Part shown: in pieces, positions 1 through 64,000 of the stretch
How positions within the stretch are numbered: the first letter of the stretch is position 1
Layout of the letters: the number at the start of each line of letters is the position of its first letter
Virus record (IMG/VR): IMGVR_UViG_3300050821_009835
Location: 200,913-264,912 of that record
Direction: 5' to 3' (one strand)
Length of the DNA: 64,000 nucleotides
Notes under the pieces: generated by a model
Told to the model about the DNA's origin: nothing
Database searches by the model: none
What the model saw: the letters and a program-made list of their open reading frames with translations, nothing else
Program-made: the position numbers and the translations under genes

Positions 1-1
1 T

Positions 2-781
2 GGCAGTTCCAATGAATGTGAACGTCGTTTGCAGGAGCATTTGCATGATTTACGATTGGGAAAACACGAAAATCCCTATCTTCAAAATGCTTGGAACAAA
101 CATGGGGAGGAGAATTTTCTGTTTGAAATTCTAGAGGTGGTGAAAGACAAGATTTGGCTACGAGCTAGAGAGCAGGCTGGGTTCTCTCGTTTTCATAGTT
201 GTGACCCTAAATTTGGTTTCAATATCTCAAAAGACGCTTGGTGGGCTAGTGTAAATCATGATCCGGAGACGCTAAAAAGAAAAACTGAAAAACTTCGACA
301 ATATTTGAACCTTCCGGAAGTTAAAGCAAAACGGTCAAAGTTGATGAAAGATGTTTGTAATCGTCCTGGTCAACGAGAGAAATTGCAAGCAGCGGGAAAA
401 TTGACAGCGAAGCCTTTTGAGCTAATAGATCCTAAAGGGAAGAGATTTTCTGGAGTTAATTTAAAGGCATTTTGTTTAGCAAACAACTTGGTTTACACAA
501 AAATGTGTGGAGTTAATAACGGAGAGTTTGCCTATTCTGGTTGGAAATACCCTTCATTTAATGAAGAAATTCATAAATTAGAGATTTCCAGAATTCGTTC
601 AAAAGCAGGCATCAAGCGGTACCAGAACCCAAAAGAGCGGGAGAGAGTAGCAAAAAACTCAACCAATTGGCACCATAACCCCAATACTCTAGAAGCTAGA
701 AAACTTCGTGGATTACACATTAGTCAAAGCAAAAAGGGGAAGAAATTCAATAGAACCTCAGCCTCGGGAGTCGCTGCCTAA
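2..781 (+). CDS. GIY-YIG homing endonuclease, 5'-truncated by the window edge
   Basis: Frame is open from base 2 (GSSNECERRLQEHLHDLRLGKHENPYLQNAWNKHGEENFLFEILE), the typical GIY-YIG helix region, with a basic DNA-binding C-terminus. Stop overlaps the next ATG. Confidence 0.85.
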   Translation, partial: GSSNECERRLQEHLHDLRLGKHENPYLQNAWNKHGEENFLFEILEVVKDKIWLRAREQAGFSRFHSCDPKFGFNISKDAWWASVNHDPETLKRKTEKLRQYLNLPEVKAKRSKLMKDVCNRPGQREKLQAAGKLTAKPFELIDPKGKRFSGVNLKAFCLANNLVYTKMCGVNNGEFAYSGWKYPSFNEEIHKLEISRIRSKAGIKRYQNPKERERVAKNSTNWHHNPNTLEARKLRGLHISQSKKGKKFNRTSASGVAA

Positions 782-3699
782 TGTCATCTCTTCCATCCAA
801 TCTCGCAGCAGTTGAACTTTGGCCGATTCGGGCGAAAGGCGCAGTCACACGCCTCAGCCCGTTTTCTGATCCAGCTATCACACAATTTTATCAGAAATCA
901 ATTGAAGAAGGTCGACTCCTCGAAAACTCCATTGCGGATGCGAATGATCAACTTCTGAAGAGGAAACAGCAGCTCTATGACTTGATTACGAATTACGCGC
1001 ACATGCAGAGCATCGGCGTAAACGGCCAGCTCAAGTATACACCTCGTGTAATCAAACTTGCTAATGATGTTGTCCAGATTATCAATGTCATCACGACGAT
1101 TCAGGGTGAACTGCGGGGGGTGTTGGGCGCTTTAACTCAAAACCTTACCATACTTGCATCTATTGAGCGTTCTCTTTTACAGGAAGTTCAAACAACGCTC
1201 AACTCGTTAGCTAATCTTCTTCAAAACATCTGTAATTGGGGCTTGCCTTCACTCCCTTCACTCCCCAATCTATTTCCTGATGGTCTCTGGAACTGGCAGG
1301 GTTTCAACTTTTCTCCCTTGTTCAACTTGAGTCAGTTGTTTAAACCCAATCTCCCGAACTTATCGGCGTTTTCTCAATTTTCGTTTAGTCAGTGTTCTCT
1401 AATGAATCTAGGACTTGTCAATAACCCGAGCACTAACAATCCTCTTCAGATCACAGGCTACAGCGGCAACACTTTGGGTACTCCTCCCACTATACTCCCG
1501 GCTCCGTTGAATGGTTTGATTCTTAATTCCCCAACGCAGGCGCAGTTGAATCAAACTGTAACTCCTGTATACAGTGCCACGACATTTAATCCCAATACGA
1601 GTATGATAGGCAGTCTGCCAGACCCCTCCACCATTTTGAGCGATTATCAGATGCCGAGTGCCACGTATCAATCCAACATTTTAAGTTTGATCCCGGCTAC
1701 ACTCAACCAAGTCATTGAGCCGACAGACGCAGACTATACCAATCCCAATTATGGTGTTCGCAACCCATTGGAAGTGAAGTCACTTGCAACTAGTATCACA
1801 CTTGGGGAAGTGGTGGCTTCAAACTATGACCCTTATATAGTGTCTGCTTGGTTGTTCTACCTCAGTCTCAATTTTACGGGTCGTGCTGGTCTTTGGCTCC
1901 CGAATTTTGCTCAACTATACAGCGCAGTTATCCTCCCATCTCTAACCTCGCTTTCTCAAAATGCAGTGCCTTTTAACAACTTCACGGGTACTGTGGTCGA
2001 TACACCCACAGATATTCCACTTACTGATCTATTGAAGAATCTATCCCCCGGCTTGCTTCAAAACATGCTTTGGAAATTATCGTATATCGAAGCTTCATTG
2101 CTTGGTTACACAAGAAATAAAACCTGGGATTCGGGCGCGGATACATTGTTTACGGCTAGTTTTACGAGTGTAGATCTCGATTACGAGGTAACCCTAATCA
2201 GTGCCGAGGTTACAACTTTGATTTTGGGCCAGACCACGGCTCAATATCCTGTCCCTTGCACATTTCCATCTTCACTTACAACAGTGCTCAATGAAGTTAT
2301 CACGATCGCCACGGCTGATATCAACGCTACGTCAAACTATTTGTCCCCGCACCCACAGTATCGATATGTCTACAATCAGTTTGCTCAAGCAACTGTAGTT
2401 GATCGTTTTTCGCAATTCTGGCGCGAGTTTAACAGCAATCTTATTGTATTCTTGAGCATGGACCCCTACGTTGTACAGCGCGTGGCTTCGTACCCGCAGA
2501 CCTTAGATGGAGTGCTGAATCCTTTGGCGAACACGGTTGATATCGCCGCTTATAATCAAGTATTGAGTGATAGTCTAACTCGTAATAGATCCTGGATTCC
2601 TGGTTCTGATCTTTTGACGCTCCCCATAGCCCCAGTTGTGGCATTCAGCAATACAACTACCCCTCCAAACACAGGATGGAGTGGAACCACTTTTAATAGT
2701 CAAGCATACCTAAATCGCCCGGATATTCAGGCTTTACCCATCCCAACACAAATGGCCATGCTCCGTACGAATATCAGCTACGCGGGCATTATGCAATTTT
2801 CTCAAAATCTTCAGGCTGAAATTCAAACGCAGATGAACAGCATAAATGCTGCACTAGCTCAGATCAGTACTCTGGGTTTCTACACCAGTGACGTCACTGC
2901 GGTAACAGGAGTCGGGGAGACACCCACGCCGATAGAGTTCGATTCTATCACTGCCCCAAACGATTTTGATTTAACGGGATATACCGCCATCCCTCCAGGG
3001 ACAACATTCACGATTCAGAATTCAGGAGTGTTTTCTATTACAGGTCAACTCAACTGGAGCGGCGGAGGGCCAGGAACGTATACGATTCAGATTACTCAAA
3101 ATGGAGGAGTTGTTTTTCAATCGGAACCTATGGTTGGGAGTGGCACTTTCACCCAGCAGTTCGTATCAAATGGGGGTTTCAATCAAGGTGATGAGATTCA
3201 AGTTCTCGCGTACACTACAGCTACGGGTTCAGGCAGCCCCCCAAATATCTTCGTGGGGTCAGGTAGTTTTTTCAGCATGATTTTGTCCATCCCCACTCCC
3301 GGCCTACCACCTGGGCCAATTCCCCCAGTATCTCAGTTGGGTGCCACTAAGACCTTTACAGCTGATGGAAATTTTCCGATAGGAACTGCTGTTAGGGTTG
3401 ACTCCAGTGGCAACGTAGTTGCCGTGGATCCTACAATTGGTAAGCCTGGTCCTCCAGTTCCTTACGTGGATGGGATTGCAACTTCAATTGGAGTTGCGGG
3501 TCAGCCTGTGGATGTCATTGTTAGCTATGGAAGCTACGTTCAAGTTTCTGGCTTACCAGCTTTTACTGTAGGGCAGGGCATCTACGTTGGAATAAGCGGT
3601 TTGGTGACTCAACCCAATCCCAATTTGACTTGGACGATATATGTTGGAATAGCTCTTTCCGACAATACCTTTCTCTTCGAACCCCACATTCCCCAGTAA
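781..3699 (+). CDS. Large virion structural protein with C1q-like and capsid-cement-like C-terminal modules
   Basis: 972 aa, S/T/N/P/L-rich. PIEFD..DFD....FTIQNSGVFSITGQLNW resembles C1q/TNF-like jelly rolls. The final TFTADGNFPIGTAVRVD...GIATS..AGQPVDV resembles cement/DUF2190-like beta modules. Confidence 0.55.
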   Translation: MSSLPSNLAAVELWPIRAKGAVTRLSPFSDPAITQFYQKSIEEGRLLENSIADANDQLLKRKQQLYDLITNYAHMQSIGVNGQLKYTPRVIKLANDVVQIINVITTIQGELRGVLGALTQNLTILASIERSLLQEVQTTLNSLANLLQNICNWGLPSLPSLPNLFPDGLWNWQGFNFSPLFNLSQLFKPNLPNLSAFSQFSFSQCSLMNLGLVNNPSTNNPLQITGYSGNTLGTPPTILPAPLNGLILNSPTQAQLNQTVTPVYSATTFNPNTSMIGSLPDPSTILSDYQMPSATYQSNILSLIPATLNQVIEPTDADYTNPNYGVRNPLEVKSLATSITLGEVVASNYDPYIVSAWLFYLSLNFTGRAGLWLPNFAQLYSAVILPSLTSLSQNAVPFNNFTGTVVDTPTDIPLTDLLKNLSPGLLQNMLWKLSYIEASLLGYTRNKTWDSGADTLFTASFTSVDLDYEVTLISAEVTTLILGQTTAQYPVPCTFPSSLTTVLNEVITIATADINATSNYLSPHPQYRYVYNQFAQATVVDRFSQFWREFNSNLIVFLSMDPYVVQRVASYPQTLDGVLNPLANTVDIAAYNQVLSDSLTRNRSWIPGSDLLTLPIAPVVAFSNTTTPPNTGWSGTTFNSQAYLNRPDIQALPIPTQMAMLRTNISYAGIMQFSQNLQAEIQTQMNSINAALAQISTLGFYTSDVTAVTGVGETPTPIEFDSITAPNDFDLTGYTAIPPGTTFTIQNSGVFSITGQLNWSGGGPGTYTIQITQNGGVVFQSEPMVGSGTFTQQFVSNGGFNQGDEIQVLAYTTATGSGSPPNIFVGSGSFFSMILSIPTPGLPPGPIPPVSQLGATKTFTADGNFPIGTAVRVDSSGNVVAVDPTIGKPGPPVPYVDGIATSIGVAGQPVDVIVSYGSYVQVSGLPAFTVGQGIYVGISGLVTQPNPNLTWTIYVGIALSDNTFLFEPHIPQ

Positions 3700-3727
3700 T
3701 TCGGTATCATTTCAGAAGGAGTTAAAA

Positions 3728-4075
3728 ATGAAGTTGATGATGATGGAAGACGAGATTCATGCCTATCTAATTGATGTGATTGCCGATTTTGTACGTGGCG
3801 GAGGTGTCTCGTTAGGCAATTTAGAGATTATGGCACAGCTGCATCATGCAATAAAGAAGGCTCAGGATATCGATTTTTCCAAGTTAGGGAAAATGACATT
3901 GGATAAAATTGGCTCAGATGGAATTTCTATGGGACTTGACCTGAGCAATCAGCAATCTGACGATAAAACTGAAACTGATCGTATTCGCTGTGAAACAGGA
4001 GGTCCGCTTCCTTATGACAGCGGTCACCCTGACCAACCCTTAATGACTGTTGAGCATCGCGGTCCAGGCTGTTAA
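3728..4075 (+). CDS. Hypothetical protein
   Basis: 115-aa ORF with AGAAGGAG RBS. Confidence 0.6.
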   Translation: MKLMMMEDEIHAYLIDVIADFVRGGGVSLGNLEIMAQLHHAIKKAQDIDFSKLGKMTLDKIGSDGISMGLDLSNQQSDDKTETDRIRCETGGPLPYDSGHPDQPLMTVEHRGPGC

Positions 4076-4107
4076 AACTTTCAATTCCTGAATAGGGGAG
4101 AATTAAA

Positions 4108-4893
4108 ATGTTAACAGATCAGGCTTTACTCGAATTGTGTGTTCAAATCTCTGGTGGGTTTGAAAACTCTGCTGGAGCCTCGTACACTACGGTTGCAGGG
4201 GACGAAGATGGCCAGGGATTCTCGGCTGGCGTGCTACAGTGGAATGCCGGGCAAGGCACCCTTCAAATTCTACTCCAACACATCGGTGCTGCCATGGGTT
4301 GGTCAAAGGCGCAGACTTATTTCAAGTCTGATATTCAACATCTTTCCACATTGAACACGACAGCCGCTGTTCAATTTTGTATTCAGCACTATATTGTCAA
4401 TGGAGGTACAGCGGTTGCTCCTGACGCAAAAACTGCCTGGCAGAATTTTCTGAGTACTCCTGAATCAATAGCTGCCCAGATTCAGATGGCGAGCATGGGT
4501 ATTTTAAGCCACACTAAAAGCCTTGTTTCCCAGTTTACTTCAGCGTATGTTGGCCGTACCCGCCCGTATGCTTTCTTTTTTGATCTTATTACGCAGGAGG
4601 GTGGCATGCGTAATGCTAACGGGGCAGTTCTTCCGGTATCCTCTGCAACGCTGGCAGATTGTCAACCAGCACTTGTGATGGCAAATCAGAATAACCCTAA
4701 ATGCGAGGCAATTTGGGAGATTGTACTTCCTAATGATTCATTAGCACAACTTCTTCTATACTACGCTTATGAGCGTAGCATCTTGGCTAGTCCTCCCTAT
4801 GTCTGGGACGCATTGTCTAGACGTGGGAGCATTGCTTGTTTGGGGGGCATTGTCCATGGAGCCACGGTTAACTTGAAAAATCTCTTGGATTGA
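4108..4893 (+). CDS. Putative lysozyme-fold peptidoglycan hydrolase (endolysin or virion lysin)
   Basis: ISGGFE...VAGDEDGQGFSAGVLQWNAGQGTLQILL matches the GxxDGQGxSxGxLQWNxGQGxLQxLL pattern of phage muralytic proteins. GGGGAG RBS. Confidence 0.6.
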   Translation: MLTDQALLELCVQISGGFENSAGASYTTVAGDEDGQGFSAGVLQWNAGQGTLQILLQHIGAAMGWSKAQTYFKSDIQHLSTLNTTAAVQFCIQHYIVNGGTAVAPDAKTAWQNFLSTPESIAAQIQMASMGILSHTKSLVSQFTSAYVGRTRPYAFFFDLITQEGGMRNANGAVLPVSSATLADCQPALVMANQNNPKCEAIWEIVLPNDSLAQLLLYYAYERSILASPPYVWDALSRRGSIACLGGIVHGATVNLKNLLD

Positions 4894-4895
4894 GT

Positions 4896-5123
4896 TTAGA
4901 TTTCAGCCGTTGTTTTGGACGTTTCATCCCATTCATCCATAACAATTTCAGTAGGAACTTCCACTAATCTACCAGGGGCACCTTGTCTTTTGAGTCCATC
5001 AACAAGTGATTTGGCGAATGCCAAACCCACACCTTTTCTGGTGGTGTACTCGGCGTAGATACCAATAGTGGTAAGAATATCCACGCGATATGCCCTACGA
5101 TTAGAGATAAGTTTCTTACGCAT
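4896..5123 (-). CDS. Hypothetical protein
   Basis: 75-aa ORF, convergent with the lysin gene, in otherwise unoccupied space. Confidence 0.55.
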   Translation of the reverse strand: MRKKLISNRRAYRVDILTTIGIYAEYTTRKGVGLAFAKSLVDGLKRQGAPGRLVEVPTEIVMDEWDETSKTTAEI

Positions 5124-5201
5124 GTAGTAAATCTACGGCAAGAGATAAAAAACTAGCTAAAACACTTCCTCTCCAAGTAGTATAGACGTGGACGACCACA
5201 T

Positions 5202-5494
5202 ATGAAGATCTGGCACAAAACCGTGAAAGAACTCCCACCAGCTCAATTTTTCAGACATACGGCCCCGGTATTCAACTAAAAGAACTCCGTGCTTGGGAAG
5301 CAGCAGGCAAACCCGACATCGGTCGCCCCATTCACTTACTCGTTGTCGCCAACATTGATAATCATCCTCGAATCGAACTTTGGAAACAAGGTACGACTTC
5401 AGAGAATTACTTCAAACAGATAGTTTTAGAGTGGTCTTTCGCACCTGATGTCCCCAAAGAATATTGGGCACCACATGCCCAGAAAACTACCTGA
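5202..5494 (+). pseudogene. Frameshifted small ORF (about 97 aa if a -1 shift occurs in the T5 run at 5247-5251)
   Basis: ATG at 5202 stops at 5277-5279. The -1 frame is open from 5186 to TGA at 5492-5494 but has no ATG/GTG/TTG start. Confidence 0.4.
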
Positions 5495-5524
5495 TTTCTG
5501 AGTCTTTACCGTAGATTCAAAGCG

Positions 5525-6331
5525 ATGATAAAAAGTGAACTGCTCACCGAGATAACGACGGGCGAAGCACAGCGGTTCATCGCAGATGACAACTACGGCT
5601 GCGAAGAGAAGCATAACGGCGAACGCCGCACTATCTGCAAAGACGCCTCTGGAATTCGCAATTTCAATCGGGAAGGCAATCCTGGAAAAGCTCTCCCAGC
5701 TCACGTTATTAACGCTCTGATGAGCCACCCGCTCCCGCAATTCATCATCGACGCAGAATATGAAAAAGGCATTGTGGTTGTTTTGGATGTGCTGGTCATT
5801 GGCGAAGACAACCTGACCACAACGCCCTACAGTGAGCGCAAACGAATTGCTCACAAGCATTTTGAGAATCACTCAATCCTGATCAAGGTCTGCAAAACTG
5901 TAACCGGGAACCGCGCCAAGGCTGCCTTTGTTTTGGAGAAGATGGAAGAAGTAGCGGAAGGCGTCTGCTTCAAGAAACTCGACGCCGTCTTCATTCAGGG
6001 TAAGAACGGCCAACATAAAAAGCTAAAGTTCTGGAAAAGTTTGGACTGCGTGGTGATTGGCCCGAGCCGTCACGACCACAACAGCGTGGAAGTGGGCTTG
6101 TACGACTACTCTGTTATGCTCGCAACGGGTAAGCCACTACTCCGCCGGATCTGTGGAGTGAGTTTAAACGGTAAGCCTTCTGTCAAAATTGGTGATACTC
6201 TAGAGATAGACTACCTGTACGGAACCAAAAGGCTCGAGGTTGTTCAGCCAAACTTGGTTCGTGTTCGTGACGACAAGCGACCTGAGCAATGCACCATCGA
6301 TCAAATTCAAATCAACAAGAATTTCAAATAG
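5525..6331 (+). CDS. Minimal ATP-dependent DNA ligase (adenylation + OB domains)
   Basis: Motif I EEKHNGERR, motif III IDAEY, IIIa VLDVL, IV EGVCFKK, V KKLKF, followed by an OB-fold (LDCVVIG...EIDY...VQPNLVRVRDDK). Confidence 0.8.
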   Translation: MIKSELLTEITTGEAQRFIADDNYGCEEKHNGERRTICKDASGIRNFNREGNPGKALPAHVINALMSHPLPQFIIDAEYEKGIVVVLDVLVIGEDNLTTTPYSERKRIAHKHFENHSILIKVCKTVTGNRAKAAFVLEKMEEVAEGVCFKKLDAVFIQGKNGQHKKLKFWKSLDCVVIGPSRHDHNSVEVGLYDYSVMLATGKPLLRRICGVSLNGKPSVKIGDTLEIDYLYGTKRLEVVQPNLVRVRDDKRPEQCTIDQIQINKNFK

Positions 6332-6339
6332 GAGGATTT

Positions 6340-6471
6340 ATGGGAGAAAAGATCAAGCAAGCCGCGTTGGAGCTTTTGGCGCTCTTGGAAGCCAAGGGCA
6401 AGTTGACCATGGATGAATACATTTTGGCTCAGGCTTTGACCACGTTCAAGAACAACACAAAAGCGGATTGA
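6340..6471 (+). CDS. Small hypothetical protein
   Basis: GGAGG RBS then ATG 6340 (MGEKIKQAALELL...). Confidence 0.55.
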   Translation: MGEKIKQAALELLALLEAKGKLTMDEYILAQALTTFKNNTKAD

Positions 6472-6659
6472 AGATGAAAGACTTCGACATCGCCCTAAAC
6501 GAGAGCCAAACAGACAGCTGGTTTTCTGTTTTCTTTCAGGGGGAATTCCACAAGATCCCCATTAAATTCATGCGGGTGTCAGAACGTAAGGGCCTGTCTG
6601 ATCTTTTAAGGAAACTATGCAATATACCGTGTGATACGGGCAAAATAAATGAAGAATAA
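6468..6659 (+). CDS. Small hypothetical protein
   Basis: Overlaps neighbouring ORFs in an operon-like run. Confidence 0.5.
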   Translation: MKMKDFDIALNESQTDSWFSVFFQGEFHKIPIKFMRVSERKGLSDLLRKLCNIPCDTGKINEE

Positions 6660-6885
6660 ACTAGAAATAAAACCGGGCGAGTCGCGCACGATGTTCGTGG
6701 ACAAGTTCAATACTCTGGAAGACCTCAAAATTGCTATTACTAAAGCAGAGATGGTGAGCAATCAAATCGCAGATGTAATCAACGTGGATGGTCAGTTCGA
6801 GCTTGAGGCTGAATGTCTTAGCGATGGCTCTGTTGTCTACAACGTTGGAATTGTCGGCAATGTTCTCACGAGTTGGCAGGGATAA
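6649..6885 (+). CDS. Small hypothetical protein
   Basis: Overlaps neighbouring ORFs in an operon-like run. Confidence 0.55.
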   Translation: MKNKLEIKPGESRTMFVDKFNTLEDLKIAITKAEMVSNQIADVINVDGQFELEAECLSDGSVVYNVGIVGNVLTSWQG

Positions 6886-7940
6886 CGTCCGGGCAATCGC
6901 GGCGAAGTTCGAGGCCGCCAGGCAAAAGCGTCGTGGGTAATTTACTGTCTCGAAGTCTGTTTCGCGAGGATGTTTTTAATCGCGACCGCTACAAGTGTGT
7001 CAATTGCGGAATGCCTGGTCAAGATGCTCATCACATTCTAGAACGAAGACTTTGGCCTGACGGCGGTTACCACCTTGACAATGGAGCTACAGTTTGTGGT
7101 ACTTGTCACTTAGAAGCTGAAGCGACGTTGATATCTTGCGACACGCTACGCCATAAAGCCGGAATTTCCCGAGTGATTCTTCCACCCCATTTTTATCCAG
7201 ACCAAGAATACGATAAGTGGGGCAACCCAATACTGCCCAATGGCCAGCGCCTTCGTGGAGAATTATTCGAAGATGCATCTGTTCAGAAAGTCCTTGCTCC
7301 TGTATTGCATCTTTTTACAAATCGAGTCAAGTACCCGCGCACTTGGCATTTGCCCTGGTCACCCGGAGCGACCTCTTACGATCGGATTCTAGCAACAACT
7401 GATCACTGGCGAGGTAAACAAGTAGTTATAACAGAGAAGATGGACGGGGAGAACACAACCCTTTACAAAGACTACGTACATGCAAGGTCTCTAGATTACA
7501 GTCCTCATCCTAGTCGCGACAGAGTTAAGGCATTGTGGGGATCCATACAATCAGATATTCCCGACAACTATCGGGTATGCGCCGAGAACGTTACTGCCAC
7601 GCATTCCATCGCGTATAGCAATCTTCCATCGGTTCTTTTAGTATTCAGCATTTGGGATGGTTTAACTTGTCTCAGTTGGAAAGAGACAGTGGAGTGGTGC
7701 GATTTGTTGGGGTTACGAACAGTTCCTGCACTCTATTGCGGAATGTATGAACCAGGTATGTGCCAGGAACTCTGCAAGCAGCTAGATACGGAGAAGCAGG
7801 AAGGGCTTGTTGTGCGACCCGATGGACAATTCCACATGAGAGAATTTTCTGATGTCGTGGGCAAATATGTCCGCTCAAATCACGTACAGACGCACGGTCA
7901 CTGGATGCGTCAGAAACTGGAGTTTAACAAATGCGTTTAG
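6873..7940 (+). CDS. HNH endonuclease domain fused to ATP-dependent RNA ligase
   Basis: N-terminal RDRYKCVNC...DAHHI...GY.LDNGATVC..CH (HNH). C-terminal KYPRTWHLPWSPG, EKMDGEN, EGLVVR and KYVR ligase motifs. True start may be slightly downstream. Confidence 0.85.
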   Translation: MAGITSGQSRRSSRPPGKSVVGNLLSRSLFREDVFNRDRYKCVNCGMPGQDAHHILERRLWPDGGYHLDNGATVCGTCHLEAEATLISCDTLRHKAGISRVILPPHFYPDQEYDKWGNPILPNGQRLRGELFEDASVQKVLAPVLHLFTNRVKYPRTWHLPWSPGATSYDRILATTDHWRGKQVVITEKMDGENTTLYKDYVHARSLDYSPHPSRDRVKALWGSIQSDIPDNYRVCAENVTATHSIAYSNLPSVLLVFSIWDGLTCLSWKETVEWCDLLGLRTVPALYCGMYEPGMCQELCKQLDTEKQEGLVVRPDGQFHMREFSDVVGKYVRSNHVQTHGHWMRQKLEFNKCV

Positions 7941-8374
7941 AGATTAAGCAATGTAAGCGAACCCGCACAATGCAGCCCGACCTTGGGTGCCCCTATGATT
8001 ACACTGAACGCTGGACGGAGCATTGGCTCCATTTTGATGACTACTTAGAGCGTTTGCGATTTCACAACAGAATCATGGATTTGAAACCCAAGGTTAAGGA
8101 GGCTATCGAAACGCGGCGAAATATTGCTATCGAGGAAGCGCAAAAGGTTTTAACTAAGTGGCAGGCTCGATATGAGCTTGAAAAAGAAATCTGGGATCAT
8201 AGGTCCAAGTGGGGAAAATTCTGGAATGTAGAGCCTGATAAACCTTACCTAGAAATCAAAGGGATTCCCGTTTCTGATGTTGAGACGTTCATTCAGAACG
8301 TAAATTCCAATGTTGACCTTTTTTACGGCCCGATTCAAGAGTATGTCTACAAAGGCATCTGGAATTTTGCGTAG
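7931..8374 (+). CDS. Hypothetical protein
   Basis: 147-aa ORF overlapping the upstream stop. Confidence 0.6.
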   Translation: MRLEIKQCKRTRTMQPDLGCPYDYTERWTEHWLHFDDYLERLRFHNRIMDLKPKVKEAIETRRNIAIEEAQKVLTKWQARYELEKEIWDHRSKWGKFWNVEPDKPYLEIKGIPVSDVETFIQNVNSNVDLFYGPIQEYVYKGIWNFA

Positions 8375-8416
8375 GAAACTAGGACCACGAGGTATCAACG
8401 GTATCAAATCATAGGA

Positions 8417-8632
8417 GTGTGTCCAGTGGCTCAGAAGTTACTTTCACAAGCAGGTAAGGAAGAATTGGCACTCGCTCTTCTTTTGCTTAAAGACTTCAAG
8501 TGTGGAGAGAAGTTCGATGTGGATGTTACACGGTCAATTCTTGAGTTAGCCCAAGAGCTGGGTGTTCTCAAAGAATTTTCCGCTTTACTATCCAAATTGC
8601 CTCCAATGAAAGTAATCCCGCGATATGAATGA
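8417..8632 (+). CDS. Hypothetical protein
   Basis: AGGAG RBS, GTG start. Confidence 0.55.
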   Translation: MCPVAQKLLSQAGKEELALALLLLKDFKCGEKFDVDVTRSILELAQELGVLKEFSALLSKLPPMKVIPRYE

Positions 8633-8828
8633 AATCAACTACAACTGCTGCGGGCATAAATGCCATGATGGGAGAGGGCTTAATCCCTGGGTCGAAGTCT
8701 GCGTTGTTTGTGGTTGCCGGAATGAAAAATACAATCCCAATGTGCCTCTCCCGGAGACTATGGAGGAGCTGTTGAACTGGGATAATCCCGATCTCTCGCT
8801 CCGACCTGAGAAATACCGAAACCTTTAG
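8625..8828 (+). CDS. Small Cys-rich (Zn-ribbon-like) protein
   Basis: CCGHKC...CVVCGC. Confidence 0.5.
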   Translation: MNEINYNCCGHKCHDGRGLNPWVEVCVVCGCRNEKYNPNVPLPETMEELLNWDNPDLSLRPEKYRNL

Positions 8829-8832
8829 TGAT

Positions 8833-10404
8833 ATGAAAAAACTCCTCAGCAATTTTTTCTTGGTGATTTTGCTTGCTTCAGCAAGTTTAGCCCAGATTCA
8901 GTCTAGTTTCTTTGGTATGAATCAATCTCATTCCATTGTTTGCCCAAATACTCCACTCAGTTTACAGTATCCGTTGTACGGAGTAAATGCAGCACTTAGA
9001 GATTGGAATTTATGCACTACTCAGTGGGCAGACATAAATTCTGCTAATGGTGTGTACAATTTCGCAAGTCTAGATGGTCTTTTGGCAGGAGCAAAGTCAA
9101 AAAACGTAGATGTGTACATCACGCTAGGAGCTACCCCCAACTGGATATCCTCCAAACCAACAGACACTGCTTGCGACAGAGCCAACAGCTTCGGTCAACC
9201 TGCCGGAATGTGCGATCCTCCTTCCGATATAAACCCAGATGGTACGGGTACGGATACAGCTTGGAGAGCATTCATTACCGCACTAGTTACTCATGTAAGC
9301 ACCAGTAGCTATCTTCAGACGCATGCTCATATCATGTTTTACGAAATTTGGTCTGAGTTTTCTCGTTCAGATAGCATAGGGACCGCAACTTGCAATGCCA
9401 CAGGACCTACCTGTAGCTACCGGGGGACATTCGCCCAGATGCTCAGAATGACGCAAGATTTAAGATGCATAGTAGAAGGTTTTCCAAATGATCCAATCAC
9501 GGCGTTAAATACCACCTGCGGTAACGATAAAACCATGCCAGTAAGAGGGTTAGATCCAACAGCTAGAATAGCAGAAGGTGACGCTGGTGACACTCCTCTG
9601 GATAACGGTAACATTGTCATGCAGAACTATCTGTACTGCAATAATAATCCTCCAGTAAACAGCCAATGTAACTATGGATCTGCGGGAAGTGCAGCGACAG
9701 ATATAATCGACGGTCATCCCTACTTTACCAGCCACGTCCCAGAAGCCCTAATTCCCGTACTTGCAGACATGATCTCCCGCCTGTCATTGACAGATCAAGC
9801 TAAACTTCGATTTGCCAGCGAAGGATCGTGGGGACAGAATTCAACTGTAAATGACCCTATGCTTCAAGCCGCGTATGTCCCAAGATGGTTTGCTGTTTTA
9901 TTGATACAAAAGTTTGACAGAGGATACTGGTGGTCGTGGGACGGTGCTGGTGCTGGGGGAAATGGGGGTTTGTGGAACTCGGTTTCCATGACTTTTCCTC
10001 CCAATCAGTGCAACACAATTGATCCTGTAGTAGGAGGATATGATTGCACAGGTGGGACGGCATTTAGAACTACTATACAGTGGTTTGTTGGAAATACGGT
10101 AACAGGAATAACCTGCCCCACTAGTTGCAGCAACCCAACGTTGGGCGTCTATACCATGACATTCACAGGGGTCAACGGTCAGACGTTTGTCATGGTGTGG
10201 GATAGTTCTCAAACCTCTCCTTGCAGCAATCCCATGTGTGGGCAAACCCCGCTTCCTACATTACCATTTCAAGCAGCAAATTGGCAGGATGTTTTAGGAA
10301 ATAACTATAGCGGGCAGCCAAAAACAATTGGCGCGAGTCCCATTTGGTTAGTAAAGGGAACTGGACCGCTGGCACCACAAAATCTAGGAGCAATCGTAAA
10401 TTAA
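8833..10404 (+). CDS. Secreted clan-A glycoside hydrolase (GH39-like)
   Basis: Signal peptide MKKLLSNFFLVILLASASLA; SFFGM, WADINSANGVYNFASLD, TPNW, YEIWSE, HPY, FASEGSW, RGYWWSWD. Confidence 0.75.
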   Translation: MKKLLSNFFLVILLASASLAQIQSSFFGMNQSHSIVCPNTPLSLQYPLYGVNAALRDWNLCTTQWADINSANGVYNFASLDGLLAGAKSKNVDVYITLGATPNWISSKPTDTACDRANSFGQPAGMCDPPSDINPDGTGTDTAWRAFITALVTHVSTSSYLQTHAHIMFYEIWSEFSRSDSIGTATCNATGPTCSYRGTFAQMLRMTQDLRCIVEGFPNDPITALNTTCGNDKTMPVRGLDPTARIAEGDAGDTPLDNGNIVMQNYLYCNNNPPVNSQCNYGSAGSAATDIIDGHPYFTSHVPEALIPVLADMISRLSLTDQAKLRFASEGSWGQNSTVNDPMLQAAYVPRWFAVLLIQKFDRGYWWSWDGAGAGGNGGLWNSVSMTFPPNQCNTIDPVVGGYDCTGGTAFRTTIQWFVGNTVTGITCPTSCSNPTLGVYTMTFTGVNGQTFVMVWDSSQTSPCSNPMCGQTPLPTLPFQAANWQDVLGNNYSGQPKTIGASPIWLVKGTGPLAPQNLGAIVN

Positions 10405-10414
10405 CGGAGGGAAA

Positions 10415-10672
10415 ATGTTTGTTAAAGATCAAGTAGTTAAAATCCAAAAGGGCCAGAACCATCCATATGTACAGGTCGAGTCTGGGCCATTTAAATTCGT
10501 CAACAGCCCCGAGGATTCTTATCAAGGTTGGATCCTTCTCGAAAAACATCATAATCCATGCAGTGAAACACTCTCCGTTTGCTTCAAAGAAATTGACGCA
10601 ATTTTAGCTTCAGAAGAAGAAATAGCAACTATGACGCAAGGACGGATAAACTTCCATGAGTCTAGCTTCTGA
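10415..10672 (+). CDS. Hypothetical protein
   Basis: GGAGG RBS, 85 aa. Confidence 0.6.
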   Translation: MFVKDQVVKIQKGQNHPYVQVESGPFKFVNSPEDSYQGWILLEKHHNPCSETLSVCFKEIDAILASEEEIATMTQGRINFHESSF

Positions 10673-10976
10673 GGAGTTTGCCAACAAATATTTAAATAAA
10701 TTCTGGATAGAATCTAGCACGGCGGTCTTCACTCGTGAGGAAATCGATGTGCTCAACCGCACTGGACATATCACGGGGGATACAGCGCAACTTCTTTTGG
10801 AACTTTGTTATGATCCTGTACGAGATCTTCATGACTACGCTTGCATCTTCCATAACCGCCATGAGTCTATCCCCTATAATGGAGAACAGTTGATGGGACT
10901 GAAACGTCTTGCTGCCACCCTCATGACTCGGGACGAGCCAAACGGGCTTCGCCAAAATAAATGGATGAAAGGGTAA
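10656..10976 (+). CDS. Hypothetical protein
   Basis: 106 aa, overlaps upstream ORF. Confidence 0.55.
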   Translation: MSLASEEFANKYLNKFWIESSTAVFTREEIDVLNRTGHITGDTAQLLLELCYDPVRDLHDYACIFHNRHESIPYNGEQLMGLKRLAATLMTRDEPNGLRQNKWMKG

Positions 10977-11004
10977 ATCTTCCCGCTACGGAGTATTTAT
11001 ACTA

Positions 11005-11320
11005 GAGACGGTTTGGCTGAACAACACGCAGCCAGCGTGTAAAGCACGGGTCGTGCCGCTGAAAAGCGAAGAAAGTGCGATCTGGTGATACAGTCAATGC
11101 CGCGTAAGGCTGAACACCACTGGATTGTACAATCTAGATGGGCGTAAGAACCGGACAAATCGACATACTCGATGATGGCTGTATCCGGTTGGGAGGCACC
11201 AATCCTTCCCTAGCTGCCGCAAGGCGACTCGTATGGCTGATCCCCTTCGAGGCTAGTGGCCGAATAACGCGACACTGGTTAAGGTTTTGGGGTAATCATT
11301 AGTCCCCACGCCGTCTTTTT
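11005..11320 (+). ncRNA. Unassigned structured ncRNA (about 315 nt)
   Basis: Lies in a 445-bp ORF-free gap. End-to-end helix GAGACGG 11005-11 / CCGTCTT 11311-17 followed by a U-run; many internal helices with GNRA loops. Confidence 0.7.
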
Positions 11321-11330
11321 CATTATTGCC

Positions 11331-11378
11331 ACGGCCTCTGACCCTTGTTATAAAGGGACCTCCTCAGAGGCCGTTTTT
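11331..11378 (+). terminator. Rho-independent terminator-like hairpin
   Basis: ACGGCCTCTGA 11331-41 / TCAGAGGCCGT 11364-74, inner CCCTT/AAGGG, then TTTT. Confidence 0.7.
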
Positions 11379-11421
11379 ATAGCCGTTTTGTTGTAGAGAG
11401 TCGTAGAATGTTAGCATCAAC

Positions 11422-11640
11422 ATGACAGGCGAACGTCTATCTAAAACCCAAGAACTCATCGAGCTAATTTTGGCAGATCTATATAAACGAGAAATCCTCT
11501 CAACGGTAACTCATATCCCAACGATTCTTCTGTATTCCCCAGATCAACTGCGGAAGATGTTAAACAAACACTTATCCGGGCGTTGTTTATCTCAGAATAA
11601 AGAAACCTCTTCCGAGATAAGACTTCTCGGGAGAAAGTAA
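11422..11640 (+). CDS. Hypothetical protein
   Basis: 72-aa ORF upstream of the Clp ATPase. Confidence 0.45.
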   Translation: MTGERLSKTQELIELILADLYKREILSTVTHIPTILLYSPDQLRKMLNKHLSGRCLSQNKETSSEIRLLGRK

Positions 11641-11667
11641 ATTTTAGGACACAATACAGAGGCACTC

Positions 11668-12840
11668 ATGATGGGAACGGGCGTAAAAGCAGCAAAACTT
11701 GACCCCAAAAAGAAGTCCAACGATGCTGTAGAATTTGAAAAAGCTCTCCAGCGCAAAATCGTCGGCCAGGAAGCTGCCGTCGAGAAGATGGTTGAAATCT
11801 ACCAGATGTTCCTGGCTGGGTTGAATCCTCCGGGACGGCCCGTCGGCAATCTGCTTTTTCTCGGACCCACCGGAACTGGTAAAACGCGAGTCGTGGAAGC
11901 CATGGCCGAGAGTCTGTTTGGAGATGCACGCGCCTGCATCAAAATTGATTGTGCAGAATTTCAGCACTCTCACGAAATCGCCAAATTAGTGGGTTCTCCT
12001 CCAGGATATCTTGGTCATCGTGAAACTCACCCCGTTCTTACTCAAGAAGCATTGAATCAATGGCATACGGGTACGCTGAAACTCTCTATTCTCCTTTTTG
12101 ACGAAATTGAAAAGGCTTCGGATGCCCTCTGGCAGTTGCTGCTCGGTATTCTCGACAAAGCCACGCTAACTCTCGGCGATAACCACCGAGTGGATCTGTC
12201 ACAGTGCATCATCATCATGACCTCAAATCTAGGAGCAAGTGAGATGTCAAAGCTCCAGGGCGACGAAGAGAGGATGGGTTTTTCCAAAAAGATTGAGCTC
12301 GAAGATGTAGATGATGATAAGATAGAGGCAGAGGCCAAAGAAGCTTGTAAAAGAAAATTCACCCCGGAATTTATGAATCGTATCGACAAAATTGTAACTT
12401 TCAAAACTCTGCGAGAGGCGCATCTGAAGCAGATTCTAGACATTGAGATTGGCATGGTGCAACAACGTGTGTTGATGGCCTCTGCTGGTAATCAATTTGT
12501 CTTCAAATGTGATGATTTAGCCAAGAATTTTTTGCTCAAAGAAGGTTCGGATGCAAAATATGGTGCACGCCACTTAAAGCGGGCGATCGAAAGATTCTTA
12601 GTTTTCCCTCTAGCTAATCTTGTTGCAACAAAACAGGTTAAATTGGGCGATCTTATTCTTGTTTCTCTGGATAAAGAAGGTAAGGAATTAACCTTTACCA
12701 AAGAAGCGGAAAACGCCATGGTGGAAGCCTTGATGGCAACTTACGGTCGAGAGTCCATTGTACCAGCAACTCCCCTTGCTAAACCGTATGAATTTGGAAA
12801 AGAAAAGCCGCTAACTGCAACTAAGCCATATTACATATGA
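11668..12840 (+). CDS. Single-module ClpB/ClpC NBD2-like AAA+ ATPase
   Basis: IVGQ; Walker A LGPTGTGKT; pore loop GSPPGYLG; Walker B LLFDEIEK; TSN; PEFMNRID; GAR.LKR. No N-domain or NBD1. Confidence 0.9.
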   Translation: MMGTGVKAAKLDPKKKSNDAVEFEKALQRKIVGQEAAVEKMVEIYQMFLAGLNPPGRPVGNLLFLGPTGTGKTRVVEAMAESLFGDARACIKIDCAEFQHSHEIAKLVGSPPGYLGHRETHPVLTQEALNQWHTGTLKLSILLFDEIEKASDALWQLLLGILDKATLTLGDNHRVDLSQCIIIMTSNLGASEMSKLQGDEERMGFSKKIELEDVDDDKIEAEAKEACKRKFTPEFMNRIDKIVTFKTLREAHLKQILDIEIGMVQQRVLMASAGNQFVFKCDDLAKNFLLKEGSDAKYGARHLKRAIERFLVFPLANLVATKQVKLGDLILVSLDKEGKELTFTKEAENAMVEALMATYGRESIVPATPLAKPYEFGKEKPLTATKPYYI

Positions 12841-12842
12841 AC

Positions 12843-13892
12843 TTAAACCCGAGGCAGCATTAAACGTGAAGAACCAGGTTGGGGTTCCTCTACGATTTTG
12901 CGTATTTTGCGCCAATCGCGTTTTGGCATTTCTAGTTTTGCAAGCAGGGCTTCGCTTCGCTTTAGTCGTTTTCTTAGCGGTTTGAGAATTTCTGCTATTT
13001 GCATTTTAATAGAGGCGCTTTCTCGCTTTTGTCTTCCAATCTGATTTTCCGTTTCTTCTTCTGTTATTGATTTCCCTGCCCATTTTAATGGGAGAGTAGC
13101 ACAAATTGATGCCATTGTGTGACCAACCCCTCTGTAGGGAAAAAATCGGCTAATTTTGTAATCAGAGCCTTTAAAGACATGAGCTAGGACAGCAGGCACG
13201 ACGTCATGGGGAATGTAACCCGGCTTTTTCTCAAGGTGGCATTCCTTAGTGATGGGTTGGATGACACTGTTCACCATCTTCCTTCCCCATTTACTTCTAG
13301 GCTGTCGTAACGGTGCTCCTACTAATCGAGCTAATTTATCAAAAGCCTCTCGACCAAATTTCCCACGACGAACGGAGTTAGTAAATGAGATAGATTCTAT
13401 ACCGGAGGTTAAGACTTGGGTGGCCAGGGCCACTTCATAATCTCCGAATACAGCTACAAGATCAGCGTCGACGTCGGATACAATTTCAGGTAATGGGCTA
13501 AACGGATAGTGATATTCGTCGCCACCTTCTTGAAGTCTTTTGATGACTTCTAGTAAATCCCCTTCTATCACTCGTCCTTCAAAATTGTTGGCGTTGGCGT
13601 AATTCAGGATTTCACGAGCAGTTTTAGAATCATTTTCTACGAAAACCATCTGAGAATCAAGAAAACCTCGTAGTCTAAGTTCTTCCACATGACGTGCAAA
13701 AGAGCCAAAATGCGGGCTTCCCATAGTTGCCACAGCCAAGCCTTCGCGAGGATGACTTCGGGGATTCAAGACTCTAAGAATTTCCTGGGTGCTACGCTGT
13801 TTTCCTTGAGAATTGGTGTTGTGGTTGACGTGGCATTTTTTGCGACTTCGATTCAGAGTGGTTAGTTTCCTGAAGCTAATTGTTCCCCTCAT
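12843..13892 (-). CDS. Hypothetical protein, possibly a Rossmann-fold methyltransferase-like
   Basis: Spacing of MVFVEND, IEGDLLEVI and DVDADL resembles class I MTase motifs II-IV. Glycine-rich motif I is degenerate. Confidence 0.35.
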   Translation of the reverse strand: MRGTISFRKLTTLNRSRKKCHVNHNTNSQGKQRSTQEILRVLNPRSHPREGLAVATMGSPHFGSFARHVEELRLRGFLDSQMVFVENDSKTAREILNYANANNFEGRVIEGDLLEVIKRLQEGGDEYHYPFSPLPEIVSDVDADLVAVFGDYEVALATQVLTSGIESISFTNSVRRGKFGREAFDKLARLVGAPLRQPRSKWGRKMVNSVIQPITKECHLEKKPGYIPHDVVPAVLAHVFKGSDYKISRFFPYRGVGHTMASICATLPLKWAGKSITEEETENQIGRQKRESASIKMQIAEILKPLRKRLKRSEALLAKLEMPKRDWRKIRKIVEEPQPGSSRLMLPRV

Positions 13893-13967
13893 CTAAATTC
13901 TCCTTAAGGCTTCATTATACGGCAGAGATGGAGAAATCAGTTATCCCTTATAAAGAAAGTATTAAAC

Positions 13968-14684
13968 ATGCGGGGAACGCTTGCATTGGCCGAAGAATTC
14001 ACGCCGTGGTCTGTAGACGTTGATTGGGAAACTGACAATCTCAATAATGTCTATGTCAAACACAGCATAAATCCTGAACGTCTTGAACAAATCAAGCGCG
14101 AGATAGAATTTGCTGACTTGGTCGAGGACTTGACTGGAAAATACGGCTCGGAGATAAGCTGCCCTTTTCATGGCACTGACTCAACCCCTTCCTTCTATAT
14201 TTATCCCGTCTCTAGAGGTAACAACGGATGGTGCTTCGGTTGTCCGCCAGGCCACCAATATTGGGACCATGTACGTTTTGTTAAAGAACTCCTTGGGTAC
14301 AGTTATCCGAAGGCCGTTGAATATCTAGAAAAACAATACAGCCTACCGTTCATTCCCGATGTAGAAGAGGAAATCGAAGAAGAGGAGGAAACGGGTGAGG
14401 TCACAATTACTGTTGAACCAGAGGATTTGACTGAACTTTTTGTACTCCACGCACGCCGCGAAATACAAACTAATCGTGATACTGAGCAAGCTGAAGAGTT
14501 CTTACGTATTTATTTTGAGGCCGAGAAACTTGTTATAGACGCCAAAGCTCTCAATGAATCGAATGAGCTTGAAGATCCCCAAGAGCGTCGTGAAGAAGTG
14601 AATCGGATGAGAACTCTAGCAGCCATTAAGTTGGCAAGAGTATTAGGAACTGAAGTTGTGGATCAAGTCGTGGGGTCGAAATGA
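13968..14684 (+). CDS. Stand-alone CHC2 zinc-finger protein (DnaG primase Zn-binding domain-like)
   Basis: ISCPFHGTDSTPSFYIY...GWCFGC...DHVRFV.E..G.SY..AVEYL. Confidence 0.85.
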   Translation: MRGTLALAEEFTPWSVDVDWETDNLNNVYVKHSINPERLEQIKREIEFADLVEDLTGKYGSEISCPFHGTDSTPSFYIYPVSRGNNGWCFGCPPGHQYWDHVRFVKELLGYSYPKAVEYLEKQYSLPFIPDVEEEIEEEEETGEVTITVEPEDLTELFVLHARREIQTNRDTEQAEEFLRIYFEAEKLVIDAKALNESNELEDPQERREEVNRMRTLAAIKLARVLGTEVVDQVVGSK

Positions 14685-17600
14685 AGGTTGTACAAGTAGA
14701 TATCAAGCCTGCTTCACTTAGGAAAATCCGTAAAATCAAACCTAAAAAACTTAAGAAGCCCAAGCCGCGTCGTGACCTTCACACGATGTTCCGTAGACAT
14801 CTTTCCACTCTTGATGTTGAGAAGTTAAAGAAGCCCTGGATGGCTTCTAAAGCCTTTCGTTTGATTGACACTAAAGACGCGCTTTGGGAATGGGCGCGGG
14901 GTATCATGGCGGATAAATCCCGTTATCATCTTAATCCAATTGCTAAACAGGAGATGCCTGTCATAGCAGTTGACACGGAAAACACTGGACTAGATACACG
15001 TATCATCACGATCATTGATGAAAACCCTGATGGTACTTTATCTTTTCGTTACGAAGTTAACATTGAAGTTGCCGGATTATGTTTATCAGCCGATGGTATT
15101 GAGGGCATCTATGTCCCGGTTAATCACGAGTTTGGGGCTTGGGTGCGTCCGATCTACGACCCAGCAGATCCCTCTAAAATTATAGAGGAAGGGTACTGGG
15201 GTCCGGCTGTTAACGTCAGCCGTGAAGATGTAGCTGAAGTTCTCCAATGGTTATTTGATCAATGCCATCTTGTCTTTTATAATGCTAAATACGATCGTGA
15301 AGTTATTCGTGTCACACTAGGCATTAACTTCCGGGGCTACCCGTTCTTTGAAGACGTTCAGGTGATGCAATATATCAATGATCCCAAGGCAGACTTGGGC
15401 GACAGGGGCAAATATACTGGTGACAGCGGCGGCCTAAAATCCCTGTCCGCAAATGTTCTTGGCTTGGATCAGATTCATTCTGAGGATTTGCTCAAAGTTA
15501 GAGCCGATTTCTTCAACCCAGTGGGTAACAAAACCACGCTTCGTGTTCAATATGCCCCGTTCACTTGGCTTCCAACTGAAGTGGCTCTTTGGTATGCGGC
15601 AGCTGACTCTATTTGCACCTGGCTTTTGTGGTTTCAAATGAAGAACAAAGCGCGGGAACGCGGTCTTGTTCATCGTATTGATCACGAGTTAGTAGAGTCC
15701 TTGACTTATTTAGAGCGGCAGCGTTTCATCGTAGACATCGCAAAACATAAACGCACGGTTAATTGGCACGATCGTATGCTGTCTGAGATGGGAGCCAAGT
15801 TACGCCTGATGGCGTTGGAGGCTGGATTTGTAGAGGAAAAGAACCCAGACGGTACTGTTGATCCTGATAATCGTTTCAACCCAGACAGCAATCCTCAGTT
15901 GGGGAAATTTCTCTTTGGTGTAAAGAGATTCAAAGTTATACGGATGGGAAAACTTCTCCCATCCGTAGACGCTGAAGTTATCAAGGAATTGCAGAAGCAA
16001 CATCCCGAAGATGAATTCCTTAAGTTGTTCTCTAGATACAAAGCATATGTTGCTCTTCATCCCGAGAGCCTGCGCTTTGATACTCGTGATAATTCCGCTC
16101 GTGTCTATCTAAAGCAGAACGTGGTAGCTGGTGGACGCCTGGCTGCTGCTGGAGGAGACTTTGACATCGATGGTGGGTTTGGTCTTAACCCGCAAGGCAT
16201 TAAACGTGTAGAAGGTAACTGGTGGGTTCGTGGCAACGTGCTGGAACCAGATAATGTTCCGGAAGATCAGGTTGAAGAATACACTGAAGCTGATCTACAC
16301 CCATCTTGTTTCAAAGAAGATAAGGGCATAAAGAAGAAAGCACCCGGGATTGTCAAAAACCACATCGGCAATTATATGGGCTACGCTATTTGCCTTGTCC
16401 CTAAGTGTACTTCTTGCGCTAACAGGCATGGTGTCTTATTAGCGGATTCACGCATGGACGCTAATCAGGTGGTCAATATCCGCACCTTGATGGTTGCGCC
16501 TCCAGGTTTTACCTTCTTCACAATCGATTATAGCAACATTGAAATGCGAGCAGCGGCTAACTGCTCAGGTGAACCGGAATTCATTAAGGAATTCTTAGAG
16601 GGTAAGGGAGATTTTCACTCGCTAACCGCCAGCAAGGTGTTCCCGGCTTTCAACGACCCAAACATCGACAAAGCTGTCAAGAAAGCTCTGCGTTCCCTTG
16701 CTAAGATCATCAACTTTGCCTTGCTGTATGGTGGTACGGAGTACACAATCTATGAGAACATGAAGAAGGAAAAACCGGACATTACTTGGGATGAATGTAA
16801 GGATATGGTCGCCAAGTACTGGGAAGGAGTTCCTGTTTTTGCTGAGTTCTGTAACAAGAAACAGACTATTGCTCGCGAAAAGATGACCTGCACCACAAGT
16901 ACAGGTCGTGTTATTTACTTCAAGTCTGCGATGGATGCTTTAGGCATTCATATGCCCAATGAATCAGAGAAGGATAACTACTGGCAATACCGTAATTTAC
17001 AGAAGAAGGAAGAAGAAGCTAAAAAACAAGGGAACGAAGATCTTGCAGCTAAATGTAAGGTGTTGTATGATCGTATGTGGAAGGATCAAACCACAGGCGT
17101 TCGCAACTACCAAGACTACAATCGTTTCATGGGTAAGATTCAGCGCGTGGCTGTCAATGTACCTCTCCAGGGTCTGGCTGGTGATTTCATGCGTATCAGC
17201 TTGAATCGTATCCGTGCTTGGGCATTGAGCAATCCCATTATTCAATCCGTATTCCGGCTCTTTTGTTCAGTTCATGATGAAATCGATTTCGCCGTTAAGA
17301 ACGAATATTGCCCATTCGTATTGCCTCGTTTGACGCGTCTCATGAAGCTGCGTAAATACCACGAGAAAATGAAGTGGCCCGTCCCGGTTGAGTGTGATTG
17401 CGAATATGGTTTATCATGGGATGTTGAACACCACTTAACAGGTGATGAAGGGCACAAGCCCGCTGGATGGTCTAAAGTTCCGGGAATGGAAAACTACATT
17501 CCCGATGGGGTAGATCCGGTCGATATCAAGACTTTGCGAGATGCCATCGTATCGGGTGATATTCTCCGTAAAACTAACGCTGAGAAATTCCTTAAAGAAA

Positions 17601-18295
17601 ACTTGCATCCACGTTGTGATGAAGCCATTAAAGTAGCACTGGCTCAGACTCAACCTCAAGCTGCTTTACAGGCAATCATCATCGCTTTCCAACTTGATGA
17701 GTATTGGAAAATCGATCATATCCCCGACGGGCAGGACGATACCATGGAGACGTTGGAGCAATTTGAAGCTCGCAACGGTCTTACGGCGAAAGACCGAGGC
17801 GTTATGCCAGAGATGGGTTATTTAGGAGCTATCCCGTTAACGGCGAATATCAAGAGACCGACTCTCCAGGTTCTGGGTAAGGACGTACCTGCTGAAGACG
17901 TTACAATCGTCGTTTCCGATACAGAGATCGCCGTAGAGGAACCTTGTCAGAATTCAGGACCCATAGTGTCAGATTGCGAAGATTGTCACCCAGACCATGA
18001 ATGCCCTGGGCCAAGTACATCGGATGAAGATGTTATAGGAGATTTCGTGAAAAAGAAGCCTGTTGCTGAAACGATTTCAATACAGCCTCCATTGGTACCA
18101 TCTACACCTGGGGCTGAAATCCCAGAATTGATTGATATGGATGCGACGACTATTAAACAATTCAAAACTGCTATGGGAGTTGGAAGGAACAAGATTCGAG
18201 TTCGGTATCAAGGCACGTTATTGGATCTTGGAGATGTTTCATTGACAAAGATCCCGGATGAGTTTATCCATAAGGAGCAACCTGTTGGTGCGTAA
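14681..18295 (+). CDS. Family A DNA polymerase with 3'-5' exonuclease
   Basis: ExoI AVDTENTG, ExoII FYNAKYD, ExoIII YAAAD; motif A IDYSNIEMR, motif B RSLAKIINFALLYG, motif C SVHDEI. Confidence 0.95.
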   Translation: MKVVQVDIKPASLRKIRKIKPKKLKKPKPRRDLHTMFRRHLSTLDVEKLKKPWMASKAFRLIDTKDALWEWARGIMADKSRYHLNPIAKQEMPVIAVDTENTGLDTRIITIIDENPDGTLSFRYEVNIEVAGLCLSADGIEGIYVPVNHEFGAWVRPIYDPADPSKIIEEGYWGPAVNVSREDVAEVLQWLFDQCHLVFYNAKYDREVIRVTLGINFRGYPFFEDVQVMQYINDPKADLGDRGKYTGDSGGLKSLSANVLGLDQIHSEDLLKVRADFFNPVGNKTTLRVQYAPFTWLPTEVALWYAAADSICTWLLWFQMKNKARERGLVHRIDHELVESLTYLERQRFIVDIAKHKRTVNWHDRMLSEMGAKLRLMALEAGFVEEKNPDGTVDPDNRFNPDSNPQLGKFLFGVKRFKVIRMGKLLPSVDAEVIKELQKQHPEDEFLKLFSRYKAYVALHPESLRFDTRDNSARVYLKQNVVAGGRLAAAGGDFDIDGGFGLNPQGIKRVEGNWWVRGNVLEPDNVPEDQVEEYTEADLHPSCFKEDKGIKKKAPGIVKNHIGNYMGYAICLVPKCTSCANRHGVLLADSRMDANQVVNIRTLMVAPPGFTFFTIDYSNIEMRAAANCSGEPEFIKEFLEGKGDFHSLTASKVFPAFNDPNIDKAVKKALRSLAKIINFALLYGGTEYTIYENMKKEKPDITWDECKDMVAKYWEGVPVFAEFCNKKQTIAREKMTCTTSTGRVIYFKSAMDALGIHMPNESEKDNYWQYRNLQKKEEEAKKQGNEDLAAKCKVLYDRMWKDQTTGVRNYQDYNRFMGKIQRVAVNVPLQGLAGDFMRISLNRIRAWALSNPIIQSVFRLFCSVHDEIDFAVKNEYCPFVLPRLTRLMKLRKYHEKMKWPVPVECDCEYGLSWDVEHHLTGDEGHKPAGWSKVPGMENYIPDGVDPVDIKTLRDAIVSGDILRKTNAEKFLKENLHPRCDEAIKVALAQTQPQAALQAIIIAFQLDEYWKIDHIPDGQDDTMETLEQFEARNGLTAKDRGVMPEMGYLGAIPLTANIKRPTLQVLGKDVPAEDVTIVVSDTEIAVEEPCQNSGPIVSDCEDCHPDHECPGPSTSDEDVIGDFVKKKPVAETISIQPPLVPSTPGAEIPELIDMDATTIKQFKTAMGVGRNKIRVRYQGTLLDLGDVSLTKIPDEFIHKEQPVGA

Positions 18296-18358
18296 AGAAG
18301 ACAAAGGCTTGAATTGGTTTAAGGTCACTAAGTTTTGTCCTAAGTATGGAGAAACAAA

Positions 18359-19246
18359 GTGAGCGATAGCCCGGTTACACCAGACATCCCAACTCTGGAT
18401 ATCAAAACACAATTAACGAGTAAAGCCAAGGAATTAAAGCGTGTTCCTGGTTTTCGTACATCTGAAAAGATGTTACCCTACGATTCCACTAAAGTCTACA
18501 CTCAAATGGGTACAGCAGTACAGGCTTCCGCAGCTGCAAATTCAGCAATGCGTAGAATTGCTATCGTTTTAGATGATGTTCAGGTTTCTCGAGATAGTCA
18601 AACTGGGGCTTTGGTCGAAAAACTAAATGATCATGTTAAACGAGTAGACGGCAGGGATCTTCAACTCCTTTTTCAACGACTGAAAGAAGTTAATTCAGCA
18701 GTTGAAGCGGCAAAGAAACAATTAGAGAAGTGCAACGGTGTGTCTCAAGATTGGAGTGAGTACGAATTACTACTTCAGAAATTCACCTCAGTAAAATCAG
18801 CCGAATTGGTGCCGCTCATCTCTAAAGCGTTCGGAGATATGAAATCTGCAATGGTTTGGTATCAAAAGATGCTAGAATCTCATCGCGTAGAAGATCAAGT
18901 GGAGCTTCTTCCTGTGTTGGAAGAGTTAAAGAAAATTGTAGCAAAACTTGGAAAGGCTCGTGAAGACAAGATTCATGCTGCTGTAGCTATGGAAGAGCGG
19001 TTTTCAAAGTCGCGCCGAGCATATTGGGCTGAAAAGCGTAGCAACGCTAATCTGTTGAAAAAGTCCAACCGCACTCGTCCAGTAGTTCATGAAAACATGC
19101 CGTACCCAGTAAACAGCGTAACTCCTGTTGTTTCGCTGGACCCAAAACAGCTTCTAGAACAAGCTGGGGAACAAATCAGAACTAAAGAAAAATTGAAGAA
19201 AACAGCGTTAAAACAGCAAGAAATCGACGAAAAAGAGTCAAATTAG
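18359..19246 (+). CDS. Coiled-coil hypothetical protein
   Basis: 295 aa, heptad-rich, GGAG RBS with GTG start. Confidence 0.6.
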   Translation: MSDSPVTPDIPTLDIKTQLTSKAKELKRVPGFRTSEKMLPYDSTKVYTQMGTAVQASAAANSAMRRIAIVLDDVQVSRDSQTGALVEKLNDHVKRVDGRDLQLLFQRLKEVNSAVEAAKKQLEKCNGVSQDWSEYELLLQKFTSVKSAELVPLISKAFGDMKSAMVWYQKMLESHRVEDQVELLPVLEELKKIVAKLGKAREDKIHAAVAMEERFSKSRRAYWAEKRSNANLLKKSNRTRPVVHENMPYPVNSVTPVVSLDPKQLLEQAGEQIRTKEKLKKTALKQQEIDEKESN

Positions 19247-19274
19247 CCTTTTCGTACGTAGTTAGAGGGCAAGT

Positions 19275-21734
19275 ATGCCAAAACCAAAAGTCGTTCGTGC
19301 TACGAATCGCGACCGTGGTACTAATTTTACAGTAGGAGCTAAGAAGCAGCGTCGAGTTGTTGCTACCGGGTTAGATCCAACCACAGGCAAGAGCCGTGAA
19401 TTCGCTTCGGTTGGGCGCTATTCCAGCACAGACAGTAAAGGTCGCATTGTTGAAGATGTAGGCACTCGTAATCGGATGCGCAATATCAACCGGGCCGCGA
19501 ATGCTTTGGTGTTTGGCGGTGGGTTGGATAAAACAGCTGCTCTCTTTGGTGACTCAATGATGGGCGGGGCTGACATTGTTGATTCTCAGAACATCGGCTA
19601 TTACTCTTACGAGTTTCCTGTAGACGCTCTAGAATTACCACAATCCCGCGCTGAAGAACTCCGTTTCTACCGCCTAGCGTATGATCGTGATCCAATTGTC
19701 TCCCGCGCCATCAATATGCACGTTGAATTGCCTCTCTCTAAGATGACGCTGGAGAAGCCCAAATGCTCCTCCGAAGAATTCAAGGACTACATATTCGATT
19801 GGTATCAAGGTCTGATCAATGACAAGAAACTGTTTTCGGTCTTAATCGACGGTGCCCGTGAATTCTGGCTCCTTGGAGAATGTTTCTTTTATATTGAAGA
19901 GAAACAGAAGACTGAGCCTTGTCCCGTTGCTAAGAAACAAATAGACGAAGAGGAAAAGGGTGAAAGCTCCGACCCTGGAAAAGAGTCCGAATTTAACCCG
20001 CCAATGGGTGGGAGCGCGGGTGATCTAATGGATTGGATTGAACCCACCCGTAAAGCATCACTTATCAAAAAAGCAGCAGCGGTCATTGACACGATTAAGA
20101 AGGGTGGCCTTTCGTTCAATCCAGATGAATCACTCAAGGATGTCATCGCGGAGTTGAAAAAGAAAAAAGCAGCTCTTTTAAAGTTGCAGCGTAAGGTCGC
20201 CAAAGTTATCGGTCGCGTTAATCAGAAAGATGAATATCCGATCCAGGTCACTGCTGATATCTCAAAAATTGCAGAACCTCCAGTCCCCGGCGCGAACCCA
20301 GCCCCAGAACCTGGCAAACCCGGCGCGGACCCAAATGTAGAACCGGCTCCAGGTAGCGAAGGTGCCCCGCAAGGACCGGATGGGATGGCAGATGTGGATG
20401 TTCCAGGTGGTGGTGCAGGTGTGCCTCCAATGGGAGGTGGGGGAGGAGGGGCAGTTACACCAGCTGATCTAGGTGGAGAAGTCAAGGACGCTGTAGCTTT
20501 GGGTGTTAGCATCGACGAACAGCGCGAACTTATGGAGATGCGTCATTATCTTAAGTTGTTAGAGCGTAAGAAGCAACTGTTGGAAGAGTTGCAAGAACTC
20601 CGTGAAAAGCGCAAAGAAGAATTGGAACTTTTCTCCCACGTAACCAATCCAAACTACCGGGGCTTCTTCCGCATTCAGATCCTGCCTCCTGAGCAAATGG
20701 AGATGTCTAACGAGGGTACATTGGAGGATGGCCCTACCATCTATTACAAACCACCCGAAGCTCAAAAGGAACAATATCTCGAAAGCGAGAATACTCCAGC
20801 TGAAGTTAAGGATAAGATTCAGGAAGAGGGCAAGATCCCTTTGAATCAGGACCCGTTTAAGGGTTCTTATGTAATCCATTTTGCTCGTAAAAAAGCAAAC
20901 TATGAATTACACGGGCGTTCTATTGTCCAACCTGTTATCCGATCCTGCATATATCGCGAGAAACTGCGCCAAGTACAATCCACGATTGCTTCTCGTAACA
21001 TGACACCAAAAACGATGGTGACTGCGCCTGGTGTGCCATTGTCAGAAATCATGCAGTTGCGTGCTCATATTGATGAAGCGAAGGCTGACCCAGACTACAC
21101 GATCGTGGTGAATTACGATGCACAATGGAATGAGATTGGATCGGAAGCTCGTTTATTGGCACTGGATGGAGAATACCAACATACTAACTCTGATCTAGCT
21201 ATTGGATTGGGCTTATCCCCTGAAATTCTTATCGGGGAAGGTTTGTATAGCGGAAACCGTATTCAATTGGAAATTCTCAACACAGCATATCTGCAGTTCC
21301 GTGATTTGATTACGGGGATTGTGGAAGATCTGATCTTTAAGCCGTTGGCGATGAAGAAGGGATTTTATGAGATAGATAAATGGGGCAGGCCAAGATGGAT
21401 TTTTCCTAAGGTCACATTCTCCAGAATGGCACTTCGCGACTCTGGTGATTTATTCGACATGATGTTTAATCTTTACGCGAAGGGGTCCCTTCCAGTTTCA
21501 ATAATCTACGAATTTTTAAACATAGATTCTGAAGATTGCAAACGGAAATTGGAAGACGATTTGTTCACTGTAAACGATGCGAAATTCAGCGAACTTCTGT
21601 CAACATTGTATAGTTCAATGGCTGACTTGATCCTATCAAAATCTGATCTTTTAAAACGTGTTATAGAAGGCTTGACCCTGAATGAAGTGGACACAGACGA
21701 TCAAGGACCAGAAGGCAGCGGCGAGGGTATGTGA
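19275..21734 (+). CDS. Portal protein
   Basis: YRLAYDRDPIVSRAINMHVELP, VIHFARK...YELHGRSIV, and helical C-terminus typical of large-phage portals. Large internal low-complexity insertion. Confidence 0.75.
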   Translation: MPKPKVVRATNRDRGTNFTVGAKKQRRVVATGLDPTTGKSREFASVGRYSSTDSKGRIVEDVGTRNRMRNINRAANALVFGGGLDKTAALFGDSMMGGADIVDSQNIGYYSYEFPVDALELPQSRAEELRFYRLAYDRDPIVSRAINMHVELPLSKMTLEKPKCSSEEFKDYIFDWYQGLINDKKLFSVLIDGAREFWLLGECFFYIEEKQKTEPCPVAKKQIDEEEKGESSDPGKESEFNPPMGGSAGDLMDWIEPTRKASLIKKAAAVIDTIKKGGLSFNPDESLKDVIAELKKKKAALLKLQRKVAKVIGRVNQKDEYPIQVTADISKIAEPPVPGANPAPEPGKPGADPNVEPAPGSEGAPQGPDGMADVDVPGGGAGVPPMGGGGGGAVTPADLGGEVKDAVALGVSIDEQRELMEMRHYLKLLERKKQLLEELQELREKRKEELELFSHVTNPNYRGFFRIQILPPEQMEMSNEGTLEDGPTIYYKPPEAQKEQYLESENTPAEVKDKIQEEGKIPLNQDPFKGSYVIHFARKKANYELHGRSIVQPVIRSCIYREKLRQVQSTIASRNMTPKTMVTAPGVPLSEIMQLRAHIDEAKADPDYTIVVNYDAQWNEIGSEARLLALDGEYQHTNSDLAIGLGLSPEILIGEGLYSGNRIQLEILNTAYLQFRDLITGIVEDLIFKPLAMKKGFYEIDKWGRPRWIFPKVTFSRMALRDSGDLFDMMFNLYAKGSLPVSIIYEFLNIDSEDCKRKLEDDLFTVNDAKFSELLSTLYSSMADLILSKSDLLKRVIEGLTLNEVDTDDQGPEGSGEGM

Positions 21735-21742
21735 TCCCCGCG

Positions 21743-21781
21743 TTTTCTGACTTTCTAGGTATTAAGCAGAGGGTCAGAAAA
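21743..21781 (+). promoter_or_regulatory. Hairpin occluding the endonuclease translation start, with a promoter-like sequence in its loop
   Basis: TTTTCTGAC 21743-51 / GTCAGAAAA 21773-81 (last base is the A of ATG). Loop and flank carry GACTTTCTAGGTATTAAG. Confidence 0.5.
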
Positions 21782-22530
21782 TGTTCATCTATCTTATCGT
21801 CAACCATATCACCGGGAAATATTACGTTGGACAACACAAAGGCAAGAGTCTCCAGAAATACCTCGTAGCCAAATTCTGGGATGCCCGTCATCAGAGAAAC
21901 GGACGATCCTATCTCTACAACTCCATGAGAAAACATCCGGACCCTTCGGTCTGGTCCATTCACGCTCTCCTATCCGATATCCAAACCAAAACTGAACTAG
22001 ATAAGTATGAAAAAGAGTTCATCAAGTTTCTTCGTTCACGAGATCCTGAATACGGATACAATATCTGTAAAGGTGGAGAGGGTTTCACTGGTCCGGGGTT
22101 CAGGGGGCCACGTACTGAGGAGTGGAAGCAAAAGATAAGAAAGACCATGAAAGAACGCAACATAAAGCCCCGTTTACGCTGGTCTTCCTTAAAAGACATG
22201 ACTGGGCAAATTATAAATGGTATAGAGATCCTCAGAAGGCTAGAAAATAATAAAGAAGAAGATGCAATCTGGTTTTGCCAGTGTTTTTGTGGTAGAACTT
22301 TTACAGCTGTAGGGAGTTGTTTACGAAGCGGGCATACCCGAAGCTGCGGCTGTCTCAAAATCCAACAGAACGAACAGAACTTGAGTCATGGATCAGAAGC
22401 GGGTTTGAAAAAGATGCGAGATGACCCTCAAGAATTTTCCCGTAGGGTAAAAATGGGGATGAGACGTGCTAAAGCAGCAAGGGAGCGATCCAAACAAAAC
22501 TATCTTTCCCAATCACAGGGTGCTGCATGA
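21781..22530 (+). CDS. GIY-YIG homing endonuclease
   Basis: MFIYLIVNHITGKYYVGQH...YLYNSMRKH...GYNI..GGEG; NUMOD3-like RTEEWKQKI; WFCQCFCG...LRSGHTRSCGC. Confidence 0.9.
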   Translation: MFIYLIVNHITGKYYVGQHKGKSLQKYLVAKFWDARHQRNGRSYLYNSMRKHPDPSVWSIHALLSDIQTKTELDKYEKEFIKFLRSRDPEYGYNICKGGEGFTGPGFRGPRTEEWKQKIRKTMKERNIKPRLRWSSLKDMTGQIINGIEILRRLENNKEEDAIWFCQCFCGRTFTAVGSCLRSGHTRSCGCLKIQQNEQNLSHGSEAGLKKMRDDPQEFSRRVKMGMRRAKAARERSKQNYLSQSQGAA

Positions 22531-22649
22531 AATACTGGCTTCGATTCTTGTTTTTGAATTCTGCGGAATTCGCGGCATTTAGACTGTTACGCCGTCTAGA
22601 GAGTTACAGTCATGAAGTCAACTTTCCAAAACAATCACAGGGAGTGTAA
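22527..22649 (+). CDS. Possible 40-aa ORF (MKYWLRFLF...QSQGV)
   Basis: ATGA overlap with the upstream stop; fills the intergenic gap. Confidence 0.3.
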   Translation: MKYWLRFLFLNSAEFAAFRLLRRLESYSHEVNFPKQSQGV

Positions 22650-22652
22650 CTT

Positions 22653-25600
22653 GTGATTACAGTACTTGACAACACCACATGGGCGCAAGCAGATTTGGAT
22701 GGAAATTCTGCTTTCATAGAAGTCATCGGTCCTGGCAGCCCACCTCAGGAATCCCTCTTTGTTGTTTCTAACAATCGTGCTGATAATTCCTTCATCATTC
22801 TTGAATCCTCCCTTGGAGCAGGTTCCCCTCCTGTGGAACTCTTAGGGAGTTCTTTTACAGTCGTAGCAGAGTATGTTTTTCCCTATGCTGCTGGCACCCC
22901 GCCATTTCCTAATCAAGAATTTGCCCCGTGTGTAGCTTATGATCCGATAGCAGGTGTGATTCATATTGTTGGTCTAAGAAACAATTTGACCAACCCGCGC
23001 TTTTTTGATTTTATCAAATTCCAGTACAACGTCGCAACAGGAGTCCTAACCGGGCCAACTGTGTTAGCAACAACTTCTCTTATCCGATCAGGCTACGACA
23101 TCATCGTATTAGGTAACAGCGACACTGTCATTGGTGTTATTCTAACGGATGCGACCACGATAGGCTCACCCCCAGAAATGCCGGGCCAGAGTTTAGTGAT
23201 TTTCGAGTTGGACCCAAATGACAATCTGGTTTCTGTTACTCAGTTGCTGAATTCTCCAGACAATTCGTCCAGTACTGCGTCCTTGATAACTTATAATTCT
23301 CTGTCATTGGCTTCTCCTGATGGCGTTAATGTAGAGTTATACTGGGAGCAACACCCGCGTTTGATTACGTTTAAAGATCAGCTGTTTCAGATTTTTTTCG
23401 CTCTACGTAGCGGCGGTGTTTGGAATCTCCCTGGGAATCCGATTGAATCCTTTGTTGGGCGTTATTCCGATGATCGTCTCACGGTTCTCCAAGATACACA
23501 AGGAGGACGTTACCTAGCACAAATATTTTATACGCAAACTAACATCCCAGAAGGTATCACTGGGAATTTGCTGCTCGGTTATTTGCAAGGCGGGGGATCT
23601 TGGATATTTCAAATTGTGAAGGGTTCGCTAAACGGTTCAATTGTAGAAGCTACTCTGTCTCTTGATCAAGCTGGTAATGTATTCGTTGCTTATTTGATAG
23701 AGGACCTTCTCACAGGTCAAGTGGGTGGTCCCACTTACCCGATGCAATTAGCATCGGTGAATCTGGCCAACCTCGCCGTAACTAATCTCCCTGGGTGGTA
23801 CAACAATCACAATTTTACTTGGCTTCGAGGCACTAAATCGATCGTTGACGATTTGTCCATGTGGGCTGTTGTGGCAGAAGAGCAAGTTGGTGGGAGTCCG
23901 ACTATTGATACCCCGAGCTATCTCTCGGGCATCCATACTCCTCCCGTGGCTGTATTGTCCCCAGCTTCAGTGGTCGTAGAACGTGGGACTCCACAATTCT
24001 TTGATGCTAGTGCATCCTACGATACTACCGAAGACCCGATTACTTACAATTGGTCAGAAACTAGCCCAGATTTGGTAGATGTAACTCTTGCACCCAATGG
24101 GGATACGGCCATTCTGAATGTCGCTCGCGCTATTGGTGGCGGGCAGCGCATTTTTGACGTTACAGTAGAAGAGACGACTTCTTATTACCCAACCCCCGAA
24201 AACGGATCTATAGCATCCTCACTGGTTACTGTCCCATTTGACCCGCCGTCTTATGTCGAGTTTCTGGGTCTTGCATTTTTGGGGTCTCCTCCGATACCAA
24301 CAATCTATGCCGCTAGAAATACAAGTGTTACAATTACACCAACGTATTTTCCAGAACCCCCGAATGCGGATGCCCTGATGTCCTACACTTGGACACAAAC
24401 GATGGGGGATATGGTTGAACCTTTGAGTTTTTCAACGCCGACTTTTACTTTCCCAACCAATGGGTTGTCGGTGAATGGGGAAACCCTGATGTTCACTGTT
24501 CAAGTCAATGATGGGGTTACAACCACATGGAGTTCTGCCACAAACTATTCTATTGGAGACTCAGCAATTTACAACAACGCTGTTTACACAGCTCAAGAAG
24601 CTAACACGAATGTTTTGCCTCCTAACTCTCCTACAGTTTGGTCGTTCATTGGTTTTAATCTAGCCACTGTTCAGGTGATTGTTGCCTCATACGAAGAACA
24701 GAATCCCTCGTATATCCCTAATACACTTCGATTAGCTCGTGCTATATGGCAAACTGGAGGTTCTCCGCCATCTAATGCTACTATCAGTCAACGTAACTCA
24801 CTGGTGCCCTCCTACAGTTCTTTAAGTGTCTCCGGGGTTTGGTCTAATTTACAGAATATCAAGCGTATTTCTGTCATTAGTGGGCAAAATCGGGAACTCA
24901 TTATTTCGCCTGCGTCAGCGTTGGTGTATGGTGGGGTAGCGCCGAATGTAGTACTGCTTACGCGCTGCCTAACGCCGCTAGGTACCCCAATTCTGGATGC
25001 TTTTCACACAGAACAAGATTACACTCTTGTATTGACGTTGGACGGGAATCCAGCAACATACAAAATCTATCGCTATATGACAGCCTACCATGTTGATACA
25101 GATAACCCGGACGCTTTTATAGATCTGTCAACTATCGTGCCAGAAATGGCCTTTAATACGATAACAGCTACAATTGTTTACAACAACGTTCGTGTTATTG
25201 CTTTATCTGGCCTAAATGGATGTTTGTTGCTTCAAGTAAACTCTCAAACTCTTACCCCTGAAGGTTTTACGGTGTTTTCTGTAGAGTCCAAAAGGCTCTA
25301 CGGTGCGGATAATGTTCAATGGGTTCGTATGGCGAATGTAGAAAGCGTCAATTCTGGTTTGATTCTAATCGGCAGCATTCAAATAGTAGGTAACCCACCT
25401 GTAAGCAGCACTTATGAAACGTTTTATGATCTCCCATCGGGAACTATTTTGGGTGTTTGGGACAAGACTAAATTAGTGAATCAAATTGTGAATACAGGTG
25501 AAATCCTCTTTGAGGCGATTTCTACGTATGGTGGTTTTCCTGCTACTCCTACTATGGGTGTTCCTACTCTTATTGATGGAGTGGTAACTCTATCTTGGTC

Positions 25601-25727
25601 TGAAGTAAACCCAAGTTCTATTGATGGATATGAGATCTTCTATTCAAGTGACGGCGTTTCGTATTCCAGCTTTCAAGTAGGCTCGGGAGCCATTCAGTCC
25701 ATTCAAATCCCATTGTCGCAACTATGA
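22653..25727 (+). CDS. Large virion protein (tail fibre/baseplate-like) with PKD/Ig-like, CBM5/12-like and truncated FN3 domains
   Basis: PPVAVL...FDASASYD...ITYNW (PKD); WSSATNYSIGDSAIYNNAVYTA...PPNSPTVW (chitin-binding-like); ends VTLSW...GYEIFY...IQIPLSQL, lacking the last two FN3 strands. Confidence 0.7.
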   Translation: MITVLDNTTWAQADLDGNSAFIEVIGPGSPPQESLFVVSNNRADNSFIILESSLGAGSPPVELLGSSFTVVAEYVFPYAAGTPPFPNQEFAPCVAYDPIAGVIHIVGLRNNLTNPRFFDFIKFQYNVATGVLTGPTVLATTSLIRSGYDIIVLGNSDTVIGVILTDATTIGSPPEMPGQSLVIFELDPNDNLVSVTQLLNSPDNSSSTASLITYNSLSLASPDGVNVELYWEQHPRLITFKDQLFQIFFALRSGGVWNLPGNPIESFVGRYSDDRLTVLQDTQGGRYLAQIFYTQTNIPEGITGNLLLGYLQGGGSWIFQIVKGSLNGSIVEATLSLDQAGNVFVAYLIEDLLTGQVGGPTYPMQLASVNLANLAVTNLPGWYNNHNFTWLRGTKSIVDDLSMWAVVAEEQVGGSPTIDTPSYLSGIHTPPVAVLSPASVVVERGTPQFFDASASYDTTEDPITYNWSETSPDLVDVTLAPNGDTAILNVARAIGGGQRIFDVTVEETTSYYPTPENGSIASSLVTVPFDPPSYVEFLGLAFLGSPPIPTIYAARNTSVTITPTYFPEPPNADALMSYTWTQTMGDMVEPLSFSTPTFTFPTNGLSVNGETLMFTVQVNDGVTTTWSSATNYSIGDSAIYNNAVYTAQEANTNVLPPNSPTVWSFIGFNLATVQVIVASYEEQNPSYIPNTLRLARAIWQTGGSPPSNATISQRNSLVPSYSSLSVSGVWSNLQNIKRISVISGQNRELIISPASALVYGGVAPNVVLLTRCLTPLGTPILDAFHTEQDYTLVLTLDGNPATYKIYRYMTAYHVDTDNPDAFIDLSTIVPEMAFNTITATIVYNNVRVIALSGLNGCLLLQVNSQTLTPEGFTVFSVESKRLYGADNVQWVRMANVESVNSGLILIGSIQIVGNPPVSSTYETFYDLPSGTILGVWDKTKLVNQIVNTGEILFEAISTYGGFPATPTMGVPTLIDGVVTLSWSEVNPSSIDGYEIFYSSDGVSYSSFQVGSGAIQSIQIPLSQL

Positions 25728-25812
25728 TTGTGGAAGTAATGTTACAATGTTAGACGGAAGTGAAGTACCGTCTCCATTGCTGGCAGTCATGTAAAATTGA
25801 AACAGAATCCCG
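25718..25812. other. 95-bp apparently inverted segment between TC/GA dinucleotides that swaps the C-termini of two convergent genes
   Basis: Flipping between TC 25716-17 and GA 25813-14 gives ...IQIPLSGILFQFYMTASNGDGTSLPSNIVTLLPQS* (complete FN3) on + and ...EAQQALSQL* on -. Confidence 0.6.
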
Positions 25813-26717
25813 GAGAGAGCCTGCTGAGCTTCGAGATGGCTTTGAGCGTAGTATATATTTGCTGGATTATACGCAATTTCTATGTACGACTCTGGAATTT
25901 CAAACGCATCACACCCGTTAGCCCGTGCAAATGGTAGAATTACTAATGGATCCGTGATTGTGTCAGGATTTTGCAGTTGTAGGAAATGATAGACATCGGG
26001 GTATGCTGCAAAAAGGCTTACCCAATCACCGCTGGATTGACCCTGTGTGTCTCCTCCACTAGCCGAGTCGTTTCCGATTCCTAAACCCGCGTTTGCAAAA
26101 ATTTGTCCTGTTCCATAGGTAATTGCATTTGAAATGCAATTGCTCACGTTGTAGCATATTTGTATAGAAGAATTTAGACTCTTTACGAATGCTGCAAGAT
26201 TGGTTAAATAAGCCTGTACCCCCGGTATTCCTCCCCAAGCCGAGGGATTATTTAAGTAGCATGGTGGGCAGGATAAATCCCCTTGAAAGGGGCCAACCCT
26301 GACATAAAGTACGTTGTTGGCATAGTTTGATGCTTCGAGATGAGTGATTAATGCTTGGATGAACGCTTCTTCTCTGGCAACAAAGAATGGAGATACAGTA
26401 ATGGGCAATGGTTGTGGGTAGGCAGGGCACGCTATGGAAGGCGTCCCGGATACTACATATGCTGGGGTTGCCGTATTAGGTCCTGGAGTCGGGGAGAGGC
26501 CAGAACTTCCCGCTAAAGTGACTATAATGGCAACATTTTTGCCTATACTGGTAAATGGAGCATTCATTGCATCGAGAGCTGACCAATTGTAAACTCCTTC
26601 GCTGGTTTCTATTTGCGCCCAGTTGATCCGGGTTGCAAATGTGGAGATATGTGGTACAATATATTCCCAGAATGCTGGAGTGTCCGGGTTGAAACTGCTT
26701 ACGATAGTCATGCCCAT
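25722..26717 (-). CDS. Clan-A glycoside hydrolase-like protein (GH42/GH35-like N-terminal pattern)
   Basis: RINWAQIETSEGVYNWSALD...GKNVAIIV...TPAYV; own RBS (AGGAAGAG); currently ends in an FN3 F/G-strand-like tail. Confidence 0.6.
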   Translation of the reverse strand: MGMTIVSSFNPDTPAFWEYIVPHISTFATRINWAQIETSEGVYNWSALDAMNAPFTSIGKNVAIIVTLAGSSGLSPTPGPNTATPAYVVSGTPSIACPAYPQPLPITVSPFFVAREEAFIQALITHLEASNYANNVLYVRVGPFQGDLSCPPCYLNNPSAWGGIPGVQAYLTNLAAFVKSLNSSIQICYNVSNCISNAITYGTGQIFANAGLGIGNDSASGGDTQGQSSGDWVSLFAAYPDVYHFLQLQNPDTITDPLVILPFARANGCDAFEIPESYIEIAYNPANIYYAQSHLEAQQALSGILFQFYMTASNGDGTSLPSNIVTLLPQS

Positions 26718-26771
26718 ACGTATTCTCTTCCTGTAAAGTAGTATTAAATTGGATTAAAGGAGGATCTGAAA

Positions 26772-26945
26772 GTGAGTCTCTGTCCAGATTATTGCGATTG
26801 TCGCCAATGTAAACATGGTACCCCTGCATGCGAACCATGTAAAGACTGTCGTCAGGAAAGAGAAGTTGCCCAACATCAAATCGATCATCAGCATAGTGTA
26901 GAACGACAACGAGCAAGAATCAAGAAAGCGCCTTGGAGAGAATGA
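26772..26945 (+). CDS. 57-aa Cys-rich protein (not in ORF track)
   Basis: AAGGAGG RBS, GTG start, MSLCPDYCDCRQCKHGTPACEPCKDC... Confidence 0.6.
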   Translation: MSLCPDYCDCRQCKHGTPACEPCKDCRQEREVAQHQIDHQHSVERQRARIKKAPWRE

Positions 26946-26946
26946 A

Positions 26947-27960
26947 GTGCTCTTAAGTAAAAATGATCTCCTCAAAACTCTGCGTTCTCTCAGTGAATTT
27001 GATACTAACGCCAGCCCGTTTGTCGCCGTTCAGCTAGTGGAGAACAGTCTCCCACGCTTCTTTCGTTCCTCCATAAATGGCCAAATCATGTCCTCGGATT
27101 TTGATTTACTAAAAACAGGCAACACTTATGTTTCGCTGTCACATTTTAAGGATTGTCTCAAGGTACTACCAGAAGAGAAGATCGAATTATCACTGGATCC
27201 TAACGGTATTTTGAAGATTTCCTCCTTGGACAACACTTTTGACTCAGAGATTCGTGTGCACACAGTCCCGGTGACTCAGGCAGGTCTCAAAGCACATGAT
27301 TTGGGCGGCGTGGCAACCCGGCTTGGTGCGAATACATTCTTGGGTTGTGACACATCTCCTTTTGCGGCAGCCTCCCCGCCTATGCTGGTTAACGGGCGAC
27401 TCTTTATTTCCACTAAATTCGGCGCAGTAATGTGGAATGGTCCAGATTGGCTCCGCGCTGTTCAATTGCAGCCGCGTGAACCATTTCTAAAGCTGATCAC
27501 GGGAAATTCGGCTGTTGAAGATTTGTTTCTCACTGAGAAGGGTTATTGGGGAACGGCGATTGCGGGCATGGTCATTTTTAGTTACGGTCATCTGCTCGGT
27601 AGAGAACTTTTCGACGCCTATGCTGCCCCTGGTGTGGAGCTAACGCGGTTCCCAGCTGCTCGTCTTGTTCAAGCGTTGCACGCCGCAGCAGGACTTTGCG
27701 ATGATCAAGACAAAGTCGAGATTCGACCTAAAGAAGGCATTGTGGTGCGTGATAAATTCGGCAATGATTCTAGGTTTTCACTAGGCGGTAGTGATGGGTG
27801 GCAAAAATTTACGGCTTTTGGGAGAACGATGAAGACGATTGCCGATGCGCTTTCTCAAGCGGCGGATGAAGAAGCGGTATTACTGGATATACCCAGCTTT
27901 ACAAATCCGACCAAGCGACTTCAACGCGGACCATGGTCTGTGAGTTTTAAAACATTATGA
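26947..27960 (+). CDS. Putative sliding clamp (DnaN-like)
   Basis: 337 aa with three repeats of clamp-like alpha/beta spacing (SKNDLLKTL; VSLSHFKDCLKVLPEEKIEL; FPAARLVQAL; FGRTMKTIADAL...EEAVLL..P). Confidence 0.45.
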   Translation: MLLSKNDLLKTLRSLSEFDTNASPFVAVQLVENSLPRFFRSSINGQIMSSDFDLLKTGNTYVSLSHFKDCLKVLPEEKIELSLDPNGILKISSLDNTFDSEIRVHTVPVTQAGLKAHDLGGVATRLGANTFLGCDTSPFAAASPPMLVNGRLFISTKFGAVMWNGPDWLRAVQLQPREPFLKLITGNSAVEDLFLTEKGYWGTAIAGMVIFSYGHLLGRELFDAYAAPGVELTRFPAARLVQALHAAAGLCDDQDKVEIRPKEGIVVRDKFGNDSRFSLGGSDGWQKFTAFGRTMKTIADALSQAADEEAVLLDIPSFTNPTKRLQRGPWSVSFKTL

Positions 27961-28226
27961 TCGTTGCAATTATCTGCCCGAAATGCAAGGAAATGATCAC
28001 GGAAACTTATCCGCATCCGCTGAACATGCCGTGCTTCGTATGCCGAGAATGTAGGCTGATTCTCGAGCCGCCGAATGGGATGAGAGAAGAGATATCTACA
28101 ACACCCCTGGAAGGTGGAAGCATTCTTCCGTCTCGATTACCTTGGGATGATGGACGGGCCAGAGAAAAGAATTGGATAGGAAGTAAAGCATGGAAAGATT
28201 GGAAACACTCTCAATCTGCTAGATAG
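27957..28226 (+). CDS. Small Zn-ribbon protein
   Basis: CPKC...CFVCREC. Confidence 0.55.
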   Translation: MIVAIICPKCKEMITETYPHPLNMPCFVCRECRLILEPPNGMREEISTTPLEGGSILPSRLPWDDGRAREKNWIGSKAWKDWKHSQSAR

Positions 28227-28597
28227 TGAGTATTACAAGGAGAGGAGATCTTATGGCTAGAGTTGATGATAATCCAAGCGGTATCGTTTTTGATGACGCA
28301 GGTCCAGGAGCAGGTTTAAAAGCACCAGGAGTCCCGAAATCTGCTGATAAAATTGCTCAAGTAGCAGCAAAGGCAAAGAAGACGCCAGGAACGCAAGCTC
28401 AAGCTGCAAAGCCTGTTGCACCCGTAAAACTCAAGAAGGGCACCCCGCAAGTCAAGGTAATTACAGCAGAGCGTTATAAGATGCAGGACAGCATTAATGC
28501 TGCCTTAGTTGAACTTGGAACCGGGGATGTTGTGGCTATTGCTGCTTCGGGTGCGGTTCAAAACGCTTACGAAGTTGTTATCCAATACGTGGTTTAA
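28226..28597 (+). CDS. Hypothetical protein (start probably ATG near 28254)
   Basis: GGAG RBS precedes MARVDD. Confidence 0.55.
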   Translation: MSITRRGDLMARVDDNPSGIVFDDAGPGAGLKAPGVPKSADKIAQVAAKAKKTPGTQAQAAKPVAPVKLKKGTPQVKVITAERYKMQDSINAALVELGTGDVVAIAASGAVQNAYEVVIQYVV

Positions 28598-28609
28598 TTA
28601 TCGATAACA

Positions 28610-29302
28610 ATGGATGAAGTTCTCAGCCATCGTGTGGGTGCTTACTCTCACTTTTTTGGACGCCTCGAGCACCAAATAGACGCTGAGAAAAACCTTATCA
28701 CACGTCTTAAAATTAAAATATCCACACTTGAATCTGAGAAAGCTCAACTAGTAAAAGCAGTGGGGCTGCTCGATAGGGCCATTGCCATTATCAGTGCCAA
28801 TGGTATAGGTAAAATTGAATCTATCGTGACAGCAGGATTGCAACTAGTCTTTCATGATCCGCAGATGGGTTTGATCGTGGAGAAGACAGAAGGTAAACGC
28901 GGCAACTCTTTTCGGCTTCTCGTACGGCAGGGCGCGGTAAAGGGCGATCCTCTTGATAGTAGTTCTGGAGGAGTGGCGAACGTGATTGCTTTCCTTCTCC
29001 GTGTTATTCTTATTAAGAGATTCAAATTGTGTCAGCTTATTGTTTTGGATGAAACCTTTAACAACGTAAGTTCTGAATTTCAACCAAGCGTTAGTCAACT
29101 TCTTCACGAGATGTGTGATAAGTACAAATTTACCATCTTCGCTGTAACTCATTCCCCACGTTTGATACGAGAAGCTGATGCGGTTTACCGCGCTTCTAGA
29201 ACTGAAAATCCAGATGGCACTCGTCAGCCCCCAGTATTGAAGAATATTGAGGGTGCGGAATTAGAGACTTTAAAGCAGTCTCAGGAAACTGAGGTCATCT
29301 AG
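28610..29302 (+). CDS. SbcC/Rad50 (T4 gp46-like) C-terminal half
   Basis: Coiled coil, then signature SSGG, Walker B LIVLDE and H-loop AVTHS. No Walker A. Confidence 0.8.
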   Translation: MDEVLSHRVGAYSHFFGRLEHQIDAEKNLITRLKIKISTLESEKAQLVKAVGLLDRAIAIISANGIGKIESIVTAGLQLVFHDPQMGLIVEKTEGKRGNSFRLLVRQGAVKGDPLDSSSGGVANVIAFLLRVILIKRFKLCQLIVLDETFNNVSSEFQPSVSQLLHEMCDKYKFTIFAVTHSPRLIREADAVYRASRTENPDGTRQPPVLKNIEGAELETLKQSQETEVI

Positions 29303-29308
29303 GTCCAA

Positions 29309-29755
29309 GTGAAACTCAGATCACTGGAAGAAATTGTTGCTAAGTTCAAAGAAGTAGTGCATCGTCATCGTCGTCGCTATCTCCAGCGTAACTTGCGCCC
29401 GTGCCCGCTCAATTGCAAGGCTGCTGAAATCGGGACTGGTCATAAAGTTCTGGGATGTGAAAGCTGTGGCTCCACCAATCCAGATCGTTGTTATGCTCTT
29501 GACAAGTTCGTCCCAATTCTCAATAAAGAAGAATGTGTTAAGCAATTTCGTGAGGATTTGAAGAACCCAGATGTTCTTCTTCGCGATTATCGAGATATTG
29601 TATTTTTCTTATGGGTTTTGGGCGAGCCCATTGAAGGGAGAACAAATGAAAACGTTTTGCAGAAAGTAGAGGCGCAAAAGCTGGATGGAAATAAAGCCGC
29701 TCCAACTCTAGGGCATAGAATTATTCGAAGTAATCGCCCTATGGGAGTTGAATAG
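29309..29755 (+). CDS. Hypothetical Cys-containing protein
   Basis: CPLNC...CESCG....C. Confidence 0.6.
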   Translation: MKLRSLEEIVAKFKEVVHRHRRRYLQRNLRPCPLNCKAAEIGTGHKVLGCESCGSTNPDRCYALDKFVPILNKEECVKQFREDLKNPDVLLRDYRDIVFFLWVLGEPIEGRTNENVLQKVEAQKLDGNKAAPTLGHRIIRSNRPMGVE

Positions 29756-30517
29756 ATGGCGTACAGCGACGAATGGTGGTTTTCGGTTCCTGAGTTGATT
29801 AAGAAAACACGAGAATTCTACACTAGAAACGCGGCCAAGAATCCAAACGCAGACCTGATTTCAGCAACCACACAAAAGATTATTGTCGCTCGTGAATGGC
29901 AACCCGCTCTTTCTCATATTCAAGAGAATTTTCCTCGGGTCTTAACAGAACTAGGCGTGTTTTATGTACCCAAGACTTATGAACCGGGTCCGATGTTTGT
30001 ATTTCCAATTCGTGCTTTAGATGGAACATTTCCAAGAGCGCAAACTAAACCTTGCGAGGGCTCAGTTCTGTGGGGGCAGGGCAATTATCATTGGATTGGG
30101 GAAAAGCTGGTCGGACCGAATTGGCTGGGCAATGATCCAGAGACCCTGAAGCGAATCATTGAACGCAAAGAAGCTACACTGGTGGAAGGCCCGTTTGATT
30201 TGTTGGCGTGCCGACTTCTCACACCAGATCTGCCAATCATGACCCCGCTAACTAAGAGTATTAGCGATAAGCATGAAGCCTACCTCCGTATGCTAGGAGT
30301 TGAAAAATTGAATCTGTTGTTTGATAACGAACGTCCAGATATTGAGAAAGGCAAAGATTTGGGCGGCGGTAATTTGAGTATGCGAGTATTGAAGTACAAG
30401 ATTAAGACCATGAATGTTGAGGTTAAACTTCTCAAAGGCAGCGATCCTTCTGCGGCACTAAAGACTGGGGCAGGAACTAATAACCTGTTATCTTTGCTCA
30501 TGGGGAATGAATTATGA
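29756..30517 (+). CDS. TOPRIM-domain protein (primase catalytic-domain-like, no Zn finger)
   Basis: FVFPIR, TLVEGPFDLLA, LLFDNE, KGSDP. Confidence 0.7.
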   Translation: MAYSDEWWFSVPELIKKTREFYTRNAAKNPNADLISATTQKIIVAREWQPALSHIQENFPRVLTELGVFYVPKTYEPGPMFVFPIRALDGTFPRAQTKPCEGSVLWGQGNYHWIGEKLVGPNWLGNDPETLKRIIERKEATLVEGPFDLLACRLLTPDLPIMTPLTKSISDKHEAYLRMLGVEKLNLLFDNERPDIEKGKDLGGGNLSMRVLKYKIKTMNVEVKLLKGSDPSAALKTGAGTNNLLSLLMGNEL

Positions 30518-30660
30518 AACTTTGGATGTGGATCTTTATGGCTGTATGGTTTATCGGAGGCTTACTCCTCTGTTCTCGAAAACCAACAACATCCGAAGGT
30601 CGCCCCCTACCTCCTTTTGCTTAATCCTGTAGCATTGGAAATCCCAGTATTGAGGACATT

Positions 30661-30879
30661 ATGACTACTGCTAAGGCGGTCGCGGTCAACACTCGGTTTG
30701 GCCTTGTGGAACGAGACTTAACCGAAAAGGAGAAATCGGAGCCCAATTTACCGGAGGGGCTATTCGTTAGACTTCAAAGCGTTGGTTTTTACGGAATTAA
30801 AGATGCAGGCTTTCTCCAGGGGGAAAATGTTTACGTTCCTGCGGAGCTTGTTCGTCAGTCAATTCTCTTCATACGTTAA
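30661..30879 (+). CDS. Hypothetical protein
   Basis: GAGGA RBS, 72 aa. Confidence 0.5.
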   Translation: MTTAKAVAVNTRFGLVERDLTEKEKSEPNLPEGLFVRLQSVGFYGIKDAGFLQGENVYVPAELVRQSILFIR

Positions 30880-31110
30880 AAGGATTCCTATGTCGAAATC
30901 GTGTTTGCATCGAAAGCTAGTGATTTTAACTCCATTTGGTTGGTTTGAACGAGATTTGGAAAATTCGAAGGATTCCGGTACTAGTCCTGAGAATCTTCTT
31001 AAAATCTATCGTAAGAACGGCGTCTGGGGGAATATGCCTCATTCTGGACAAGTAGTGTGGCTGGCGCCAGAGATGGTGACTAACGCGACATTTCAGAGCT
31101 GAGGAAATGC

Positions 31111-31311
31111 ATGACGAGCAGTCCCATTGTAGCTTGTGGTTTTGGCCTCGGGTTAGGAATTATTGCGGGAACTGGAACTGGCGTAGGCTTGCACTATTTC
31201 TCTGTTTGGAATAATTCTGGTCAGGCGGAAGTAATCGGCTTAGTGATGGGAATTGGGGTTGCTCTCACAATCAGTAGCTGGGTTTATTCAACACTTAAGG
31301 GTGACAGATGA
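31111..31311 (+). CDS. Small membrane protein
   Basis: Two Gly-rich hydrophobic segments. Confidence 0.5.
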   Translation: MTSSPIVACGFGLGLGIIAGTGTGVGLHYFSVWNNSGQAEVIGLVMGIGVALTISSWVYSTLKGDR

Positions 31312-31589
31312 GAGTAGAGCTTGAATCTGCAAACCAGGCATACGGTGAGCATCGAGACTCTTGTTATCTTTGCGGCGCTGTCGATCTCCAGATGCGGCCT
31401 ACCGAAATTTCTAGATGCCCAGAGGGTCAAAAACTGGTTCGGTCAGCGGCTCAAGAGAGTCGCATAAAAGGTTGGAAACTCAAAATCACCTCAGAAGATC
31501 TGTTGTTTTTGGAGCAAGTAGGTATTGAAAATGGCATTGTCCACCCACAAATCGGAAGTCGTGCCATTCGTGATGGAGAAGCATCCTGA
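31308..31589 (+). CDS. Hypothetical protein
   Basis: H...CYLC...C putative metal site. Confidence 0.5.
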   Translation: MRVELESANQAYGEHRDSCYLCGAVDLQMRPTEISRCPEGQKLVRSAAQESRIKGWKLKITSEDLLFLEQVGIENGIVHPQIGSRAIRDGEAS

Positions 31590-32688
31590 TGCGGATTCGC
31601 TTTCGATCGTCAAGGTTTGGAACTTCACGTGCGTCGTCCGCACGGAAGATTGGCTCGGGACCACTAAGGCGGTGTACATCACGCCTGATTCCGTGCTACC
31701 GAACCTCCCCGAGTATCGATGGCTTAAAGACACCCCCAACCTCCGAAAAGACCGTGAAATCCTAGCCAAGAAACTTGCTGCTGAACCGGAAAGCGATCTT
31801 GCTCGTATTGCATACAACGAGGGGATTGCTGCACTAGAAGCCCGAATTGACGGCAATACTAAGTACCTTCGAATCGCGGCTAAGAGGCTGCGTGGCGTGT
31901 GGTCTATGGGTATGCTTCTACCCTGCCCAGAAGGCAAAGAAATTGGGGATGACTGTGCGGAGCTGCTCGGCATCACGCACTACGAACCACCCCCGGAGCC
32001 GCTGTTCAATGCCTCGGGACGTCATCAGGGCGCGGATGTAGGCCCACCACCACCCGTACCCCTAGCTCCTAAGTATGACATCGAGTCTGCTTACCGTTAC
32101 GCCTCGGAGGTCTTTGAGCCGGGTGAGATGGTCTATGTCACGGAGAAATTGGATGGTCAGAATGCTCGTTTCACTATGGCTGATGATCCGTTTCATGGGG
32201 AAATTCTTCAGCAGGCTAAGATGTATGCGGGTTCTCGTACGGAATGGAAGCTTGAAGAAGGCGAGAGCAATTGGTGGCAAGTTCAAAAACAGAACCCTTG
32301 GATCCCAGAATGGTGCGACTCAAATCGTAACAAACTCCTCTATGGTGAAAATTTTGGATGGGTTCAGAAGATGCGCTATGGCGCGACAGTACCAGGCACT
32401 CTATGGTTTCGCGCTTTCGATATTCTGGATGTTACTCGTTGGTTGGACGCTGAAGAATTCATTGCTGCTCTACCAGAAGATCGCCGTGTGCCCATGCTTG
32501 GCATTATGCCCTATAATTTTGAGCAGCTCGTCAAATTAGCTGACGGAAAATCTTTGATTCCTGGTGCTAGTGATCAGATAAGGGAGGGCATTGTAATCAA
32601 GCCTCTGAAAGAACGTTATCACCAGAAATTAGGCCGCGTTGTTCTTAAGATTGTTTCCAATGTGTATTTAGCTGAGTCAGCAAGATAA
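31525..32688 (+). CDS. RNA ligase, DRB0094 family
   Basis: N-terminal OB HPDADSL...LRGVWSMG; EKLDGQN, GENFG, FRAFDI, REGIVIKP, KIVSNVYL. Confidence 0.9.
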   Translation: MKMALSTHKSEVVPFVMEKHPDADSLSIVKVWNFTCVVRTEDWLGTTKAVYITPDSVLPNLPEYRWLKDTPNLRKDREILAKKLAAEPESDLARIAYNEGIAALEARIDGNTKYLRIAAKRLRGVWSMGMLLPCPEGKEIGDDCAELLGITHYEPPPEPLFNASGRHQGADVGPPPPVPLAPKYDIESAYRYASEVFEPGEMVYVTEKLDGQNARFTMADDPFHGEILQQAKMYAGSRTEWKLEEGESNWWQVQKQNPWIPEWCDSNRNKLLYGENFGWVQKMRYGATVPGTLWFRAFDILDVTRWLDAEEFIAALPEDRRVPMLGIMPYNFEQLVKLADGKSLIPGASDQIREGIVIKPLKERYHQKLGRVVLKIVSNVYLAESAR

Positions 32689-32931
32689 AGCGGTATTTGA
32701 ACGAAGAGGAGAAGAAATCAATGAGTGCGCCCTAAAACTCAAACTTGAGGGCTAGAGATGAACAAAGTAGAACAACTGCGGGAGATCATCAAACGGATGC
32801 ACAAGCGTCCCGGGATGAATACGGGGGCATATTGGCGCGGTGAGTGCGCTGACGGCTGTCATGCTTGTGAAGCCCTCGCCGTATTGGAAGAACTTTATCC
32901 GGTTGTTGTGACTCGAAAATAAGGAGCGTGT

Positions 32932-33162
32932 ATGGTTGATTTTATCGTTCAAGCATTGGCAGCCGTGTTACTGTTTTTCGGCCTCTGGTCAATGGGGAAC
33001 AACCAGTTGCGTGGACCGTTTGTAACCATGGTTGCTGAAATCTTCACAACTGCTGTTGGGATTATGCATCATACTTGGAGTATCATCCTCATTGGAACTG
33101 TATTGGCTTTTGTGCAAGGGCGGAATTTCCTTAAGTGGCGTAAAGAAGGAATAGCCTGGTAA
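32932..33162 (+). CDS. Small 3-TM membrane protein, PnuC/SemiSWEET-like half transporter candidate
   Basis: Three hydrophobic segments, ending GRNFLKW; AAGGAG RBS. Confidence 0.35.
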   Translation: MVDFIVQALAAVLLFFGLWSMGNNQLRGPFVTMVAEIFTTAVGIMHHTWSIILIGTVLAFVQGRNFLKWRKEGIAW

Positions 33163-33178
33163 GTCTAGGAGAATAAAC

Positions 33179-34543
33179 ATGCTGTTTGGTAAAGGTCAGT
33201 GGGCTATTCTTGGCCTTAAAGTAGATTCCTTCCCGAAATTCCAAGCTACTCTGGCTGATCCATTGAAGACGCTGCTTGTTTCTCAATTGGTGGCAAGCAT
33301 CCGTACACGCTTCAAAAATTGCTCTACAGTTGGCATCAATCCGTTTGATAAACCGCGCATGGATGAGGTTTTGGCGGAATCCCCTAATTCTGTATCTTTG
33401 GTAGACCCCGGCGTAGAGGATATTCAGCACTATCTAGAACTTCGTGAAACCATGGGGCCGGATTACTCTGCTACGTTTGATCCTCTTTGCTACGCTAAGG
33501 CATATGGAGCGGTGGAGCCGGATTTCGTTTTGGACGCCAACCTGTTCAATACTTACGGTTTCTGGGTTGTCTTCAACGATTATGAGGATGTAAGCGATGT
33601 TGCCAGCAAAAAGGAACAACTGGCATACGAAACCCTGGGCCGTCCGTATAAATTTGCTGTTAAGGATGACAAATCTCGCATTGACTTAACTGCAAATGGA
33701 TTCTCCATTCATGCTCGGAAGCAATTTCCAGTCATTGTAGATTATCAGACTGGGCGAGTCTTTATTGCTTCTTCAAACACAGAAGAGATATTGACCGTGC
33801 GTCAAATGTTGGAGAATATGGGCGCGGTTGTGAATAGCGTGTACTGGTCTTTTGGTAAACCAGATTGGACTAGAGATTTCTTGACTAAGATCTCGGAAAC
33901 AACAAAGTTTGAGGCGGAATTTCAAAAACGTACAGAAGAACGTACAAGATTTACAAAAGAACAAGTTGAGAAACTGGAAGACAAAATGATGGAGAGAATT
34001 GTTTCCACCTTCTTCTCCTTAGCAGAACTCCCTACAGGACAATGGGCCGGACTGAAAGCTCCCACCCGTCTTAAGATGATGAAGACTGCTGAACCTGTAT
34101 CCTGTGCTGATCCTACCGCAGCGTTCTACATCCGTTACATGGCTAATGAATTTGAAGTTGTCTCTGCTGGCGTGGTTTTCCAAGAGTTGACTAGTCGACT
34201 CATGAAGGATAAGGAGATTCCAGTTCGGCATGACCTTTTTACTCTGACGATCGATGACAACATCAATAATTTTGATGCCGGGGCTGCGATGTTGAAGGGG
34301 TTTGACCTGCCTAAATATAAGAACGAAATGAAGCAATTCTTAAAGCAGAAGGGGCAAGCTGCAATCAAAGATTACTGGTACAACTGGTGCTCTGGTATGC
34401 GAGGAGCTATTGCATACTTCGTTGACAATGTAGCAGAAACGCTCGATCTTAAGGCTTCGTCCAACATAAAGCCGGATGAGTATGGTTTGCTCGCAGCCAA
34501 ATATGATGCAGCAGAAGTTAGCGACATCGCTGCGAATCTTTAA
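33179..34543 (+). CDS. Hypothetical protein (454 aa), weak RdgC-like segment
   Basis: VIVDYQTGRVFIASSNTEEILTVRQML resembles the RdgC core; AGGAG RBS. Confidence 0.4.
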   Translation: MLFGKGQWAILGLKVDSFPKFQATLADPLKTLLVSQLVASIRTRFKNCSTVGINPFDKPRMDEVLAESPNSVSLVDPGVEDIQHYLELRETMGPDYSATFDPLCYAKAYGAVEPDFVLDANLFNTYGFWVVFNDYEDVSDVASKKEQLAYETLGRPYKFAVKDDKSRIDLTANGFSIHARKQFPVIVDYQTGRVFIASSNTEEILTVRQMLENMGAVVNSVYWSFGKPDWTRDFLTKISETTKFEAEFQKRTEERTRFTKEQVEKLEDKMMERIVSTFFSLAELPTGQWAGLKAPTRLKMMKTAEPVSCADPTAAFYIRYMANEFEVVSAGVVFQELTSRLMKDKEIPVRHDLFTLTIDDNINNFDAGAAMLKGFDLPKYKNEMKQFLKQKGQAAIKDYWYNWCSGMRGAIAYFVDNVAETLDLKASSNIKPDEYGLLAAKYDAAEVSDIAANL

Positions 34544-34551
34544 GGATATGT

Positions 34552-35076
34552 ATGTCAGAAAATAAACTATGGGAAGGCACACGTGGAGAAGGGTGCCATG
34601 GGTTTCCAAGACCGCACGCAGCACCCCCGGATTCCTTTGATCTGGATAAAAAATTTCCTCGAGTCATGATCGCCGCCATTGTTACTCGTGGTTCTGAAAT
34701 CTTATTGGGACGTAGTAAGGAGGCTAAATGGGTTATCCCCGGCGGAGAAGTCAAGCCATTTGAATCACTCCCCAACACGATTACACGAATCTTAAGAGAA
34801 GAAGCAAATGTTGATATTCGCCCCGGTTCGACACTTTTTGTTTCCGAAAATTTCAAACCAGAGATTGATCATCTGATTGCAATATATGTTGAAGCAGATT
34901 ACTTGGGTGGGTACCTCAAGGCGGGCGGCAATTTCAAAGATGTTTGTTGGGTGGATGTTCGTCAACTTGGGGATATGCAGGATGCTATGAGTCAGCTTAC
35001 GATTGATGCACTGCACAAATTTAGCCTCATCTTGAAAGCGCGGGCTATTCAAAAGAAACAGAGTGTATTTCCGTGA
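34552..35076 (+). CDS. Nudix hydrolase
   Basis: WVIPGGEVKPFES...RILREEANV Nudix box. Confidence 0.85.
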   Translation: MSENKLWEGTRGEGCHGFPRPHAAPPDSFDLDKKFPRVMIAAIVTRGSEILLGRSKEAKWVIPGGEVKPFESLPNTITRILREEANVDIRPGSTLFVSENFKPEIDHLIAIYVEADYLGGYLKAGGNFKDVCWVDVRQLGDMQDAMSQLTIDALHKFSLILKARAIQKKQSVFP

Positions 35077-35853
35077 GTGGGCTGTTGGATTTACTGATGG
35101 CCTTTCAGATGTTGCTCAGGGAAGCCTGGCATTTTATTCGGGATGTATTTTTGGTTATCGCTGGGTTAGCGATAATTGCATACTGGTGGCCTCGTAAGGG
35201 AAAATAATGCAAACGACAAAGAAACTGCAATTGACATTAGAAATAGCGGGGAAATCTCGGAAACAGAGAAATTGAGTAGTTTTATTCAGAGCGAATTGGG
35301 ACGTATTTCTAAACTCCCTGGTGTTGTTACTTATGAAATCACAATAGATCATTCGTTGGGTGAACCAATACCGGGTGACCCAACGTTTGGAATGACAGAA
35401 GGTCCTGTTGATAGCTGCCTTCCTAAACTGAGTTGGTGGAAGAGAATCGCTAATATAACCGATTTCTACCACTACGTAGTATTATACAGAAGCAGTACTT
35501 TCCGTGGGAACCACGGTTTAGCCGTCTGTCTTGGGTTGAAGTAAGACCTGATTGGGGGCGGAATCCATGAAATGGAAGTTCACAGATATGAATTACCAAC
35601 GCCAAACACGAATTACCACAACGACCACGCAAGTGGGCGTCTCTGGTTCGTGTGTAACCGTTGGCAAGTAAGACCAAGGTTAGATCGATCCGAAGACGCT
35701 CTCCAGTGATGGAGGGCATTTTTGTTTTATGGAGGAATCTATGGAAACAAATTGGCATGAATGGACGAGTTGTGAATTTTACGGTCATGTTTTCCAGACC
35801 GATGAAGAAACTGGCCGCACTCATTGCACAGACTGCGGTGAAAAAACCGAAGA

Positions 35854-35930
35854 CCACGAGTAGCTCAGTTGGTAGCAGCAATTGGCCGATAACCGATAGG
35901 TCGCAGGTTCGATCCCTGCCTCGTGGACCA
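35854..35930 (+). tRNA. trnI: tRNA-Ile(GAU), CCA encoded, C at position 33
   Basis: Acceptor CCACGAG/CTCGTGG; anticodon arm ATTGG-CCGATAA-CCGAT; T-loop TTCGATC; ACCA end. Confidence 0.9.
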
Positions 35931-36017
35931 AAATTTTAATGGAGGCCAAATATGGCTGAAGAAAAGGAACAGCACGAGGAGTATCCGATGAACGGGCCTT
36001 GTTGCTAGAGGAATTTT

Positions 36018-36099
36018 GCTAGGATGGCTCAGCGGCGACAGCAGCAGTTTCGTACACTGCCATACAAACACAGGGGTTCGAGTCCCCTTCCTAGCTCCA
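36018..36099 (+). tRNA. trnT: tRNA-Thr(CGU), 11-nt variable region, CCA encoded
   Basis: Acceptor GCTAGGA/TCCTAGC; arm GCAGT-TTCGTAC-ACTGC; variable CATACAAACAC; T-arm AGGGG-TTCGAGT-CCCCT. Confidence 0.85.
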
Positions 36100-36104
36100 A
36101 GTTT

Positions 36105-36177
36105 GCAGATGTAACACAATTGGCAGTGTACTTCCTTGGTAAGGAAGAGGTTGTGGGTTCGACTCCCATCGTCTGCT
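36105..36177 (+). tRNA. trnT: tRNA-Thr(GGU), no encoded CCA
   Basis: Acceptor GCAGATG/CGTCTGC; arm CTTCC-TTGGTAA-GGAAG; T-loop TTCGACT. Confidence 0.9.
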
Positions 36178-36215
36178 CTTTCGTGACTTTCTTTAAGAAA
36201 GGTTCATGACGAATT

Positions 36216-36395
36216 ATGAATAACGGGTGCCCATGTAGCAGCTGTCATCCATACGGTGCAGCTTATTGTTGGTGTTTTCTCCACAGACTAGAGCACCCGT
36301 TAGTAGAGAAGATTATCAATGCGGAGAGCTGGCGTGAAACCAGCCAATTGATGAATGAACTTTACACGACGTATTTGAGTCGTTTAGGAAGATAA
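36216..36395 (+). CDS. 59-aa Cys-rich protein inside the tRNA cluster
   Basis: MNNGCPCSSCHPYGAAYCWCFLH...; AAGAAAGG upstream. Confidence 0.5.
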   Translation: MNNGCPCSSCHPYGAAYCWCFLHRLEHPLVEKIINAESWRETSQLMNELYTTYLSRLGR

Positions 36396-36399
36396 GTTT

Positions 36400-36485
36400 G
36401 CTGGTATCGCATAGTGGCCGATTGCAGCAGTTTTGTAAACTGCCGGAGAAATCCCACGGGGGTCCAAATCCCTCTGCCAGCTCCA
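36400..36485 (+). tRNA. trnT: tRNA-Thr(UGU), long variable arm, atypical T-loop, CCA encoded
   Basis: Acceptor GCTGGTA/TGCCAGC; arm GCAGT-TTTGTAA-ACTGC; variable CGGAGAAATCCCAC; T-loop TCCAAAT. Confidence 0.85.
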
Positions 36486-36492
36486 AAATTTT

Positions 36493-36579
36493 AGGGCGGT
36501 CGGGTAATGGCATCCCACCTGACTTTGAATCAGACGAGCCTTCGGCTCATTGTAGGTTCGAATCCTACCCGCCCTGCCA
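36493..36579 (+). tRNA. trnQ: tRNA-Gln(UUG), long variable arm, CCA encoded
   Basis: Acceptor AGGGCGG/CCGCCCT, G73; loop CTTTGAA; variable CGAGCCTTCGGCTCATT; T-arm GTAGG-TTCGAAT-CCTAC. Confidence 0.85.
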
Positions 36580-36737
36580 ACTCCAATAACTACGGCAAGA
36601 TAGGGCGACCAGATTTGTAGCTGTTAGTGTTAGTGCATAATACCCGAAATTCCCACCTCATCCGTAGCTTAACTCCAAGGACGTGTGTTCTGTAGTATCT
36701 GAATAACAGTCCTAATTCGAAGTTCAGGAGAGAAGAC

Positions 36738-37550
36738 ATGAAGTTATTTCGTTCAGTAGTACTCGCAACAATTCTGTTGGCGGCTGCATTTGTTTTGGCT
36801 CAAAAACAGACTGGAAATCAAACTCAGAACGGCAAGCAGAACTGCACAGGTATTGGCCAGTGTCAGGGTCAACAACAGAATCAAGGGCAGCAGCAGGGTC
36901 AGAATCAGACAGGCACTAACACTCAGTCTGGAGTGAACACGGGTACCAATACTCAATCAGGCACCAATACTCAATCAGGCACTAACACTCAGTCCGGTAA
37001 GATCACCAGCAACAATTCCAACACTTCTGCTGGCGGTGCAGCTACTGCTCAGAACAGTCAGACGAGTAACAGCGTCTACAATGATTCTCGTCAGACGCCG
37101 CCTACTTTCGTTACTCCTCCCTTCCCCACCGATCATTGTCAAGCAACGGGTGGCGGTGGCGGGGCAGGAGGCGCATTCAGCTTTGGCATCTCCGGCAGTC
37201 ACACCAACAAGGAATGTCAGCAAGTTTCAACCGCACAAGCCTTTGCTGCTCTTGGAAATCCTACTGCGGCGGCTAAGATTCTGTGTGCCACCAAAACTGC
37301 TAAGCAGGCCAACCTCACCTTTGAGGATTGCCTAAAGATTGCTCAGCCACAAGAACAGGTGGCACCAACCCCAGCGCCTGTAGCTGAGCCTGTAGCCCCA
37401 GCACCGATCGTCGTACCTGCTCCGCAGGTTACGATTAACATCCCTCCGCAAGTAGTGACTGCGCTTATTCCACCGTTGACAGAAACTCCTACGGTGGTAA
37501 TAAAACACAAAAAGAAATCCAGGCCTTGTGTTCAATCTTCTGAAAAATAA
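36738..37550 (+). CDS. Secreted Q/N/T/G-rich protein with Cys-containing core and Pro-rich tail
   Basis: Signal peptide MKLFRSVVLATILLAAAFVLA; AGGAG RBS. Confidence 0.7.
   Translation: MKLFRSVVLATILLAAAFVLAQKQTGNQTQNGKQNCTGIGQCQGQQQNQGQQQGQNQTGTNTQSGVNTGTNTQSGTNTQSGTNTQSGKITSNNSNTSAGGAATAQNSQTSNSVYNDSRQTPPTFVTPPFPTDHCQATGGGGGAGGAFSFGISGSHTNKECQQVSTAQAFAALGNPTAAAKILCATKTAKQANLTFEDCLKIAQPQEQVAPTPAPVAEPVAPAPIVVPAPQVTINIPPQVVTALIPPLTETPTVVIKHKKKSRPCVQSSEK
36912..36998 (+). repeat. Degenerate 18-bp coding tandem repeat (TNTQSG)
   Basis: ACYAAYACTCARTCNGGN units, four full copies plus a partial. Confidence 0.75.
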
Positions 37551-37602
37551 TTGGGAGTAAAGCGAAGAGGTAAACGGGTCTCCAGTTAATTGGAGACCCG
37601 TT

Positions 37603-38394
37603 TTGCCAGTATTAGATTCTATGATTCAAAAAGCTACAGCCAAAGGTATGCGCCCGTATCAAGAAGATACTTCATTCATTTGTACTCATCCTCACGGCGA
37701 TCTTTTCGGTGTGTTTGACGGTCATGGTGGTCTAAATTGTTCTACATATCTTAGTGAACATTTTCCAGAAGCGTTCATTACACATTACGAAGAAGTCTAT
37801 GGTGATGCATACGAGGATTCTGTCGATGAGAAAGAAGTTTCTTTTTACAAATTTCTATCAAAAGCTGCTATGCGCAAAGCGTTTTATCAAATGGCAGATG
37901 AAACCAAACAGATGAGAAATGGTTCAACGGCCTCTGTGATTTGGGTGTTTCGTAAATTAAATTTTGCTGTTTGTGCGGTAATTGGCGATTCTCCTATTAT
38001 TGTTGGGACTGGTAAAAGGAGCTATCACTTAGGGCCGGATCACAATGCACGTTCCAACACAAAAGAGCGGGAAGCGGCTGAGAAACGTGGGGCATTTTGG
38101 GACGGTTATTATCTGTGCCATAGTTGGCATGGGGGCGGACTTCAAATGAGCCGCGCTTTGGGGGATTGTTCTCTACCGTTTCTTAGTCGTGTACCTCAAA
38201 TCTATACTCAAAAGGTGCACGATTTTGTGTTAGTTGGAACGGATGGTATTCTAGACCCAGGGCATAAGAGTCATGATATGGTGCCGGGTATGGTAAAGGC
38301 AGTTCGTGAAGGAGCTACTGCGAATCAAATCGTCGCGACAGCACTCGCAGTTCCCACCGGGGACAACGCCACTTGTCTGATTTGGAGACCATAA
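37603..38394 (+). CDS. PP2C/PPM-family Ser/Thr protein phosphatase
   Basis: RPYQED, FGVFDGHGG, GSTA, IGDS, MSRALGD, GTDG, DNAT. Confidence 0.9.
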   Translation: MPVLDSMIQKATAKGMRPYQEDTSFICTHPHGDLFGVFDGHGGLNCSTYLSEHFPEAFITHYEEVYGDAYEDSVDEKEVSFYKFLSKAAMRKAFYQMADETKQMRNGSTASVIWVFRKLNFAVCAVIGDSPIIVGTGKRSYHLGPDHNARSNTKEREAAEKRGAFWDGYYLCHSWHGGGLQMSRALGDCSLPFLSRVPQIYTQKVHDFVLVGTDGILDPGHKSHDMVPGMVKAVREGATANQIVATALAVPTGDNATCLIWRP

Positions 38395-40314
38395 TTGCAG
38401 CTCAACGAGGAACAGCTTCTAGCTGTAGAACATTCCATTGGGAGCCCGGCAGTATTGGTAGCGGGTGCAGGTAGTGGTAAAACAAGAGTTCTTACTGAAC
38501 GTGTTCGTTGGTTGATGAAGCAAGGCATTGCCCCTCGCCGGATTTGCGTTCTAACTTTTACTAACAAAGCTGCGGGGGAATTAGTCAATCGTTTGGGTCT
38601 TGGGCCAGAAGTTCCTCGTGATCAGGTTCCCCGCGTTAGCACAATTCACTCTCTTGCTCTTAGTGCCATTCGTCGCAATCCTCAAGGTTTTGGCCTTTTG
38701 TCTCGTGTTTCCCCACTTGATGAAGGTGATGCGGGCAGTATGATTAAGAAAATCATCGATCGCTTAGAATTAGATGAAAATCAGTGGGCAATGTTGGAAG
38801 TGATAAGTTACCACCGTGCTCGTGGTCTTTGCTTTTCTAGTGACTATACAGATGAAATCCATAAAATCTCGGAAAAGGCGCACGGCGGTTATCATGCTAT
38901 GGATGCTGGACGGCTTGCTATCTGGAAGGCATACGAGGCGGAGAAGAAAGCCAATTCCGTAGTTGACTTCGATGATATGGTACATCTAGTCGTTCATCGC
39001 GGTAAAATGGATAGCACCTGGCGCGGGAAACTTGAAAAGACCTTCGAGTTTTTATTGATGGATGAAGCACAGGATACCAACCCGATTCAATGGGCGTTTG
39101 TCAATTTATTAGTTGCACCAGACAATCCAAATCTATATGTTGTCGGTGACATGAATCAGAGCATCTACGGCTTTAATGGGGCTACCCCGGAACTCCTTAA
39201 AGAATACAGTGAGGGTTGGCGCGGTGTTGTTCCTAAACTTTACAAGATTCAACGCAATCATCGTTCTGTCCCCGAAATTGTTAATCTCGCGAATGCTACC
39301 TGCGCTAAAATGACCAATTCGATTCCACTGAAAATGGAATCCTGGCGAGGGATCAATAATGAACATGGTACCACCAAATTGATGAAAGCGTGCGAACCAC
39401 GCGACATTGCTGTTCAGATAGCAACAGAAATTTACCATGATGCCAACCTTAAAAAGAATCCCATAGTCTATCGTGACAACGCTGTGTTAGTCCGTAGCGG
39501 TAAGACTCAAGTCCGGGATATAGAAGCTGAGTTGGTAAAGCGGCGCATCCCTTATGTGGTGCGCGGCGGCCTGTCCCTCCTTCAGACGGAAGAGGTTCGC
39601 GATTTGATGGCGTATATGAGGCTCATTGCAAACCCAAACGATTTCATGGCGCTCGTACGGGCTTCAGGTATTCCAAAGCGTGGCGTGGGGCCGAAGGCGC
39701 TAGAGGATATTCGTGATCGAGCCAAGCTACAGCACAGCAATGACTTGGTTGCTGCCAGCGCCAGCGACAAGAAATTGGGCGGTTTCGCTGCCATGATAAA
39801 GAGTCTTGGAGATTACCGAGATGATCCTTTCAAGGCGCTTCAAGAACTCATTCGTCTTCTTAATTATGGTCAGATCATTCAGGATAAGTACAAGCGTGAA
39901 CCGGAGCGAGTACAGCAGAAATTGGAGAATATCAATCGTTTACAGATGATGTTTCAAATTCTCCTTGAGGAGAATGAAATGACCATCGAGGATCTGGTGT
40001 TCCAGTTGAGTATGAATAAACAATCTGAGCAATCAAATAAAGACGAAGGGAAGGTTGTCATTAGTACGATCCATTCTGCTAAAGGATTGGAATTTCGGCG
40101 CGTATACGTGACCAATTGTTACGAAGGCTCCCTTCCTCATAAATTTTCAATGGGATCCCCATCGGAAATTGAGGAGGAAAGGCGGCTTTTTTATGTGGCA
40201 TGTACTAGGGCCAAGGACAACCTTACACTCTGCCTCCCAGCAATGATTCAACACGGTCCAAATACTACTGCTTTAACTCCCAGCAGATTTCTATACGAAA
40301 TTGGCGTTCACTGA
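38395..40314 (+). CDS. UvrD/PcrA/Rep superfamily 1 helicase
   Basis: AGAGSGKT, TFTNKAA, STIHS, MDEAQD, VGDMNQSIY, NHRS, STIHSAKGLEF, EERRLFYVACTRA. Confidence 0.95.
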   Translation: MQLNEEQLLAVEHSIGSPAVLVAGAGSGKTRVLTERVRWLMKQGIAPRRICVLTFTNKAAGELVNRLGLGPEVPRDQVPRVSTIHSLALSAIRRNPQGFGLLSRVSPLDEGDAGSMIKKIIDRLELDENQWAMLEVISYHRARGLCFSSDYTDEIHKISEKAHGGYHAMDAGRLAIWKAYEAEKKANSVVDFDDMVHLVVHRGKMDSTWRGKLEKTFEFLLMDEAQDTNPIQWAFVNLLVAPDNPNLYVVGDMNQSIYGFNGATPELLKEYSEGWRGVVPKLYKIQRNHRSVPEIVNLANATCAKMTNSIPLKMESWRGINNEHGTTKLMKACEPRDIAVQIATEIYHDANLKKNPIVYRDNAVLVRSGKTQVRDIEAELVKRRIPYVVRGGLSLLQTEEVRDLMAYMRLIANPNDFMALVRASGIPKRGVGPKALEDIRDRAKLQHSNDLVAASASDKKLGGFAAMIKSLGDYRDDPFKALQELIRLLNYGQIIQDKYKREPERVQQKLENINRLQMMFQILLEENEMTIEDLVFQLSMNKQSEQSNKDEGKVVISTIHSAKGLEFRRVYVTNCYEGSLPHKFSMGSPSEIEEERRLFYVACTRAKDNLTLCLPAMIQHGPNTTALTPSRFLYEIGVH

Positions 40315-40343
40315 GTAGTATACAACAGGAAAAGGAGAAACCG

Positions 40344-40502
40344 ATGCTCACCGAACCCGGACTCAACACGCTTCAGAGTAGGGAACTTGCCGACCGAATT
40401 GAAGAGGCAGTTGGGCCACTCCGCGAACGTATCCAAGAACTTGAGAGCAAAGTAGAACGTTTAGAACAACAAATTCCCTCATCAGAAAGTTGGAGGTTTT
40501 AG
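40344..40502 (+). CDS. 52-aa coiled-coil protein (not in ORF track)
   Basis: AAGGAG RBS; LRERIQELESKVERLEQQI. Confidence 0.55.
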   Translation: MLTEPGLNTLQSRELADRIEEAVGPLRERIQELESKVERLEQQIPSSESWRF

Positions 40503-41474
40503 TTGAATAAGCCATCTTGGGGCGTAATCGTTGGCCGTTTTCAAGTGCACGAACTCCATGAAGGTCACATGGACTTATTCCGCGCCGTCATGGGACGCCA
40601 TAATCGTGTAATTGTTTTTGTGGGTAAGTCTCCGAATGGAATGACCAAACGTAACCCGCTAGATTTCGTTACTCGCAAGGCGATGATTCAAGCAAAGTTC
40701 CCTAATTTTACAGTTCTTCCTTTGATTGATTGTATGACAGACGAGGCGTGGTCTGATTCTCTGGACGCCAAAATCCGAGAGGTTGTTGACTATGGCGACG
40801 TTACTCTGTATGGGGGCCGTGACAGTTTCGTGCCTCATTACCACGGTGCCTATCCTCCTGTTGAACTCGCTTTGCCTACCACGGAGCACATCAAAGGCGA
40901 AGACATTCGGGCAAAGTTGACAAATACGATCATCGAGTCCGCTGATTTTCGCGCTGGCGCTATTTACTCCGCGATGAATCAGTGGCCCAAAGCCATTACT
41001 TGCGTGGATGTAGTCATGTATCACTACTCTTGGTCAGATGTGAATAAAAACAATGACGACATGGAGTTCCTTCTCTGCAAGAAATACGGTGAGCCTGGTT
41101 GGCGTTTCGTGGGTGGCCACACTAAACCGATAACTGAGACTTTTGAACAGGATGCCAAAGATGAAGCTAGGGAAGAAGTGGGCCAATATCTAACCAAAAT
41201 GGAGTATATTGGCAGCTGTTATGTTCCCGACTGGCGCTGGGCGGCTGAGCAGGATAAAGTCAAGACGCTCGTGTTCGCCTCCGAGACTATGACTCTATCC
41301 GCTGCAGCAAAGGACGACATTTCTGAAGCGAAATGGTTTTCTATTCGTGAACTGAAAGAGGGGCTCCTCAACCCGGTTCATCACCCGATATTAAAGCTCG
41401 TACAAGAAGGATTCAGAAAGGAATTCAAACTATATGCCGCGCCCATTTCAACCGCGTCCGTTGCACAAGACTGA
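40503..41474 (+). CDS. nadM: Bifunctional NMN adenylyltransferase / Nudix (ADP-ribose pyrophosphatase)
   Basis: VGRFQ...HEGH, RNPL, D..W, YGGRDSF; C-terminal GGH....ET...A..EAREEVG, DDI..AKWF. Confidence 0.9.
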   Translation: MNKPSWGVIVGRFQVHELHEGHMDLFRAVMGRHNRVIVFVGKSPNGMTKRNPLDFVTRKAMIQAKFPNFTVLPLIDCMTDEAWSDSLDAKIREVVDYGDVTLYGGRDSFVPHYHGAYPPVELALPTTEHIKGEDIRAKLTNTIIESADFRAGAIYSAMNQWPKAITCVDVVMYHYSWSDVNKNNDDMEFLLCKKYGEPGWRFVGGHTKPITETFEQDAKDEAREEVGQYLTKMEYIGSCYVPDWRWAAEQDKVKTLVFASETMTLSAAAKDDISEAKWFSIRELKEGLLNPVHHPILKLVQEGFRKEFKLYAAPISTASVAQD

Positions 41475-42864
41475 CAGCTATAAGGTTGGTCACTGGAGAT
41501 TCATTGTCCCGGGAACTACGGAGATGCTCTACTACTACGAAGCTCGTGGCGGCGAGTATCCATACACTGTACTATTTGATCTCCAAGGAAACATTCAACG
41601 CAACATCGAAGGTCGTTTCGCCACTCTAACTGATGTTGAGGAGGCAGAATTTAAGGCGGGTCTCCATTTTGGCACGGATCGTGCTTTCAATAAAGAGGGC
41701 TGGCGCCACGTCATCAACAAGCATGGCGGTCACCTACCTTTGGATATCCGCGCTGTGAAAGAAGGCATTCCTGTAGAAGTGAAGAACGTTATGTGGACAA
41801 TGAAGAACTCATGCCCTGATTGTGCTTGGGTTCCTGGTTGGACAGAAACAATTCTGGAGCATACCTGGTACGGCTCCGGCGTTGTCACCAAATCTCGGTA
41901 TTCCAAAGAAATGATTGCTGAATTTCTTTCGGGTACAGCAGATGATTTTTCTACTTTGCCTTTTCAGCTGCATGACTTCGGTGGTCGCGGCGTCACTTGT
42001 GATCTACAAATGGGCATCGGGGCAGCGGCTCATTTAGTCAATTTCCAAGGCACTGATACATTGCCTGGTCTAGACTACATTGAGCAGTTTTATGGGTTTG
42101 GAATCGAAAACGAAATGCCCGGCTTTTCTGTATTCGCTACAGAGCATTCTGTCACTACAATGTGGAAACGGGAGTATGAATCCCAGTTTGTAGAGAACGC
42201 TTTGAATGAGGTTCCGTCGGGAATTCTTTCTTTGGTTGGAGATAGCTATGATATCTTCAACTTCACGGCTAATATCATCGGCGGGACTTACCGCGAACGC
42301 ATTCGCAATCGAGATGGTAAGGTTGTTGTTCGCCCCGACTCAGGTGATTCAGTTGCAGTAACACTTCGAGTACTTGACATTTTGGCAGAGAAATTTGGCA
42401 TTCGTGAGAATGACAAAGGTTACAAGGTTCTCCCGCCCTGTGTAGGTGTGCTGTGGGGAGATGGCATTGATCACTATGGCATTCGAAAAATTTTGCAGGC
42501 CATGAAGGACGCCAAGTGGTCCGCATCTAACATTGTCTTCGGTATGGGCGGAGGGTTGCTTCAGAAGATTAACCGCGATACGCAGAAGGTTGCTATTAAA
42601 TGCTGTAATGCGGTAGTCAACGGCGGCCAAGTTGAGATTTGGAAAGACCCCGTTACTGACCCAGGTAAGGCTTCTAAGCGAGGACGCTTGGCACTTCTGG
42701 AAGATTCGAATGACCAATATCGCACGGTGCAATACAAGGATGAAAGGGCGGGTTGCCCATTTGATCTCCTTGAGCCAGTTTTTCTTAATGGTGAATTATT
42801 AAGATTTCAGAAGTTCCCGGAGATTCGTAAGCTGGCGGAGGTTGTTCTTCCTGTTTACGTATAG
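41434..42864 (+). CDS. nadV: Nicotinamide phosphoribosyltransferase
   Basis: TDSYKVGH, LHDFGGRG, HLVNFQGTD, ATEHS, SLVGDSYD, VRPDSGD, GDG, FGMGGGLLQKINRDT, SKRGRL. Confidence 0.95.
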   Translation: MPRPFQPRPLHKTDSYKVGHWRFIVPGTTEMLYYYEARGGEYPYTVLFDLQGNIQRNIEGRFATLTDVEEAEFKAGLHFGTDRAFNKEGWRHVINKHGGHLPLDIRAVKEGIPVEVKNVMWTMKNSCPDCAWVPGWTETILEHTWYGSGVVTKSRYSKEMIAEFLSGTADDFSTLPFQLHDFGGRGVTCDLQMGIGAAAHLVNFQGTDTLPGLDYIEQFYGFGIENEMPGFSVFATEHSVTTMWKREYESQFVENALNEVPSGILSLVGDSYDIFNFTANIIGGTYRERIRNRDGKVVVRPDSGDSVAVTLRVLDILAEKFGIRENDKGYKVLPPCVGVLWGDGIDHYGIRKILQAMKDAKWSASNIVFGMGGGLLQKINRDTQKVAIKCCNAVVNGGQVEIWKDPVTDPGKASKRGRLALLEDSNDQYRTVQYKDERAGCPFDLLEPVFLNGELLRFQKFPEIRKLAEVVLPVYV

Positions 42865-42891
42865 CTGTTCGTACTCCACCTATCGTAGATT

Positions 42892-43110
42892 GTGAGTGGA
42901 GGGAATATGATTAAGAAAATCAGGAAGTTGAACGCACGTAAGCAGATGAAATTCGTCCGTAGACCTTCAACGCCCAGAACGGACTGGAGAGATCTAGGTG
43001 AAGGTTTTGGATGGCGAGCCTTTGTAACGGAACGAAATCCCGAACCCGAGGGTGTAGAATGCCCTCAACCAGAAAAGCTCGATTTGTGGGCGGAAACTCT
43101 TTGGGTGTAG
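42892..43110 (+). CDS. Hypothetical protein
   Basis: Short basic ORF. Confidence 0.45.
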   Translation: MSGGNMIKKIRKLNARKQMKFVRRPSTPRTDWRDLGEGFGWRAFVTERNPEPEGVECPQPEKLDLWAETLWV

Positions 43111-43125
43111 TATTGAACTGGTATT

Positions 43126-43569
43126 ATGCCCCCAATTTCTAACCCCAACGCTCGCCAAATCGGTGGTACCCATTACAATCAGGTCTCAATTCAACATTGG
43201 GACCTTGTTCTAACCAATCGCCTTCCTTATCTTGAAGCACAAGCCACCAAATATGTGACTCGTTGGAAAAAGAAGAATCAGGCTGTCGCCGATATCGATA
43301 AGTCGCAGCACTATCTAGAGAAGCTGATTGTTTCTATTCAAGAAGGCTTCTTGCCGATGCCCACTCCAGAGTTTACATCATGCGGGTCTCCTAGAGTGCC
43401 ATTGACAAACCTGGATGAATTCGCTTCTCAAAACAAGATCGGCGATGTTGAAAAGACAATCTTCTACCTTCTCTTGACTTACACTACAATGGATGAACTT
43501 GAAAGGATACGCATACTTCTTGCTCATCTCATGATAGAGGCAAAAGAATTTGAAGCATCTCTGGTATGA
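43126..43569 (+). CDS. DUF3310-like protein
   Basis: QIGGTHY....QHWD...YLE..ATKYVTRWKKKN...DIDK..HYL. Confidence 0.75.
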   Translation: MPPISNPNARQIGGTHYNQVSIQHWDLVLTNRLPYLEAQATKYVTRWKKKNQAVADIDKSQHYLEKLIVSIQEGFLPMPTPEFTSCGSPRVPLTNLDEFASQNKIGDVEKTIFYLLLTYTTMDELERIRILLAHLMIEAKEFEASLV

Positions 43570-43694
43570 ACTGGTAGCCGTATGAAGATGATCTGCCCAG
43601 CTTGTAAGAAGATTATGGAACGAGACCCTAGAACTTCTTCATTTACTAAGAAAAATCATGTTAGGTCGTTCTGTGAAACTACAGGTAAATCAGT

Positions 43695-44009
43695 ATGGCT
43701 AAAGCCAGTACGAAAGGCAGTATGAATATTCTAGAATTTCTCCTTCTCCTTGAATCCACTGTCCCTCCCCCATTAAATTGTCATCACGTAATACTTGCCG
43801 CAAAATATGGCAGTGATAAAGAAGGTTGGAATAACCGTCTCGCCGTTCAAATCAATGTGAATGGCAAGTTTCAATGCTTCTTTCTGGATGACGCGGATCT
43901 TGCAACAGAAGCGGCAGTATTAGTGAGTAGGATCACTATGCTGTTGACAGGCACTGTTCTGGCAACTAAAATTCAATACAGCAGAGAAGCAAGTTCGTTT
44001 GTGGAATAA
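43695..44009 (+). CDS. Hypothetical protein (start probably MNILEF)
   Basis: ORF continuity in the operon. Confidence 0.5.
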   Translation: MAKASTKGSMNILEFLLLLESTVPPPLNCHHVILAAKYGSDKEGWNNRLAVQINVNGKFQCFFLDDADLATEAAVLVSRITMLLTGTVLATKIQYSREASSFVE

Positions 44010-44012
44010 TCT

Positions 44013-44288
44013 ATGCCCTACACTGAACCTCAAGATCGTGTTAAGGTTGATGAATTGATTGCGGGTGCCGTTTCTCACACTGGTGATTGGTCCGCTGGGG
44101 ATCTTACCTACGGGTTGACAAAACTAGTCGTGGCTTGGATCAAAAGCCATGGTAAGAAGTACCTGAATCTAGCCATCGTTATGGGCTGCCTCTTTTGTAC
44201 GGCCTTTGAACTTTATCGCCGAGTGATTGCGCCATACGAGGATAAAAAGCGCCAAGATAATGGCGATGTTTATGGTGACATTCTCTAA
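44013..44288 (+). CDS. Conserved small phage protein (MPY...GDLTY...YRR...PYED.K...NGDVY family)
   Basis: Recognisable family pattern, function unknown. Confidence 0.65.
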   Translation: MPYTEPQDRVKVDELIAGAVSHTGDWSAGDLTYGLTKLVVAWIKSHGKKYLNLAIVMGCLFCTAFELYRRVIAPYEDKKRQDNGDVYGDIL

Positions 44289-44888
44289 ATGAGTGTCATC
44301 TATGGTTTTCGCGGCGCAAATGGTTCTGGTAAATCGACTCTTGTCCGTCAACTCATGAAGCATATTGGCGTTGTAGCTGATCTTACAGAGCCCTCCGGTA
44401 AGGTCTGGGGGTACGAACTCCAGAACAACATCCGTGTCTTGGGTCGATATGAAACTCAATGCGGCGGTGTGGATGCCATAAAAGAAGTTCGTGTACCCGG
44501 TCAGTCCGGATTTGTAAACACTCGAAAGGGAATTACACTCCTTGCCTCTCTAGGGCATGTCATTTTTGAAGGAGTGCTATGGTCAACCGTTTTCAAGAGT
44601 AGCGACCTCATCGCTCGGGCGCTCCCTCAACATCATTTTATCTTTGCCATGCTAGATACCCCGGCTGAAGTTTGCATTGAACGAGTGCGGGCAAGACGGT
44701 TGGAAAAAGGCAATCATAAACCCTTCAACCCACGAGAGCTATTGTCGAAGGTGGAACAGATCCGAAGACGACAAGAAGATTTGAAGAAAGCTGGGTATGA
44801 TACTCGGACGATACCGTATCAGTCGGCTTTATCTACGGTATGCGGTTGGCTTGCTGAGGAAGGTGTGTTAATCCAACCGCCAGTTTGA
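44289..44888 (+). CDS. P-loop nucleotide kinase
   Basis: RGANGSGKST, LGRY...CGGVD, IFEG, LDTP.EVC.ERV..RR lid. Confidence 0.75.
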   Translation: MSVIYGFRGANGSGKSTLVRQLMKHIGVVADLTEPSGKVWGYELQNNIRVLGRYETQCGGVDAIKEVRVPGQSGFVNTRKGITLLASLGHVIFEGVLWSTVFKSSDLIARALPQHHFIFAMLDTPAEVCIERVRARRLEKGNHKPFNPRELLSKVEQIRRRQEDLKKAGYDTRTIPYQSALSTVCGWLAEEGVLIQPPV

Positions 44889-45460
44889 GACGGAAGTAGG
44901 TTTGTGCTTTCCCAAGATTTTACAACCTTCAGCGCCCAATTGATAAGCTGCTCATGCCCTTCGTCGTTTCCTTTGATTTCCAAGTTGAAAGGCTTACCAA
45001 TTATTTCTCGAATCTTTGGTTCTAAGGCAGCTGCCTGCTCTTCTGTTTCTCGACGTTCTCCAGCGCGATAGGCATGTGCGCGCTGGATAAAGACGTTGTA
45101 AGTACCATGGCCATTCAAATGGTAATAGGTTGCGCAATTTTCTAGAAGTGCTTGTAATTCTTTATGGTAGGGAAGATGCTCAGAGTACAGAGAACCCTGC
45201 TGAAAAGGGCATTCTGCGATTGCAATATCAACCCTAAATCGTTCAAGCCGTTTCACACGCTCGAATTGCAAAGCACTAATAAGAAACTGATTGTCATCCA
45301 GTTGACAGGTGGATTGACTGTACATGTGCTCTCGAGCTTGTTCCCCAACTAATTCAACATGGTAGTGAGCTTTTTTAAAAGCAAGGAAAAGGGCTGCGGC
45401 GGCAGTTGTTTTCCCACCTCCCGGTGGAGACCACAAGTTAAAAAGTAGCATGAAACCCAA
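44819..45460 (-). CDS. NadR-C/AAA_28-like P-loop kinase or ATPase
   Basis: NLWSPPGGGKTT, ELVGEQARE, ECP, R..ETEEQA. Confidence 0.65.
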   Translation of the reverse strand: MGFMLLFNLWSPPGGGKTTAAAALFLAFKKAHYHVELVGEQAREHMYSQSTCQLDDNQFLISALQFERVKRLERFRVDIAIAECPFQQGSLYSEHLPYHKELQALLENCATYYHLNGHGTYNVFIQRAHAYRAGERRETEEQAAALEPKIREIIGKPFNLEIKGNDEGHEQLINWALKVVKSWESTNLLPSQTGGWINTPSSASQPHTVDKAD

Positions 45461-45491
45461 TACCGGAATCTTCTACAGGAGCAATTTTTAA

Positions 45492-46418
45492 ATGGTAACT
45501 CTTACTAATGGGAAGACCCTCCAAGCGGGGGATCTTGATATCTGCGTTCGAGGTGCAGACGGATCCATGATCGATCCCGCAGCGATTACTTACAGCATCT
45601 TCCAAATTGATAAGCAGATTCCCGTTCGCCCCACTCTAGCATACTCTTACGACCAGATGCAGCCGGACAAACTATCATCGCATTCGGTAAACCCTGAATC
45701 CACATTGGTTTACGGGCCAATGCAAGTTCCCACTCGCTCTTCGCAGGGATGTTACTATGTTCCTATCACTGTCCCAACAACATGGCATGGTGTCTTTCGT
45801 CTTGTCTGGTATCTGACGCAGTATGCAGGTGGTCAGCAGAACATGGTTCATGAAGAATTCGCGGTTGAAAATGTTGACCCAACTTCCATGAGTTTTGAGG
45901 CTCCCTCCGTCCAGATGGCAAAGGCTCCGCGCACTACTCACAAATACACGAAAGCGATTATGTATGTGCGGGAACTACTTTCAGATGATAACCCGGATCG
46001 AAACTATCACTTTCGTCCCCCAACTCCGAGTAAGGTGGTTGCGGGTTATACGACTCGTGTGGGGTATATCTGGACGGATCAGACGATTATTCGTATGTTG
46101 GAGATGTCGATACAGGACTTGAATACGTGGAATCCAATGAACTTAACAGCCTACACGTTGGATACTCTTCCTTTAAATTGGAGTTCAGCAGCGGCAACAG
46201 GTGCAGCGGCGAAGTGTTTGAATCGGGAAGGCGCTCGTTGGGCGGCGGATGAATTCAGTTTTTCGTTGAACGGTGTCAGTTTGGATATCAATAAGGCTGC
46301 ACTCTATCAGGGAATGGGTGCTCAGTACCGGGCAGAATTTTCAGAAATGGCCCCGTTAGTCACAGCTAACCGCCCTGGATCCGTGGGTTTACGTCAGCAA
46401 CGCTGGCTTTTGGGATGA
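45492..46418 (+). CDS. Putative neck / head-tail adaptor protein
   Basis: Ig-like N-terminus, then YVRELLSD.NPDRNY.F..P...GYIW.D; FSFSLNGVSLDI; structural gene context. Confidence 0.6.
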   Translation: MVTLTNGKTLQAGDLDICVRGADGSMIDPAAITYSIFQIDKQIPVRPTLAYSYDQMQPDKLSSHSVNPESTLVYGPMQVPTRSSQGCYYVPITVPTTWHGVFRLVWYLTQYAGGQQNMVHEEFAVENVDPTSMSFEAPSVQMAKAPRTTHKYTKAIMYVRELLSDDNPDRNYHFRPPTPSKVVAGYTTRVGYIWTDQTIIRMLEMSIQDLNTWNPMNLTAYTLDTLPLNWSSAAATGAAAKCLNREGARWAADEFSFSLNGVSLDINKAALYQGMGAQYRAEFSEMAPLVTANRPGSVGLRQQRWLLG

Positions 46419-46513
46419 TGGATTACCTGTTCCCGCTTATTTGGCCTCTGTGCAATTTGTATCATGTCCTTAGATAACTCATCAATAATCCAACTATCAG
46501 TATTATTGGTAGA

Positions 46514-48541
46514 ATGGACAAAATTCAACGGAAACAGCTTTTCTTAGAATATGCTTCCGATTCAAAAACCTGGTACGCAAAAGTACCTACTCTAGAGCCC
46601 TGTGAACTAGGTTGTGGAAGACGAGCCGCCTTTCTCCTTAAAAACTCTTGGCTCTTCTGTTGCCAAAATTCAGCCAAGCGATGCCTCAATCCTCTGCTCA
46701 CATCCAACCTTATCTGTTATGGATGTGGGCAGTCAGCTTCTTTGTTGCAAACCTGCGGACCTGTCTGTGGGAAACTCCCAACAGGAATCCGTTGCCCCGT
46801 CGCTGCAGAAGAAAACAAACTACGCAGGAAATCCTCCGCAAAACAGCATTTTCAGGATCCTGTATTTGCCACCCAACGTCAGAAAAGGTTTGTTGCTACC
46901 ATGATGAGTCGCCACGGCGCTCCGTCTGCTATGGCTTCTCCGGAACTCCGTAAGAAGATTTCTGCAACGATCCAAGAAAAGTACGGTGCGGATTGGGCAC
47001 CTAGCATCCCTGGTGTTTTCGATGCGGCTCGTCAACGTTGCCAAGACGAACATGGAGTGGATCATTGGACTAAACTAGACTCTACGAAACAAGCTCGAGC
47101 TGCAACTTGCCTAAAACAATATGGATTCTCCAATCCTGTAAAGTCCCCCATCGTGTTGAACAAACGCAGACAGAATTGGCGCAATAAATATGGGGCAGAT
47201 CACCCTCAGCAGATTAAGGCAATCACTGATCGTCGATACAAAACGTGGTTGAAAAATCAAGGCGGTTTAGTCTTTGGAAGTCCAACTTGGTGGAACAAAT
47301 ACCAGCCTTCCTACCAACAACGTACAGGATTTGCTCATCCCACTCAAGATCCTGAACGCATTAGAAAATGGATGAAGACCTTCTATCCCAGTTGTTTCCG
47401 TACTAAAGAAATGGTTCTTCCTTCAGGGAACACCATCCAGTTCCAAGGGTATGAGGACAAAGCCATCAACCATTTGCTAAAGAGTTATCGTGAGAATGGC
47501 CTGCTCTGGGGAGATGAGATCCCGCAAATTACCTATGTTAAACCTGACGGGGAGCCGGGATTGTATTTCCCTGATCTTTGTCTCGAACACGAGAAGATTC
47601 TCATAGAAGTTAAATCCACTTATACCTTGATGGAGGAGATACAACGAGGATTGCTCAGGGCCAAGTTCCAGGGAGCGTTAAAAGCAGGCTGGAATCCTCG
47701 AGTAGAAGTCTGGTCCGAGAGGGAAGATTTTCCCGTGGAGATTGACGCTAACCTGATTTGTCAGGATGACGGATTTGAGTCGTTCTCTTCCTTCATTTTA
47801 GAGTTGTGGCCAGAAGCCAAAATTTCTTTCTACGAAATAGAAGTCCCGGACATCGGCGCTATTGACTACCGCGTCCTGTACCAATTCATGAGTGGGGTGA
47901 AAAAGAAATTCAAAACTCCCCATTTTGTCGTGTTTGAAGATGAGTGGAAAACAAGACCCAATATCGTAAAAAACTTCTTGTTTTCCCTTGTTAAGTCGAA
48001 ACGACAGGGAAGTCGTATCGTACCTCAATTCCTTACTCATGGTCGCCTACTCCCTGAGCACAAAATATTCCTGCAAGAGCAGCACTACCTAGGAGCAGTA
48101 AAAACGGGAGGATTGGTGATTTCCGCCATCTGGGAAGGGAAGATTGTGGGCCTTTGGGTGTTCAAGAAGCGAAATTCTGAAACTGCGGAGTGGACTCGAG
48201 CTTGCTGGGACCACAACTTTAAGGCTTGGCAACCTCATGGTGAAGCTCTCCAGATAGCCAAGGAGAAGTTAGCGCAGCAAGGAATAAAGGAGATGGTGAG
48301 TTTCTCTGACAACCGATATCATTCAGGAAAACTCTACGAGGCTTTGGGATTTTCTAAAACAGGTGAATTACCTCCGGATTACATGTACACCGACGGGCAC
48401 GAACGCCAGCACAAATTCCGTTTTCGGGTTCCCGCAGGCGTCCCTGAGGAAGAATTCGCCGCCCGCAAAGGCTGGTACAGAATTCAAGACCTAGGGAAAT
48501 TGAGATTCGGTCTAGAAACGTCGTCACCTCCAAGCAAGTAA
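46514..48541 (+). CDS. Multidomain Hef-like homing endonuclease (repeats + PD-(D/E)XK + GNAT-like)
   Basis: CxCG/CxGC motifs; (K/R)YG..(H/N)P repeats; YFPDL...ILIEVKS; FLQEQHYLG...VSFSDNRY..GKLYEALGF...PDYMY. Confidence 0.7.
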   Translation: MDKIQRKQLFLEYASDSKTWYAKVPTLEPCELGCGRRAAFLLKNSWLFCCQNSAKRCLNPLLTSNLICYGCGQSASLLQTCGPVCGKLPTGIRCPVAAEENKLRRKSSAKQHFQDPVFATQRQKRFVATMMSRHGAPSAMASPELRKKISATIQEKYGADWAPSIPGVFDAARQRCQDEHGVDHWTKLDSTKQARAATCLKQYGFSNPVKSPIVLNKRRQNWRNKYGADHPQQIKAITDRRYKTWLKNQGGLVFGSPTWWNKYQPSYQQRTGFAHPTQDPERIRKWMKTFYPSCFRTKEMVLPSGNTIQFQGYEDKAINHLLKSYRENGLLWGDEIPQITYVKPDGEPGLYFPDLCLEHEKILIEVKSTYTLMEEIQRGLLRAKFQGALKAGWNPRVEVWSEREDFPVEIDANLICQDDGFESFSSFILELWPEAKISFYEIEVPDIGAIDYRVLYQFMSGVKKKFKTPHFVVFEDEWKTRPNIVKNFLFSLVKSKRQGSRIVPQFLTHGRLLPEHKIFLQEQHYLGAVKTGGLVISAIWEGKIVGLWVFKKRNSETAEWTRACWDHNFKAWQPHGEALQIAKEKLAQQGIKEMVSFSDNRYHSGKLYEALGFSKTGELPPDYMYTDGHERQHKFRFRVPAGVPEEEFAARKGWYRIQDLGKLRFGLETSSPPSK

Positions 48542-48606
48542 GGCGATTAAGACCATACCTATCAATGCGATACTCTCGAGTATGAGTCTTTCTGTCTTGT
48601 AAGTCA

Positions 48607-49965
48607 TTAGTTGAATTCGACCAGATAGCGGATATTCGCTTGCGACGTACGATAGACAATTTGCTCGTCGTTGATTACGCCAGAGCGACCCGGCTTGGCC
48701 CAGCAAGAATCATAACCGAGGCGTTTGCCGTTGCCGCTACCGCTCGGGATGTACTCCTTGCCCATCGCCACGTCAACCATGAACATGTAGCAGTTCTTGT
48801 CACGCGACCCGCCGTCCCAGTAGCCGTATGCATAATTTAAACTTTTTGTGCTCATCGCGGAGAAGTAGAGACCAGTCCCATACATCGCCCCTGTGGTTTG
48901 AACCGTGCTCAATTCGGTGGGCAAAACAAATCCACGTTTCAAAATCGAAAGCACATTGAACATGCGAGTGCCATGCCACAAAGATTTGATGTTACCAACC
49001 TTCTTACCGTCAGCATTAAAGGCCGCTTCCATGTGCGGGATGCGAACTTCGTATACACGAACCGGGCGAAGATGTGAGCACTCGTGACGTCCTTTGCTGT
49101 CGTAGTACATCCGCTCGATTTTGGAGATCACGTTGCGATCGTCGACCAGTTTCAATTCGCAGTTGAAAGTCTGAGCCAGTGGTTTCGCATTCACCTTGTT
49201 GACGTTGTTGATCGCGTCAGTCTGGCGCTGGTTGGCGATTTCGATAGAAGATTCTAACTGGTCTAGCAACTGAGTCTGCTTGTCCAATTGAATAAAATTC
49301 GTGTGCCATCCGCGCTTAAAGCCAACTTTCTGAGGAACATTACGAAGATAGTTGCCTAACAATTGCTGATAGGAGAGGTCTTCAGTTCGGCCCGATCTTA
49401 CATATGGGGCCATTTGATCCAGGTACTTACGAGCAGCTTTTACAGCTTCGATGGTCACAACGCCAAGAGCCGTGCGAACGATACCTGTTTCGAGGTCAAT
49501 GTCCAACTCGCCGCCTGATGCCACCAACAATTCATGACGGTTGGCTTTGGCCAATTTCTTCACTAAGGCAGATGTAATGGGGCATTTTCCACCGATTTCA
49601 GCAACCGCAACACGCTTCACTTCTTCTTTCGCCATCTGCTTGGGGGCGACGGAGCCTTGTGATCCACCAACGGTGGTGATTAACGTGTAGCTCGGGCCAT
49701 CCTTTTTGTTGGTTTTTTCACGAATCTTTGAAGCCAGGGTTTTCTCATTGAACATTTCTACTTTTGATTCGGGTTTATCCGCTCCCACACGGCCCCAAGT
49801 AAAGCGGATATCACCTGTCAGCATCTTGCCCTTGCTCATTTCGGATACAGGAGTGCTCAAGCGTTCGTACTTCCACCACTTGTTGTTATTATTTGCTGGA
49901 TCGACAGCGACATACATCTTTGTCTCGATGACTTTTACCTCGGGGGCTGTGGCCGTAGCTGTCAT
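48607..49965 (-). CDS. Poly(ADP-ribose) polymerase: WGR + regulatory helical + catalytic domains
   Basis: TWGRVG; LG.V...AV.AA...L...YLRNVP; LWHGT, GAMYGTGLYFS, KSLNY, DVAMG, YDS, NDEQIVY (H-Y-E triad). Confidence 0.92.
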   Translation of the reverse strand: MTATATAPEVKVIETKMYVAVDPANNNNKWWKYERLSTPVSEMSKGKMLTGDIRFTWGRVGADKPESKVEMFNEKTLASKIREKTNKKDGPSYTLITTVGGSQGSVAPKQMAKEEVKRVAVAEIGGKCPITSALVKKLAKANRHELLVASGGELDIDLETGIVRTALGVVTIEAVKAARKYLDQMAPYVRSGRTEDLSYQQLLGNYLRNVPQKVGFKRGWHTNFIQLDKQTQLLDQLESSIEIANQRQTDAINNVNKVNAKPLAQTFNCELKLVDDRNVISKIERMYYDSKGRHECSHLRPVRVYEVRIPHMEAAFNADGKKVGNIKSLWHGTRMFNVLSILKRGFVLPTELSTVQTTGAMYGTGLYFSAMSTKSLNYAYGYWDGGSRDKNCYMFMVDVAMGKEYIPSGSGNGKRLGYDSCWAKPGRSGVINDEQIVYRTSQANIRYLVEFN

Positions 49966-50023
49966 GTAATTATTCTACTGGATCTAAACGAAATTCAGCT
50001 AACTTTTCGATCCTTTATTAGCC

Positions 50024-51382
50024 ATGGTACAAAGTCTCCTCATTTTTAATAGCAGTTTTGTCGGAAGTCGGGATTTGTGGTGGGTGGACTCTCCTGATGC
50101 GATTAAGGGCTACAATGTGTATCGGTCCCACGATGCACCGAATCCTGCTCCAAATCAATTTTCCCCTTACGGGCCGCCCTCTCAGCTAGAGTTGGGGCAG
50201 GTACATTGGGAACTTTTAAACAAGACAGGCCCAATTCAAGGCCATTTCTATCGTGATATGACAACCTTGGAAACGGTTTCTTACACAGTCGGGCCAAATG
50301 AGTTTGTTGAGCAGCAGCAATTTGGGCGATTTGGCATTCATCTTCGGGGTATCCCCTATAGTGAAGTTGTCACTGGACGTCCCATGGTTGCCATTAGCCC
50401 AGACGATGTCACAGTTACTATTGACGGCGTTCCCCATCGTCCTGCTGAAGTACAGGGAATGGATCAAGCTGTATGGTTGAAGATGGATAACACGATCATT
50501 CCTGGTGGTCCAGATGTGGCATTAGCTGATGTGAGTAACGGCATTGTCTGGAAAGCAGATTATACGGGAACGGTGGGCTCGCCGCCTAAACTTCATGTAT
50601 TCCAAGTGACTTATCAGAAGCTGGTGAACTATGTAGATGTCTATACAAGTTTAACCCGTGCTTGGTATACCGTAGTTCCAGTAGGCGACAAGGGTGAATG
50701 CCATAAACCTGGTGCCCAGAATACTCAGGTTGTTAACACTCAACAGATTGAAAACCTGACATGGGAGTGGGCTGAAGCGGTCCGGCGTAATCAATGGGTC
50801 TTCGAAATGGAAGGTGAACCTGCTCGGATTCTGCTTCGTAAGAGTCGTGGGGAAATTTGCGGCTGCCGTGGAAGTGATACAGGCAATCAGCAACCTCGTA
50901 CAGCCTGCCCTATTTGTTATGAAACAGGATGGATTGGTGGTTATATCGGGCCGTATGATATCGTCTTTGTTCCACCGGATACAGCTCTAATTCGAGAATT
51001 GAACGAGGGTGGTGTTAAGGCTACGCGCACGTCGCGTTCCTATTTAACGGTCACCCCGATTGTTCAGTCTGGGGATATTGTTGTGCGTCGGAATGGAGAG
51101 CGTTTGGTTATTGGTAATGTAACCACAAAATCCACTCGTGGAATTATTTTACAACAAGAGTTTGATGTTGAGCTACGTCCTTTAAAAGATACAATTTATC
51201 TGATCCCTGTGGATCAACAACTGCCTGTAGTGTACAACCCGGTGGTTCAAAACAACCCAGTTCAGGGTATTGGGAATGGCGAGGGTGTTGTAGATCCCCG
51301 ACAAACTACCCCAGATAAACCATTAGAGAATCCGAATTTGGGGATTGGGAGAACACCGACTTGGGCAAAAATTCAAAACTGA
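50024..51382 (+). CDS. Putative head-tail joining / neck protein
   Basis: EGEPARILLRK..GEICGC...CPICYETGWIGGY...; VQSGDIVVRRNGER; structural context. Confidence 0.6.
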   Translation: MVQSLLIFNSSFVGSRDLWWVDSPDAIKGYNVYRSHDAPNPAPNQFSPYGPPSQLELGQVHWELLNKTGPIQGHFYRDMTTLETVSYTVGPNEFVEQQQFGRFGIHLRGIPYSEVVTGRPMVAISPDDVTVTIDGVPHRPAEVQGMDQAVWLKMDNTIIPGGPDVALADVSNGIVWKADYTGTVGSPPKLHVFQVTYQKLVNYVDVYTSLTRAWYTVVPVGDKGECHKPGAQNTQVVNTQQIENLTWEWAEAVRRNQWVFEMEGEPARILLRKSRGEICGCRGSDTGNQQPRTACPICYETGWIGGYIGPYDIVFVPPDTALIRELNEGGVKATRTSRSYLTVTPIVQSGDIVVRRNGERLVIGNVTTKSTRGIILQQEFDVELRPLKDTIYLIPVDQQLPVVYNPVVQNNPVQGIGNGEGVVDPRQTTPDKPLENPNLGIGRTPTWAKIQN

Positions 51383-51434
51383 CTCGATACATTACAGCAA
51401 AATCAACTACCACACGCAATTTAGAGAGGTAAAC

Positions 51435-51956
51435 ATGGCAAACGCAAAACAACTGGCCGATCTAGTCGTTAAAACAGCAGGAATTCTCTGTGTCGACGAC
51501 GCACCTGGAAGTAATCCTGATTTACAGGCGATAGTGGGTGATCCAGACGATAGCAGAACATCTCCCTTTGCTCAATTCAAACCCAACCCAGGAGGTACCC
51601 AAATACCTAACCCGTTATCGGCAGTTCAAGGTGACGAGATGTTCTTTGCCTATGCTATGACTCCTGGAGCAGTGTTTCAAGATCATTCAGGCCAGCAATG
51701 GATAGTGGAAAGCTATGGTTGGGATGGACAAGTAGAAATTTCTAACAGATGGTACCCGGCTATTCGCGCTCAAGTATCCATTGTAGATGTTCGTCGATCC
51801 ATAGATCAGGTTGTGGAGCCTGTTCAATTCACCGTTCCTCCGCCTCCTGCTGGTGTGGATTATGGCACTCTTTTGGTAAAGGAAAATAATAACAATGCCA
51901 CGACCATCGATGCTCATGCTGGTCAAGGAGTATCTTCTACGAGTGGTGGTTGGTAA
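51435..51956 (+). CDS. Hypothetical virion-associated protein
   Basis: GAGG RBS then MANAKQ (track start at 51345 is probably too early). Confidence 0.55.
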   Translation: MANAKQLADLVVKTAGILCVDDAPGSNPDLQAIVGDPDDSRTSPFAQFKPNPGGTQIPNPLSAVQGDEMFFAYAMTPGAVFQDHSGQQWIVESYGWDGQVEISNRWYPAIRAQVSIVDVRRSIDQVVEPVQFTVPPPPAGVDYGTLLVKENNNNATTIDAHAGQGVSSTSGGW

Positions 51957-52019
51957 AACTTCAAACTGCAGAAATAAGGGGGCGAGGGGCGTAAGTCCTT
52001 TGTTATCAATATCGTAGAC

Positions 52020-53726
52020 TTGACAGGCAGTTATCTTATTTCATATCTTTTACGTCAAATTAAGGACATTGTAGCACGGAGCCCTCGGTTTCGCAATGCT
52101 CTTGGCGATACTACTTTCCAAAATAATCAAATGATTCAATGGGGCAATGTTCAGGCAGTTATTAAAAATCTGTCTGCTTCAGGCACTCGTTTGTCTCCTG
52201 ATTATTACATGTGTACTCAACGAGGTCGCGTAACCGTTGCGAAAATGGGCGATTTTGAGGGTTCTTTTATTGAATGGCCACTTGAGTATGATAAAACTCG
52301 TCAAACCCCAATTTCTGGAGTTTATAACATTCAAATTGATGCTACTAATGAGAAGAATCAACAAATTGATCTCACTATGCAGCTATTCAAATGGACACAG
52401 GGTAATCTCAAGAATGCGCAGGGAAGTGTCGTTTATTTCAGCCCGACATTATCTGATACGGGCGAAAATATACCCGGACTGCCTCCTCAGTTCCCTCATT
52501 TGGACCTTACCACGTTGATTGCAACAGAAGCTGAAACTGGGAAATCTATTCAGATTCAAGCGTACAATTCTTCTGTAGGTGGATTTTTATACGTGTTAAC
52601 ACCATGTCAAACACTCGTGTTAACGCTGCCAAATGGGCAAACTTTAAACCAGAACGGCTCGGATTACTGGTATCAACGATCCAGTACAGTCATTATTTGT
52701 CAGTCTACAATCGGTGGCTCAGAACTACTGAATATTGATGTGCCTTTTGTTTCAGCTCAATTTCAAGATCAAAGTGGGTATGTTTTGCGACCCAACATTG
52801 ATTTTACTTGGCAGAAGGCTAATTGGATAGAACTATCTTCTTCTTCTCCAGCTGGAAGCACAATCTCCGCTGTTATTGTACAAAAAGTAGCACCTGCTGG
52901 AAATACAGCTACCAATCCAGAGAACATACTGAACATTGGGTATGTGCAGGGAACAGATTCCTTAATTCCAAGTCAGGTTAATATCTACACACCTGCAGGG
53001 ACCTTTACAGCCGTTCCGGTGAATACTGATGGGACTGTTACTCTTCCAACTTTGTTGACACCTGGTCAATGGTTGCGTTATGATATTCGCATTTCAACCC
53101 CACCTGTTACTATGCGTGGCAAGAAATATCAAATGAATGGTTTTGTAAAAACAATCGTAGACAGCACACTTTCAGCAGCCGAGCAAGCCGAGCCTTCAAA
53201 TAGAATTGTTTATTTGGATCCTGTCACTCGCCAAACTGTAGACCCATTACCCGGTTTGGCGGTAGCGATTGGGGATAGTGTTGTGGTTGGAGATCAATGC
53301 GCACTTGTAGTTAACCCGGAAATTACAGAAACGTATGAAATTTATGGGTCGAAAGATAATATTTCATTTACATTAGACACCAAAGCTAACGATCTCCAGA
53401 CAGCCTCCGATCTTGCAGAATTGATTAAGGCGCAGTTTCTCGTATTCAAGCGAGAGAACATGGAACGGGATGGTATAACCATTTTTGAGGCACCTCGTAA
53501 CATGACGAGCGTGCAGCGCGATATTTCAGGAATTAACCCAGAATACACGTTTTCTCAGGCGTTTACTGGTATGGCCGATTGGAAAGTCTACCGTCCGCTG
53601 GTTACTCGAATGGCATCGTTTGAGCTTACAGTTTCAGGGTACCTGCCAGATTTTCAGGGGAAACTGCAACTTCCTTCTCGTATACAATCGGCTGGGGCTG
53701 ATCAATTTCTCACTAGTTATGCCTGA
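52020..53726 (+). CDS. Putative tail terminator / completion protein with inserted beta domains
   Basis: C-terminal FTLDTKANDLQTASDLAELI...REN.E.DGI; upstream of the sheath. Confidence 0.5.
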   Translation: MTGSYLISYLLRQIKDIVARSPRFRNALGDTTFQNNQMIQWGNVQAVIKNLSASGTRLSPDYYMCTQRGRVTVAKMGDFEGSFIEWPLEYDKTRQTPISGVYNIQIDATNEKNQQIDLTMQLFKWTQGNLKNAQGSVVYFSPTLSDTGENIPGLPPQFPHLDLTTLIATEAETGKSIQIQAYNSSVGGFLYVLTPCQTLVLTLPNGQTLNQNGSDYWYQRSSTVIICQSTIGGSELLNIDVPFVSAQFQDQSGYVLRPNIDFTWQKANWIELSSSSPAGSTISAVIVQKVAPAGNTATNPENILNIGYVQGTDSLIPSQVNIYTPAGTFTAVPVNTDGTVTLPTLLTPGQWLRYDIRISTPPVTMRGKKYQMNGFVKTIVDSTLSAAEQAEPSNRIVYLDPVTRQTVDPLPGLAVAIGDSVVVGDQCALVVNPEITETYEIYGSKDNISFTLDTKANDLQTASDLAELIKAQFLVFKRENMERDGITIFEAPRNMTSVQRDISGINPEYTFSQAFTGMADWKVYRPLVTRMASFELTVSGYLPDFQGKLQLPSRIQSAGADQFLTSYA

Positions 53727-53744
53727 AGATTGGAAGAGTCGAAT

Positions 53745-54158
53745 ATGCGTTATGAATTTCGTTGTGAAAAATGCAAACTTGTAGTGGAACATCTTCAATC
53801 CATTAAGGATCCACTTCCTGATAAATTAAAATGCCCCCGGCCAGGATGTAATGGGCAATGCAGCCTTATTATTACTGCACCTATGATTTCTAAATCAGGG
53901 ATGACCCACGAACCCTTTGATATTGCGGTTGGGAGAGATGCAGAAGTGCGTTGGGCGGATATCCATCGTCGCCAGAATACGAGAAATAAAGTTCGTCAGG
54001 AAAGTGGAGAACAGGCTTTGGTTATGACTGGGCGAAACGAATTTCAACCAGTCAAGGGTGCAAAATTAACTCCTATAGCCATTGGTCCTGATATCCCAAA
54101 AGAATCTGGGCCAGAATCTAGAGGCACGAAAAAGATTCTTTCGGAGTTAGCTAGTTAG
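53745..54158 (+). CDS. FmdB-like zinc-ribbon protein
   Basis: MRYEFRCEKC.....HLQSI.D....KCP..GC. Confidence 0.75.
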   Translation: MRYEFRCEKCKLVVEHLQSIKDPLPDKLKCPRPGCNGQCSLIITAPMISKSGMTHEPFDIAVGRDAEVRWADIHRRQNTRNKVRQESGEQALVMTGRNEFQPVKGAKLTPIAIGPDIPKESGPESRGTKKILSELAS

Positions 54159-54231
54159 CCTGCATTCGGCAAACAAAAGCGACTTCAGCATTTTAATTAG
54201 ACGAGCGGAACATACGCTTAGGAGATAGAAT

Positions 54232-57200
54232 ATGGCAATTTTTGGGTCAACATCATATAATCCACCTGGGATTTATACATCAGTCGTTTTTGCAAATACC
54301 GGGGCACCACTTTTTCAGGCTGCTCGTATCCCGGTGGTGATCGGTGAAGGCACTCAATACTTTACTCAGACCAATGTTGAATTGTTCCGTGGATCTTCAA
54401 GCGTTGCAGACGATCAGGCAGTTAATGAGAACATCACCAATCAGGTAACTGGGCTTACTCGTAATTTTCAGACCACTTATTTCCCAGTCACAGACGGAAC
54501 AGGTAAGGGAATCACTTCTAATGATCCTGCTAGTGTTCAAGTCACAAGCATTGATACAAATGGTAATCAGATTCCTGTCACTGTGATTTCTTTAAACGGT
54601 GCAACTGGTCAATTTAGTACACAGACCATTGTCCCGACTGGGTTTGAACTTTTTATTACTTACTTTTTCAAACGTGGCGACACGTTCATCGCGAATGAAA
54701 ATGAGGCGGCTCAGATTCCAGCTTTTGCAACTCAGACTGTTGTTGGGGCAGCTGCGGGAAGTCCACCAACAGTCGGCTCTGTTACCCTCAGTCTTGCTAA
54801 TCCTGGAGTTTTGGGAAACCTGGTCAGCTTGCAGTTCGTAGCAGGTCCGGCTGTTCCAGATGCTTTGGCTGTAACTGGAGCTGGCACAGATGAAATCATC
54901 ATCAACACTACTTCACAGGCTTCGACTCCACGCACTTTGACTGATCTCGTTTCTTTGATTAACGCAGGGATCCTGACTCTGGATGGCGGTTATTTGACTG
55001 CTGGCAGTATCGCGGGTAATCCATTAACTACATTGATTGCAGGTGGCGCGGTTCTATTTGCCGGTGGTGTAGGTCAGTCTACGAATACGACTTTCCAGAC
55101 CAAATTTGGTCCAATTACGGATGGATCTAATGGTGGTATTGTCACAACCAATCCAACCTTAATCACAGTCTTAGTCGATGGGCTGCCAGCAGTTGTTTCT
55201 TCTTTGAATGGGGCGCAGAGTCAATTCACCCTGGCTCAGCCTGTGGCATACGGTAGCACGCTCACGGCTTCTTATTACTACAACACCTGGGCCAACACGT
55301 TTGATTTACTCCCAGCTTCCAACGTCCAAAGCATTGTTGAGGTTGGCCTCGGACCGAATCGTAGCGATTTTGTCGAGGATGTTGACTTCACTCTTGGCGT
55401 AGACGCCGACGGCAATGGTACCGTCATTTGGGGTCCGGCTGTCAATGAAGCCATTGGGGTTTCTGCTACTGGTGAAACTGCTAATTTTACTCCTCAAGAG
55501 ATTGTCGCATCTGTGGTTGACGAACAAGTATTCCTTCGTCCAATTACAGGTTCTGTCAATGGCAGAAACGCAGTTTTTATTCTGCAGGATACACCAACGG
55601 ATGGAACGGGACAGAATAAGGCTACAAACAACCCATCTTTGATCAACGTGTATGTAGGCGAAGATCCTTTGGAGGCGTTCTTTGCCGGCCCGCAAACTGT
55701 GCTACGACTTTCTGGAACTGCACAGCAATTCACGCTTCAAAATCCTCCGGCGTCTGGAAATGGCGTCTGGGCCAGTTACTATCGCAACACACTCGAAACT
55801 CATGAATATTCCGTAACAGTTGTCAATCCGGGTTATGGCGGATTGGGTTCGTTTATCGTTACAGATGAACTGGAACGAATTGCACCTTTGGCGACTTTTG
55901 TCAGTGGCCACGTAGCACAGAATGCCGGATTCCAAGCAACAGGCATTGTTTACCCAAATGGTACCCCTGATCTTCAAGCTCAGGCGGGTGCAGCGGTTGA
56001 TGAAACTGTTACTTTAACGTTCAACAATGACGGTTCCGCTACTTTAATCCCAGCGACTTCTGCGGGGGTAGTTATTCCTGGTGCTTCAGGTAATTTGACT
56101 TTTACAGCAGGTATCCCAGGTGCGGGCGGAAACTCAGTAACGATAGCGGTTGATGTAACAACTCAGTACCCGCAAGCCTCTGCCCCGGTCTTAGTGAGTG
56201 GGAACGCAATTACTATCTATGCCAATTACAACGGAACGTTGGCAACAAATGCCCAAATTGCAGCTTATTTCCCCTCTGCTGAAACGACAACGGGTGGGGT
56301 GATTACGGCTCATTTTACGGCAGGATCTCCAAAGGTTACAGCAGCAACGGCATTGACTGGCGGAGCGAACGCTGTCACAGTCCCTGTGACTCATAGCTAC
56401 ACGGTCACTTCCAACAATTCTGTGGGTGGTTCTGGAACTGCTGGCAGTAACATTGGGTATCTTGATCAAACCTATGAAGATTTGGCTACAGGGTTCCGTA
56501 TTACAGTTGTAAACCCCGCAGACCATGCCTCTTACGGTGTGCTCAGCATTCCAGAAGGTTACAATTTCGTCCCTGGCGATACACTCACTTTCCAAGTGAA
56601 TGTCGATGCTGCAAGTGGTTCACATCCAGCGGTTCGTTTCTGTGGAACCCCAGGTGTCGCACCTGCTCAATTCAACAATTTGATTTGTATTCCTGGTCTT
56701 CACTTGACTGTCATCAGCAATTTCCAGAGTACAGCGGGAGACTCTGTAATTCTTAGCACTTTCCGTGGAAGCGGCGCTGGCCCGAATGTAGGTGAGTATT
56801 ACTACGTCACCTTCACTACAGGTAAAACTGCTGCCGATTATGCAATTAAGGTCTACAATAATCCTTCGGACGCATACACTGCATATGGTCAGCCATCTAC
56901 AGTCAATCGCCTTAGCTTGGGAATTCAATTCTTGACTGAGAATGGAACGCAAACCTTTGCAGCCATTCAGGTTCCTGTCGTACCAGGAACTAATCAGGCG
57001 GCGGATAGCGATTTCATTGCTGCAATTCAGAGCTTGGCTGCCGCGCTGCCGGGTACAGATGATCAATATGTTGCTGGCGTCATTCCTCTCAGCACCAGCA
57101 CAACGGTGCACCAGAGTTTGAGTCGCTTCTTGATCACCCAGTCAGCTCCAACAATTCAAGCATTTGGAATTGGTTTCGTGGGATATGATCAATTCACAAC

Positions 57201-57846
57201 TGCCAACGAAGCTGTTGCAAATGCAGTAGCTCTGCAAAATGAGCGCATGATCGCCATTGGAAATGCGGTTGCTGGAGTACTCATCACAGATCCTAAGACG
57301 GGTGTTTCAGTTGAATATCCAGTTTCGGGTGAGTTCATGGCGGCTGGTTTGGCAGGTTTGGAATTCAACCCAGCCAACGATGTTGCTACAACTCTTACCA
57401 ACCAGCAGATCACTGGATTCAGTCGTCTGCTCATTATGTATGATATTCCAACCATGAATTTGATGGCTGCAAGTGGGCTGACTGTTCTCTTGAATAATCA
57501 GGGTGCATTGAAAGTTCGCCACTACAAGACAACAGACCCAACTTCTACTCTTACGAGTGAACCAACCAGTGTTACTTCAATCGACTACCTACGGGAGTCT
57601 TTCGAATCTGGGATGCAGCAGTTCATCGGTCGTAAACTGGTGACAGCTCTGGTGACAGATGTTCAAGTTCAAGCCAATAGCATTTTGAACAGTTGGGTGC
57701 AGAACAACCTGGGTTCTGGGTACATGAACCTAGTGGTGCAGCCAGATGCCTCTGATCCGACAACAGTCGATATCAGTGTGCTTGTAAAGCCAATGTTCTC
57801 GCTTTTGTATATTCCCGTAACGTTTACTGTTACGACGAGCCTCTAA
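54232..57846 (+). CDS. Tail sheath protein
   Basis: YNPPGIYT N-terminus; C-terminal GEFMAAGLAG, N.VATTLT...ITGF, VRHYKTT, DYLR...FIGRK, VDISV..KPMFSLLYI.V. Confidence 0.9.
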   Translation: MAIFGSTSYNPPGIYTSVVFANTGAPLFQAARIPVVIGEGTQYFTQTNVELFRGSSSVADDQAVNENITNQVTGLTRNFQTTYFPVTDGTGKGITSNDPASVQVTSIDTNGNQIPVTVISLNGATGQFSTQTIVPTGFELFITYFFKRGDTFIANENEAAQIPAFATQTVVGAAAGSPPTVGSVTLSLANPGVLGNLVSLQFVAGPAVPDALAVTGAGTDEIIINTTSQASTPRTLTDLVSLINAGILTLDGGYLTAGSIAGNPLTTLIAGGAVLFAGGVGQSTNTTFQTKFGPITDGSNGGIVTTNPTLITVLVDGLPAVVSSLNGAQSQFTLAQPVAYGSTLTASYYYNTWANTFDLLPASNVQSIVEVGLGPNRSDFVEDVDFTLGVDADGNGTVIWGPAVNEAIGVSATGETANFTPQEIVASVVDEQVFLRPITGSVNGRNAVFILQDTPTDGTGQNKATNNPSLINVYVGEDPLEAFFAGPQTVLRLSGTAQQFTLQNPPASGNGVWASYYRNTLETHEYSVTVVNPGYGGLGSFIVTDELERIAPLATFVSGHVAQNAGFQATGIVYPNGTPDLQAQAGAAVDETVTLTFNNDGSATLIPATSAGVVIPGASGNLTFTAGIPGAGGNSVTIAVDVTTQYPQASAPVLVSGNAITIYANYNGTLATNAQIAAYFPSAETTTGGVITAHFTAGSPKVTAATALTGGANAVTVPVTHSYTVTSNNSVGGSGTAGSNIGYLDQTYEDLATGFRITVVNPADHASYGVLSIPEGYNFVPGDTLTFQVNVDAASGSHPAVRFCGTPGVAPAQFNNLICIPGLHLTVISNFQSTAGDSVILSTFRGSGAGPNVGEYYYVTFTTGKTAADYAIKVYNNPSDAYTAYGQPSTVNRLSLGIQFLTENGTQTFAAIQVPVVPGTNQAADSDFIAAIQSLAAALPGTDDQYVAGVIPLSTSTTVHQSLSRFLITQSAPTIQAFGIGFVGYDQFTTANEAVANAVALQNERMIAIGNAVAGVLITDPKTGVSVEYPVSGEFMAAGLAGLEFNPANDVATTLTNQQITGFSRLLIMYDIPTMNLMAASGLTVLLNNQGALKVRHYKTTDPTSTLTSEPTSVTSIDYLRESFESGMQQFIGRKLVTALVTDVQVQANSILNSWVQNNLGSGYMNLVVQPDASDPTTVDISVLVKPMFSLLYIPVTFTVTTSL

Positions 57847-57870
57847 GTGAGTTGTAATTAAAGGATCTAG

Positions 57871-58314
57871 ATGTTAATTCACACAATCATCGGCCAGAAT
57901 CAAGGCATTATAAGCGTAACGGTCCAGTGTTCATTCAATGGGCAACCGTCGCCGCAACAAGATGCCATAGACAAATCCAAAATCTCTGCTTTTGGGGATC
58001 CTCCGATTAACATCGCGGGCAATTTTACTGACCCAAACAACAATCAATTCACTTTCCAATTCCCGACAACAGAATTGTGGGTTGGAGTAACAACCCAACT
58101 GTCATCACAAACAGCAAGATTTTATGTGGCGTTACCGGCAACAACAGTTCCCGGCCAATGTCCCCCAGTTCAGGGACCGTTGGATTGTATTACACCAAAT
58201 CCATCTGAAGCTGCGGATGCCTGGGTTGATGTAATTCAGTCGCGTATTTCGCAGGCTATGCTGGCATTACGATTGCAGATGTTGGTCCCGGTTATCCCCG
58301 ACGTATACGTTTAA
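57871..58314 (+). CDS. Hypothetical virion-associated protein
   Basis: AAGGA RBS, follows the sheath. Confidence 0.55.
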   Translation: MLIHTIIGQNQGIISVTVQCSFNGQPSPQQDAIDKSKISAFGDPPINIAGNFTDPNNNQFTFQFPTTELWVGVTTQLSSQTARFYVALPATTVPGQCPPVQGPLDCITPNPSEAADAWVDVIQSRISQAMLALRLQMLVPVIPDVYV

Positions 58315-58316
58315 AC

Positions 58317-58332
58317 CCATTGTTTACAATGG
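58317..58332. promoter_or_regulatory. Intergenic palindrome CCATTGT-TT-ACAATGG
   Basis: Perfect 7-bp inverted repeat in a 35-bp gap. Confidence 0.3.
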
Positions 58333-58348
58333 TCAGTGGAGAATGTGA

Positions 58349-59926
58349 ATGAAGTCGGCAATGTTAAATCGTCGTTTTAAAAAGCAAGCTACGGTGTTGG
58401 TTTCGCGCCAGACGCTCGAGCAGGCCATTATGGAAGGCCAAGCACTGGCTGAGAATTTACTTCAAACCAATCCAAATGATCCTTCATTGGATCAAATTGA
58501 ACAAGCAGTCGCTCGGCTGCAAGGTGTTTTTCAGGAGCCTGATTTAGAGGACAAACTGGACGACGCAAAACAACCGGGTTTCGCTGCTGAGATTAAAAAG
58601 GACGTGGATATGATCGCACAAACAAGACAGCAAGCTCGTGGAAATGGTGCAGCACCAATTGAAGCCGGGGCAGGTTCTAGTGATCGTGCTTGGACTACAG
58701 ATCGTGACGAAGACGGCAAGCCCAAGGCTCCAATACATGAGGAAATCCCTCGCATTCCATTAAGTGCAGCAAAAAAGAAAAAGGTGGCGGAACCCCCTGT
58801 GGCTGATCCTGCTGCGGCAGCGCCTGCACCATCAGCAGGAGGAGGCAACCCGATTGACTACATCCCAACTGAATCTTTGCTTAAGATTATCAGCGATATG
58901 CCAAAGGATGAAGATTTTGCTCAGAACAAGGGTAAACAGGACGCACTCATTCAGTTGACCAACATTCTCAAATCGCGTCCTGTAGTACCGCCAAAGCCAG
59001 AACCAGGCGCACAACCAGCTGCTATGCCTGTTGCGGCCTCTAAAAATGCCAAGGGAGAACCATTTGGCGGCAAGCAAGCTCCTCCATTCGGTTCTAAGAA
59101 AGAAGAAGGAAATGACAAGAAGGAAGATAAGGAAGCTTCTGCTAAGACAGCAGACGGTCAAATCTACGAGGCTCACCCGGCTGCTCCAGAACCTGCGACA
59201 GCTTTTGTCTCGGAAATCCCCCAATCCCAAGGTCACGTAGAACAGACCAAAGAGGCAACAAGCGGCGTCAGCCGTAAGAACGAACGTACAGATGAAGTTC
59301 CGTTCATCGGTAAGGATGCTGCGAGCAAGACTGCCGTAGCACCTCCGGGGTGGGAAGGCACTGTAAAAAGCATGAAGAATGAGAAGGGCATCGATAATCC
59401 CTATGCCCTGGCCTGGTCTATGAAAGACAAAGGCTTTACTCCGCATAAGGCATCCTTCGTTCTTCGTAAGCGCGGCGCGAAGTACCTCGTCGACAAATTC
59501 GCAGCAGGAACATCCCCTACGCAATGGACTGATGACGGCAAGAAAGGCGACATCATCGAAGATGGCGGACGTACTCCTGAAGTAGCTCAAGCTCACAAAC
59601 TTCGTGACGAAGCCCCGGCCAAGCTGGAACGCCCGGCTACGACTGATATGATGAAGTTGGCCTCAGCAGTCAAGGATGCAGAAGGCGTGGGTGAGAAACT
59701 CAAAGCCATGTATCTGGATGCCAAACCACTTCTCAATGAAAATTCCACAGCTCCGGTTCGTAATTTTGTCGAGTGTATCTACAAAGCATACAGTTTATGT
59801 GAAGATGCTGTGAAGACTCTCAACAAACAGGAATTGCAAGAGAAAGCTGAAGAGGAAGCCGCTGAGATAAAGAAGAACAACAAGAAATCTTCGTTGCTTG
59901 GTTTAGCCTACGCAGCTGCGGAATGA
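58349..59926 (+). CDS. Low-complexity A/K/E/P-rich head-associated (scaffold or internal) protein candidate
   Basis: Disordered composition; APPGWEGTVKSMK...DNPYALAWSMK module seen in large-phage head proteins. Confidence 0.45.
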   Translation: MKSAMLNRRFKKQATVLVSRQTLEQAIMEGQALAENLLQTNPNDPSLDQIEQAVARLQGVFQEPDLEDKLDDAKQPGFAAEIKKDVDMIAQTRQQARGNGAAPIEAGAGSSDRAWTTDRDEDGKPKAPIHEEIPRIPLSAAKKKKVAEPPVADPAAAAPAPSAGGGNPIDYIPTESLLKIISDMPKDEDFAQNKGKQDALIQLTNILKSRPVVPPKPEPGAQPAAMPVAASKNAKGEPFGGKQAPPFGSKKEEGNDKKEDKEASAKTADGQIYEAHPAAPEPATAFVSEIPQSQGHVEQTKEATSGVSRKNERTDEVPFIGKDAASKTAVAPPGWEGTVKSMKNEKGIDNPYALAWSMKDKGFTPHKASFVLRKRGAKYLVDKFAAGTSPTQWTDDGKKGDIIEDGGRTPEVAQAHKLRDEAPAKLERPATTDMMKLASAVKDAEGVGEKLKAMYLDAKPLLNENSTAPVRNFVECIYKAYSLCEDAVKTLNKQELQEKAEEEAAEIKKNNKKSSLLGLAYAAAE

Positions 59927-59953
59927 TCTGTTGTTTTAATCTGGTTTTAAACA

Positions 59954-59985
59954 GAAGACGCCTGTTTTTAATCGGGCGTCTTTTT
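59954..59985 (+). terminator. Rho-independent terminator
   Basis: AAGACGCCT / GGGCGTCTT stem followed by a T-run. Confidence 0.8.
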
Positions 59986-60004
59986 ACTTTGAAAAGGGAG
60001 ATTT

Positions 60005-60373
60005 ATGGGTGATAGATTTATTGGGTGGCTTGAAAAAACGGGTCATGATATAGAAAGTGCTTCTGTTAGATCTCTCCCTTACATAGCTACAGCAGGAGAG
60101 GCCACTGTTACTTTATTTTTACCAAGTGCAGCCCCTGCTATCAATTCGACCATCAATACAATTATCGCTACTGAACAAAAATACACCGCACTTGGAAGAC
60201 AGACTGGGAGTGGTGAGGAGAAGTTGGCCGATGTTATTGGGATCACTGGCCCCGCAATTGAGAAGCTTCTTCAGACTGCTGGAAAACCCAATACTTCTGC
60301 TGATGTTGCTAACGTGGTCAATTCATTAGTGACAATCATGAATTTAACTCCAACCGCCTCTACAAAAGCGTAA
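60005..60373 (+). CDS. Hypothetical protein, weakly holin-like
   Basis: GGGAG RBS; G.G.EKL motif with a hydrophobic mid-segment. Confidence 0.4.
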   Translation: MGDRFIGWLEKTGHDIESASVRSLPYIATAGEATVTLFLPSAAPAINSTINTIIATEQKYTALGRQTGSGEEKLADVIGITGPAIEKLLQTAGKPNTSADVANVVNSLVTIMNLTPTASTKA

Positions 60374-60376
60374 ATT

Positions 60377-61168
60377 ATGAAAAGGGTACTACTAGCCACT
60401 AAAATAGGTTGTCCCGTTATTTTAACGGTGGCAATTTGCCTTTTCCTTTGGCGAGCAGATAGAGCTTATCATCAGTTTCTTGGCGGTGTAACTCTTGCTC
60501 CTATCGCAAAAAACATCAATGATAGTATAGGAACAATCCCAAAGGTAACTGATGCTTTTTCAACCGCTGTTAATAATGCTTCAGCGGCGGCTTCAAATCT
60601 TAGTGCAGTAATTGCGGATGAACATAAATCGCAAACAGTGCAGAATAAAGAGTTAACAAAGATCATGGGAGAAGCTCGAGTCGCAATTACTCGAACTGAT
60701 TGTAACTTCAATGGTGGACCTGGATATGAGGGTGGCCCGCCCTGTGTGGGACTTCTACCCACTGTTCAAGAAACATTTAATCAACTCAAGCTTAGTCTCG
60801 AAGAAGTTGATAAGCTGACGGAAGCAGGGACATCTTTAGCTAATTCGGGAACAGCAGCAGTAAACTCGTTGAATTTAAGGATTTCTGACCCCAAGATTGA
60901 TTCAATCTTGGCGCACACAGATATGTTTATGCTCCATGCTCAAAACTCAGCAGATAATGTTGATATATTTACGCAACACGGCGACCACATCATTAGTTAC
61001 TTTGACGAACGTCTAACATCCCCAAGAGGCTTTATCAAAACGCTGGGTGCAGGACTTTTGGGTTTGGTGGTACCTGTAGCCAATTCATACTCAGCTTGGG
61101 GTAAACCGACTGCTGTAGTTAACACATTAACAGTTAAGAAACATTCGAAGGGAAAATCTGTTAAATAG
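60377..61168 (+). CDS. Membrane-anchored coiled-coil protein (spanin- or MCE-like candidate)
   Basis: N-terminal TM segment, long heptad region, two Cys. Confidence 0.4.
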   Translation: MKRVLLATKIGCPVILTVAICLFLWRADRAYHQFLGGVTLAPIAKNINDSIGTIPKVTDAFSTAVNNASAAASNLSAVIADEHKSQTVQNKELTKIMGEARVAITRTDCNFNGGPGYEGGPPCVGLLPTVQETFNQLKLSLEEVDKLTEAGTSLANSGTAAVNSLNLRISDPKIDSILAHTDMFMLHAQNSADNVDIFTQHGDHIISYFDERLTSPRGFIKTLGAGLLGLVVPVANSYSAWGKPTAVVNTLTVKKHSKGKSVK

Positions 61169-61173
61169 GGAAT

Positions 61174-61938
61174 TTACGTTAAAATACTAGCGGTGTTATA
61201 GCGAATACTGGGCTCAAGTTCTGAGAACGGTTTATTCCAGCGTAGGGCAGAACCTTTGCGACCTAACCAAGAGCGGTACTCATCCGTCATTAGAGCACTA
61301 ATTTTACGTAAATTAGCAGCCGTGTTGGGATGAGCGGATTTACCTTTTTGAGTCTCTGAACGTGCTTGTCTTACTTCTAGCGGAATTTCTCTACCTCGAA
61401 GTTTCTTGGCTCGTTTCTCTATCCACTCTGGGGATTGTTTTCTGCCGCGAGTTTTCTTACCCTGCGCTTCATAGGATGCTCGATTTCTAAGTAGTCCTCT
61501 AGCTTTTCTCTTTTTCCAACCAGCACGTAGGGATTCTTTGTGTGCTTCTGACAACGGTATACCAGTTAGAGCCTTGGAAACATTAGCATTCCATTCTGAA
61601 GTTCTCCAACGAATTACAGGTGGAATAGCTGCATAAGGATTATCGTTGTAGCAATGATCTCCCCAATGAGCATTGATAGCAAGTTGCTCATTATGTCTCA
61701 GTTCTTTCTTAATAGGTGAGCAATGGATGATTGGTTCAAATTCAAAAGCAGATTCTCCATATTTATTCCAATCAGCCTGAAGCCTTAAGTTATGATGGAC
61801 CCCTTTTCTAAGTTCCGCTAAGTGTTCTTTAAACCATCTTCGTTGAAAATTTTTAGAGCTTCCAACGTACACCCAATCTACTGCTGTACAACGAATGAGA
61901 TACACTCCACTATTTAGAATTGGAATATCTGTATACAT
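61174..61938 (-). CDS. GIY-YIG homing endonuclease with NUMOD3 repeats
   Basis: SGVYLIRC...VYVGSS.NFQRRW..H...L..G.HHN..LQ.DWNKYG; LSEAHKESL, QSPEWIEKR. Confidence 0.92.
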   Translation of the reverse strand: MYTDIPILNSGVYLIRCTAVDWVYVGSSKNFQRRWFKEHLAELRKGVHHNLRLQADWNKYGESAFEFEPIIHCSPIKKELRHNEQLAINAHWGDHCYNDNPYAAIPPVIRWRTSEWNANVSKALTGIPLSEAHKESLRAGWKKRKARGLLRNRASYEAQGKKTRGRKQSPEWIEKRAKKLRGREIPLEVRQARSETQKGKSAHPNTAANLRKISALMTDEYRSWLGRKGSALRWNKPFSELEPSIRYNTASILT

Positions 61939-62036
61939 ATCTATCTTGGGTTAGAAAGTCGCAATATCGCTAATTAAAAACGATCGCAAGATTTTTCCCA
62001 TTAAAGTAGGGTCGTTACCCTTTAAGGAGCTAACTT

Positions 62037-62905
62037 ATGTCACAACTTGGCTTAATAGCTAGGCCAAGAAAAATCTCTTCTGATTGACTTGAACCCTGAA
62101 ATGGGAACAAGGCGGAACCCGTAAAAGGGACCGTGAGAGACTAAGCGAAGAGACTCCGAAAAGGAGATGCGATAGTCCGCTCTCATGGGAATTATAAACC
62201 ATGAGAGGTAGGCAGAAATGCCCTACCCTCGTTCAAAGAGCGAGTAACAAAAAGGATATTTATCGTCAAGGTACCTCGGCACAGACTGAAACAGTTGTAA
62301 GCAGCCGATTTACTATTTTCAGCCCCGCTGTGGATGTGGGCAAATTCGTGAAATTGGGCGTGACTTCATCCTTCACGATCACAGAATCTAAGACCGTTGA
62401 TGCAGTACGCGGCCTTGGTTACGGTGATATCATCGCAGAATTAGTGCCTGGTGTCACTCAACCGATGACACTGGCGATCACTCGTACAGCTCTCTATCTA
62501 GCTAACCTCATGCAGATGATGGGTTATAAGGCGGGAGTATCGGGTGCTGTTCGTTCACTCAAACATCACAAGTGGCCCTTTGATATTCGTACTGAAATTG
62601 TTTTCTCGCAGATCGCTTCAGAAGACCCGAATATCCAGAATGCTACTTTAGCAGATATCCCGAATGAAGGCGGTTTAAACAATACGGGCAATCCTGGTCT
62701 ATATGCGGTTGCAACCGTATACGAAGGCTGCTGGATGGAGAACTACAACACAGGGTACCAGATTGAACAGGCCGCCGTGACTGAAGACTGCTCCGTTGTT
62801 GTTACAGACGTTTTCGACGTGGCTGGTAGTGTCTATGGTGAATTTATTGACAGTGGTAACAATACTGGCGATGCTACTGGTCGCTCTCTAATCTTCACCA
62901 CCTAA
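62037..62905 (+). CDS. Tail tube protein, spliced: join(62037..62052,62256..62905)
   Basis: AAGGAG RBS, ATG 62037. Spliced N-terminus MSQLGYIYRQGTSAQTETVVSSRF; tube-like VGV..SF..TESK.VD.VRGLGYGD.IAELVPG..PM.L.I.R. Confidence 0.85.
62053..62255 (+). ncRNA. ORF-less group I intron, 203 nt
   Basis: P1 CTTGGCT/GGCCAAG with U.G at the 5' splice site; P3 TCTCTTC/GAAGAGA; P4-P5 CTTG..CCC-TGAAAT-GGG..CAAG; P6 GCGG/CCGT; P7 G-A-GACTA/TAGTCC; P8 CTCC-GAAAA-GGAG; P9 TCTCATGG/CCATGAGA; terminal G; splicing restores the frame. Confidence 0.93.
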
Positions 62906-62911
62906 CAATCT

Positions 62912-62940
62912 AGGCGAAGGCATTTAAAATGCCTTCGCCT
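62912..62940. terminator. Perfect long hairpin after the tube gene (terminator or stabilising stem)
   Basis: AGGCGAAGGCATTT-A-AAATGCCTTCGCCT; no strong U-tract. Confidence 0.55.
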
Positions 62941-62957
62941 CATTAAGGTTGCCCGAA

Positions 62958-64000
62958 ATGAACACCTTGACGAATAACCCTGAAGACAGAGTGCCTATAA
63001 ATGAAGCTGGTTTCAAAAAACCACTTAGACAAAAGAAAGGCAATGGTTATCCTTTTGGAGAATCGGAACTTCGATTGGTGCCAGTTTCTTCTTTATACCC
63101 AACTCAAGAGATTGTAATTTCTTCAATAGTGAGTAAACACATGAACTCTCTTGAAACAAGGCCTCCAGAAGTTGTGGACACGAATGGAAAACTTCTTGTA
63201 GCTGATGGTCATCATCGGATTGCTGCTGCGATAGCTAAAGGAGACAAAAATATCTTGGTATCTGTATTTCCCAAGTGGGGGGCTAAAGGAAGTACTGAAG
63301 GTTGGGGTGAAGTAAGAACTTGGAAGATAAATAAAGCTAACGCTAACGCTAACGATAGTCCACTTCTACAACATCATAAGACCAAAGTTGCACTAGACGC
63401 ACTCCTTGAAATGTATGCTGACCCCACTCGTGCTACTGAGACGGGCGATTGGCACGCTGACCCTGACTATGATGATCCACTCGCCATGAAGGGGACAGAA
63501 CCTGAAAACGTGAAGTACGGCGACGCACCCCTTCCCGCTCAGAAAACAGATGGAGTAGATCCAACATTGAATCCTGAAGACAAAATCTTCAAACGCAGTA
63601 AACCCGCAGCGGATCTCTCAATGGTCATTTCTGCCGCTGGCGGACGGAGTTTTATGTACAAACATTTCAAAGATGCGCATACTGCTCACGCTCATCTTGT
63701 AGAGACAGCGCGTTACTATCATGTTGCTGACTTCGGTCAAATTTGGGCTTGGGCGGAGAAGAATTTTCCTGTTAAAGAAGCTGTAGTCGAACAGAAATTA
63801 ACTCCTAAGATGTTACCTCAGCGCGATGATATGCGCGGACATTTGGATGAGGATGTTAAAGACGAGATAAATGAGATAGTGGATGCTCCTGTAATGCAAG
63901 GTGCGAAAGGTGTGCATATCGGGGCGTCGCAAGCAGAAATTTTGAAGGCGTTTGACCATCTTCTGAATCTTTTGTATGGTACAAGTCCAAATGAACTTAG
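62958..64000 (+). CDS. ParB/Srx-like N-terminal domain fused to a low-complexity region, runs off the window (not in ORF track)
   Basis: Frame open from ATG 62958 to the window end; VPVSSLYPTQ...PPEVV....LLVADGHHRIAAA. Confidence 0.75.
   Translation, partial: MNTLTNNPEDRVPINEAGFKKPLRQKKGNGYPFGESELRLVPVSSLYPTQEIVISSIVSKHMNSLETRPPEVVDTNGKLLVADGHHRIAAAIAKGDKNILVSVFPKWGAKGSTEGWGEVRTWKINKANANANDSPLLQHHKTKVALDALLEMYADPTRATETGDWHADPDYDDPLAMKGTEPENVKYGDAPLPAQKTDGVDPTLNPEDKIFKRSKPAADLSMVISAAGGRSFMYKHFKDAHTAHAHLVETARYYHVADFGQIWAWAEKNFPVKEAVVEQKLTPKMLPQRDDMRGHLDEDVKDEINEIVDAPVMQGAKGVHIGASQAEILKAFDHLLNLLYGTSPNEL

What the first reader, a model, noticed from the sequence alone, without database searches (positions are those of the whole stretch)
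61174..62255. Freestanding GIY-YIG gene head-to-head with the ORF-less intron: candidate collaborative homing pair
Seen: the endonuclease start (61938, minus strand) is about 115 bp from the intron insertion site (62052/62053), and the intron has no ORF. Known: in collaborative homing (for example cyanophage S-PM2 psbA intron with F-CphI) an adjacent freestanding endonuclease cuts the intron-less allele, the intron gives immunity, and both spread together. Inference: the same arrangement targeting a tail tube gene.
Basis: partly seen in the sequence, partly recalled or inferred. Interest (0 to 1): 0.62.

Follow-up and report, generated by a model that had tools for sequence, protein, structure and literature searches.

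The report
Spliced intron beside free-standing homing endonuclease
A soil giant phage has a small self-splicing intron, seen spliced out in environmental RNA, 16 bases into its tail-tube gene, with a free-standing I-TevI-like endonuclease gene next to it; related phages show the intron only where such an endonuclease sits, so the two probably spread together, a known kind of selfish-DNA partnership.

Summary
A 254-aa GIY-YIG endonuclease gene (61174-61938, minus strand) starts 114 nt from a 203-nt group I intron with no ORF (62053-62255). The intron interrupts a tail-tube-fold gene after its 16th base.

The intron is real:
- A soil metatranscriptome contig joins 62052 directly to 62256.
- The DNA run carries the intron.
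- Eight homologous introns show strong covariation.
- Rfam does not detect it.

I surveyed about 70 distinct tube-gene lineages of related soil jumbo phages.
- Every intron-bearing locus with readable upstream DNA (8 lineages) also has a GIY-YIG gene of this family in the spacer just upstream. It lies on either strand, and one copy is truncated.
- The endonuclease also occurs there without the intron, in at least 8 lineages.
- Most lineages have neither element.

So the intron depends on the endonuclease, but the endonuclease does not depend on the intron.

The best reading is that endonuclease-started gene conversion at the 5' end of the tube gene carries the intron along. This is collaborative homing or trans homing. 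The cut site and any immunity given by the intron were not tested, so the strict form of the model stays open.

This is a new member of a known kind, and it comes with a useful natural series of intermediate states.

The parts
61174..61938 (-). Free-standing GIY-YIG homing endonuclease gene, 254 aa, of the I-TevI-like subfamily. The ORF is intact.
   Evidence: Pfam PF01541 E=3.1e-9. PHROG 314 and 7168 'homing endonuclease'. TIGR01453 above its cut-off. Residues 9-80 align to I-TevI 2-70, including the equivalent of catalytic R27. RNA contigs lie at 61553-61721 and 61725-61886.
61939..61966 (.). Short leader next to the endonuclease start. It is conserved only among lineages that carry the opposite-strand endonuclease, so it is probably part of the endonuclease cassette.
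   Evidence: Comparison by eye of the window, L088 and L090. There is no counterpart in the endonuclease-free relatives L004-L006.
61967..62036 (+). Native upstream region of the tube gene. It holds a conserved block (61967-61997), a hairpin (62008-62021) and the Shine-Dalgarno sequence AAGGAG (62024-62029).
   Evidence: It aligns with the spacer upstream of the tube ATG in the endonuclease-free, intron-free relatives L004, L005 and L006. RNA contigs start at 62021.
62037..62052 (+). Exon 1 of the tail-tube gene (MSQLG plus the first base of a Tyr codon). Its last 6 nt form P1 with the intron's guide sequence.
   Evidence: The RNA joint is at 62052. P1 at 62047-62052 / 62062-62067 has an invariant U.G pair at the splice site and one compensatory pair. 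Database protein P0002 starts MSQLGYIYRQGT.
62053..62255 (+). Group I intron, 203 nt, with no ORF. Helices: P3 62074-79/62148-53; P4 62088-91/62108-11; P5 62094-96/62103-05; P6 62113-15/62131-33; P7 62137,62139-43/62173-78; P8 62154-57/62163-66; P9 62180-88/62199-207; P9.1 62208-12/62222-26; P9.2 62228-31/62241-44. The terminal G is at 62255.
   Evidence: It is skipped exactly in RNA. In 8 homologues, 96.2% of cells are paired against 32-46% when the partners are slid, and 21 pairs change on both sides against 0-4. MFE z-score is -6.6. Rfam gives no match.
62256..62905 (+). Exon 2 of the tail-tube gene. The spliced product is 221 aa.
   Evidence: 631 homologues of about 221-230 aa. 73% identical to Tunturi_5 gp329, annotated 'virion structural protein'. 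AF2 model pLDDT 78. The best PDB fold matches are tail-tube proteins: phage 812, contractile injection systems, monocin and lambda gpV.

Best explanation
The locus holds two selfish elements that most likely move as one unit.

Shown:
- The 203-nt intron is a group I ribozyme that is removed precisely from the tail-tube mRNA, so it does no harm to the phage.
- The neighbouring gene encodes an intact I-TevI-like GIY-YIG endonuclease that lies outside the intron.
- In related phages the intron at this site is found only where an endonuclease of this family occupies the spacer just upstream of the tube gene.

Inferred: during co-infection the endonuclease cuts an endonuclease-free, intron-free tube allele at or near the 5' end of the gene. 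That stretch, encoding GGYIYRQGT, is the only sequence conserved across these lineages on either side of the endonuclease. Repair copies the donor genome across the break. The endonuclease gene and the intron lie about 90-115 nt apart and are converted together.

Two versions remain open. In collaborative homing proper, the cut falls exactly at the insertion site and the intron protects its own genome by splitting the target. In trans homing, the cut falls nearby and the intron only hitch-hikes. The endonuclease also thrives at this site without the intron, so the intron is the dependent partner.
For: Intron reality and in vivo splicing.

Endonuclease identity. RNA contigs lie over it while the intron has zero RNA depth.

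Co-occurrence:
- The three closest endonuclease relatives (61-64% identical: P0128, P0129, P0130) all lie head-to-head with a tube gene that carries the homologous intron at the same site.
- A second clade (P0131-like) lies on the same strand, with the intron in L026, L065, L097 and L109.
- No intron-bearing tube locus with readable upstream DNA lacks the endonuclease. Counts are 7 with the endonuclease and 0 without among intron-bearing lineages, against 9 and 41 among intron-free lineages; Fisher p=4e-5, with the caveats listed under evidence against.

Patchy distribution on the tube tree:
- The window's tube groups at 99% support with the endonuclease-free, intron-free L005/L006, while other carriers sit in other clades.
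- L097 is sister to the empty L024.

Cassette borders:
- Homology to the empty relative L033 resumes exactly at the first base of exon 2 in L090.
- Homology to the empty relative L019 resumes at the tube ATG in L030.

Signs of a conversion tract: there are excess mismatches in the first 60-120 nt of the tube gene between endonuclease carriers and their nearest empty relatives. Pairs of empty relatives do not show this.

Precedents: S-PM2 psbA with F-CphI, T7-like phages, T4 mobE with nrdB, and ICP1 terminase (PMC3984707, PMC2790892, PMC10448857).
Against: - No cleavage data exist, so the target site, the cut position and the immunity of the intron-bearing allele are all inferred.
- The endonuclease occurs at the same spot without the intron in at least 8 lineages (L030/34, L036, L046, L054, L070/71/77, L078, L116, L157). 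The intron is therefore not needed for the endonuclease to spread or to protect itself.
- In the L090 vs L033 pair there is no excess of 5' mismatches. The systematic test rests on only 6 discordant pairs.
- Carriers differ more in the endonuclease (61-64% aa) than in the tube protein (73-77%), so no recent transfer is visible.
- Several intron-bearing loci were found through the endonuclease, which biases the co-occurrence count. Lineages are also not independent.
- The same intron family sits at other sites and in other genes, so it has some means of reaching new sites that this endonuclease cannot explain.
Confidence: 0.6

Rival explanations
1. Strict collaborative homing. The endonuclease recognises a site spanning the exon1/exon2 junction of the intron-less tube gene. 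The intron splits that site and is the genome's immunity device. The two elements are an obligate pair.
For: - The intron lies 16 nt into the only conserved sequence next to the endonuclease.
- Same-strand endonucleases end 7-40 nt before the tube ATG. This fits an I-TevI-like enzyme that binds at the insertion site and cuts about 25 bp upstream (my own knowledge of I-TevI).
- All four lineages of the window's own opposite-strand endonuclease clade carry the intron.
Against: Many carriers of the endonuclease have no intron, so they must be immune by other means. No target-site difference between the classes can be seen by eye. Cleavage is untested.
Confidence: 0.3
2. The elements are independent. 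The endonuclease does ordinary intron-less homing into the spacer upstream of the tube gene. The intron reached the same conserved sequence on its own, for instance by reverse splicing. It is near the endonuclease only because both favour conserved sites in essential genes.
For: - The intron family occurs at a second site in the tube gene (L097) and in other genes (L095, L099, L104, L106), so it can reach new sites.
- The endonuclease is frequent without the intron.
Against: At this site the intron is never seen without the endonuclease or its remnant, in 8 informative lineages across two endonuclease clades and both orientations. At 90-115 nt apart, any break made by the endonuclease near the gene start would co-convert the intron anyway (PMC2790892).
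Confidence: 0.12
3. Endonuclease turnover. The intron once carried its own endonuclease ORF, which was lost. The present free-standing GIY-YIG gene is a later arrival that took over the locus. This is the alternative raised in PMC10448857.
For: - TIGR01453-type enzymes are typically encoded within introns.
- On the endonuclease tree, the intron-bearing same-strand copies are scattered among intron-free ones. This fits replacement of endonucleases beside a persisting intron.
- L109 shows an endonuclease decaying beside an intact intron.
Against: All 14 distinct members of this intron family that I found are 190-210 nt with no ORF or remnant of one. The pattern scans would, however, miss members with large inserts.
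Confidence: 0.1

Closest known systems
Collaborative homing: cyanophage S-PM2 psbA intron with F-CphI; T7-like phages' DNA polymerase intron with a free-standing HNH enzyme (Zeng et al. 2009 and Bonocora & Shub 2009, as reviewed in PMC3984707)
   Same: A group I intron without an ORF sits in a conserved phage gene. A free-standing homing endonuclease gene lies right beside it. The intron and endonuclease co-occur.
   Different: - The endonuclease here is GIY-YIG (I-TevI-like), not Endo VII-like or HNH.
- It lies upstream of the gene, on either strand.
- The target gene is a tail-tube gene of soil jumbo phages.
- Cleavage at the insertion site, the defining step, is not shown.
- Endonuclease-only states are common.
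Trans homing: T4 mobE with the nrdB intron (PMC2790892)
   Same: An adjacent free-standing endonuclease mobilises an intron that cannot move by itself. Success depends on short distance, which here is about 90-115 nt.
   Different: MobE is HNH and nicks away from the insertion site. The nrdB intron carries a defunct endonuclease ORF, whereas this intron has no ORF at all.
Vibrio phage ICP1: T5orf172 endonuclease beside the short N-terminal exon of the terminase gene (PMC10448857)
   Same: The endonuclease gene lies next to a very short first exon rather than inside the intron. The endonuclease sits at a boundary between variable and conserved DNA.
   Different: The endonuclease family, the gene and the phage group all differ.
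Phage Twort orf142 (a tail-tube gene) with three group I introns (cited in PMC11878797)
   Same: Group I introns lie in a myovirus tail-tube gene. The best fold match of the protein here is the tube of the Twort-like phage 812. The relative L097 has two introns in this gene.
   Different: No sequence relation between the introns was tested. I know of no free-standing endonuclease partner reported for Twort orf142.
I-TevI (T4 td intron endonuclease)
   Same: The catalytic domain is homologous, and the protein falls in subfamily TIGR01453.
   Different: I-TevI is encoded inside its intron, whereas this gene lies outside. Only 72 residues align. The DNA-binding part is unassigned: relatives match NUMOD3, but this protein does not at E<=0.01.

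Membership tests
Group I intron | P1 helix between the exon end and the internal guide, with a U.G pair at the 5' splice site | tested here: met
   6-bp P1. U.G in 8/8 homologues. One pair covaries between exon and guide (GC in 7, UA in 1).
Group I intron | Conserved core P3-P9, including the P3/P7 pseudoknot, supported by covariation | tested here: met
   53 pairs, 96.2% of cells paired. 21 pairs change on both sides, against 0-4 when the partners are slid. 0 of 500 shuffles reach this. The MFE fold recovers all nested helices on its own.
Group I intron | Terminal G, and precise excision with exon ligation | tested here: met
   G at 62255. The RNA contig joins 62052 to 62256. L003 is identical across the junction.
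Group I intron | Match to the Rfam group I intron model | tested here: not met
   No hit at the gathering score, nor at E<=10 on 61800-62500. I take this as a lack of model sensitivity, given the other tests.
Group I intron | Protein-free self-splicing that depends on guanosine | not testable with these tools
   Needs an in vitro transcript and GTP.
GIY-YIG homing endonuclease (I-TevI-like, TIGR01453) | GIY-YIG catalytic domain with its motifs | tested here: met
   PF01541 at 37.4 bits, cut-off 22.6. TIGR01453 at 61.9 bits, cut-off 56.05. In the alignment to I-TevI, GVY, YVG and the R27 equivalent line up. The E75 and N90 equivalents are seen by eye only.
GIY-YIG homing endonuclease (I-TevI-like, TIGR01453) | Encoded inside an intron | tested here: not met
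   The ORF lies on the opposite strand, upstream of exon 1. It is free-standing.
GIY-YIG homing endonuclease (I-TevI-like, TIGR01453) | Site-specific cleavage of the allele that lacks it | not testable with these tools
   Needs an enzyme assay.
Collaborative homing pair | Intron without an ORF and free-standing endonuclease within recombination distance | tested here: met
   114 nt from the endonuclease start to the insertion site.
Collaborative homing pair | The two elements are inherited or distributed together | tested here: inconclusive
   The intron always comes with the endonuclease or a remnant (8 lineages). The endonuclease often lacks the intron (at least 8 lineages). The dependence runs one way.
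Collaborative homing pair | [quoted passage not shown] | not testable with these tools
   The evidence is indirect only: cassette borders at the start of the tube gene, and excess 5' divergence.
Phage tail tube protein | Tail-tube fold | tested here: met
   AF2 model pLDDT 78, pTM 0.71. 52 PDB matches at E<=0.001; those listed are tail-tube or tail/injection-system structures. Best is phage 812, E=3.5e-7, TM 0.75 by target.
Phage tail tube protein | Match to a curated tube family | tested here: inconclusive
   The query itself has no Pfam, PHROG or NCBIfam hit. 2 of 70 distant relatives hit PF06841 (T4 gp19) at E=5e-4. The Atlas gives a lead to Phi812_tail_tube.

The most novel reading that the evidence does not exclude
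In these soil jumbo phages, one family of very small group I introns without ORFs may act as a portable partner for free-standing nucleases of several unrelated families. It has colonised at least two sites in the tube gene and two in a major-head-like gene. Each time it lies next to a nuclease gene outside the intron: GIY-YIG here, and in L104 an Endonuclease VII-type ORF and another endonuclease ORF. That would make intron-nuclease collaboration a general, modular strategy and a live source of new mobile introns, rather than a rare accident.
Probability: 0.2. Interest if true: 0.7.

Novelty: new member of a known kind. Interest (0 to 1): 0.45.

Why it matters
Only a few pairs of a free-standing endonuclease and an ORF-less intron are known. 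How such pairs arise is an open question that PMC10448857 raises explicitly.

This phage group shows many of the possible states side by side at one site:
- empty;
- endonuclease only, on either strand;
- endonuclease plus one or two introns;
- a decaying endonuclease beside an intact intron.

Splicing is seen directly in soil RNA. An isolate, Tunturi 5, has an empty site and could serve as a recipient. Together these make the order of events, the target site and the immunity question testable.

There are two practical points. Public gene calls start this tube gene inside the intron, giving 234 aa instead of 221. Rfam also misses this intron family.

Tried and rejected
- Rfam at the gathering score and at E<=10 found no group I intron. 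I set this aside as a false negative once the RNA joint and the covariation were in hand.
- The first AF2 run on 26 close homologues failed, with pLDDT 32. A 70-sequence alignment built from the representative search worked.
- A profile search of the PDB by sequence gave nothing for the tube protein.
- Pfam, PHROGs and NCBIfam gave nothing for the tube protein itself.
- I looked by eye for target-site differences between endonuclease-only, intron-bearing and empty alleles around the insertion site. No clear pattern appeared.
- I looked for a second copy of the intron in the phage's own genome. There is none.
- A scan of bacterial and archaeal genomes for the intron core found 0 matches.
- A second IMG/VR sampling with another query returned mostly the same contigs. 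The 12 new loci hold no intron.
- I tried to resolve the exon borders of the two introns in the major-head-like gene of L104. This was not achieved.
- The sigma-70 promoter and terminator scan of the locus gave nothing above the shuffled level.
- I considered DNA contamination as the source of the RNA joint. I rejected it as less likely, because the RNA runs have zero depth over the intron and over neighbouring genes, and the DNA run lacks the joined form.

Full report
WHERE THE WINDOW LIES. The window is the last 64 kb of a 264,912-bp IMG/VR virus record, linear and about 78% complete. A 340-kb JGI contig carries the same sequence (L007). The nearest isolate is the 309-kb jumbo myovirus Tunturiibacter phage Tunturi_5 from Arctic soil (PMC11924767). 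The runs that hold the sequence are all soil metagenomes or metatranscriptomes.

THE OBSERVATION. ORF 61174-61938 on the minus strand encodes 254 aa.
- It matches Pfam GIY-YIG at E=3.1e-9, above the cut-off.
- It matches PHROG homing-endonuclease families.
- It matches NCBIfam TIGR01453 'group I intron endonuclease' above the cut-off.
- It matches the solved I-TevI catalytic domain at E=4.4e-11. Residues 9-80 align to I-TevI 2-70, and the GIY and YIG motifs and the R27 equivalent line up.

On the plus strand, a strong Shine-Dalgarno sequence (62024-62029) precedes ATG 62037. Reading on without splicing hits a stop after 16 codons (read directly).

THE INTRON IS REAL. Rfam does not find it, neither at the gathering score nor at E<=10. 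Four independent lines show that it is a group I intron.
- Homologues: the 631 homologues of exon 2 are about 221-230 aa. They begin M-x-x-G-G-Y-I-Y-R-Q-G. Tunturi_5 gp329 is uninterrupted.
- A database protein: P0002 (221 aa) is exactly exon 1 plus exon 2. Its 943-bp contig L003 equals window 62021-62052 joined to 62256-63166 at 100% identity.
- RNA: laying public runs on 60900-63400 shows an 821-nt contig in metatranscriptome X2 that skips 62053-62255 with no mismatch. The probable source DNA run X1 is continuous through the intron. The RNA runs have zero depth over 62076-62243.
- Structure: eight homologous introns at the same site support a hand-drawn model of P1, P3-P9, P9.1 and P9.2. In that model 96.2% of cells are paired, against 32-46% with slid partners. 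Twenty-one pairs change on both sides, against 0-4. No shuffle out of 500 reaches this. The U.G pair at the 5' splice site and the terminal G are invariant. The minimum-energy fold recovers every nested helix by itself, with a z-score of -6.6.

Exon 2 was searched by reference. The joined protein used for the alignments and the fold is the database entry P0002.

The intron has no ORF. Gene callers, however, start the tube gene at ATG 62201, which lies inside the intron, giving 234 aa (P0122).

THE INTERRUPTED GENE. No family library names the protein. A first fold on close homologues failed. With 70 diverse relatives from the representative search, the model reached pLDDT 78. Its PDB matches are tail-tube proteins and their kin: phage 812, contractile injection systems, monocin and lambda gpV, with 52 matches at E<=0.001. 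Two distant relatives touch PF06841, the T4 gp19 tube family. The Atlas points to Phi812_tail_tube. 'Tail tube gene' is therefore supported at the level of fold. The gene lies downstream of a 1204-aa ORF of the same length as Tunturi_5's annotated sheath gene.

DISTRIBUTION IN RELATIVES.

The endonuclease has few close relatives: P0128, P0129 and P0130, at 61-64% identity. Wherever DNA could be read, each lies head-to-head with a tube gene that carries a homologous intron of 195-201 nt at the same position (L088, L090-92, L103).

A second clade, P0131-like and 38% identical, lies on the same strand directly upstream of the tube gene.
- It has the intron in L026/L094, L065, L097 and L109.
- In L109 the endonuclease has lost its catalytic N-terminus.
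- It lacks the intron in L030/34, L036, L046, L070/71/77, L078, L116 and L157/159.
- L054 has an opposite-strand copy without the intron.
- L023, L055 and L059/63 hold remnants.

Most of the roughly 70 distinct tube lineages sampled from IMG/VR have neither element. One intron-bearing contig, L098, is too short to judge.

In summary, the intron is never found without the endonuclease, while the endonuclease is often found without the intron. The raw association is 7 and 0 against 9 and 41, Fisher p=4e-5. It is inflated because lineages are related and because some loci were found through the endonuclease. Loci found through the tube gene or through the intron alone (the window itself, L026, L065, L097, L103, L109) show the same result.

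SIGNS OF MOBILITY.
- On the tube tree the carriers are scattered. The window groups at 99% support with the empty L005/L006. The other opposite-strand carriers sit in another clade beside the empty L033. L097 is sister to the empty L024 (a quick tree).
- On the endonuclease tree, intron-bearing same-strand copies are mixed with intron-free ones.
- Borders: in L090 against L033, homology resumes at the first base of exon 2 and about 110 nt beyond the endonuclease stop. In L030 against L019, a 707-nt endonuclease cassette replaces a 37-nt spacer, and homology resumes at the tube ATG.
- In the window, the 70 nt before the ATG (61967-62036) are native tube-gene leader shared with the empty relatives. 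The endonuclease cassette and the intron are therefore two insertions flanking about 85 nt of native DNA.
- Between endonuclease carriers and their nearest empty relatives, the first 60-120 nt of the tube gene are unusually diverged. Mismatches per 60 nt are 19, 11, 6, 5, 2 for L036/L032; 15, 13, 5, 7 for L030/L019; 17, 10, 9, 9 for the window/L005; and 15, 8, 3, 4 for L026/L023. Empty/empty pairs show no such excess. This looks like a conversion tract or target-site escape at the gene's 5' end. One pair (L090/L033) lacks it, and the formal test is small, with 6 discordant pairs and p=0.019.

MECHANISM. The endonuclease family keeps turning up immediately upstream of the tube gene even though the gene further upstream differs among close relatives. 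The conserved 5' end of the tube gene is therefore the likely target. An intron 16 nt into that gene lies within any realistic repair tract, so a break there would carry the endonuclease and the intron together. This is the logic of collaborative homing (a cut at the insertion site) and of trans homing (a cut nearby), as set out in PMC3984707 and PMC2790892.

The data cannot tell which of the two applies, nor whether the intron confers immunity. The many endonuclease-only genomes show that immunity can be had without the intron.

Confidence by claim:
- That the intron's persistence and spread at this site depend on the neighbouring endonuclease: about 0.6.
- The strict collaborative form: about 0.3.

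The rivals are independent arrival of the intron and turnover from a once intron-encoded endonuclease (PMC10448857). Both are less likely but not excluded.

COMPARISON AND NOVELTY. Pairs of a free-standing endonuclease and an intron are known in S-PM2 (psbA with F-CphI), T7-like phages, T4 (mobE with nrdB) and ICP1 (terminase). Introns in a tail-tube gene are known from Twort orf142 (PMC11878797). This case adds several things:
- a GIY-YIG partner;
- a structural-gene target in soil jumbo phages;
- both gene orientations;
- a rich set of intermediate states;
- direct environmental evidence of splicing.

It is a new member of a known kind. It is of moderate interest, mainly as a tractable natural system.

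LIMITS. All RNA and DNA evidence comes from contigs, not raw reads, so strand, transcript ends and rare variants cannot be read. The trees are quick trees.

Noticed in passing
window 62201-62905: Public gene calls (JGI, ENA, Logan) give the tube gene as a 234-aa ORF starting at ATG 62201, which lies inside the intron. The spliced product is 221 aa, so the first 19 residues of the annotated protein are intron read-through.
   Followed up: yes
L097:2849-3322 (IMGVR_UViG_3300032160_000106): This relative has two introns of the same family in the tube gene. One is at the usual site (2849-3055). The second lies about 56 nt downstream, inside the Phe codon of the SSRF motif (about 3112-3322). It recalls the multi-intron tube gene of phage Twort.
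   Followed up: partly
L104:6885-9794 (also L107, L099, L101): The same intron family occurs twice (7592-7779, 8952-9145) in a gene that matches a major head protein PHROG. An endonuclease ORF (phrog_2340) lies on the opposite strand upstream of intron 1. An Endonuclease VII-family ORF (PF02945, the motif used by F-CphI) lies right after intron 2. The exon borders were not resolved.
   Followed up: partly
L109:12800-13679 (IMGVR_UViG_3300029915_000091): The endonuclease beside an intact intron start has lost its GIY-YIG N-terminus. Just upstream, an ORF ends with a zinc-finger and RuvC-III-like motif typical of TnpB (judged by eye only). This may be an insertion sequence that disrupted the endonuclease.
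   Followed up: no
L002:3950-6008 (LR745208, 485-kb uncultured phage): In this distant jumbo phage, a 393-aa GIY-YIG ORF with repeated C-terminal motifs lies directly downstream of the tube homologue rather than upstream.
   Followed up: no
window 2-781 (+) and genome C1:89949-90188 (-): The same phage genome has two further GIY-YIG homing-endonuclease genes. Their neighbours were not examined for split genes.
   Followed up: no
window 60005-61168: The two ORFs upstream of the endonuclease (122 and 263 aa) have no detectable similarity to the single 251-254-aa ORF at the same place in the closest relatives (L004-L006). The endonuclease therefore sits at a boundary between swapped and conserved DNA, as described for nuclease genes in PMC10448857.
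   Followed up: partly
window 62008-62021: A hairpin just before the Shine-Dalgarno sequence is conserved in relatives. The JGI contig L003 and the Logan RNA contig both begin at 62021, right after it. This may be an RNA 5' end or an assembly artefact, and the two contigs may come from the same data set.
   Followed up: no
window 35854-36576: A cluster of five tRNA genes, in keeping with the tRNA-rich genome of the related jumbo phage Tunturi 5.
   Followed up: no
window 62053-62255 and all homologues: Rfam 15 has no model that detects this compact group I intron family (about 195-210 nt, without P2 at this site), even at E<=10. Automated annotation will therefore miss it.
   Followed up: yes

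What the first reader, a model, noticed from the sequence alone, without database searches (positions are those of the whole stretch)
62053..62255. 203-nt group I intron in the tail tube gene, near the minimal size for this ribozyme class
Seen: P1 and P3-P9 can all be drawn, with U.G at the 5' splice site, the P7 guanosine-binding pair and a terminal G. Removal turns the track's false start into MSQLGYIYRQG. Known: the Azoarcus tRNA intron (about 205 nt) is the benchmark minimal self-splicing intron, and classic phage introns sit mostly in DNA-metabolism genes. Insertion after codon 5 of a highly expressed structural gene makes tube synthesis splicing-dependent, a possible timing control (inference).
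Basis: partly seen in the sequence, partly recalled or inferred. Interest (0 to 1): 0.7.

Follow-up and report, generated by a model that had tools for sequence, protein, structure and literature searches.

The report
Spliced group I intron in tail-tube gene
A 203-base self-splicing-type (group I) intron really does interrupt the sixth codon of a soil jumbo phage's tail-tube gene and is precisely removed in environmental RNA, but it is an ordinary-sized member of a very large family of compact phage introns rather than a special minimal or regulatory element.

Summary
Confirmed. Window 62053-62255 is a 203-nt ORF-less group I intron in codon 6 (T|AT, Tyr) of a tail-tube-fold gene (exon 1 62037-52, exon 2 62256-905). 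A soil metatranscriptome contig joins 62052 to 62256 exactly, with no mismatch, while the DNA run keeps the intron. A public 221-aa protein starting MSQLGYIYRQG is the predicted spliced product. About 50 intronless homologues start M-x-Q-G-G-Y-[IV]-Y-[RQ]-Q-G.

A covariance model built from four related copies finds about 200 copies in phage contigs but only one in this 265-kb genome. The drawn helices pair in 92.7% of cells (36-43% when slid), and 49 of 52 pairs show compensatory changes. P7, which was left out of the model, has an invariant G-C at the predicted guanosine site. Rfam RF00028 misses the family.

The family's median predicted length is 201 nt and a 171-nt variant is predicted, so 203 nt is typical, not minimal. 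Only 4 of about 33 alleles carry the intron, which fits a selfish mobile element better than a timing control. All four intron-bearing alleles have a free-standing GIY-YIG endonuclease gene directly upstream, which suggests, without proving, collaborative homing. This is a new member of a known kind.

The parts
62024..62029 (+). Shine-Dalgarno AAGGAG, 7 nt before the true start codon. The RNA contigs begin at 62021.
   Evidence: Sequence. RNA contig 5' ends at 62021.
62037..62052 (+). Exon 1 of the tail-tube gene: ATG + 4 codons + the first base of the Tyr codon. Its last 7 nt form the 5' strand of P1.
   Evidence: Intronless homologues start M-x-Q-G-G-Y.
62053..62255 (+). 203-nt ORF-less group I intron (P1, P3-P9, P9.1, P9.2, no P2), with the U.G pair at the 5' splice site and terminal G62255.
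   Evidence: Exact 203-nt skip in an RNA contig. Covariation on 135 relatives. Model R1 scores 204 bits here.
62137..62143 (+). P7 5' strand G[A]GACUA. G62139 pairs with C62177 and is the predicted guanosine-binding pair next to the bulged A62138.
   Evidence: P7 was not in the model, yet it pairs in 99.9% of cells. The G-C is invariant in 130/130, and the pair before the bulge covaries GC:84/AU:44.
62173..62178 (+). P7 3' strand UAGUCC, preceded by J8/7 AUGCGA. It resembles the AUAGUC element of the RF00028 consensus.
62256..62905 (+). Exon 2 of the tail-tube gene (AT of the Tyr codon, then IYRQGTSAQ... to the stop). The spliced product is 221 aa.
   Evidence: 73% identity to Tunturi_5 gp329 starting exactly here. 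P0002 is the spliced product. Tail-tube fold.
61174..61938 (-). Free-standing GIY-YIG homing endonuclease gene (254 aa), divergent from the tube gene and 98 nt from its start codon.
   Evidence: Pfam PF01541 at 3e-9. phrog_314 homing endonuclease at 2.5e-19. Homologues sit upstream of all other intron-bearing alleles.
54232..57846 (+). Tail sheath homologue (1204 aa) upstream on the same strand. This is context that supports the tube assignment.
   Evidence: phrog_2839 tail sheath at 2.6e-19.

Best explanation
Window 62053-62255 is a compact, ORF-less group I intron inserted in phase 1 of codon 6 of the tail-tube gene of an uncultivated soil jumbo phage (a 265-kb contig related to Tunturiibacter phage Tunturi_5).

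Shown: the transcript starts near 62021. The intron is removed exactly between U62052 and A62256, giving an mRNA for a 221-aa protein MSQLGYIYRQG.... The RNA has the group I core topology: P1 with U.G, the P3/P7 pseudoknot enclosing P4-P6, then P8 and P9, a G-C pair beside a bulged A in P7, and a terminal G. It belongs to a large phage-borne family of roughly 170-220-nt introns found at many different gene sites.

Inferred: excision is autocatalytic, by the standard two-step guanosine-initiated transesterification. Without splicing, ribosomes starting at 62037 would stop at TGA 62085-87 after 16 codons, so tube synthesis depends on splicing.

Inferred with less confidence: the intron is a selfish mobile element. 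It spreads together with the adjacent free-standing GIY-YIG endonuclease gene by double-strand-break repair (collaborative or trans homing). It does not serve as a regulatory device.
For: RNA:
- An 821-nt metatranscriptome contig (depth 10.9, 0 mismatches) skips exactly 62053-62255, with no shared letters at the joint. The DNA contig of the source sample is colinear with the intron.
- Three RNA runs cover exon 2 and none covers the intron. One further RNA contig breaks exactly at 62256.
- A JGI 943-nt contig equals 62021-62052 + 62256-63166 and encodes P0002 = MSQLGYIYRQG....

Comparative:
- Intronless alleles begin M-x-Q-G-G-Y-[IV]-Y-[RQ]-Q-G.
- The same site carries related introns in L018, L047 and L105, with a compensating IGS change: exon UUGGCU with GGCCAA versus exon GUGGCU with GGCCAC.
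- In L018 and L047 the frame inside the intron has stops a few codons before exon 2, so no internal start is possible there.

Structure:
- z = -6.1.
- 92.7% of cells pair, and 49 of 52 pairs show double changes. P7 was not modelled, yet it pairs in 99.9% of cells with an invariant G-C.
- A P1 with U.G lies next to the core in 50% of 134 distinct copies, against 3% in shuffles.
- Core motifs resemble the RF00028 consensus (AGACUAA, AUAGUC, AUUG..GAA).
- Model R1 also hits introns in split ribonucleotide reductase genes of cultured phages, including one place that RF00028 scores weakly.

Mobility:
- 4 of 4 intron-bearing alleles have an upstream GIY-YIG gene, against 5 of 27 intronless alleles (Fisher p = 0.004).
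- All four share ATATTTATC at the start of exon 2, which no intronless allele has.
- There is only one copy in the 265-kb genome.
Against: - Rfam RF00028 gives no match at the site, even at E<=10 in a 501-nt search.
- Self-splicing was not shown. RNA contigs prove excision, not autocatalysis.
- The spliced RNA evidence rests essentially on one sample. The JGI contig and run X2 probably hold the same data. An RNA library can also contain DNA of an intronless strain.
- The endonuclease link is weak. GIY-YIG genes also sit upstream of intronless alleles. The Fisher test ignores phylogeny. Across the whole family only 9-14% of copies have a GIY-YIG-like ORF within 200-500 nt, against 5-7% of random positions.
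Confidence: 0.9

Rival explanations
1. There is no splicing. The gene starts at the internal ATG 62201 (MRGRQKCPTLVQRASNKKD-IYRQG...). The 'spliced' contigs would then come from DNA of a co-occurring intronless strain that contaminated the RNA libraries.
For: An ORF 62201-62905 exists. The read-laying tool warns that RNA libraries can hold DNA. Intronless alleles are common in nature.
Against: - No Shine-Dalgarno precedes 62201, and the 19-aa extension has no homologue.
- A strong SD+ATG at 62024-62039 would be left producing a 16-aa peptide.
- The junction contig is 100% identical over 821-943 nt on both sides.
- The DNA runs show no such joint.
- RNA coverage is patchy in a gene-wise manner: depth 10.9 on the tube gene and 0 on its flanks.
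- In L018 and L047 stops lie inside the intron frame.
Confidence: 0.03
2. The intron is retained because it acts as a regulator. Splicing efficiency would gate or delay tail-tube synthesis.
For: The position, 16 nt after the start codon of a highly expressed late gene, makes expression strictly dependent on splicing. Ribosomes on the unspliced RNA would run through the 3' strand of P1 and through P3 before stopping at 62085-87, so translation and folding could interact (sequence).
Against: - Only 4 of about 33 distinct alleles of the gene carry it.
- The same intron family sits at many unrelated sites, often several per gene.
- It co-occurs with homing endonuclease genes.
- No condition-dependent data exist.
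Confidence: 0.08
3. The intron and the neighbouring GIY-YIG gene are independent invaders. Both happen to favour the conserved 5' end of the tube gene, and the intron's spread does not depend on this endonuclease.
For: - GIY-YIG genes occur upstream of 5 intronless alleles.
- The window's endonuclease gene is on the opposite strand to those of L018, L047 and L105, and is only 31-50% identical to them.
- Family-wide enrichment of GIY-YIG near the introns is only about two-fold.
Against: The 4/4 co-occurrence. The identical 9 nt at the start of exon 2 in all intron-bearing alleles suggests co-conversion. There are precedents for collaborative homing (PMC3984707).
Confidence: 0.45

Closest known systems
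Compact ORF-less group I introns of huge phages (Jug phages; also crAss-like phages), PMC12880540
   Same: They are about 206 nt on average, ORF-less, and interrupt essential genes including structural and packaging genes. Stand-alone homing endonuclease genes are abundant nearby. Splicing was verified by metatranscriptome reads.
   Different: Those are gut phages of Bacteroides and carry about 18 introns per genome, found with GISSD-subtype covariance models. Here the host is a soil phage related to an Acidobacteriota phage, with a single copy in 265 kb, and RF00028 does not see it. Whether the two sets are one sequence family could not be tested, because no sequences or supplements were held.
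   Same: The size is similar. It has the same minimal core without large peripheral domains. By my recollection of the Azoarcus sequence, the P7 region is similar (G[A]GACUA followed by a short J7/3 and P3').
   Different: Azoarcus sits in a tRNA anticodon loop and has a P2 (established knowledge). This intron sits in a protein-coding gene, lacks P2 and has two extra 3' hairpins (P9.1, P9.2) with a conserved CAGAAAUGA loop. Subgroup membership was not testable here.
Cyanophage S-PM2 psbA intron with free-standing F-CphI, and T4 mobE/I-TevIII: collaborative or trans homing (PMC3984707, PMC6083498, PMC2790892)
   Same: An ORF-less intron of about 200 nt sits in a conserved phage gene, with a free-standing endonuclease gene immediately beside it.
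   Different: The endonuclease family differs (GIY-YIG here). Model R1 finds nothing in S-PM2 or T4. Cleavage at the insertion site is untested, and the endonuclease gene also occurs without the intron.
Classical phage group I introns (T4 td, nrdB, sunY; Twort orf142; mostly IA2)
   Same: They are phage-borne, lie in protein-coding genes and are removed at the RNA level.
   Different: Those are larger, often carry an internal endonuclease ORF, and have extra helices. R1 does not match the T4 or Twort genomes.
Introns splitting ribonucleotide reductase genes of Roseobacter phage CRP-118 and Brochothrix phage BtpYZU04/A9
   Same: R1 places them in the same family: L179 2000-2186 at 66 bits and L180 1864-2051 at 31 bits. 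The latter is also scored weakly by RF00028.
   Different: The host gene differs (a nucleotide metabolism gene). They are not annotated as introns in those records, and splicing was not examined here.

Membership tests
Group I intron | The 5' splice site follows a U that forms a U.G wobble inside P1 with an internal guide sequence. | tested here: met
   U62052.G62062 lies within the 9-bp P1. The RNA junction is exactly after U62052. The IGS covaries with the exon among alleles. A P1 with U.G lies next to the core in 50% of copies against 3% of shuffles.
Group I intron | The last intron nucleotide is a guanosine (omega G). | tested here: met
   G62255 is the last skipped base, and the joint has no positional ambiguity ('both' = 0).
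Group I intron | Core topology: P3/P7 pseudoknot enclosing P4-P6, with P8 between P3' and P7', then P9, supported by covariation. | tested here: met
   All 10 helices pair in 81-100% of cells. 49 of 52 pairs have compensatory changes. Slid controls pair in 36-43%. The alignment was fitted to a model containing every helix except P7.
Group I intron | Guanosine-binding site: a conserved G-C pair in P7 beside a bulged nucleotide. | tested here: met
   G62139-C62177 is invariant in 130/130 relatives and lies next to the bulged A. The flanking pair covaries GC/AU. Binding itself is not testable.
Group I intron | Conserved core sequence elements (R- and S-like AGACUAA and AUAGUC; AAUUG...GAA at J3/4-P4). 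| tested here: met
   By eye against the RF00028 consensus printed. The window has GAGACUAAG, CGAUAGUCC and GAUUGACUUGAA.
Group I intron | Score at or above the gathering threshold of Rfam RF00028. | tested here: not met
   No hit at gathering score, nor at E<=10 on 501 nt, nor in the whole contig. Other copies of this family are also missed. This is a limit of the model's sensitivity (no P2, short P5/P6), not a failed structural feature.
Group I intron | Protein-independent splicing initiated by exogenous guanosine with Mg2+. | not testable with these tools
   Only excision in environmental RNA is shown.
Collaborative-homing pair (ORF-less intron + free-standing homing endonuclease) | A free-standing homing endonuclease gene lies adjacent to the intron-bearing gene. 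| tested here: met
   A GIY-YIG ORF at 61174-61938 (-), with Pfam 3e-9 and phrog_314 2.5e-19. Low-depth RNA contigs cover it.
Collaborative-homing pair (ORF-less intron + free-standing homing endonuclease) | The intron and the endonuclease gene are co-inherited across alleles. | tested here: inconclusive
   4/4 intron-bearing against 5/27 intronless alleles carry it, p = 0.004, uncorrected for relatedness. Family-wide enrichment is only about two-fold.
Collaborative-homing pair (ORF-less intron + free-standing homing endonuclease) | The endonuclease cuts intronless alleles at or near the intron insertion site and spares intron-bearing ones. | not testable with these tools
   This needs a cleavage assay.
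Tail tube protein of contractile tails (host gene) | Tube-family fold. | tested here: met
   AF2 model with pLDDT 76.7. The Foldseek PDB top hits are tube proteins of phage 812, PVC/AFP/CIS, A-1(L), monocin, SPP1 and Hcp, with E from 2e-6 to 1e-3 and target-normalised TM of 0.55-0.74. BFVD gives phage G gp180/gp179 and named tail tube proteins.
Tail tube protein of contractile tails (host gene) | Sequence-family assignment and a sheath gene nearby. | tested here: inconclusive
   There is no Pfam or PHROG hit for the protein itself. Distant homologues hit phrog_985 'virion structural protein'. A sheath homologue lies 4 kb upstream on the same strand. A role as the major tube rather than a tube-like paralogue is not settled.

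The most novel reading that the evidence does not exclude
The window's intron represents a large, phage-borne and so far unmodelled compact lineage of group I introns. It is P2-less, has a conserved CAGAAAUGA loop in P9.1, and is invisible to Rfam RF00028. Its natural variants go down to about 170 nt, which would be smaller than the Azoarcus benchmark. At the tube-gene site it would spread as a two-part mobile unit with a free-standing GIY-YIG endonuclease that targets the conserved 5' end of the gene.
Probability: 0.3. Interest if true: 0.55.

Novelty: new member of a known kind. Interest (0 to 1): 0.38.

Why it matters
- Annotation: the called ORF (62201-62905) has a false start. The true product is the 221-aa spliced protein, and gene callers will mis-annotate this conserved tail-tube gene wherever the intron is present.
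- Method: the standard Rfam model misses a family with hundreds of copies in phage metagenomes. Intron content in soil and environmental phages is therefore probably under-counted. The model built here (R1) or the alignment A3 could seed a proper family.
- Ribozyme work: the family offers many natural, covariation-rich, roughly 170-210-nt variants at defined sites. These include pairs at the same insertion site with and without the last two hairpins.
- Phage evolution: the locus is a candidate example of an intron plus a free-standing GIY-YIG endonuclease moving together in a structural gene.

Tried and rejected
- Rfam at gathering score and at E<=10 gave no group I hit at the site, only a chance miRNA match on the P9 hairpin.
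- Megablast of the 3-kb region against cultured phages gave nothing.
- blastn of the intron gave only partial hits in split RNR genes.
- The first AF2 model, from a 19-sequence alignment, had pLDDT 49.7 and was not used.
- A profile search of PDB sequences gave nothing. Pfam and PHROGs gave nothing for the tube protein itself.
- My first automatic splice-site caller, based on open frames, mis-placed sites, including the window's 3' site. It was replaced by a P1-adjacency test.
- The apparent 156-nt 'mini' copy in L060 turned out to be an intron with an ORF inserted in P8, not a small intron.
- The idea that family members generally sit next to GIY-YIG genes gave only a two-fold enrichment.
- R1 against T4, Twort, S-PM2 and Tunturi_5 gave no hits, so no link to characterised introns was found.
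- The supplements of the Jug phage paper were not held. A literature search for the S-element motif was uninformative.
- The promoter/terminator scan found nothing above chance near the gene.
- Subgroup (IA-IE) assignment was not possible because no subtype models were available.

Full report
**What is in the sequence**

A strong ribosome-binding site (AAGGAG, 62024-62029) and an ATG at 62037 open a frame that runs only 16 codons before TGA at 62085-62087. The long ORF listed mechanically for the region, 62201-62905, starts at an ATG with no ribosome-binding site.

Similarity to the closest cultured relative begins exactly at 62258 with IYRQGTSAQ. That relative is gp329 of Tunturiibacter jumbo phage Tunturi_5, a 'virion structural protein' at 73% identity. 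It carries only eight residues before this motif.

**Check of the drawing**

- P1 (62046-54 with 60-68) contains the U62052.G62062 wobble.
- Five A residues then lead directly into P3, so there is no P2.
- P4, P5, P6 and P6a follow.
- P7 is G[A]GACUA paired with UAGUCC, with a bulged A next to the G62139-C62177 pair.
- P3' follows after a 3-nt joiner, then P8, a 6-nt J8/7, P9, two further hairpins, and ...AAAAAGG ending in G62255.

The minimum-energy fold reproduces most of these helices. It is 6.1 standard deviations more stable than dinucleotide shuffles.

**Direct RNA evidence**

Public runs holding this DNA include the probable source metagenome (X1) and three soil metatranscriptomes (X2, X3, X5).
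- In X2, an 821-nt contig (depth 10.9, no mismatch) joins 62052 to 62256. It skips exactly 203 nt (TA..GG), with 32 and 789 nt on the two sides and no letters shared between them, so a repeat artefact is unlikely.
- The DNA contig of X1 runs straight through the intron.
- No RNA contig covers 62053-62255, although all three RNA runs cover exon 2.
- The X3 contig ends its match exactly at 62256 with seven further letters that do not continue into the intron.
- RNA coverage is gene-wise: 10.9 on the tube gene, about 3 on part of the endonuclease gene, and 0 on the flanks. Contaminating DNA would not look like this.

Separately, the protein database holds a 221-aa protein, P0002, that starts MSQLGYIYRQGT. 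It was called on a 943-nt JGI contig that equals 62021-62052 plus 62256-63166 without a mismatch. This contig and the X2 contig both start at 62021. They are probably the same data, so I count them as one sample. Their shared end suggests a transcription start there.

**Comparative evidence**

Fifty-four related loci from IMG/VR were fetched. Nearly all are intronless and begin M-x-Q-G-G-Y-[IV]-Y-[RQ]-Q-G-T, with a Shine-Dalgarno sequence just upstream. The spliced window product, MSQLGYIYRQGT, fits this, with the Tyr codon split T|AT.

Three other alleles carry a related intron at the identical position:
- L018 (209 nt).
- L047 (207 nt).
- L105.

In these three the exon reads GGTGGCT and the guide sequence GGCCAC. 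In the window the exon reads CTTGGCT and the guide GGCCAAG, which is a compensatory change in P1. In L018 and L047 the frame upstream of exon 2 contains stop codons inside the intron, so no internal start could rescue the gene. L047 also has a second related intron (223 nt, with a P2 hairpin) further inside the same gene.

**The family**

A motif from the P6'-P7-P3' region occurs in at least 120 stretches of viral contigs (the scan hit its limit). It occurs in only 27 stretches of 185,579 prokaryote genomes. All 27 are MAG contigs, and several are from Acidobacteriota.

A covariance model (R1) was built from the four tube-gene introns. It contains all helices except P7 and P1. It found 166 matches in 100 sources and 43 more in 34 others, often several per locus. 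It found only one in the window and one in the whole 265-kb contig.

On the resulting alignment (135 distinct rows):
- 92.7% of cells form standard pairs, against 36-43% when the partners are slid by 1-3 columns.
- 49 of 52 pairs show changes on both sides.
- No shuffle out of 500 reaches the observed values.

The alignment was fitted to the model, which favours the modelled helices. P7 was not modelled. It still pairs in 99.9% of cells, its G-C next to the bulge is invariant (130/130), and the pair on the other side of the bulge alternates G-C and A-U (84/44).

A P1 hairpin with a U.G pair lies directly before the core in 50% of 134 distinct copies, against 3% of shuffled controls, with entirely different exon sequences.

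**Why Rfam is silent**

RF00028 gives nothing at the site, even with E<=10 on a 501-nt stretch. It also misses other family copies. The consensus it prints for a true hit elsewhere carries the same core words as this family: AAUUGCGGgAAA, GGUUCAaAGACUAAAcG and GAUAUAGUC. One Brochothrix phage RNR intron is scored weakly by both RF00028 and R1 at the same place. I read the failure as a lack of sensitivity for a P2-less, short-armed variant, not as evidence against group I membership. R1 in turn does not match the classical introns of T4 and Twort or anything in S-PM2. No characterised intron could therefore be tied to this family, and the subgroup stays open.

**The host gene**

- A model built on a 76-sequence alignment (pLDDT 76.7) matches tube proteins of phage 812, extracellular contractile injection systems, cyanophage A-1(L), monocin, SPP1 and Hcp. 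Foldseek E values run from 2e-6 to 1e-3, with target-normalised TM of 0.55-0.74.
- The best viral matches are phage G gp180/gp179 and named tail tube proteins.
- A 1204-aa sheath homologue lies 4 kb upstream on the same strand.
- Sequence libraries say only 'virion structural protein'. A tube-like paralogue cannot be excluded.

**Size**

Predicted full lengths of family members with a clear P1 have a median of 201 nt and an interquartile range of 197-208. The window's 203 nt is therefore typical.

At one shared insertion site in homologous genes, L097 carries a 201-nt copy. L107 carries a 171-nt copy that lacks P9.1 and P9.2 but keeps an open frame across the predicted junction. That variant is unverified.

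Introns averaging 206 nt, about 18 per genome, confirmed by metatranscriptomes and interrupting terL and other essential genes, have been described in gut Jug phages (PMC12880540). Compact introns in huge-phage genes outside DNA metabolism are thus already known.

**Mobility and function**

A 254-aa GIY-YIG homing endonuclease gene lies 98 nt upstream of the start codon on the opposite strand. After dereplication, all four intron-bearing alleles have a GIY-YIG gene immediately upstream. In L018, L047 and L105 it is on the same strand, at 31-50% identity to the window's. Among intronless alleles with enough flank, 5 of 27 have one. Fisher p = 0.004, not corrected for relatedness.

All four intron-bearing alleles share ATATTTATC at the start of exon 2, which none of the intronless alleles has. 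This could reflect co-conversion or a P10 requirement. The pattern resembles the 'collaborative homing' described for an ORF-less intron plus a free-standing endonuclease (PMC3984707).

Three findings weaken this reading:
- The endonuclease gene also occurs without the intron.
- Its orientation differs in the window.
- Across the whole family a GIY-YIG-like ORF lies within 200-500 nt of only 9-14% of copies, against 5-7% of random positions.

I hold this at roughly even odds.

Nothing supports a timing function. The intron is a minority allele state (4 of about 33). The same element sits at many unrelated sites. It is present once in this genome.

**Verdict**

This is a spliced group I intron in a tail-tube gene. 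It is one more member of a known kind of element. The secondary results are modest: a large Rfam-invisible family, a predicted 171-nt natural variant, and a possible intron-endonuclease partnership.

Noticed in passing
window 61174-61938 (-): A free-standing GIY-YIG homing endonuclease gene runs divergently from the tube gene. Homologues sit directly upstream of the tube gene in L018, L047 and L105 (intron-bearing) and in L026, L031, L024/L027, L038, L046 and L020 (intronless; the last two look shortened).
   Followed up: partly
L047 3054-3276: A second intron of the same family (223 nt, with a P2 hairpin) sits inside the same tube gene, between codons for ...SSRF and KIF... This allele therefore has two introns about 55 nt apart.
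   Followed up: partly
L107 11968-12116 (-) versus L097 4205-4383 (+): Homologous genes have the same insertion site. One intron is predicted at 171 nt (no P9.1/P9.2) and the other at 201 nt. If active, the shorter would be well below the Azoarcus size.
   Followed up: partly
L060 941-1492: A family member appears to have a protein-coding insert starting in the P8 loop. R1 matches the two halves separately, so some copies may carry their own ORF.
   Followed up: no
L179 2000-2186 (Roseobacter phage CRP-118) and L180 1250-3710 (Brochothrix phage BtpYZU04): Ribonucleotide reductase genes are annotated as separate fragments and are in fact split by introns. CRP-118 has one copy of this family. 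The Brochothrix gene has four group I-like matches. None is annotated as an intron in the records.
   Followed up: partly
window 62021: The RNA contigs of the tube gene begin at 62021, 16 nt before the ATG. This may be the transcription start. No sigma-70-like promoter was found upstream.
   Followed up: no
window 35854-36576 (+): A cluster of five tRNA genes, three with long variable arms. This is typical of jumbo phages such as Tunturi_5, which has 43.
   Followed up: no
window 62949-63998+ (+): The gene after the tube gene runs off the contig end. It has weak ParB-like nuclease / DNA-binding matches (Pfam 0.004, phrog_21912 9e-5), and parts of it are shared with the corresponding position of related loci.
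   Followed up: no
L105 1161-2171 (-): A second, different GIY-YIG endonuclease gene lies directly downstream of the intron-bearing tube gene, so that allele is flanked by endonuclease genes on both sides.
   Followed up: no
DNA runs X1 and X4, matches to window 62070-62112 and 62160-62192: Short contig pieces (3-4 mismatches) match only the P3-P5 or P9 parts of the intron and continue into unrelated sequence. They are other copies of the family in the same soils.
   Followed up: no
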